A stretch of DNA of 42,955 bases from Octopus bimaculoides (taxonomy: Eukaryota), in the NCBI RefSeq assembly GCF_001194135.2, contig NC_068993.1, positions 23,527,860-23,570,814 on the forward strand, given 5' to 3'. Below are positions 1 to 42,955 of the stretch, in pieces. Position 1 is the stretch's first letter. Every line of letters starts with the position of its first letter. Under the pieces are notes generated by a model, which was given only the letters and a program-made list of their open reading frames with translations, had not been told where the DNA came from and did not search any database. A program made the translations under genes and the position numbers.

Positions 1-1114
1 TCTACGCTCTAAGGAATAGAGTCTTAAATTTTTCCCAATAGCTTATATGCTGCATAGAGGCTATCTTCTTCGTGTAGCTTCGTTGGATTGCCTCAAGTTC
101 TGAGATTAATTTGACACTGGTTGGTGACCATAGCTGAGAGCAATAGTCAAGGTGACATAGAACAAGTGTCTTCCAGAGCACCATCATGGTTTCCTGATCT
201 CTTGTTCTAAAATCCTTAGAATCCATCCGGTCAGTCGCCTGCATTTCATTGACAATTTAGCAACATGAACATGAAAGGATGCATTATTACTCATGTCGAT
301 GCCCAGGTCTCGCACTGTCTCTGCCTCTGGGATTGCAGTCCCTCCAGGTCCAATGTATTTAATTGGTTCTGCATTTAGTCTTGCATGCTGATAGCATAAG
401 GCTTGAAACTCTTTCACCATTAAACTGCATGTTATTCTTTTCAGCCCACTTGTATATTTCATCCAGCTCACATTGCAGGTGCATAGTGTATTCAGGGTTC
501 TGTATTACCTGTGAGACTTTTGTGTCATCTGCATAACTTGTGACCGTGGCTCTCTGTGTGGCTGAGGGCATGTCTGAGAGGGCCAGTATGAACAGTAGTG
601 GTCCCAAAACAGTGCCTGGCGGAACACCGCTCACTATTTGTGTGTCAATGGAGGAGGCCCCATTGGCTACTGTCACCTGACTTCTATCCTTCAGAAAGTC
701 ATGAAGCCATTCTCCCAATTTTCCAACTATGCCGAGATCACGCAGTTGTGACATATCATTCCATGATCGACTTTATCAAAGGCATTTGCAAAGTCGAGAT
801 ATATCACTTCCACATTTGAGTGGTTAAGTAGCTGTTTCAGCACCCAGTCATAGTGTTGGCAGAGCTGAGTCAGGCAGCTTCTTCCTGGTCGGAAACCATG
901 TTGGGTGTCAGGCAGCAAGTCATTTTCTTCAAGGAAGATGATTAGTTTTCTTCTGACTATTCGTTCCATGACCTTGCTGATGTGTGAGGTGAGAGAGATA
1001 GGTCTGTAGTTCTTGGCCTCCGCTCTGCTACCTCCTTTATGAATAGGGCATATTTTCCCCTCCTTCAGTTTTCTTGGGGGTTTGCCAGATGCAAGGAAGC
1101 TCTGAAAGAGGGAC
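1..1114 (-). mobile_element. CR1-clade LINE reverse transcriptase fragment, frameshifted, 5'-truncated, runs off the window start
   Basis: Consecutive minus-strand frames give the RT motifs CPIHKGGSRAEAKNYRPISLTSHISKVMERI, QHGFRPGRSCLTQL, IYLDFANAFDKVDH, SGVPPGTVLGPLLF, YADDTK, VRDLGI and HLDYCSQLWSP. Several frameshifts. Confidence 0.93.
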
Positions 1115-1238
1115 TGCAGTGGTCTATATATAAATTCAATTATATGAATGTCAATATATATATATATTTATGCATTTATATGTTATTTATATTATCATTT
1201 GATTGCACGCCACGCATCCATTTCCAAATAAGTTTATA

Positions 1239-1273
1239 CACACACACACAGACACACACACACACACACACAC

Positions 1274-1306
<33 letters not shown>

Positions 1307-1340
1307 CACATACACATACATACCAACATACACGCACGCA
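1239..1340. repeat. (CA)n microsatellite
   Basis: Interrupted CA run seen directly. Confidence 0.9.
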
Positions 1341-2075
1341 TGTATATACGGATATGTCTGTAGGCCTCCGTAATGTTAGAGTGTTTGTGCCTGTGTCGAT
1401 GTCTATATGTATATCAAATAAACATATAAAATAAAAACAACGATGTTAACTCCGCCAAGAATTGAAATTATTGTAAAATCTATTAAAAACAAATCAGAAT
1501 GTATGCTGTCGGTATGGAATCCCGCTTCAGTGATGACTTGAAAGAAAACACTTTTGAAAAGATAGAAGAATCTTTTAAACATCATTGCCTGTGTAACAAC
1601 GAGCAAAAAGTAGGCAACAAAAGTGATGGTGCACAAGGAGAAAGAATATAATTTTAGGAGCCTACAAATGACCATTCCAGTATCCACTGTTTAGTGACCG
1701 GTATCACAGCAGACCATGTATCCGAACACTAGAAGAAAATTAAAACATTTCAAATTGAATCGCAAACCAATGCAACTGCGAATATAAAATCATCGCTTTT
1801 CCATCTATTCCTCCACCTACTATTAAAAGAGTAATCTTCGCATTAGTGTTAGCGGATATCTTGAAATACATTGCTTTCCAACAAATTCTTTGCACTTTTT
1901 CATTTCGCTCTTTGCTCTTCACCGCCAATTGTTTCTCCTTTTACCTGCAACCTTTTTAGACATTTCTGTATACCTTTAATTTACAAAATACGTATATCGC
2001 AAGCTGACTTTAATCACACTATATCGGATTATTTTATATATACTCAGAGCACCACATGCAAAGATAAATGGACAT

Positions 2076-2076
<1 letters not shown>

Positions 2077-2120
<44 letters not shown>

Positions 2121-2131
2121 ACATACACACA

Positions 2132-2172
<41 letters not shown>
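2077..2172. repeat. (CA)n microsatellite
   Basis: Near-pure CA run. Confidence 0.95.
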
Positions 2173-2174
<2 letters not shown>

Positions 2175-2551
2175 GTGCACATATTATTTAACTTACACAA
2201 CATTTCTTTTTATGTGTTATTATTAGTTTCATGTGCTGAAAACATGTGAAATGTTTTATAACACGTCTTTTCTCGTTTATTTTTCACGCCTCATTTTGAT
2301 TTCCCAACTGTTGTTGGGACCCTTTCAGCTGCCTCCAGTTCCTTTTGAACGGGCACAACTAACGATAGGGTAACTTTTAAGAAGCGAGCTATACCTCTAT
2401 CACCAGGCTTCAATTTTAAGACACGATTACAGGGTGTCATGTATTTGCCGAATAAACCTGTTACTTGATATTATTTGTATGAAAAGTGAGTTAGAATGTT
2501 AGAAATTAACTAGAGCTCTTAAAAGAGTTGCCCTGAAAGATAGACAAGCCC

Positions 2552-2557
2552 TATATA

Positions 2558-2604
<47 letters not shown>

Positions 2605-3185
2605 NNNNNNNNNNNNNNNNNNNNNNNNNNNNNNNNNNNNNNNNNNNNNNNNNNNNNNNNNNNNNNNNNNNNNNNNNNNNNNNNNNNNNNNNNNNNNNNN
2701 NNNNNNNNNNNNNNNNNNNNNNNNNNNNNNNNNNNNNNNNNNNNNNNNNNNNNNNNNNNNNNNNNNNNNNNNNNNNNNNNNNNNNNNNNNNNNNNNNNNN
2801 NNNNNNNNNNNNNNNNNNNNNNNNNNNNNNNNNNNNNNNNNNNNNNNNNNNNNNNNNNNNNNNNNNNNNNNNNNNNNNNNNNNNNNNNNNNNNNNNNNNN
2901 NNNNNNNNNNNNNNNNNNNNNNNNNNNNNNNNNNNNNNNNNNNNNNNNNNNNNNNNNNNNNNNNNNNNNNNNNNNNNNNNNNNNNNNNNNNNNNNNNNNN
3001 NNNNNNNNNNNNNNNNNNNNNNNNNNNNNNNNNNNNNNNNNNNNNNNNNNNNNNNNNNNNNNNNNNNNNNNNNNNNNNNNNNNNNNNNNNNNNNNNNNNN
3101 NNNNNNNNNNNNNNNNNNNNNNNNNNNNNNNNNNNNNNNNNNNNNNNNNNNNNNNNNNGAGAGAGAGAGAGAGAGAGAGAGAGAG
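2552..3185. repeat. (TA)n / N-gap 2605-3158 / (GA)n
   Basis: Simple repeats flank an assembly gap. Confidence 0.9.
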
Positions 3186-4204
3186 CGGTAATATTTATTC
3201 TTATTTAAATGTGAATGTTCTGTTCGAACAAAATTTACTCAGTAGACAGAATGAGAGGAAATCCCATATAAGGATTTGATGCAAAATGCAAGATTGTTTA
3301 TAAAACTAGCGGAGAGATAAAAGCCCTCGAACTCAAGTCTCATAAGCACCAGTTTACGTGATTTTGAGCATCTTTGATCTCACCGATAATTGACGCTTCA
3401 CCGCTAGAGGTAGTTGCGACTCATCTCCCTGCCAGCGATATACAGAAAATCAGAGCTTGAACAGGCACATGTGTTGCAATTACCCAGTGATGTTGTCAAA
3501 AAATATTTATTGGTGACAAATCATTTTCTTTTCGTAAAGCGATCTTAATGGTGTTGTTTTTTTCTGGAGAGTCATTTTGTCTCTATGCCTTATTAAATAC
3601 GACACTCACCTGTTCGATCTCCACCCAGTTTGTTTATATATTTATTTGTTTTTCTTCCAGATCTTAAAGTATACGTTTATCGCTGATGCTTTTTGAAAGT
3701 GAACATGATGATTACGTGCAACAAGAATATTTTTTCTTTACAGAAACCATATTTTTAAAACATTCTATAACATTCACATACACGTTGAACAACATTATAT
3801 CTATGGCATTACGTCAGTTGAGATTTTTTTCTTTCTTAACATGTAAATGTAAGACATAAAATAAAATACGAACTTACGTTGAACTTACTGCATCCGACAT
3901 TATTCCGGATAGTAATTTGCAATGTGCTCCGTTCGTTTAATAAACATCATTATTTCTGTGCAACGACCACGACCAAGTTATTGAAAGATTTAAAATGTGA
4001 CATTCTATTTCTGGATAACAACACAAATATAAATTTTGATCAATATATTGGCAATGTCAAACATTGAAAGTCTATCTTCAATATTTATTAAATTTTCTCC
4101 TTTGTTATTATTATCGCTATGAAGAAACATTCGGAGAAGGACAGGAAACAGAAATTATGAGTACACCCCCACACCGCACACATATACACACAAACAAATC
4201 TCTT

Positions 4205-4247
<43 letters not shown>

Positions 4248-4566
4248 ATCGATCTATCTATCTATCTATATATATATATAAACTTATTTGGAAATGGATG
4301 CGTGGCTTTCAATCAAATAATATATTATCGAACTGAGGGTTTAACTACGGTCCTCCTATAGCATTTACATACCCTTACCTGCTAACTTGGGTCTTCTGTA
4401 TACCAATAACTCTTATATATATATATATATATNNNNNNNNNNNNNNNNNNNNNNNNNNNNNNNNNNNNNNNNNNNNNNNNNNNNNNNNNNNNNNNNNNNN
4501 NNNNNNNNNNNNNNNNNNNNNNNNNNNNNNNNNNNNNNNNNNNNNNNNNNNNNNNNNNNNNNNNNN

Positions 4567-4618
<52 letters not shown>

Positions 4619-6294
4619 TGTGTGTGTCTGTGTGTGTGTGTGTATAAACTTATTTGGAAATGGATGCGTGACGTGTGTGTTTGTGTGTGACTACATACAT
4701 ACAAGAATATATAGCAGGTGGCATCAAGTCTGATCACGTATATTACATAATATTCTGTTGAAAATTAGAAATGAATACATAAATCATGCTCAACGATTAT
4801 TTTGCGTAGAAGACTATGAAAGCTAAATGAGAAGCATGAATTTGTCGACAGCCATTTTGACTGCGTAAAAGATTATTCAGTTCGTCCAGCCTGGCTTAAA
4901 TTGCATAATGAAACACATTTTTAATCTTCCTGTATGTTGTAGAAAGTTAAGTCACAAGACGACAGGGCAAAGAGAAAAGTGGTGAGACTGTAGTGACATT
5001 TGTATTTCTAGTGTAAAACATACATTTAGAATAATTTCTCTTAATTCCTTTTCAGGATGATGTTTTATGTAAATAATTGTTTATTCAAGTGAAAAGATCT
5101 GCATGTTTAGATGATATCAGCAAATTGTTATCTAAAGAATTCATCAAGTTAAGCATTTATTCTTCTGCCAATGATTCTGTGAGTTTAAGAAAAGTGTTGT
5201 CTTTGTAATGATACGTGATCAAACATAGTTTATCAACTGTGACACAAAATACATGCCTGTTTAACATCTTTTTCGGTGACCATTATTCTTTTTATTTGTT
5301 TCATTATTATTAACTTGTTTGCAATGTAATCAGAAAGTTGTCTGCGGGCAGAAACTCGGACATTGAGAGATTAAATCATCATAATATAACGAAAACTGAC
5401 AATAAGATAACCCAGAGAAATATATGGAAATCAAAACATTGAAATTTCATTCCATTTTGTAAAAGAAAAGTATGGTATGTTGAAAACTGAAGACAAATTT
5501 CTGATACGATAACTAACCATAGAATTGATTCCATTGCATTAAAGCGTTACGAAAATATACAATAGTATAACATCCGTTGGGATGAATAAAACGTCTGATT
5601 CAGCTGGAAAAGAGGCATTTTTAGATCTGAAATATGATCTAATTTACGTTCTATTTAGGATGTCTTACTGTTGCAAAAATTTGAAACTAGGACTGAGAAA
5701 CGTTCTTATAAGCTCAAGTCAGAAAAATACAAACTGTAACATATTTATACGCATGCATACATACATTCATATATACATACATACATACATACATACATAC
5801 ATGTGTAAAATCTTATATGATTGAAATATGATAAGCAGCAAGTTTGCTCGAAACCAAGCTGCACATCACAGTATGAATGGGGATACGTTCAAGGTAATCA
5901 ATGCTCCTCTCCAGGAAGAACTAGTGTCTTTCTAGGGAAAGGCATCAACAGCTCAACCAACACACCAACTCAACCACTCAGTCACTTACAAACAAATGAG
6001 TTATAATGTTTTGTTTGCGAACGGCTTGAACTCTCTTAAGAACCTTAAAAAGCCAAGAAAGCATGCATATACAAGCATACACATCTATATCTCTATCATC
6101 ATATATTCATTTTATATGTATGTGTGTATGTATGTATATATNNNNNNNNNNATATATATACACATCTAAACATACACTGATATTTATACGTGTATATATG
6201 TATATTTTGTATATGTCAATATATATATGCGTGTATCTATATGTATGAATGTGTGTATATATACATATACATCTATGATATAATAAAAAGGAAG

Positions 6295-6330
<36 letters not shown>

Positions 6331-6798
6331 AGGCCTCTTTTTCTTGATCCACCTTAAAATCAGTATTTTTCATTCGATTTCGTTTACGCTGGTAACATAT
6401 ATCGCTTACGTCACAGAGTTCGTCATAACGACTTCCAATTTTCCACGTGATGCTTAATGCCATCCCTAGGGGACGAAAACACTTCATAGGTAAATAACAA
6501 ATGCCAACGACCGTTGCTTCAAGGGACATTACTCTTGAAGACGTAGTTATGCTACTTCCACTTCGTCTTCTACTATTTCCATTTACGATTTCCATTCACT
6601 GCAAACCACCGATATTTGCACATTATCATTTACTTGAGGTAGCCATGAAATTTAAATCAACATTAAATTATTTTTAAATGCCTTCAGAAATTAATCCATA
6701 TTATATATATTCTCTGCTTTCACTAATAGAAAGTTGTTACTTTTATTACAAATTTTACAATACCCATTCACTGCAAACTGCTGTTATTTGCAGGTTAG

Positions 6799-7077
6799 CA
6801 CAGGGCTGTTCTTGCACCTACAAATGCAGCTGTGACCACTCTTAACTACATGTTACTCAGTCAGCCATCTGCTCAAGATCGTTGTTACAGATCAGTTGAC
6901 ACCATTACCGACCTCGAGTACACACTCTTCAACAGAATTTCTAAGCTCCTAACATCATCCAGGAATCTCGCCCCATGAAATCCACTTAAAATCGGTTGCC
7001 CTGTCACCCTCCTACGCAATCTACACGCAGCGACACTTTGCAATGGAACGCGCCTTGTGGTCAACCATATGATATAA
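6799..7077 (+). mobile_element. Helitron PIF1-like helicase relic (C-terminal half motifs)
   Basis: Across frameshifts it reads HRAVLAPTNAAVTTLNYMLL...STEFLSS*...PGISPHEIHLK / IGCPVTLLRNLHAATLCNGTRLVV. This matches the Helitron helicase motifs RAILAPTN, PTEFLNSL..SGLPPH.L.LK and VG.PVMLLRNL...LCNGTRL. Confidence 0.82.
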
Positions 7078-7749
7078 TATGTAAATTTTTAATTTAAATA
7101 TGGAAATGAGTAAAAAGTTAGTAAAAATTTAACCTCGGTAAAACTTAAATTTAAATTGGCAACACAGACAAAGGTTTTCTTAAAATCGAAAGTAAAATAT
7201 GAAGGCGAAATATGTACCAGCATTGTTATACTAAAATATATCTATATTTTAGGTGTAAAAGCCAAATTCAACTTCGCAATCCAAAAAGATGCTTCACAAG
7301 TCAAGAAATTACCAAGATTCAACCAAATCAAAAAATAAACCGAAATACTAAACGAACAAAGACGAACCATCCCACTTCCATTGCATGCGCACACGTACAC
7401 ACACACACAAACACACGCACACGTGCGCACACACATTCACATATCCCCCTTTTACGTACACACACATATATTCACACAGAGTTGAAACACTGTTTGATTT
7501 ATTTTTCAGCGTACAATTTTCATCATCCCACTACCAAGTATGACATCACCCCTTTCTTTCTCATTCATAAACACACGAGTATTATTTTAGTAGATTATAT
7601 CAGTAACCATGGGAGCTATGAAAAAAATACAAAGCGCAACATCACCACCAGATCATTCTACACATCTGTGTAATTTTTAGCGCAATTCCACCCTGCCCTA
7701 AGACCCTGAATCCCAAAATAAGAAAGAATCGCCCATGTCATTTTTCTAT

Positions 7750-7784
<35 letters not shown>

Positions 7785-8404
7785 NNNNNNNNNNNNNNNN
7801 NNNNNNNNNNNNNNNNNNNNNNNNNNNNNNNNNNNNNNNNNNNNNNNNNNNNNNNNNNNNNNNNNNNNNNNNNNNNNNNNNNNNNNNNNNNNNNNNNNNN
7901 NNNNNNNNNNNNNNNNNNNNNNNNNNNNNNNNNNNNNNNNNNNNNNNNNNNNNNNNNNNNNNNNNNNNNNNNNNNNNNNNNNNNNNNNNNNNNNNNNNNN
8001 NNNNNNNNNNNNNNNNNNNNNNNNNNNNNNNNNNNNNNNNNNNNNNNNNNNNNNNNNNNNNNNNNNNNNNNNNNNNNNNNNNNNNNNNNNNNNNNNNNNN
8101 NNNNNNNNNNNNNNNNNNNNNNNNNNNNNNNNNNNNNNNNNNNNNNNNNNNNNNNNNNNNNNNNNNNNNNNNNNNNNNNNNNNNNNNNNNNNNNNNNNNN
8201 NNNNNNNNNNNNNNNNNNNNNNNNNNNNNNNNNNNNNNNNNNNNNNNNNNNNNNNNNNNNNNNNNNNNNNNNNNNNNNNNNNNNNNNNNNNNNNNNNNNN
8301 NNNNNNNNNNNNNNNNNNNNNNNNNNNNNNNNNNNNNNTATGTATATATGTATGTATGTATGTGTGCATGTATGTATGTGTGTATGTATGCGTGTATGTA
8401 GGTA

Positions 8405-8459
<55 letters not shown>

Positions 8460-9110
8460 AGTTACATTCATAGATTTTTATTTTGTATGTTCTTTCCTGA
8501 ATGATGAAAAACTGCTTACATAGATTTTCAATGACAGCTAACCGGCAAATAAATATTATTGGTTAAAGCTTGCTTTGCAATCAGTTTCAGGAACAATTTT
8601 CATCAAATTTAACTTCTATTGGAAGACACTGTTTCTTCGGAAAGCGAAATACATTTACTTTAAATTGAAATATAAAGATGTAAGACGTTTAGACACATGA
8701 CTCTACAAACTATTGTGGCTTGTTCTTTTATTGGATTCATACATTGGCCTCAGTTTAGTCAATCAAATCTTAATTTTCCTGCTAGATTTTAATTTTTATA
8801 TAGGATCATAGATTTTGTACTATCTACCTAGTGACATGGGTCAGTCCATCTTATAAATACGTAAACTTCCTTTAAAAAATAATCTCATCTTAAAACGCAT
8901 TTCATTTCTAAATACTTCTCGGTGACTGTCAAAATAAAATACAATAAAATATATGAATGCACATTGACAACTTTGCAATTTGGTTTTCATTTTGAAGATG
9001 GTGTGGGAATATCTTTTTAAAAAATCGGTTTCAAATATCTATTTTAGATATTTGCATTCCCTTTATTAACTTATATTGTTTAAGATCGAATTTTTTGTCT
9101 TTTTTAAAAG

Positions 9111-9246
9111 GTACATTTTTTTACATTATTTACATTCGACGGATATTTCTCCTCATCTTGTTTGTTGTTAACACAACGTCTCGGCTGATATACCCTCCAG
9201 CCGCCTTCAGGTGTCTTGGGAAATTTCGAACCTGGGTTCTCATTCC
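9111..9246 (-). mobile_element. Penelope-like element 3' tail (pLTR) copy B, left arm of an inverted pair
   Basis: The reverse complement (ggaatgagaacccaggttcgaaatttcccaagacacctgaagg...gttgtgttaacaacaaacaagatgagg) matches the tails at 9265, 24027 and 34000. Confidence 0.8.
9170..9215 (-). ncRNA. Degenerate minimal type I hammerhead ribozyme (copy B)
   Basis: Reverse complement: gacac-ctgaaggc-ggctg/gagggtatat/cagcc-gagac-gtt-gtgtt. Helices I and II are intact; the core carries substitutions. Confidence 0.55.
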
Positions 9247-9264
9247 TAACGTTCTCATTCTTTG

Positions 9265-9428
9265 GGAATGAGAACCCAGGTTCGAAATTTCCCCAAGACA
9301 CCTGAAGGAGACGGGAGGGTATATCAGCCGAAACGTTGTGTTAACAACAAAGATGAGGACAAATATGCGTCAAATGTAAATAATGTAAATAATGTACATA
9401 ATTTCCTCATCTCTTGAATAGAACTGTA
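9265..9428 (+). mobile_element. Penelope-like element 3' tail (pLTR) copy A, right arm of an inverted pair
   Basis: Same tail as the one following the GIY-YIG ORF at 33400-34118; ends atttcctcatctcttgaatagaactg like copy D. Confidence 0.8.
9297..9342 (+). ncRNA. Degenerate minimal type I hammerhead ribozyme (copy A)
   Basis: gacac-ctgaagga-gacgg/gagggtatat/cagcc-gaaac-gtt-gtgtt. GAAAC is intact; the core and helix II 5' strand are mutated. Confidence 0.55.
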
Positions 9429-9684
9429 TCTTTAAAATATATTTCAAAGTTAACTTACGATAGTCAGTTGAAGCGCACAATTTTGTTCGTGGAAACGGTT
9501 AGCTGCTAGTATCAACAAAAAGTATACATGAAAGTTAATGTGTTTGAATAAATTTTATGGCGCGATGAAATAAAAAGAATCTAGTTTACTGGACTGAGAC
9601 TTCATTAGGTGAAAGCGATATGATATCTTATGTTTGCCTGCGCAGATATGAGATCAGGATGAAGAACAGGATATAACAGTGTAT

Positions 9685-10390
9685 GTTTGGACGCTTGAAG
9701 CTATAGACAAGTTTGAAAATGCAATCTCACTAAGAACGTACAAAGCTACTGAACGTTGGAAAACGCCAATACTCTCCAAGTGGTATATCTCTTCTGATAC
9801 TAAAGTGAAGATTTATATAACGCTTGTGTTGCCCTCCCTGTTGTATGCTTGTGAGACGTGGATAAACTACGGAAAGCATCTACCATCATCAGTGTCTATG
9901 TCATATCTTGGTCCTGCATTGGAAAATATATGTGAGTGATGTTGTTGTCCTTGAAATAAGTCATTGCGGAAGTGCTGAGTCAATCATTTTGCATTACCGG
10001 TTCTGCTCGATGATCCTCTTAATGAGAACTGAAGTCTGCAGGACTTCGAAGCAACTTCTGTATGTTGAGCAGAGGAATGAGGAGTATCTACCTTATAAAT
10101 ATAAGATGAGGTTCAAAGGTTGAAAATAGACCGGGTAGAAACTACACCAGATTGGGCAAGATGAAGGAAAGCAGCATATGGTGGAAGTGACAATTTCAAA
10201 ATAGCTTAGGAAATAATGAAAGTTGAAGAGCGAAGCTAGAAAGTGTGTGGATATGGTATTTCCTGGGTGTGGGTACCCAGAATAGGCTTACACTCGATGA
10301 GTATCGGAGAGTCTTCTTAAGCAGAATGGATGCGAAAAGCCACATTTGGAGAGTTGACTTCAATTGGACTACACACAGCACATAACACAA
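9685..10390 (+). mobile_element. RTE (BovB-like) LINE 3' relic
   Basis: SSDTKVKIYITLVLPSLLYACETW, HWKIYVSDVVVLE and KQLLY...MRFKG resemble the RTE thumb/C-terminal motifs TKIKVY...LLYGCETW, W.D...N..VL and KQLLYGEL...R.KD. Heavily deleted. Confidence 0.7.
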
Positions 10391-10872
10391 TGGCATTAAT
10401 CTGGCAAGGTGTACTTAATAACTGGAGGCTTGAAACGACAAATGAAAGGGCATGATGACCAAGTGAATCCAGTTCGGGATAATCATGTATGTAACATCTG
10501 TGCCAAAGAAAATAGGTGTGCTACTCATACATGAGACAGATTTGGAAATGCATCAATCCATGGCTATACTCGAGAACAAGGAAGCACACATCATATTTCT
10601 ATGTACGTACATATGTATGGATATGTACGTACGTAAACGTGTGTGCATCGTTTATTATTTTACATGCGTCTGTCATTGAGGTGTGGCCATACTGGGTTCC
10701 AAGGATCGGAGAATTTAGTCGAACAACTAGACACCCAGTATGCATTTTGATAGCCGCCACACTACGTTAAGGTGACATCAGGAATGCAACAGCATTAGCG
10801 AAACGTTGGCGGGAGTACATAAAGAGAAAGTCACAATGTGCATTCATGCATATATATACACACACACACACA

Positions 10873-10912
<40 letters not shown>

Positions 10913-10922
10913 NNNNNNNNNN

Positions 10923-10969
<47 letters not shown>

Positions 10970-12149
10970 ATCAGTGTTTAGTATTTTACAGACAAGCAAG
11001 TAAATTTAAAACGCAGTAAATTTGTAAGAACAGCAGATAAAAATTGAGTAGTTAGCCTTATATGACAAAAAAATAAAAAAATAAAATTGCCACCAGTTGG
11101 CTACGAGAGTCGAAACAGTATCAGCAGAGTGCTGTGTGAGTGCTCTAACATGAGGCTAAAACATTCCTGACAACAACAGAGGGCCAATTTTAAAGCTAAA
11201 TAATAACTTTTCGAATGTGACGCCATTTTATAATCAAACATTGGAAACGTCGAATGTATTTGGTATTTTGCAGACAAGAAAGTAAATATCAAATGTAGTA
11301 AAGCTGTAAGAACTGTAGAGAAAGACTGAACGTCTACCCTTTCAAGACGGGCATAAGTTGCCAGCAAGCGGGTACGGTAGTCGAACTTGTATCCCTCAGA
11401 TACCGATGGATATATATGCACACACAAACACACACACGTACACACAAACGCGCGCACACACACAGTCACACACACACACACACACACACGCACACACACA
11501 CACACAATATGGTATTATTTCGTACATAGAATATATTAAATATCTGTATCTGAGAGATAGAAAGAGGGGGAGAGAGTGAGAAAGAAAGGAATAAAGGAAA
11601 CGCGAGTTTCCAAACTTTTGTCAATTAATGATGGAGTACACAGCTGGTTATGCGCATTTTTATAGTCATGATAATTATTACTCCCATTGCAGCACTGCAA
11701 TTTCAGAGGTCATTTTACCTCCTGTCTTCAGTCACAGTATTTCTATGATTATCTACATTATAGGCTGCTGCTGCTGCTGCCGCATAGATTGTAGTCAATA
11801 TTGATATGAATATTTTGAGTTTGCATAGCGGTATATTTTATCATTACTGTCATTTCTTTTATTTTAGTATACATTTTACCCGTGCTCAATTATTATGTGA
11901 TGATAGCTCACTGTCATACTTGTCCTTAATTTATTCTTTGTTATCAATCCAATGTGTTCCATCAATTATCTTGAATAGTATTACAATCGGGAATTAGGCA
12001 TATTTCACTGCTGCTGTGAAGATAACTTTTATTATACCTTAGTCCTTAGAAAATTTTAGTTTCATGAAATCAACGTAAATAGAATATGAAACATACAAAA
12101 CAGAGCTGAAAATGATCAATACTTATGATATAACTGTTACTATAGTGTC

Positions 12150-12460
12150 GAAACACTATGGATACAATTGTGGGGTTGTCAACTGCCTTCATCGATTTCA
12201 AGAAGGTATGCAATAATTGGCAACAGGTTTAATGGAATATCATTAACGGCAATTATCTGTTAGTTGCAGCATGTAGCGCAATACACAATACTCTGCTCAT
12301 TATCAAGCACTTATGCGTCGGATGGCACAGATAAGAAACAATACAAACCGACAAAATAACTAATTCGATGGTGATATGATGTTGTGGATACAATCGTATA
12401 CACGACTTCATGGCCAATGAATTTCTATTCATGCATTTGTCGATGACTCGGTGACTTGCG
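12150..12460 (+). mobile_element. Highly decayed LINE (RTE-like) RT relic
   Basis: TAFIDFKKV (cf. AFIDFKKAFD) at about 12180-12208, followed by SIHAFVDDSV (cf. F/YADD) at about 12425-12455. Confidence 0.4.
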
Positions 12461-12929
12461 AAGTGTGTAATCTAGATGCAATGAGTGTACGTGATGGCTC
12501 CCACATATTCAGTACTCTTATATGTGTGTGCATGTGTTCGTGCGTGTTTATTAATGTGTATGTGCTTGTGTATGTGCCTGCGTGCGTGTCTGTGTATGTG
12601 TTCGCGGGCGCACGTACGTACATATATGCACACAAATATTACGAGTGTAGCGAGCATGAGCATAATTTCTTTTTTGCATTTGACGTAGTTCATTCAAATA
12701 CAAGAGAACAATTCCTTCAAATAATGCTACTACTCAACAAAATAACAATCACATCCAATGCATTTGAACTCATTATTGAAATCATCTTTAGAAATAACAA
12801 GATGTTACTGTACCATCATCTTCTCGGCCACTTTGAGCTAGCCTATGGTACCAGATCATTTGTACCCGAAGTATAGAACAGGTTTGAACAGTTGGATGCC
12901 CCCACCACCCAGTTGCATGCTGTATGATT

Positions 12930-13410
12930 AATAGGGTACCCCTGCCCAACTCATTTTACTGATTGCCTAATTTGTTTCAAAAGGTTTGTGCTCCAGAATT
13001 GCCAAGGTGAACGTGGATAATTTTCAGATTCTTGGTCGGCTTATTCGCCATTATAGTTTTTCTAAGACTTTCAGTGTTTCATCTTACCATTTGCTGTTCA
13101 CGATCAAAGGAATTTATATACTTTTCAACGCCGCTCCGCTAAACAATCAGTCATCATGTACTTCTGTACGTATCGCTGTCTCTTGAATGTTGTAGAACAA
13201 GCGTATCACTATTCCATGGACTGAAATTCGTTTTCATATCATAATTATACAGACACAGTCTCTTCGTTGCTGACAGATTCTTAAGAAAATATACTTTCAT
13301 TGTTTCAAATCGTTTGTAGCAGATCAGAAGAAATTTCCACACACCTCACTTTCTAGAGCGGTTTCAAAGCCGAGATTTCCAATTTTCCACAGATTTTCAG
13401 ATGCGCAAAC
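12930..13410 (-). mobile_element. Decayed mariner-type transposase relic
   Basis: Minus-strand frames give KVRCVEISSDLLQ, FLKN..SNEET (cf. FLxRIVTGDET), YNYDMKTN/QSME* (cf. YDPETKxQSMEW), TFKRQ...KYMM and IIHVHLGNSGAQT (cf. ILLHDNARPHT), in colinear order. Confidence 0.55.
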
Positions 13411-14966
13411 ACTTCCACAGACTTTGGAAATGTTTTTGTAACCCGTCTTCTTGCGCACTAAGTTCGGTCATTCTGAATCATATTAGCGCACTAACCAATT
13501 TACTAATGATATAATGATACGTGTCAGTGACCGCAGTTGCTAGCCTCCCACTGCATGATTTTACTTAAATAGCATTTCGTAAACATTTTGACATATTTGT
13601 GCACATTACTCTTGTCAATGATGTCATTTCCCTTAAAATTTGTGGCTCTTAGTTTCTGTCGAACAACCCGACCCGTAGTTAGTCAAGAACTCAATGACAC
13701 CACATAATTTTTAACTGGCAATCATTATTTCACTGCAATAAAGAAGAACAGAGATAAAATATGCAAACAGATGACTCTAACAACAGATGCAAACTAATGG
13801 CGTATGTAAGCTTCTTCAAAAATTGCTCACACTTTTGCATTATTTACAGTGAATCCTTTGTGTAAACCTATTCTATTCTTACTTTCCATATCGAATTAGT
13901 CTGACTAACTACACTGAGGATAAAATACCATGATTTATTTTCAAAAGATCTAGATTCTAGTCTACAATCCTAATACAAGTTCCATAGTTAGTTCAGCCAT
14001 ATCTTTAGTAATGTGTGATAGGATTTAGTTAGAATGCAGCCTGTTTTCGATGGAATTTTAAAGGTTTTCGCTGTCAATTGCTTTGTGTAATTCGAGTAAT
14101 ATTTATTCTTGAATCTTGCTTAGATAAAATACACTTTTTTATGGATAAGGCACGAATCTCTATCTGGTGAGGTTGTTTGCTGTAATGTAAGTTAAATTAC
14201 TAGTCGTACTGAATTGTCATGAAATTTCGATGTACTTGTATGATTTTTGCTTTGATGCATCCTGTTCCGTAACCAATCCGGATTGCAGATCATGTTCTTT
14301 TGTGTAGGATTCGTTTTACTTCCTGATTTTTTACTCGCCTTTTAAGATTTGAAACGATTATATATAGTACTCCTACTATACAGTGCTCCTGTTATATTGG
14401 ACGGATTATTTGTGTATGTGCTTTTAAAGAGGCACGAAGTCAATTTGTATTGTTCAGTGTGCCAGGTTACGTACCTTTTGGTGGTAATAGTAATTAATAA
14501 ATTGTTAGCAGCTGCTTTTCGCTATATTATATATTAAAATGCATGTTTCTTATGTTATCAGTTAAGATTCTGACAACTGGAAGACGGTGAAGACCGTGTG
14601 CCTAAAGCACGAATTAGTAATCGAAGGTTTTCCATTTGTTTGATAGATGGTTTTGCAAGTTGACATCATATTTTAATCTAGGTTGTTTATATATTTTATG
14701 CACTGAGCAAATCAGTGTAGTCGGGACACTCTTAGCTATCTTTGGTAAATGCACTCCCTGAAATTCATAAATCCTTTTGTTGGATAAATTACATTATTTC
14801 AGTCATCAGTCTTTATACAATGTGGTTGAGAAATTCATTGATGTGTTTTGGGAGAGAAAATATCCAACTGATTCAAATATATTAGCCATGAAATAATGAT
14901 TTTTCTGTTAATGTTTTCGAGAAAGCAGTGTGTATATATATATATTTATAGGTATGATATTGTTGG

Positions 14967-15001
<35 letters not shown>

Positions 15002-15920
15002 CCATACACACACACACACCTAAACACATACACACACATATACACCCATACACTTACGAGCGCACATATACACGCTCATACACACACACACAAACATATA
15101 TATATATATGTATTTACATCTTTAGAAATAATATATATNNNNNNNNNNNNNNNNNNNNNNNNNNNNNNNNNNNNNNNNNNNNNNNNNNNNNNNNNNNNNN
15201 NNNNNNNNNNNNNNNNNNNNNNNNNNNNNNNNNNNNNNNNNNNNNNNNNNNNNNNNNNNNNNNNNNNNNNNNNNNNNNNNNNNNNNNNNNNNNNNNNNNN
15301 NNNNNNNNNNNNNNNNNNNNNNNNNNNNNATATATATATATACATATGTATTTACATCTTTAGAAGTAATTTATATATATATATATATAATGAAAATATG
15401 GATTCCAATGCACTTCTATCTGATATAACTAATCTGTTGAACATACAGTTTTCTTCATTATAGCCTTAGAATTTAACTTTATGGCGTAGCATATATCGTG
15501 TTTAGTAATAAATTCCTCTTAACATATTAGCTACAGACAATATGACACATATTGAATTATTAACGGACATTCACATTCATTTAATTTTCGTCTGTTTTGC
15601 AATGAAGCAGTATGTTTCAGTCAATGATTGATTATCTATAGGTCATGGATAGTAACTCACAAATAACTATTTGCTACTTCAGCGAATATATGGTTGTACA
15701 TTAGCATTTTTAACGCACTGAATCTCAGTTTAATTATTCACACATGTTCTTGCGAATACACCGTGTGTTGATATGTTTCAAGAGACAGTATATAAGGTTA
15801 AATAAACTATTGAAGAAGAGTAACCTAATAGCTAAGTTTATTACATGTATGTTGTTTTTTAGCCGATGATACACAACTTTATGGCACGAGTTCGATCGTT
15901 AGAAGCAATATTCGCATAAT

Positions 15921-16063
15921 AGGTGTAGGCATAACTTTATGGTAAGAAGTTTTACTTCCAAACCATATGGTTCCGGGTTCAGTCCTATAGCGTGGCACCT
16001 TGTGCAAGTGTCTTCTACTAAAGCTGCGGAGCAACCAAAGCCTTGTGAGTGGATTTGGTAGAC
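15921..16063 (+). mobile_element. tRNA-derived SINE family 1, 5' half
   Basis: Head aggtgtaggc...tggtaagaag...ggttccgggttcagtcc (B-box-like) and body ccaaagccttgtgagtggatttggtagac match the reverse complement of the full copy at 31477-31876. Confidence 0.85.
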
Positions 16064-16097
<34 letters not shown>

Positions 16098-16404
16098 TGT
16101 GTGTGTGTATGTGTGTGTGTGTGTATGTGTGCGTGTATGTATATGTATATATATATATATATATATATTTATGCATATATATATTTATACATATATATAT
16201 ATATATATANNNNNNNNNNNNNNNNNNNNNNNNNNNNNNNNNNNNNNNNNNNNNNNNNNNNNNNNNNNNNNNNNNNNNNNNNNNNNNNNNNNNNNNNNNN
16301 NNNNNNNNNNNNNNNNNNNNNNNNNNNNNNNNNNNNNNNNNNNNNNNNNNNNNNNNNNNNNNNNNNNNNNNNNNNNNNNNNNNNNNNNNNNNNNNNNNNN
16401 NNNN

Positions 16405-16592
16405 AAATACAATGTTTATATACCAAAAAGATTTTATAACATTTTTCTAACATTTTTCTTACATTTTTCTGACATAATTTAAATATATACTTTAACCCAA
16501 AATACAATGTTTATATACCAAAAAGATTTTATAACATTTTTCTAACATTTTTCTTACATTTTTGTGACATAATTTAAATATATACTTTAACC
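16405..16592. repeat. Tandem duplication, 2 x 95 bp
   Basis: aaatacaatgtttatatacc...tatactttaacc starts at 16405 and again at 16500; one mismatch (tttctgac vs tttgtgac). Confidence 0.92.
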
Positions 16593-16746
16593 ATGTAACA
16601 CAAGCCTTCTGTAGTTTTTTCACTCTTATTATCGTTTATACATCCAACCACGTGCTTTCACATACCAACTTTCTCACACATATATATATATATATACATA
16701 TACATGTGTGTGTGTGTGTGTTTGTATCTGTCTCTTTCCCTGTTTG

Positions 16747-16943
16747 TGTCTGTGTTTGTCCTCCGCGTCCACCCGACCCCAACTGTTGAGGTATTTACGT
16801 TCCCGTAACTTATCGATTCGTAAAAGAGAGACCGATAAAATAAGTACCAGGCTTAAAGGAAAAAAATAAGGACTGGTGTCGATTCATTTGACTAAAATTC
16901 TGCATGACCGTAGTCTAATGACACCAACTGATAAAAGATAGAT
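16747..16943 (+). mobile_element. SINE family 1, 3' half
   Basis: gtctgtgtttgtcc...tacgttcccgtaactta...gagaccgataaaataagtaccaggctt...gcatgaccgtagtctaatgac followed by an A-rich tail; homologous to the 31477-31680 region. Confidence 0.8.
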
Positions 16944-19900
16944 GCATAAACATTTAAATAAAGCCCATTTATATTTTCGTACTAATAAGATATTTCTGTG
17001 TGTTTTAGCACTAACATTAATTATGAAATATTTACTCAGACTTGACTAGGTTATGTGACTATAAATGTTGAGAAAACTGTTGCAGTAAATGTCTCATTGA
17101 ACAAATATCCTGAGCAGAGATTACAACACTGAAACTTTTTTCTAGTATTTAACTTATTTTAAGAATAAGCATTTATTGAAAAATCAAATCAGTTAGCAAT
17201 AGATGTAAGGAAATCGTTTTTAAATCATTGCACACACAGTCTATAACGAACCCATATCTCGGCTGTAGTTTAAAGAACATAAAAAGAAAATTATTCAGTA
17301 CATCACTATTTAATTAACTTTTTAATGCATAACGCTAGTAAATATGTTAATACATAAATAATTATTGTTTTTATGAAAATGGAGTCTCCCAGTAAATTAT
17401 TCTATAACATACGCTGCTTGTTATTACGAATTAGAGTAGAACATAATTACTTGTTGGCATTTTTTTTCTCTGTTCTGTCAAATACTCCTTGGAGACTTTT
17501 GATGACCAAAACTTATCTGGAGCTACTCGTACTTACCTTAATATTAAATATTATACTACTACCTAATTCATATTGTGCTCACATTCCTTATCGGGTAATT
17601 ATGTATTTAAGCAAACAAAGCGAAACGATTATTTCTCATGCAGGAGGTTTATTAGAGCTTTCTGTGAGTAATTTAAACAAAGTTAAAACAAAACTTTGAA
17701 TGAAATTATAAGAATTTAGTGAGGGATACTTTTCTGTTATATATCGTTGGGCTGGCCTCCCTTGTGTACAATTAGTGAATCGCTTATGCGATTTCAATAA
17801 ACTGGATATCCATCTTGGCATTTCATATTTGAATGAAATTCTATCAATAGTTCATGTCAAATTAATTCATTCAAATTCACTGAAATTGCACTACAGAGAG
17901 TTCAGTGATGTGCATACGGCAATATGTTTCTTCTGAATTATCTAGGGACATAATATATTTGAGTTACAATATATTATATCGAGCAGAATAATGCACTGAG
18001 ATATTTCAATATATTTGAAATAATTGTGTTTGAGTAAACTTCCACTAGCTTTGCACTTGCAGTCTTCATATAATAGGTTAATTACACGACTGAAATTGGT
18101 CCTCATTTCTTTCTACATAGCATATATAATGTGTTTACAAAATGTTGAGTTTGTGTGAAGTAAGCATGTGAATTTGCCATCCTATGTAGTAATGACAGGT
18201 GAATCACTGCTTATTGTGGTGAGACTGTCTAAAATTCATCAAATACACATGCATGTCAGCAATAACTACTATTGAACAAACCATGCTCATTAATAATAGA
18301 TAACAGGTAGTATTCATAAAGCATTTTATCACCTTTGGTGTTTTCTTACTTTAGCAAACAGTTGAAGTCTGACGTTAATTCTATTTCGGAGTTATTTGAT
18401 CTATAAAGAGTCTGAGAGACATGTGATTTGGGATTTATATAAGTACATGTATGTGCACATATCAATGTGTTGTAGCATATGTCATTGCGTATGTGAATCT
18501 ACATATTTTTTATGTGTCTCGACTTATATTGTGCCGATATGTGTTTATATGTACGTATTACATTATGAAATTTAGGAGTTCTTCATCAAATATAACATTA
18601 TTGCATTTTTGTGACTGTAATTTCCTAATAAGCTGTAACATTTTTAATATGTGATGCCCTTTTTCTCAAACATCTCAACCCAACTAATACTGTTTGTTGC
18701 ATACCCCCAATAATTATATATAGAAATCTCAAGTTTCAATTTAGTTTGAGTTGTCTTTTGCACAAGCCTTTAACAGTGTATCAACATATGGTGGGGAAAG
18801 AGAAGTTCAGTACTTTTTTACTATCCTAAATCATTTAAGCTATTCTGTTGTGATTGCACCTCATTCAACATTGGAAGGAACTTTCTACAAGTATTCTTTC
18901 TTAACATGAGTGATTATAATTTCATTATCACTGTAACATCTCATAATTGTATAATTGGGAATATTCTCTCCACTGGATGCATTGAAGAATGCTTTATTCA
19001 CAACATACCAAAAAGGCAGCGTTCAGAGTAAATGATGAATATCCTGCTATCGTTATTTTCGGGTTAATGTCACTTTGAAACTTTCATCATATGTTGGTAT
19101 CATATACCAAGGGATTTTCATACTATGATCTTTTGTGATAGATTTATACAACTTCTCTTGAAGTGTATCTATGTTGATGCTTCAGTGGTATGCTCATATA
19201 ACAACCTTCGGGGTTTTTTTAAGAACAACAGTGATCAGTCGTTTTGAATCGCTTGTTTAAAGAAAGTCATCATCATGGCACAAACGATGAACTCACAACA
19301 CGTTGATGAGCTAGTCCTGTGTGACCAAAGCAATGGTATATTCGTACATGTAATAATTTCAGTTATATGATTTTTCTTGTTCGTTGTCAAATATCTTGTA
19401 AATAAAAAGGTGTCTAAATATCACGTATATGAACATTATTTGATATTTATATTATTATAGATATTATCATTAATATTTCATGTTCTATATGAATTTCAAA
19501 ATTTGATATTAGCATTTTATAACATGTCTCTGTTTCTGTGGATATATATTTCTTTGCGCATATGTTTTTTTCACTCCCCCTTTTTGCTGTGTTCGCACAG
19601 TAATATGATTTACGAATCCATTAAAAAAAAAAACTACTGTTAATTTCAGTTTAGATATCGTGCTGTAATTAACGGAAGTTACCCGAAATTTCCAGACAAT
19701 AGCCACAATAAACTAATGAAATCTATATCATATCACAAATACAATAGAATTGCTCGGATTGGGGAACATTTGGTCAGTGAGCTACATCGATTCTTTCTTA
19801 AGTGAACTACATCTCACAAATAGAAATGTCTTACAGAGACACAGAACAAAATATCTGCAATGATTTTATGATATATTGAAATATTCGGCTGAAACATTAT

Positions 19901-20776
19901 ACTGCATGAATTAGGTGTACACCTATCTGGTATATTACCAAACTCTGAGTAGTAGTTTCTTGTGTAGTTCACTAAATCTAGAATCCTTGCAAAACCTACT
20001 ATAAGTTGCTCATATAATGTATATTGAACCGTAACATAACGGAAAGCTGTAAGACTAAACATGTTCTTCTTCGTTAATTCCGTCTTAATGTAAATTTACT
20101 GTAATTAAATGGTCTATATTACGAAAGAAAAGATCGCTTCTGCATAGTTTTAAAATACATCACTAATATAATGCTAGTCAGTTTAAAAATTCATTAGTCA
20201 CGTCACATATTAAAACCATTAGTCTTCAGTATATAGCGTTAGCCTCCATACTCGGCTAGACATTAGTGATACCTAACGTTGTCAAATTCAAATATATATT
20301 CTTTTTAAATTTGAAATTTTATTTTGGTTTTGAACGACCGTGACAAAACTTTTCTGTGCTAATGTGAAATTAAATAAACTCGCTAATAAATATTATATTA
20401 ACTCAGTGGAGTTACTATAATGTTTATGATGTTTATTACTATTAAAAATAATACTTTTGCAAATTCATAGAATAATTAATGCAAAAAATGATGTAATATA
20501 ATATATCATATTTTCCTAATTACAACAACAAACAATGAGACGCACTGAGGTTTGTTCATAGTTTCATACATGCACACATATCTCCATGAAGAATACAGAA
20601 GTAAAACTAATTACGCACAACAAGCTTCTGCTAGTATCTCCGTAACCTATTTCTTATGCTTTCGCTTGTTTCACGCAGTGAACTGCAGATAACATGTAGC
20701 ATAAACTTGACGGGTTTTACTCGATCATATTGCCTATGGTACTTACTTCAGCATAGTATTACTGTTACATTTCCCC

Positions 20777-20970
20777 TGGGTCGGCCATATCGCAGGATTG
20801 GCAGTCACCAGTTGGACCCGTGCAGTTGCCGAGTGATATCGAAGACATCGCAAAGGGGTAATTGGAAGGCTTTCATGATGACGGGATGACAATTTAGTGA
20901 AGTTATTAAGGTTAAGGTGGAAAAGAATGGCACAATAAAGACAGAAACGGGAGCACATGAATAGCGGTGT
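20777..20970 (+). mobile_element. RTE LINE C-terminal relic
   Basis: WVGHIAGLAVTSWTRAVAE*YRRHRKGVIGRLS**RDDNLVK resembles the RTE motif WAGH.AR...RWT..V.EW.PR..KR..GRP..RW.D. Confidence 0.6.
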
Positions 20971-22099
20971 ATAAAAGAATCTGATGGTCTAGTCGATAGT
21001 TTGATTATTTCATTAAAATGTATTTTCGATTGCCTTTGGATATGATTTTGACGGAACATCACGTAATACCTAGTAGAGTTTCCTCACACAAAATACATTC
21101 TTGATTATAATCTCTTAATATTACTTCGTTGAAATCATTTTATGTAACATATAAATGAAGTCACACAATTTAATAAATCTTTAATACAAATGAATATTTG
21201 AGGCAGAGTCGATGTTTTGATGATCCGCAAAATTCACACTGACAAGCATTACAAATACCACACTAAAATGTCTAGAGACTTCTAAATCTTAATAAAATCT
21301 GAGTCATGGAACAGGTGTTATTCACTATAGTTCCTTTATCAGGATTTCAGAAGTTAGCACGCATCAGTGCAAACACTACAATGTGTATTCATTGAAAGAA
21401 ATTGTAAAAACAAGAAACAGGCAATCAATTTTTGTAATTATATTTTTTTCTATATTTGTACGTATGTATAACTGTGGGTGCGTGTATAGTTTCATGTGCC
21501 TAAATATAAGCATAATACTTGCATATCTGAGTTCATATATATATATATACTAAATGTGTGTGTGTGTATATGAAAATATTAGTTTGTTAAGGTTATTTCT
21601 ACACATATTCTAGAGAAATTATAGCTAACACTGATTTTTTTTTCTTGCTACGACGCTTCGTATCGAGACGTGAAATGCAAACAAACAATGAGATAGAATA
21701 TAAAAATGGGTAATGAGTATATATGTCATATTTCGTGAGGGTTTTGCCTCTTTATCAGGACCCACCTAATCTATTCTCACCTCCGGATACATTGGTTATA
21801 TAGCCACCGTATACAGTGGTGTGAAATTATTGGATATACCAATGCACATCTTAAACGCATTCATGGAGCTAGTATGTAAACATCAATGAGTTGTAGATAC
21901 GTGGTATTTTGTTATGCATCCATACTTTACTATAAAGTATATTAAATCTTTTGATAAGTCAACATTACTTTCTACTGCCTTAGCAGATGATTTTTACTTT
22001 ATTTTGTTAAGGATATAAGGTTATTTCTACAGATATTCTATACAAATTATAGTCACCACTGATTTCTTGCTACAGCGATTCTTTACATCTGGTATCTCG

Positions 22100-23305
22100 A
22101 TACGAAAGTACTCCATCTTGAATTGCCCTGTTATTTCTTACTCCATCAATGTATCCATTTCCAATATCCCCAAATACTTATAGCCCGTCTATTATCTCTG
22201 CTTCATAACCTCGCTCGACGGTATCTCTAGGCTGTCCATACATTTGATTTTGCCTCACTTCAAGACTAACACACCACGCTTTTCAGTCCGAACTCCATTC
22301 TGATATCAGCACTGAAAGCATACACAGTACCAACGAGGGAAATGGTGTGGGATTCATCATTACTGTAAAGTTTGAGTCCATCCATAAATAACAAATGGTT
22401 GACTTGTTGTTGGGGGTTCTTTAATACATACCCAGCTTTTGCTTCCTAAGAATCAGTGTTAGTGACATCATGCACAGTACAAAGATTAGTGGGGACCGGC
22501 AGTCCCCTTGGAAGATGATTCTGCTGAATTCTGTTGTCCCTAAGCTTCTACTTATATGCTGTCAGTTCCGTTCTCCAATTCGCCATACTTTCTCCAAGCA
22601 ATCGTCCAATATTCGATGCAATACCAAATAGAATCATACATTCCGTAATCCAAAAATGTGGGATCATATCGTATGCCTTACGATAATCGATCCATGACAT
22701 AGCTAAGTTAGTTTACCTCCACTAGCAGTATCTAATTACAGTTTTGTCTAACTGGAGTTGATCCGTGGCACCGCTGCATTTATGTTTGCAACCCTTCTGC
22801 TCATGCTGCAGGACTCCATTTTTTTCACATGTTCGTACATTGACACACGTCTTTTGAGAGCTTCGAGCACTACTTCTGTGAACAAACGATTATTTCTTAT
22901 TGCTATAGCTTAATCACGTAATCACTGTTCCGTGACTTGAAACAATCCTCTTTCTATCTATTGATCATACATACGTTGACGGTATCCCCTAATATGAGCA
23001 CCATCTTCATCTAAAGGGTTGCTCAGGTAGTAACACTCCATGACCACAGCAGTGAATTGTTTGTTCCATCTAAGCCGTGTGTGCTGATCCATTGCTGGAT
23101 AGCGACAGGCTGGAGCCGTACCAGTATCTCTGAGACTGCCGGGGGCAACACCGTCATCACTTAGGACTTCAGTTTCATTACCACTGTTATTCACTATGTT
23201 TTGTTTTTTCATTGTTACTTATGTGAGGTAGCATTATCAGGTTGCGCAACTACCAGTGTTTTTATTGTGACACCATCACAAGATGTATCCAACCGTTTCG
23301 TTTCC
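22100..23305 (-). mobile_element. R4/Dong-clade non-LTR retrotransposon, internally deleted and 3'-truncated
   Basis: N-terminal RWNKQFTAVVMECYYLSNPLDEDGAHIRGYRQRM is joined to RT motifs EQKGC...TDQL.LDK, NLAMSWIDYRKAYDMIPHFWI, FSADIRMEFG and GYKYLGILE...EYFR. Many stops and frameshifts. Confidence 0.85.
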
Positions 23306-23899
23306 TTATTATTATTATTATCATCACTGATATTATTATTTTCATTTTTTACTATTTGTCATTGTTAATATATCCTCTGAACCGAAATGAGCTTTGGTTA
23401 ATTGCCATTGATTATTTCGTGTTAGTAGTAGGCTCCGGGTCTTATCTATTACCGAGACAGTTTCATAGAACACCTCTTCTATACTTATAATCACAGAAAT
23501 GTAGTCAAAGAAGACAAAGAAACAAACAAAAGCTAATATACACCCGTATTTTTCCGTGGTGGGGTATATATTTGTTTAATGCCGTGTGAGGTATGGGTCC
23601 TTATTGATTACAAAATATGCATTANNNNNNNNNNNNNNNNNNNNNNNNNNNNNNNNNNNNNNNNNNNNNNNNNNNNNNNNNNNNNNNNNNNNNNNNNNNN
23701 NNNNNNNNNNNNNNNNNNNNNNNNNNNNNNNNNNNNNNNNNNNNNNNNNNNNNNNNNNNCTTATATATATATAACCCACCACGGCATTGTTATTGTTATT
23801 ATTATTAGACCGAGTGCAGATATGAGTAGCATATGGGAAACGGTATTAAGGAAGGATATTAGATTTATTAGCCCCAAACTTCACTCCATAATTGCACAC

Positions 23900-23972
23900 G
23901 GGCATATGGCATAGTGGTTAAGAGTACGAGCTACTAACCCCAAGATTCCGAGTTCGATTCCAAGTAGTGACC
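23900..23972 (+). pseudogene. tRNA-derived (Arg-like) Pol III module within the PLE
   Basis: A-box TGGCATAGTGG (23907-23917), B-box GAGTTCGATTCC (23950-23961), anticodon loop CT-ACT-AA and variable loop AGATT as in tRNA-Arg(ACG). Stems are imperfect. Confidence 0.7.
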
Positions 23973-24057
23973 TGAATAATAATAATAATAATAATAATAG
24001 TAATAATTACATCGAAAAATACCTTAGGAATGAGAACCCAGGTTCGAAATTTCCCAA

Positions 24058-24103
24058 GACACATGATGAAGGCTGGAGGGTGTATCAGACGAAACTTTGT
24101 GTT
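24058..24103 (+). ncRNA. Minimal type I hammerhead ribozyme, copy C (closest to an intact core)
   Basis: gacac-aTGATGAa-ggctg/gagggtgtat/cagac-GAAAC-ttt-gtgtt. C3 is mutated to A; helix I gacac:gtgtt can pair. Confidence 0.6.
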
Positions 24104-26225
24104 AACAACAAACAAGATGAGGACACATATCCGCCAAAAAACTGAATGCTAAAGTATTTCACTGCAATAAAATAATGAGCAAGAGAATGTCTACAGGTAG
24201 AAGTCAACAGGTCAAAACTAGTTTAGAAGAACCAACACAGATGCAAAATCTATTCAGTTTCTTGAAACTAGACTGTAAAGCTTTCGAAAACTCTAGTAAA
24301 AATTTAGAAAGCTTATTTTTTTTAAAGTAGCTGCAAATTATAATAATAAGAATGTACGAGAAACCAAAGTGAAAGCGAATGAGCACAGCCGAGTACCTAA
24401 TGAAACATATAAAACAGTTTAGCTGTTTTCCATATACACACAATCGTCGTTCTCGCTGCACAGATTCTATAACTCTCTGCACAGAGGACATGAAGCGCTG
24501 CACAGATACTATAATTGTGCATCTGGTAAAGTGATATATAATATATTTTAAAATATTTTCGTGAGTAATGGGTTATCGATACTGTGCAGTAAAACATCTT
24601 ACAGTCGACCGCATAGGATTAAGGAAAATTCTTGCCCACTTGACACATTTAAGATGTTAAAACCAACATGAGAATTTAGTCTAAATAAGTAGGTGCCATA
24701 ACAATCAACGTTCATCTGTAAAGAGACGTGGGTGTAATTAGGAGGTAATTTGCCTTCGAGCGACAATTGATTTTATGTATTCGTTTTTATATTTCTTGTA
24801 ACCCGCCTGAGCTGTAAGAGCACAAACTTATGATATTTTCGGTTACTTATGTATGTGTATCAGTTCCTTGTGTATTTTTTTTTGTATATAGTGTTGCTGG
24901 TTGGTGTTAATTTGTCTGAAACATAAGCAATAGAAAATTAGTATGCCAACACTTATCAGTCTCCAGATATAAATGCCATTGTACTAATTAAATGGTTTTG
25001 GTAATGTAACGATGTGTCACACTTTCAGTTCTACATGTGGACTGTCAACAAGACTTTGATAGACTTGTGTTATTAGGCGCACTATGTACACTTGAATAGC
25101 AGATGTATTCGGACACAAACGAACACACGTTTGTACATAAGTAACACATCCACACACATTTCAACGGTTATTGTTAAATAAATCGTATCAGAAAAGTGGG
25201 GAAAAGGGCTTCGGTTTACGTATGGAGATGCAATACGTAATCGCTTTTAGTGAAATCCAGCTCATTACGTGCAACCCCTTGCCAAACTACCGCAGTTTGA
25301 CAAGAAATAAATGTTTTACTTGTTCTGTAGTGAAATATGTGAGCATATACTTTTGCAAATATGTAAATATGTTTGAGTTGGTTTGCACATTTAAGATGAA
25401 ATGTGTTTACTTGGATAAAATACGTCTACGACTGGAATGTGTGATGTTACAATTGGTGGCTTTATCATTAACAGTCCCTGTGTGTAGAGAGATTTGATAT
25501 AGCAGAAGTAAAATTAAATGGTTATAAAAATGCAAAACGGAAGAAAAGGAAATTATATGTGATAATGGAAAACATTAAAAGGAAAAGGAATCTCTTGAGA
25601 TACATACACTCCATACTTGTCCAAATTGCAAGTAACCAGTTCCTGAATAACATATTAAGCTCCATCTCATACTACATGAGTATGTCAGAAGGAGAAAGGA
25701 GATCCGTAAAATGATACCGCAATATAAGGTCCATTTTCCCAGAAAAATTCGCTTGAAGACTGTTGTTAAAAGATAAACATAAAAGAAAATCAAATATAGA
25801 GAAGTAAAATGTAGAGCGGCAACGATAAAGAGATAAGTGTTCCAGAATCTTTATGCACCTACCAAAGGGAAAACGTCATACAGGTAGAAAGAACTGCATT
25901 GATTCACATTAATAACTGCTACAGTTTGAAAACAAAGGTGTTCTAATGCCAGCAATAACTTTGTCATGAAGCAATTACTTTATTTCCTACGCATGAAATT
26001 TTAAGAATCAGATGCCAAAAGAATTGGAAATTTAATAGTCGATCTTCTAATGGTTCAAGTAATTCGGAAAAGGCGAGAAAGTGACAAAGAGCATTTCAAA
26101 AGATATATATATNNNNNNNNNNNNNNNNNNNNNNNNNNNNNNNNNNNNNNNNNNNNNNNNNNNNNNNNNNNNNNNNNNNNNNNNNNNNNNNNNNNNNNNN
26201 NNNNNNNNNNNNNNNNNNNNNNNNN

Positions 26226-26441
26226 TTATTTTCTATTCTACGCAAAAGGCCCGACATTTTTGGGAAGGGGAACAGTCTATTGGATCGATCCCAGTACGCA
26301 ACTGGTACTTAATTCATCGACCCCGAAAGGATGAAAGGCAAAGTCGACCTCGGCAGAATTTGAGCTCTGAACTTAAAGACATATGAAATACCGCTAAGCA
26401 TTTCGCCCGGCGTGCTAACGTTTCTGCCAGATCACCGCCTT
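26226..26441 (-). mobile_element. tRNA-derived SINE family 2
   Basis: Reverse complement: aaggcggtgatcTGGCAGAAACGttagcacgccgggcgaaatgcttagcgg...GAGCTCAAATTC (A- and B-box-like)...gcctttcatcctttcggggtcgatgaattaagtaccag, then an A-rich end. I recall this as an abundant octopus SINE; the central part is reminiscent of the Meta/MESC domain (unverified). Confidence 0.8.
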
Positions 26442-29400
26442 AACATATCTATATATTCATTGTTAATGACATATTGGGATTACATTGATGGCAAATATAT
26501 CAGATTTTCATCAATTTCTGACCTGAAAAATATTGTGGTACTCCCACGATGCAATTTATAAAGCTATATGATATTATCATCACTTTATTACAGTATACCA
26601 AAATTTTGTCAACAGTGTTATGGGGTGCATTGGAAGTTATTTTATAAGGTTTCGATTCTGTTAAATATAAGAACTTTCGTAGGACATCTTGAGATACATA
26701 CCCTCCATATTGTTCCAATTGCAAGTAACCAGTTCTTGAATATAAAGGGGTGGAGGTAATGTATTCAGGTAGGTAAAAGCGTGTCTTATATTCAAAATAT
26801 CATGAGTTAAGGCTTGAAATCAAGGTTACCATCTACAGATGGAATTAAATGCAGAGAAATTAAATTGTAAACTGCATTAACTCTACCACCCTAACGTTGA
26901 AACCCATAAATGGATCGACACTAGTGATTCAGTATGTTTCCGTATTCATATTTCATAGAGAAAGAAGAATAGTTTTCTTGATATATACAATTTCTCTAAG
27001 AATCGCATATATAATTAATACTGATCATACAATGTTGGGGTTCTAGCGAAGTAACATCCAGTAAACTGTTCAGAGGTAGAGATGAAGAAAATGTTTATAG
27101 TAATTGGTGATTTTATAAATGGCCCAACATGAATAGGTTATCCATTGTCGGTCTCATTTCACATCCGATGGATTTTAAAAATTTAGTGTCTGAGTTTAAA
27201 CAAACAGTTTTCATGTAAATGAACATTGCTATGAAACCATCTCAAATATTCACAATAATGCATCTAAGATATGGCGAGAAGTACTTACTACCAAATGAAT
27301 ATGTGCACAGATGTGTGTGCACCTATTTGTTACTATTTTTCACTTTGTGTATCTCTATATGAAGGAAAAGTCTTAAAAGTTGAGGAGAAATAAGACGAAA
27401 ATTAGAAACATGGACGCATGTAGAGATATATAAAATATCATGAATACAGAGAATTGTTTGCCTTAAACTAAACTGATGTTAAGTTTCCGGATATGCTTAG
27501 AAATTTTTCATTTAGATTCAACTCATTTTTTTAAAAACTTATTTTGATTAATGTTTGTTGACACTTAACTCTTGAGAAGGTTATAACACCATCTAAATGT
27601 CAAACACTTATTGAGATATAGATCAGCTACATTAGACAAAATATGATAATAGCATCGATAATTAATTTTCCATTATGCATGTGGTTTTAGATTTCCTAAA
27701 TATTGTTTTGCTTATAGTTTTCTATTATAATGGCAATGGAAAAAGAAATTCCAGTTGACATTTGCATATTAAATACAGATATGCAACTAATGTTATTTGA
27801 TTGGTTCATATATCAATAAGGATACAAACTTTAATTAAGCACTTTAGCTGATGTATATCACACCGATGCAACGGTTAATTTACCCTCATGGCAATAAGCA
27901 CAACGATTAGTCTAAGGCACATTGTAACTTGAATTAGTTTTATATATTCATGATAGCTTGTCATTTATCTTTCGATATATCTACAATGATATTTACAGCC
28001 AGCAAAACTTTTTGACATAATGAACCATGAGTAAAAGGATTTAATTGGTTATTGTTACACATTAACGATTTTTTTATTCTTCCTTCACAAAGAAACTGTT
28101 AGGATTGAGGAAACATTTAACTGTCGCTAGTCAAGCCATTAAAAGCAAACTAGTATTTGTATACTATAAACATTATTTTACTATGTAACTGCATAACTAG
28201 AAAAAAATGAAGAACGATTTTTTGTAACCTGGTCTATCTCCAATCATGATGCCTCATCCAAACTAAAGATGTTAATTTCAGACACAGATATTTAAGAGCA
28301 AAATTTTTGTTGCATCTCCTGAACATATGTTTAATATAAAAGCAATTTGAGTAGCATTTATACGCTTTTTAAATATTTTTAAACTTGCAAGTGTTTCAAA
28401 TTTAATTGATCACTGAAATTGTAAGAGTCATTTAAGAAGAAAGATTCTTCACTGCAACTTTGCAATGCTATTAGAGGTTATGTTGCACGGGGAGTGGGAA
28501 AATACAGTAAACTCATCATTATATCCTTTAATTAAAAACTATTTAATTAACTTTGTATATGAAGCAAGAATAAAATATCTGCAACAATAAGACATAGTGT
28601 ATGATCACGTCAATGATAAAGATGAGATGATAGTATGACTAGTAAGTATCCCATGTAATTCTCAAATGCATATTCATTGATAAATTTCAAGCTACCTTCG
28701 AAATAAAATACTATATTCTCAATATAATTGATTTTTCGTGGCAAAAATAATTGCGGTATTAATGAGGTAAGTAATCATTCCAGTCTAAATGATTTTAATA
28801 TAAATAATGATATAGACGATAGGAAAAACAAAATTTTGTAATAAGGGAAATGTTGACATCGCAATAATACTAATATTAGGAAGAACTACGATAGCGAAAC
28901 CACAGTAGCAACAAATGATAATTTAGAAATAGGTGAGAGAGTAGTTGCTACAACATAGAAAATAGTGTCGTAGAATATGTCTTCTGGGAAATAAACGCCT
29001 TCGTAAAATCGTCATATACAAACGTACAAGATTAAATACTAAATTTTTTCAGTTTGATAAAAATTATTTATGACCGTATTGCTATAAAATACTTTATTAC
29101 ATAGCATTTATTTCTGGATAATCTCTACTGAAACTTCTCGATGAACGTCAATAGTGTGAAGTTTTCTAATTGATTCAATGTATATGTAGTTGTATGTATC
29201 CCTGTGGTGGAATGTTGTAGAAAAACTTGCTACCAAGTTTCAGTACGTCTATTAATATTGAATGGCAGAAAGGGAAAAGCGTTTATGTCTACCTCATAAA
29301 TTATACATATTATTAGCTATATAATAACTGTGGCAGCATGTGAATAAGAAAAGTATAGTTATAGAAAATACCATCTAGACTTGTGTCAAAAACGTCTAGT

Positions 29401-29493
29401 CGTTTACCGTAGTAGTGGGTTTCTGTTGTTCATAGACTTAGAACAAAACATATATCAATATCAATACAGATAGAAATATGTGGGAACATATAA

Positions 29494-29529
<36 letters not shown>

Positions 29530-29975
29530 NNNNNNNNNNNNNNNNNNNNNNNNNNNNNNNNNNNNNNNNNNNNNNNNNNNNNNNNNNNNNNNNNNNNNNN
29601 NNNNNNNNNNNNNNNNNNNNNNNNNNNNNNNNNNNNNNNNNNNNNNNNNNNNNNNNNNNNNNNNNNNNNNNNNNNNNNNNNNNNNNNNNNNNNNNNNNNN
29701 NNNNNNNNNNNNNNNNNNNNNNNNNNNNNNNNNNNNNNNNNNNNNNNNNNNNNNNNNNNNNNNNNNNNNNNNNNNNNNNNNNNNNNNNNNNNNNNNNNNN
29801 NNNNNNNNNNNNNNNNNNNNNNNNNNNNNNNNNNNNNNNNNNNNNNNNNNNNNNNNNNNNNNNNNNNNNNNNNNNNNNNNNNNNNNNNNNNNNNNNNNNN
29901 NNNNNNNNNNNNNNNNNNNNNNNNNNNNNNNNNNNNNNNNNNNNNNNNNNNNNNNNTATATATATATATATATGT

Positions 29976-31364
29976 ATCAAAATAAGCAACCGGGTATCCA
30001 GGGGTGCTGCAGTACGATCGTTTCAAGCAACTCCATTTAATTGAACAATGCAATAATTGCATCAATTTAAATGTAGAGCTATCCTCAGCTCCATAAATAA
30101 ATAAATAGAATTAATTTAATCAGCCGAACGCATTTGTATAATTTTACCTAAATCCTCTAAGAGGTTAAGAAAACAGAAAAATTCCATGCAGTATTCACCT
30201 CACATTAGAAGCTACTAAGACATCAGGAAAAAAACTTGTTAGGGATCTAGCTCGTCACTGATTTTTGGGTCGGTTTTAATTTATAATCTTGTTGGTCAAA
30301 TCTTTGTATAACAAAATCTAAGACCAAAGAGCATTATTTGTTAGGAAGGGCCTAATGATGTTGACAGAATCATAATAGTCATAAAACTTGTCAAGATTAA
30401 TTTGCAGTAATATAAAGTAACTGTCTATAAGGAGGTTTGGTAAATAAGATATTAAATCGAGATGTTAGTTACCAGTTAAAGGGGCAAGACTCTAATAAAA
30501 CCAAAGTGGTAATACAGGGGAAATTTTATCATGGGGTACTATAGTTGAATGATTTAAACAATATTGTTATATTGGATAAAGATAAAATTTAGGTTTATCA
30601 AGAAAAATATTAAAAAGAATATTATAATCAAAAGGATAAATTTTTGAATACGTTTGAGAATATACCAAAATGTACAACAATAGCGGAGAAAAAATTTACA
30701 TTGAATTAGTTTAATATTTATTCATATACTTAGATATTTACTTATTAGATGGTATCTATGAAGATTCATCACTGGCATTTACTGACATTTAATAAAGGAG
30801 TACTGGGGCGATAGAACATGCTAACTATAGATTAATTATAATCTAAGAGGTATATTATAAGTTGTAAAGCTACTGGTGCTGTTATATATATAAGCTAATG
30901 TAAATATCTAGGGGTACAAAAATTAGGTTAAATTTCATAAAAGGCTGTCATCAAAATAATAATATGATCAGGTAGGGTAGAACACCATAGAAAGGAATAC
31001 ATTGCTTAATCACTAAAACCGTGATGAAGCATATATACCTTATTTTCATCAATAGAAAAGAGATTATATAGAACTTGTTTGATAATTCAATCATTTAAAA
31101 CTAAATTATTTATTTATTAGGAGGTATTTATAAAGACTGATACCTGGTATTAACTAGAGGAATATTGAGGCGATAGAAAATTCAAACTATATTATACCTC
31201 TTAGTTTATAATTAATTATAAATTAAGTGGTATAATATAAGTTTTAAAAGTTACCAGTGTTAATCCATACATGATGATATAGTTTCATTTGTGGTACTTA
31301 ATTAGGAAGGCTACTTGAAACGATCGTACCGCATCACCTCAGGATATCTGTTGCTTATTTTGAT
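29976..31364. mobile_element. About 1.39-kb AT-rich non-autonomous element bounded by ~65-bp imperfect terminal inverted repeats
   Basis: 29976-30043 is the reverse complement of 31297-31364, including identical blocks atcaaaataagcaac (15 nt) and gtacgatcgtttcaag (16 nt). No ORF inside. Confidence 0.72.
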
Positions 31365-31476
31365 TTTATTCACCTTATTTTGAAACTGATAATTCCGAAC
31401 TAATGTTTGGTACCTCAACTGAAGTAGCTAATTCATCTGAACTTCAATTATTTTGCATATATATATATGTATATAT

Positions 31477-31876
31477 TCTTTTTCTTTTATCCTTTTACTT
31501 CTTTCAGTAATTTGACTGTGGCAATGCTGGAGCACCGCCTTTAGTCGGACGGATCGACTCCAGGACTTCTTCTTTGTAAGCCTAGTATTTCTTCTGTTTC
31601 TTTTGTCGAACCATTACGTTACGGGGACGTAATCACATTAATATTGGCTGTCAAGCGATAGTGGTGAGAAAAACAGACACACACAGAAATATACACACAT
31701 ATATATACATACGATGGGCTTCTTTTAGTTTCCGTCAACCAAATCTACTCAAGGCTTTGGTCGGCCGAGGCTATAATTGTAGATACTTGCCCAAGGTGTC
31801 CGCAGTGGGTCTGATCCCGGAAGCAGAAGTATGTGGTTGGAAATCAGGCTTCTTACCACTGAGCCACGCCTGCGCA
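31477..31876 (-). mobile_element. SINE family 1, essentially full-length, with an internal microsatellite
   Basis: Reverse complement: gcgcaggcgtggctcagtggtaagaag head, B-box-like region, body, internal (TA/TG) tract, 3' tail ggcggtgctccagcattgccacagtcaaattactgaaag and an A-rich tail. Confidence 0.9.
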
Positions 31877-32129
31877 TATATATATATGTGTATGTATGTG
31901 GAGAATAGGTTGCCTGCTACGTTTTTGTTAATGGCTTAATAAAACTTGACAGTCTTAAATTAACTATGTATATTGATATATTCTGGGTTAGGATAGAACC
32001 AATAAGGTTAATTTTTGTTAGCAGATAGGTGATATGGAGGGTGCGATGGGTAAATTGTTGCCATATTATATATTAATTTCATGCATGCGTATTGTTTGTT
32101 CTTGATTTAGTCGACTACATTGTATAGTA

Positions 32130-33045
32130 CGGTCAGGCGGGCACCGTCTGTGAAAATAAACAGCATAACGGCCCAATTCCCTCTGCCAGAAATTTGGAAA
32201 TGACATAGTGTACTGCTTAGCATTTGCACATTTCAGATTGTTTGAGTGTCAATCTGACGAAACTGCAAAGGATTCGGAAAGTGTGGGATGAGTCTAATGG
32301 TGATTACGAAGGTACGGCAGCTCGTAAATCTCACTCTGATCGTTCTGATAAGAAACTGATATGAAACAACTCCTGAATTTGTTAGTGGGATCCAGTCCAT
32401 GACTGACAAAGTTCCCTTCAAGTCAATCTGGTCCATCACCAGGGACATGGGAGTGTCTGAGTTTCTTATCCGGCAGGTAATGCATCATGACATTCGGTAT
32501 TCCTTACACAAGAGGAAAACGTCCAATTTTTATCTTAAGCCATCAAGGAAAAGAGGAAAGACCGCGCTACGAAGCTTTTCAAGAAACTCAAGCATCCTCT
32601 GCAACTGAAAACTCTTTAGTTTTTCTCAGGCAACAAAACTTTCTTCCAGGTTCAGACGGTGAACACACAGAACGACCGTTGGCTTGCTGTGGCCCCAAAA
32701 CATGTACCGAGTATGTTAAAAATCAAACATTCAGTCAACATCATGGTGTTTGGAGTGATCACTAGTGAGGACGATGTTATGCCTCCCTTCATCTTCCCAC
32801 ACGAACTCAGACTCAACACGGAAGCCTACATCAAATGCCTGGAGGAAGTAGTACCACCCTGGATTGAGAGAGTGGCTGCTGGAAGACCTCCCATATCTGG
32901 CAACAAGACACTGCACCATGCCACAAAAGCAGGGGAACCAAGTCATGGCTGTCAGAAAATTTCTGCGGCCATATCAACCCTAATATCTGGCCACCTAACT
33001 TCCCAGACTACAACCCGCTTCATTATTGTATGTGGAGCTCAGGTG
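32130..33045 (+). mobile_element. Tc1/mariner superfamily DD37D (maT-type) transposase relic
   Basis: KSIWSITRDMGVSEFLIRQVMH (HTH), FFSGNK (first D mutated to G), MVFGVITS..DVMPPFIFP, and WQQD + 37 aa + H within WPPNFPDYNPLH (third D mutated to H). Frameshifted. Confidence 0.88.
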
Positions 33046-33048
33046 ATC

Positions 33049-33388
33049 GAATAGCTGCGGTGAGTGAAAAAAATATTGGCTTCAAACTGAACGCCAGAGA
33101 CATAATTTCAACAATAAACTCGCTTGCAATCACAGTAGTTCAGTATGGTGTTGGACTCCTGAAGTAGACAGAGGAGGAGCTAAAGGAGATGGACAGGAAA
33201 TCAGGAAAGGTCCTAACGATGCATGGAGCCCATCATCCATGAGCAGATATTGATCGCCTATACATGAAGAGAGCAAATGAAGGAGGGGGGGTGATAAACG
33301 CGGATGACTGCTTGCGTATCGTACTCATGCGTTTAACGTGATATCTAACCGGAAGTAAAGAAACCATGATAGAGACAGTTAAGAACTA
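33049..33388 (+). mobile_element. R4/Dong-clade LINE fragment (post-RT region)
   Basis: KKILASK.NARDIISTINS...QYGVGLLK*TEEELKEMDRK...MHGAHHP*ADIDRLYMKR..GGG matches the R4 motif DRKTRK..TMHG..HP..D.DRLY..R..GGRG. Confidence 0.85.
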
Positions 33389-33399
33389 CCATTGATACA

Positions 33400-34118
33400 G
33401 TGTAAAGAGAGGATGAATCCAATAAACTGTCCATAGTCTGTCTATCCTATCTGAAAGACCTCTCCGAAAAGATACAAAAGATGTGCGACCCATAGGACAT
33501 CAGAGTAAAACCAGCATTAGAAGAGAATTTGACCAAAAACTGTATGCATTCCATCCCATGCAGCTGTGGTAGGTTATACAATGATGAAACATGTCGCCCC
33601 CTCAAAATAAAGGTAGAAGAACATCGCAAAGCTGTGACAAGAGGAGATATTGTTAAATCCGGTATAGCTGATCATGTATGGAAAAATGGAGACCACCATC
33701 CCCTGTGGGATGAAGTTAAATTACTAGACAGATAACACCACTGGGATATACGAAGACTAAAAGAAGCAGCTCATATACTAGGACACAACAACCTCCTAAG
33801 CAGACCGAGTGCTGATATGAGTAGCCTATGGGAACCGGTATTACGGAAGGATAGGAAAATATTAGATTTATAAGCGCTAAAATTCACTCCCTAATTACCC
33901 ACGGGCATATGGTGTAGTGGTTAAGAGCGCGGGCTACTAACCCCAAGATTCCGAGTTCGATTCCAGGCAGTGACCTTAATAATAATAACACCGAAAAATA
34001 GGAATGAGAACCCAGATATATCAGCCGAAACGTTGTGTTAACAAGAAACAAGATGAGGACAGATATCCGTCAAATGTAAATGATGTACATAATTTCCCAT
34101 CTCTTAAATATAGAGCTG
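33400..34118 (+). mobile_element. Penelope-like element (Penelope/Poseidon type) 3' portion, copy D: GIY-YIG endonuclease + tRNA-like module + tail
   Basis: CLSYLKDLSEKIQK (RT-EN linker) precedes HSIPCSCGRLYNDETCRPLKIKVEEHRKAV...SGIADHVW...HHPLWDEVKLLD, a C-terminal GIY-YIG with CxC and His motifs. The tail is shared with 9111-9428 and 24027-24135. Confidence 0.87.
33903..33975 (+). pseudogene. tRNA-derived (Arg-like) Pol III module within the PLE
   Basis: GGGCATA-TGGTGTAGTGG (A-box)...CT-ACT-AA...AGATT-CCGAGTTCGATTCC (B-box)-AGGCAGTGACC; same position relative to the ORF as in copy C. Confidence 0.72.
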
Positions 34119-34297
34119 AATAAAATAATTATCTGCAATAAGTTATATTTTCTCCTATTTCTATTCATTCTTTTATAAAAGATATTCTTGACAAAGGCAA
34201 AAGATGTATATTCTTGGAAAAGATTGTCTCCGCTTAAACAGAAGATGTCTTTCGCTGCCTCAGTATATAGAGCTTCTTGTAAGTGCACAAGCACACT

Positions 34298-34337
<40 letters not shown>

Positions 34338-35489
34338 TGTACTTGTGCTGGAGTGATGTTGGCTGCAAGTCTGTATTTTTTAGCCTCTGGAAACATATAT
34401 ATGCCAAAATGGTCATGTGTATTGAAATGCATATAGATGATTACTTGTTACATTTTAGTTGCTTCTTTGTATTATTTTTGTGCATGTAAAGAAATGTATC
34501 GACTAAACATTACTTCTTAATATTTCACATTTGAATTTTATTTAATGCAATATCGTTGATTAATATTGGTGGAAGAATACAAAATTTATAAAAATCGAAA
34601 AGCTTCACATAAGTATTTACCTTTAGAAAAGGAATTGTTTAAGTCGATATTATTTTACAAAAGAAACCACTTAACGATATTACGACATGCTAATATTATG
34701 GATAAGACGGTTATGTTTCGTGTTAAAAATCGATCAAAGACTTGATTCGTTACAAACAATTTAGCATTGTCGTAAAAACTAAGAACATGAATGTGATAAT
34801 GATAATAATGGCGGGCTAAAAGATTTATAACCTAATGATGATGATTATGTTGCTACTGCCGCTGGTGCTACTGCTACTTTTACGAATACTACTTATAATA
34901 ATAATTAGGAGGCGGGTGATGATAAAATAATAATAATTAGGAGGCGGTTCATGATAAATTGATAGATAGATAATAGACAGCCTGAATATTGAAAAACAAA
35001 CCAATGAAAAATAAGTCGTACATGGTCTAAAAGGAAATGAGCTGTATACATTTACTACCATCAGTTCAAACAGTATGAGATATTGCGCAAAATTAATAAA
35101 ACAAAGGAATACAATAAGGACAGAGACAGAAAACAAGGAAATTGCTGACAATATACAGCTTTACGCTCAGACATAGATGTTGAAAGCTCGTATTGATATT
35201 CGCAGGACGGAAGAAGAGAATTGATATATGTAGATTTTCGTTTGAAAGTAGGTATAGAGAGCTAAAGGAGAAAACTTGCCGGCAGTGATGAAATGTATTT
35301 GATAATAGTATGAAGTGAGATATTAGCTGCAGGAACGAAAGCAGTGAAATTCTCGAAGCTGAAAAGCAAAACATCGAACAGAAATATTTACACTGGAAGA
35401 TATTTCAATGTGCCGAATATATGGACATCAGAAATCATTTCAGGAGATAGCAGACGGAGTTTCAAAGACAGACAGACAGAGGGAGGGGT

Positions 35490-35490
35490 G

Positions 35491-35528
<38 letters not shown>

Positions 35529-35589
35529 AGAAGAAGAAGAAGAAGAAGAAGAAGAAGAAGAAGAAGAAGAAGAAGAAGAAGAAAGAAAG
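35490..35589. repeat. (GA)n + (GAA)n polypurine microsatellite
   Basis: Seen directly; the (GAA)n run spans about 35524-35583. Confidence 0.95.
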
Positions 35590-36506
35590 CGGGATAAAGA
35601 AAGACAAATATAGGGTGATAGAGAGACAGAGAGGAAAGAGACAGAAGGCAACCATAAATGTTCCTCCATCGATCGGTTCCTACTTTGTCTGGGCTAACTT
35701 ATTCATGCTGCTATTTTCCCTCTTCTCCTTCACAAATATCTGTTCCGGTGACTCGAATGGATTTCCTTGTGACGCGAATTTTAGTAGACGGAGGAAGCTG
35801 TAGTAGAAGGAAGGGTTACGTGTGCGTAAATGAGTTTGTTTTTTCAGTCTGGATAATTCGTAGGAAAAAGTGAACATAACACCGACTTTCTAGTATATTT
35901 TCTCCGGTGTATGGTATTGGTGTCCACTGCAGATACTGTTGAATATTTTTCTCCCTTTTGTTTTGGTGCTGTTATTCTTGTTACTGCTGCAAATGGTGCA
36001 GCATTCGTTGTTGCTATGCTGCAGCAGCTTCCATTGTTGATGTTTTTATTACCGAAATATCTTTTGTGATGAAGGCATCAACCCTAAAGGGATTTTTCTT
36101 TTATTTCCCGAGAGCAGAAAGTACTTAGGTGATTTGCATTCCCACACAAATGACATCTCGTCCTTTTGCTCTCCGCTGGTGTGAAAATCTTGAAACCATT
36201 AACGAGTTTGATCAAATCAAGTATGTTTCCTGCTCAGAAATAACGGGAGCCAAAATTTAGACAACGCACTCACGGCAACTTTTGATACGATGCGGTGTCT
36301 TAAATATTTCAGTTATAATAATTATTACCTACATCTTTTATATCAACATTTAAATGAAGTAAAACAAACCAAATCACAAATGTATGATCATATCTGTGGA
36401 CCCAAACCAGAGGCTTATATGGATGTTAGAGTCTGGTGCGTAAATGCCTAATGTTCGTGAAGATTATAGTATATAAAAAGGAACCGTGAAAGTATTTGTG
36501 TGAAAG

Positions 36507-36750
36507 TATGTATGTATATACATATATATATATATACATATACATATGTATATATATATATATGTATGCATACATATATATATATATATATATACATATA
36601 TATGTATATATGTAGATGTATATACATTTATACATACATATATATGTATATGTGCATGTACATATATACATATACATGCATGCATATATCTATGTATGAA
36701 TACGTACATACACACACATATATATATTTACAGACATACACGCACACACA
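36507..36750. repeat. Compound (TA/TG/CA) low-complexity tract
   Basis: Seen directly. Confidence 0.9.
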
Positions 36751-37134
36751 ATAAAACACGCCATCAGGCACAACCTCACACACACATAAGCTGGATTAAT
36801 TCTGCCGGTCATCTTATCCTAATTCAGTTTATATTATCGATTAGAGCCCTACCGTCAATTTAGATAGTTGTGAATCGCAAGCTTGGACTAAAGCAGGATT
36901 ATATTTCCACTAATTCACAATGACAACTTATAGCCAGAACAATCTACGCACCCTAGCTCTACAACACCTAATTCATCTGTTAACGATCTCAAGTAAATGA
37001 AATTAAATAAATGCATTAAGTTTTAATATTTGTAAGTTGTTGTGCTTTTAAATAATTTATGAGAAATGTATTTCTATGTTTTTCATGGATATCTGATGCA
37101 TAATCTCACTCTGTTTCTATATCCATTCATACAT

Positions 37135-37167
<33 letters not shown>

Positions 37168-37640
37168 ATGTTTTTGTTATTGTTTCTCATGCTCGGTGTT
37201 TTTAAATTTGCGCATTCTGAATTCGTATATGAGAGTCCAGTTTATATTTTTGAGCTTAATTCTATTTCATATTCATGTTTCTGCATTAAATTTCATGACT
37301 TGCCACCTTGGAGGTTGATAGTTTCATATCGAAGTCTTATTCCTACATACTCAGTGTACAGTGCGTGCATTCCCAATATCCCACACGGAGCAAAGGTATC
37401 GAAGCTACAAGCTGGTGCATACTTACCGAATTAACAATTTTTTCGAACATAGAGAAAAAACAAGAAAATAGAGAAAATTAGGTGAGACAAAATGATTCGA
37501 TCTCAAACAGAAAGAGTTGGAAAAAGTGTTGCACAGCATTTTGTAACAGGCTTTAAGGAGTATAGCTATACATACATATATACTTACACACAAATGCACA
37601 TACATACCCACATACACCCACACACACACATACACATATA

Positions 37641-37683
<43 letters not shown>

Positions 37684-38468
37684 NNNNNNNNNNNNNNNNN
37701 NNNNNNNNNNNNNNNNNNNNNNNNNNNNNNNNNNNNNNNNNNNNNNNNNNNNNNNNNNNNNNNNNNNNNNNNNNNNNNNNNNNNNNNNNNNNNNNNNNNN
37801 NNNNNNNNNNNNNNNNNNNNNNNNNNNNNNNNNNNNNNNNNNNNNNNNNNNNNNNNNNNNNNNNNNNNNNNNNNNNNNNNNNNNNNNNNNNNNNNNNNNN
37901 NNNNNNNNNNNNNNNNNNNNNNNNNNNNNNNNNNNNNNNNNNNNNNNNNNNNNNNNNNNNNNNNNNNNNNNNNNNNNNNNNNNNNNNNNNNNNNNNNNNN
38001 NNNNNNNNNNNNNNNNNNNNNNNNNNNNNNNNNNNNNNNNNNNNNNNNNNNNNNNNNNNNNNNNNNNNNNNNNNNNNNNNNNNNNNNNNNNNNNNNNNNN
38101 NNNNNNNNNNNNNNNNNNNNNNNNNNNNNNNNNNNNNNNNNNNNNNNNNNNNNNNNNNNNNNNNNNNNNNNNNNNNNNNNNNNNNNNNNNNNNNNNNNNN
38201 NNNNNNNNNNNNNNNNNNNNNNNNNNNNNNNNNNNNNNNNNNNNNNNNNNNNNNNNNNNNNNNNNNNNNNNNNNNNNNNNNNNNNNNNNNNNNNNNNNNN
38301 NNNNNNNNNNNNNNNNNNNNNNNNNNNNNNNNNNNNNNNNNNNNNNNNNNNNNNNNNNNNNNNNNNNNNNNNNNNNNNNNNNNNNNNNNNNNNNNNNNNN
38401 NNNNNNNNNNNNNNNNNNNNNNNNNNNNNNNNNNNNNNNNNNNNNNNNNNNNNNNNNNNNNTATATAT

Positions 38469-38471
38469 AGT

Positions 38472-38511
<40 letters not shown>

Positions 38512-38561
38512 GGCCCCTGCCCAAGGATGACACGCAAATTCGTGAAGCGTTCCATATTTTT
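38469..38561 (+). ncRNA. U6: U6 snRNA copy, probably a retrocopy; the 5' stem-loop is absent or lost in the adjacent gap/TA tract
   Basis: AGTACATATACTAAAATTGGAACGATACAGAGAAGATTAGCATGGCCCCTGCCCAAGGATGACACGCAAATTCGTGAAGCGTTCCATATTTTT contains the ACAGAGA box, AGC triad and 3' oligo-T. It has a G>C change (CTGCCCAAGG vs canonical CTGCGCAAGG). Confidence 0.93.
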
Positions 38562-38622
38562 CTCACGGTGGTGCACCAGCATGACCGCAGCCACTTGGCT
38601 GAAACACATAAATAAATAAATA
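38562..38622 (+). mobile_element. SINE/LINE-type 3' tail fused to U6
   Basis: ggtggtgcaccagcatgaccgcagccacttggctgaaacac + (TAAA)n resembles the SINE family 1 tails at 31495-31540 (minus) and 39577-39637. Confidence 0.75.
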
Positions 38623-39459
38623 TATATATATATATATACATACAAATTTTAAACTATGCTGAATTCTTAGAAGTATATAATGTATGATTTTTTAAAATAC
38701 ATCTTCATAGATAATCACTTTGTTGAAGAAAAAAGGACAGTTGCTATTAGCAAAGAACTAACTGGAAATATGGAAGGTACGTCCTACCACACCTGCAGAT
38801 ATACATCACCACATAACGGCTAATAGGGTATGTCAGTATGCCTGTCATACGTTAAATATTTATCAGTATGACCAAAGACTTACTGCTAATGCATATTTCA
38901 AGCGCATCGAAGTTTTTTTTAAAATTTATTGTTCTTTTTATTATGTTATGAGTTCAATGAACAAACAAATTACGCAGAGAAATCATAATGTTAATTACCG
39001 TTTCTGTTCGGTGATACGGAAATACAACACTGCACCACAGACGACATCATTTGGCGCCACAAGAGATTTAACTGAACTACGATTCATGCAAACTTTCAAG
39101 ATCCAATATCAGATTTATCATTGGATTGACTCTCTACTACCTCTGTCAAATCAATCACCAAAATCGGCCTTTCATTGTTTATAATCTGTATCTGTTTCCT
39201 TTTTTTTTTTTTGTTATAAAATAACCTACGCAAAACGTGGTTTTGAATTACGTGTATTTACTTTATAAACGTATATGAGTTGAAAACTTACTTTTAACAT
39301 TTCACTTAACGTCTGTGTGCCATGCTGGCATGGGTTGGAGTGTTATTAATGTAGAAAGTTCGTAGTAGAAGTTGTGACCTCCGTAATTTAGACGGTGTTT
39401 TTAAATTTCATTTTAAATTTCATTTTAAATTTCATTTAACCCGGGCAATGCCGAGTATT

Positions 39460-39637
39460 GACAACTGATGTTGGTGTGTTTGCGTCCTCATAATTTAGTT
39501 GTTCCACAGAAGAGCTTGATAGAATAAACTCCAGGCTTACAGAGAATAAGTCCAGGGATCGATTTCTTAGTGTAAAGGGCTGTGCTTCAGCATGGCCACC
39601 GTCAAAAAACTGAAATACGTAAAAGAATAAAAGAATA
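39460..39637 (+). mobile_element. SINE family 1, 3' half
   Basis: ttgacaactgatgttggtgtgtttgcgtcc...gatagaataa...ggctgtgcttcagcatggccaccgtc...ctgaaatacg + (TAAAAGAA)n tail. Confidence 0.8.
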
Positions 39638-39833
39638 CTAGATGAAGGTTCCTTACCACTAAATCAAGAAGGTTATTAATTCTGCTTACGGTTGTGCAAT
39701 TGAAATATTTTGGTTGGAATATATAGTTATCGGTTTTACACTTCTTTCTATATTCTGCAACTATCACAATAAAGAACCATTTCTGATGGCACCAGCACAC
39801 AATTTACAGATGCTTACATTTTTTTAAATAAAA

Positions 39834-40079
39834 TAATGACTTTTTGCCAACATAACGCAGCAGCCCCAGGATGGGACGAATGTTATCTAGCCCCACCATG
39901 CATCGTTTCCAGTTGGCTATACGACACACAAAATTCTATGCCCTTATATTTTCGAACAAGGGAGATCAGCACCTCCACCCTGCACAACCTCGCATCCATG
40001 GACCGGTTTCTTGGGCCTAAATAACACTAACATATGTCCCATCCTGGAACTTCCACATTATGTTGGCAAAAAGTCATTA
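39834..40079. mobile_element. MITE-like element, 246 bp
   Basis: Perfect 22-bp terminal inverted repeat taatgactttttgccaacataa (39834-39855 / 40058-40079) that extends imperfectly to about 75 bp. Confidence 0.8.
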
Positions 40080-40247
40080 CATTATAGTGATGTTACTGTA
40101 CATCTCTCTTTCAGAGATATAGAAATAATAATATTTCTATTTTGCAGATCAGTAATGGTGTGTGACCTTTGAAATCTATATATTTTCGACTACAGGTTAG
40201 TAGCAACATTTAGCCAACACAGCTACTCAACGCTGATAAAGAGCAAT

Positions 40248-40418
40248 AACGTGGGTTCGTGGTTATGCCGGGGGGAGGTGCTGATCTCCCCTGTTCGAAA
40301 ATATAAAGACAGAATTGTTTGTGCCGTACAGCCAGCTGGAAACGATGTTTTCTGGGGCTAAATAACAGTAACATTCTTACCATCTTGGGGCTGCCACATT
40401 ATGTTGTCAACACGTCAT
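40248..40418. mobile_element. Second, partial copy of the same MITE with its core in the opposite orientation
   Basis: The reverse complement matches core 39905-40000 (tatattttcgaaca.gggagatcagcacctcc); ends in a TIR-like ttatgttgtcaacacgtcat. Confidence 0.75.
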
Positions 40419-40829
40419 GGTGCTGCTACTGTATATTTCTCTTTCAGAGATTTAGAAATAATAATATTTCTACATTTTTTGTTTTCTGTGAAGTCTTCAG
40501 AAGTCCAGCTAGTGTCTATAATTGTTTCAGTTCAGCGTTATATACTATGATGAAACCCTAACTACAACTTAAGAAATTAACCGGCTTTAAACCATTCTCA
40601 ATGAAGCGTCAACAATTTGCATACGCTTGTGTTTTCTGCAATTCTCAAAATGCTATTCCCCGTTCACATGGCGAAACATATTTTACATAAAAGGTGGAAA
40701 ATTAAAAAATGGAGAACTCTGCTCGTAGTTCAGTAAATCAAGGTTTAATGGCAAAAGGGCCAAATTGTCAGGAAAGAGGACTATTTGGACCTTGTGGGAA
40801 TTTAAGGTGCGTACATGAATAAAATCTTC

Positions 40830-41430
40830 ATAAATAATGAATACTGAAGAAATACCAATAGAGGATGTAATGATAGACGTTGTGAATCCAGAATGAATTT
40901 GCTTTTATATCAATTCTCCAGGAAGATGTGATACAACTCGTTTTATGAACAGTAATTATATATCAAATGTAGCGTGGGTAGATATTAATATTCGGTGGTA
41001 ATTTGTTACATAGCTTATTTAGACTTGAACACTTCATTGATATAAGGTCTTCAAACGTATCAAGTTTCTAAGAGATCAAGATATACTTCTCATTGACGAA
41101 TCCATTCATGATACCTCTTCTGCCATTCATGCCTTCGATAAAAAGTTTCATGATATTAATGGCATCTATATCATTTTTGTAGCAATCATAATTTCGGTAA
41201 GAAGGGATCACAGAAAAGGGTTGCATAATATTCAAAGAGTAACTCACTATTTTATTAATTACATTGCCTCACACGAGACGGTATCGCCTTATTTAAAGTT
41301 ATGCGATCCACTGAAATATCAGGGATTAGAATGTGATGATATTTAAGTACTTTCGTGTTTATGAATTGAAATTGTTTCTTTAGTAAATTCTGCTTTTGTG
41401 GCGTATCTGAAGAAGCGTGTGAATCGCGTG
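40830..41430 (+). mobile_element. Old Helitron PIF1-like helicase relic (N-terminal motifs)
   Basis: MNTEE...DVMIDVVNPE*ICFYINSPGRCDTTRFMN (cf. LN.EQ...FFIDGPGGTGKT, Walker A) is followed by KFLRDQDILLIDE...AIHAFDKKFHDING (cf. LIIWDE...A..A.D..L.DI, Walker B region). Confidence 0.5.
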
Positions 41431-42255
41431 TAATCCATTCCTATCAGGACTCCGATTATCTTTCGCTAAATTAGAATTTAGAACTATTATAAGAGAAATA
41501 TATACGTGATTTAGTGTAGATCAAATTTATAGTCATTATCAGTGAGATAATGAACACTATACAGCAGAATTTCTTCTTTACGCACTAGATCCATTTGGAT
41601 GGCTATAGCTTGAATGGGATCGACAGTTCTAGCTTTTAAATAATATATTAGGTAATGAGTATGTAAAGGAATTACACTAGAAATTATTTACCACCAACAA
41701 AATCGCATTGAAGTGGAATAAGTTGTACTTAGACGAGATGGCAAGCATTAATACATAGAATTATATCTAGTATGTAGCTAATCTAATGGACGTACTATTT
41801 TACAAATGCATTGTGTAATTTAATAATAACTAACAAAGCACATATTCAAAGATATGATAAAATAAGGATGAATTAACGACAAACAGTATTTATATTTGAA
41901 CAATTATATGTTATATTATCTAGGATTTGGAAATTAACTAACATTCTTTCTTGGTCAGTAATACGAATTCACAAGAGAAGATAAAGGTAGTAGATATTGT
42001 AATACACATTTTATATTAAGGATCATGCAATTAACAATATAAATCATGATATTCATAATTCACTAATTATCCTGATGACATAATAATGTAACAACAGCAA
42101 CGGTTGTTATTATTAGCTGCCTCATCTGTCCTATCACAAAAGCAGTTCATAAATTACTCCAAAGAAACTATGATGTGCTCTGAAAGTGAATACAAAACAA
42201 AGAGGTTTCAAAGTATTATTATTATTGTTGTTGTTGTTGTTATCATCATCATCAT

Positions 42256-42666
42256 ATACACTCAACAGATTGAACTGCTGGAAAAAGAAAGAATTCTAAC
42301 AGTGGGCTACAACAAGTAGTCTTCGATGCCAAGAATCCTCCTAAGTATCCTAGTTGACCCTAATAACACTGCTTTGGGAGCTGTACTAATCTAGGTTTTA
42401 TGCAAGCTAACTTGTTATATCTCTCGACTTTTCTTTCTACCTTATCGCAAACCTTGTTGTCAGTTGGACATGCCATATCTATGATCCAGCGTAGTTTGTT
42501 TTCTTTCTCAATTAAGACTATGTCCAGCTTCCTATTATCTATCTCAAGGTCGCACTGAATCATAAAATCCCATATGACCTTTGCATTTCTGTTTTCGACG
42601 ACGCCTTCAGGTTTGTGGCCGTACTAATTGTTTGCCGTCAAGTCCATACTTGTTGCAAAGTGTCCA
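42256..42666 (-). mobile_element. R4/Dong-clade LINE 3' end (restriction-like endonuclease domain), 5'-truncated
   Basis: AKVIWDF-MIQCDLEIDNRKLDIVLIEKENKLRWIIDMACPTDNKV...ERYNKLA...GSTRILRRILG shows the PD-(D/E)xK-type RLE signature (R-K-P/L-D-I-V...IID..CP). Confidence 0.87.
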
Positions 42667-42667
42667 A

Positions 42668-42746
<79 letters not shown>
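42667..42746. repeat. (TAA/TAT)n microsatellite
   Basis: Pure trinucleotide run. Confidence 0.97.
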
Positions 42747-42955
42747 TTATGTTTGACTGTTGTTGTGCATTTGTACAAGTTGGATCCAAGTCTCACCCAG
42801 AGACCTCAAGAGACAACAAGTTAGAAGTTCATGTAGGTGTTATGCCTAGGGTACCATATATTTGGATTTGTACAGTTTTGTTCTAGTGAATGTTTAAGAA
42901 CCCATAAGAAAATTATGTGCTTGCTTTAAAATTTGAGATCACATAGACAGTATTT

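Follow-up and report, generated by a model that had tools for sequence, protein, structure and literature searches.

The stretch of DNA analysed here (the window; 42,955 bases with 11 assembly gaps) most probably carries a one-off chimeric retro-pseudogene, in which a U6 snRNA copy and the 3' end of a CR1-like LINE were brought together by a single retrotransposition event in an octopod genome. Read from 5' to 3', the locus consists of an assembly gap, tatatata, GTACATATACTAAAATTGG...GTTCCATATTTTT (ending in T5), CTCACGGTGGTGCACCAGCATGACCGCAGCCACTTGGCTGAAACAC, (TAAA)3 and (TA)9, and CTCACGGTGGTGCACCAGCATGACCGCAGCCACTTGGCTGAAACAC (38562-38607) is located directly 3' of the U6 T5 (38557-38561), with no spacer (Table 1). 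The U6 and LINE parts are fused in the same orientation, with at most four bases between T5 and the two-hairpin module of the LINE, and one copy of this junction is present in the window. The first-pass annotation had described a U6 sequence that runs through its T-run straight into the tail, as is confirmed by a U6 match of 101 bits (Rfam) and by the direct junction. It had also proposed a chimeric retrocopy made by an invertebrate LINE other than L1, and this is in agreement with a tail that is a complete LINE 3' module and with a U6 part that is truncated and promoterless.

Table 1. Coordinates of the features of the U6/LINE unit, its surroundings and related elements (window positions unless another copy is named).
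Feature	Position	Strand	Basis
Decayed LINE reverse-transcriptase region (RVT_1, Pfam), several frameshifts and stops	1..1100	-	same family as the tail donors
TA-rich flank of SINE copy A	31440-31480	-	
Tail module of SINE copy A	31494..31544	-	covariance model, 64 bits
(AT)24 microsatellite, far side of the assembly gap	37636..37683	.	TRF, sequence
Assembly gap, 778 N; conceals all sequence beyond the 8 nt that precede the U6 piece	37684..38461	.	sequence
(TA)4, 5' flank, touching the truncated U6 5' end	38462..38469	.	sequence, alignment with Ladona U6 genes
U6 snRNA retro-pseudogene, nt 16-107, GTACATATACTAAAATTGGAACGATACAGAGAAGATTAGCATGGCCCCTGCCCAAGGATGACACGCAAATTCGTGAAGCGTTCCATATTTTT	38470..38561	+	Rfam, alignment with Ladona U6 genes
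T5, complete U6 3' oligo-U end, Pol III terminator, junction point	38557..38561	+	sequence, alignment
CTCA, four junction bases: subfamily-specific LINE 3'UTR or filler	38562..38565	+	alignments
LINE-tail hairpin 1, CGGU-G-GUGC-ACCA-GCAU-G-ACCG	38566..38587	+	fold, pair counts, covariance model
LINE-tail hairpin 2, CAGCC-ACUU-GGCUG	38588..38601	+	fold, pair counts, alignments
AAACAC, conserved (G)AAAC linker from hairpin 2 to the simple repeat	38602..38607	+	alignments
(TAAA)3, A-rich simple-repeat tail of the retro-element	38609..38620	+	sequence
(TA)9, 3' flank (TA-rich flank of the U6 unit)	38621..38638	.	sequence
Tail module of SINE copy B	39573..39623	+	covariance model, 59.6 bits
TA-rich flank of LINE copy L001	1766-1830		
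TA-rich flank of LINE copy L016	600-640		
TA-rich flank of LINE copy L017	585-615		

U6 is the sole RNA family found by Rfam in the window, and its single match is located at 38461-38561 (+) (E 3.1e-25; the gathering score for U6 is 44 bits). The 'full-length' appearance of this alignment is misleading, as the columns of the 5' stem-loop are stretched across the TA repeat. The limits of the copy are defined by aligning the window with two intact dragonfly U6 genes (Ladona fulva). These genes start with GTACTCGCTTCGGCGGTACATATAC, from which it follows that the GTAC of the window is U6-derived and that the copy begins at nt 16. The preceding nt 1-15 (the 5' strand and the loop of the 5' stem-loop) are missing, and likewise all upstream and promoter sequence. 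The TATA box of the Ladona U6 genes is found about 30 nt upstream of nt 1, whereas in the window the TA repeat meets nt 16; the (TA)4 can therefore be rejected as a TATA box. At the other end, the alignment with the Ladona genes extends through CCATATTTTT, showing that the U6 3' end is complete. The earlier description of a U6 snRNA fused at its 3' oligo-T is correct for this end, but the 5' part of the snRNA is lacking.

The U6 copy also has a private G>C change, CTGCCCAAGG, within CUGCGCAAGG. The G at this site (in a CGC codon) is kept in both Ladona genes and in all 21 of the U6 translations that were inspected, which come from the top of a protein search and represent various eukaryotes. 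Transcription of U6 relies on an external type-3 promoter, with no internal one, and its T-run acts as a Pol III terminator. A functional U6 gene is excluded by the 5' truncation, the missing promoter and the core substitution G>C, and the copy is best described as a pseudogene that is both processed and 5'-truncated. The chimeric product is promoterless and would not be expected to have a function. The first-pass annotation had named two ordinary situations that could explain the sequence, namely a tail inserted, with a TSD or a spacer, at a pre-existing U6 gene, and a normal U6 locus with its own promoter. Neither is observed, as there is only a truncated copy and no U6 gene, starting at nt 16 and having a TA repeat in place of the promoter. 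Two U6 genes are found at 997-1103 and 4447-4553 (-) of L019, within the Ladona fulva gene model J437_LFUL000612; this 'hypothetical protein' was matched solely because U6 translates without stops.

The tail of the U6 copy is 46 nt long and is followed by (TAAA)3. Relatives of the LINE region at the start of the window, the 3' end of which lies past the window start, were fetched with a stitched 348-aa query from 1..1100 (-), followed by a second search with the C-terminus of ORF2. The best protein matches of the 348-aa query have 75-80% identity and are found on small ENA and NCBI contigs, and the identity with a protein of the octopod Argonauta hians is 60%, which assigns the window to an octopod genome. 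Six independent LINE copies from public contigs (L001, L003, L004, L005, L016 and L017, with L003 being the Argonauta hians copy) carry the tail module 0-40 nt past the ORF2 stop, so that the LINE sought by the first-pass annotation is provided by six octopod CR1-like copies. The pattern of these LINE 3' ends is GG(C/T)GGTGCNCCAGCATG(G/A)CCNCAGCC-loop-GGCTGAAAC, and A-rich simple repeats come next, at the same place as the (TAAA)3 that comes after GAAACAC in the U6 copy. LINE subfamilies have 8-mers such as GTAAAAGA or CATTAAAA where the U6 copy has (TAAA)3. No snRNA is detected by Rfam in the Argonauta locus L003.

The motif GGTGCNCCAGCATGNCCNCAG, allowing at most three mismatches, occurs at three sites in the window, compared with 0.01 expected, and the other two sites are SINE 3' ends, at 31516-31536 (-) and 39581-39601 (+). 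The sharing of this motif with the SINEs of the window, as pointed out in the first-pass annotation, is thus well founded, but the tail is closer to the LINE. Its identity is 90% to L003 and L005 and 87.5% to L016, compared with 62-70% to the two SINE tails of the window, and its hairpin 2 has the LINE form CAGCC/GGCTG. Copying of the tail from the window's own SINEs is rejected on these grounds. As judged from its sequence, the U6 tail is the 3' terminus of the octopod LINE family, or of an unseen SINE having the tail of that subfamily.

Every version of the module, when folded alone, adopts the same two adjoining hairpins, followed by an A-rich simple repeat. For the U6 tail, the two-hairpin structure has an energy of -20.6 kcal/mol (z -4.2) and makes up 92% of the ensemble. 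In the alignment of seven sequences 93% of the cells are paired, compared with 23-46% when the partners are slid. In the six LINE tails the stem of hairpin 2 is unchanged and its loop measures 3 to 10 nt; the SINE version of this stem reads CAGUC, with one pair being U-A. Changes on both sides of the stem (compensatory changes) are observed at three pairs, one of these within the U6 tail itself. In hairpin 1, GGCG/GGCC is found versus GGTG/GACC; in hairpin 2, a C-G pair of the LINEs corresponds to U-A in the SINEs; and hairpin 1 of the U6 tail is closed by C38566-G38587, where L001, L003 and L016 have U-A. As this closing pair shows a compensatory change, the LINE-derived part starts at or before 38566, leaving CTCA alone outside. 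The stretch that is equivalent to the junction differs among the LINE copies when these are aligned.

A covariance model of the module was built on these seven sequences, leaving out L016 and L017. This model recovers the unseen L016 and L017 tails at 65 and 57 bits, respectively, one of which has a 10-nt loop, and the U6 tail obtains the top score (70.7 bits). When applied to the window, the model finds only three module copies, and no solo tail elsewhere. Apart from the U6 tail, these copies belong to two octopus-type SINE copies, A at 31480-31800 (-) and B at 39440-39650 (+), which are 73% alike and both terminate in the two-hairpin module, having CAGTC in hairpin 2 and (A/G)TAAAAGA repeats. 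No tRNA-like SINE heads are recognised in the window by ARAGORN. The two-hairpin module is a candidate recognition element of an octopod LINE/SINE partnership.

The ORF2 reverse transcriptase of the tail-donor LINE matches Pfam RVT_1, and the LINE shows a CR1-type layout, with 3' hairpins and a microsatellite directly after ORF2. A 3' architecture consisting of a hairpin and a (usually 8-mer) microsatellite straight after ORF2 is attributed to CR1 by Suh 2015, as quoted in PMC8665684, where this hairpin-plus-repeat 3' end is also described as the presumed recognition site of the reverse transcriptase. The very short 3'UTR, the stable hairpin structure and the 8-nt repeats (GTAAAAGA, CATTAAAA) of the octopod LINE are shared with the CR1-type LINE 3' ends, whereas the octopod module differs in having two adjacent hairpins, other sequences and, in the U6 copy, a 4-mer (TAAA). 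The donor can be called CR1-like, considering this 3' architecture and a C-terminal YWERL..LYSLERRR motif that was read by eye. A more distant LINE (L006, 55% protein identity, on a 1.4-Mb ENA contig) has, at 10600-10760, the hairpin CTGCCA...TGGCAG and then GCTGAAAG; its tail sequence differs, and it was set aside. Its layout suggests that the hairpin-plus-CTGAAA design may be older than the octopod LINE family. No snRNA is detected in L006 either (Rfam).

The whole U6 unit is bracketed by (TA)n, which is compatible with a target-site duplication (TSD), and a gap of 778 N begins 8 nt upstream of it. As both flanks are (TA)n microsatellite and the 5' flank runs into this gap, the limits of a TSD are not readable at the U6 unit; the (TA)4 is possibly one half of a TA target-site duplication, and the (AT)24 on the far side of the gap is a probable continuation of the TA-rich target. 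TA-rich sequence 3' of the tail is also present in L001, L016, L017 and SINE copy A, and absent from L003 and SINE copy B; L004 and L005 stop in ATAT at the contig edge. A TA-rich microsatellite right after the simple-repeat tail is seen in five of the seven tails with a readable flank. Either this LINE/SINE family favours (TA)n targets or it seeds TA repeats 3' of itself. The TA-rich flank is common to the chimera and to ordinary LINE/SINE copies, which points to the same integration machinery.

The simplest explanation of these features is a single retrotransposition event. A CR1-like 'stringent' LINE would recognise its own RNA by a 3' module of about 45 nt, consisting of two hairpins and an A-rich repeat. 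In target-primed reverse transcription at a TA-rich nick, the reverse transcriptase would start on this module, copy it and then proceed onto a mature U6 snRNA, the complete 3' end of which (five U) is joined to the module. Synthesis would halt, or the cDNA would join the chromosome, at U6 nt 16, which is at the foot of the stable 5' stem-loop, and the predicted product is [U6 nt 16-107]-T5-CTCA-[hairpin 1]-[hairpin 2]-AAACAC-(TAAA)3 inside (TA)n. From the density of the module (three in about 40 kb, none of them a solo tail elsewhere), the probability that one adjoins the U6 T-run by chance is estimated at ~2e-4.

Two routes can be considered for the joining of the two parts. The first, in which the reverse transcriptase jumped from a short template of LINE-tail RNA to the U6 3' end, has about an even chance of being the correct description and is slightly favoured over ligation; template switching has been proposed as the joining route for the U6 chimeras of platypus and anole (PMC4476161). 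Prior RNA ligation of the cyclic-phosphate end of U6 to a 5'-OH fragment of the LINE tail has a somewhat less than even chance, and RtcB has been shown to ligate U6 to L1 RNA in human cells (PMC6789731). Both routes predict a complete U6 3' end, and the one sequence at hand does not distinguish between them.

The same arrangement could also be the result of two events, if an older 5'-truncated U6 retro-pseudogene had later received a tail-only LINE or SINE insertion exactly at its T-run. CR1-type LINEs often leave very short 3' fragments, the tails adjoin TA-rich DNA, and the T-run and its TA-rich surroundings might attract the endonuclease. Two events nevertheless require a base-precise adjacency, having nothing beyond CTCA between the parts, in a window that has three modules and no other solo tail; moreover, the (TA)n surrounds the whole unit and not the tail alone. 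A U6 retrocopy with no tail would in addition be difficult to make for a stringent LINE, every processed U6 copy of the platypus being a chimera (PMC4476161), and this explanation is considered to be very unlikely. Least probable of all is an assembly artefact, in which reads of a U6 locus and of a LINE/SINE tail were misjoined in a draft that is rich in gaps and microsatellites. One of the 11 gaps does begin 8 nt upstream of the U6 piece, but the junction itself lies within 180 bp of gap-free, non-repetitive sequence, assemblers collapse repeats, whereas a base-precise fusion of a unique U6 end with a tail is not an error they make, and the architecture is identical to a known biological one (PMC4476161).

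A further explanation is that the unit is a member of a SINE-like family, headed by U6 and having a CR1-like tail, that was amplified from one or a few master copies by an unusual transcription, such as Pol II read-through or the use of a flanking promoter. A U6-derived SINE family had been put forward in the first-pass annotation as the alternative to the chimera. The tail is the complete two-hairpin module that is also present on the SINEs of this genome, it starts at most 4 nt upstream of hairpin 1, and the module in the U6 copy is intact and top-scoring; a junction at the edge of the module is the look expected of a selected SINE-like unit. The whole LINE 3'UTR is, however, only slightly longer than the module. 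SINEs headed by an snRNA do occur in crocodilians (PMC4494074), and the automated annotation of Octopus vulgaris includes the classes SINE/U and SINE/U-L1, such that repeats related to snRNA may be multi-copy (PMC13282606). In this 2026 repeat annotation, one 'SINE/U' family covers 369,490 bp and 'SINE/U-L1' is one family of 52,753 bp, with two recent insertions of 353 bp in total, sequences being given for neither (PMC13282606). These classes may be U-snRNA chimeras of the U6/LINE sort described here, and a 'family' of this type could also arise when independent chimeras, in their hundreds, are grouped by clustering.

Several properties of the unit speak against such a family, and the idea of a U6-derived SINE is not sustained. 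The T5 terminator between head and tail makes a continuous Pol III transcript unlikely, U6 has no internal promoter, and the copy lacks nt 1-15 and the upstream sequence. In addition, the 3' terminus is shared by a LINE family, as seen in six copies. The crocodilian SINEU elements are held not to be a sum of independent chimeras, partly since no LINE has their 3' terminus (PMC4494074); by this criterion of Kojima, the presence of the same tail on a LINE indicates independent chimeras. Neither the junction 23-mer nor a pattern allowing 0-30 nt between the U6 3' end and CCAGCATG gives a match in metagenome, GTDB and IMG/VR contigs, collections that evidently contain no octopus DNA bearing the element, and these zeros are uninformative on copy number. 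With the LINE module pattern, one match in viral contigs and eight in GTDB contigs are obtained, and these are GC-rich prokaryotic or viral sequences, dismissed as chance. Frames +1 and -1 of the element contain no stop, and both translations were compared, as a protein proxy, with 5.8 billion predicted proteins, giving 1,395 matches. Among the 120 of these that were listed there is no score outlier, as a tail-bearing copy should be, and all 21 of the inspected matches, which have high query coverage, are plain U6 loci, none extending into the tail peptide; the power of this proxy is low, as the protein set does not include even the ORF of the window itself.

It is therefore improbable, by the terminator, the missing promoter and the LINE that shares the tail, that the U6 and module unit is one of a repeated SINE-like octopod family, perhaps the SINE/U-L1 of the O. 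vulgaris annotation. Such a family would have to amplify from masters despite the Pol III terminator, or be regenerated repeatedly at a fixed junction. Regeneration at a fixed junction could be envisaged, with little confidence, if a nuclease-protected LINE-tail RNA with a defined 5' end were preferred for ligation or template jump onto U6. If true, no earlier retroposon family would have had a U6 head, and the acquisition of new heads by stringent LINEs could be followed in a natural example.

U6/LINE chimeras are documented with L1, L2 and RTE in vertebrates, and with a fungal LINE. The octopod chimeric retro-pseudogene is of this known kind; it is real and largely ordinary. Nearly all of the 40 U6-L2/Mon-1 chimeras of the platypus consist of a 5'-truncated U6 and a short L2 piece, with a simple-repeat end and small TSDs, and in the anole U6 chimeras are formed with L1, L2, RTE and AnolisSINE2 (PMC4476161). 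Mon-1 and AnolisSINE2 are SINEs of non-L1 stringent LINEs (L2, RTE; Doucet et al. 2015, PMC4476161), and in this respect the novelty claimed in the first-pass annotation was overstated. As in platypus and anole, the LINE of the octopod case is stringent and non-L1, and a short 3'-terminal piece directly follows the complete 3' end of U6; the U6 part is 5'-truncated (nearly always so in those species), and a simple repeat is found instead of poly(A). The octopod case differs in its host, a cephalopod mollusc, in its CR1-like LINE, in its two-hairpin module and in being seen as one copy only. The TSDs of the platypus and anole chimeras are small or unclear, and that of the octopod copy is not readable in its (TA)n flanks.

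With the mammalian U6/LINE-1 chimeras (Buzdin 2002; Garcia-Perez 2007; Moldovan 2019, PMC6789731), the octopod copy shares the full oligo-U end, the same orientation of the parts, the integration as one unit and the candidate joining mechanisms, being template switch or RtcB ligation. The mammalian chimeras are made by the 'relaxed' L1, have poly(A) and usually a full-length U6, and their L1 pieces are variable and often long, whereas the octopod LINE piece is a minimal, structured recognition module. In the turkey, a 5'-truncated U6 is likewise found beside a CR1-type element, and this U6 and CR1-like case was left unresolved, with a gap inside the CR1 part (PMC4476161); the octopod copy has its gap on the 5' side, and its sequence is complete across the junction and the tail. 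The crocodilian SINEU (Kojima 2015, PMC4494074) also have an snRNA-derived 5' part, and their birth is thought to involve template switching onto an snRNA. They are multi-copy, with subfamilies, U1/U2 heads (Pol II genes) and no LINE with the same 3' terminus, whereas the octopod case is seen as a single copy, a Pol III terminator closes its U6 head and the same tail is found on an abundant LINE.

In the literature searched, no U6/LINE chimera of an invertebrate animal and no fully resolved CR1-type example was found. U6/LINE chimeras record template switching or RNA ligation in retrotransposition and are a model for how SINEs gain LINE tails. The octopod copy is a clean, fully sequenced CR1-like case in a cephalopod, which leaves the current understanding unchanged and is consistent with the generality of the process among non-LTR elements, as held in the literature. 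The analysis additionally defines a two-hairpin 3' module, which is common to the octopod LINE family and to the octopus SINEs, elements that are plentiful in these genomes.

Some minor features of the window are also observed. Every gap that was inspected is edged by (TA)n or (CA)n (for example 2605-3158, 7785-8338, 29530-29956 and 37684-38461), from which it follows that the gaps mark microsatellites that the assembler failed to cross, and features adjoining gaps, the U6 copy included, have no reliable flank. Two overlapping ORFs of 92 and 131 aa, at 32487-33054 (+), resemble a transposase remnant when inspected by eye, and this reading is not upheld by Pfam, in which no family is matched at an E threshold of 0.01. 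At 39399-39437, closely upstream of SINE copy B, TTTTAAATTTCA is repeated 3.2 times as a perfect tandem repeat with a 12-nt unit.
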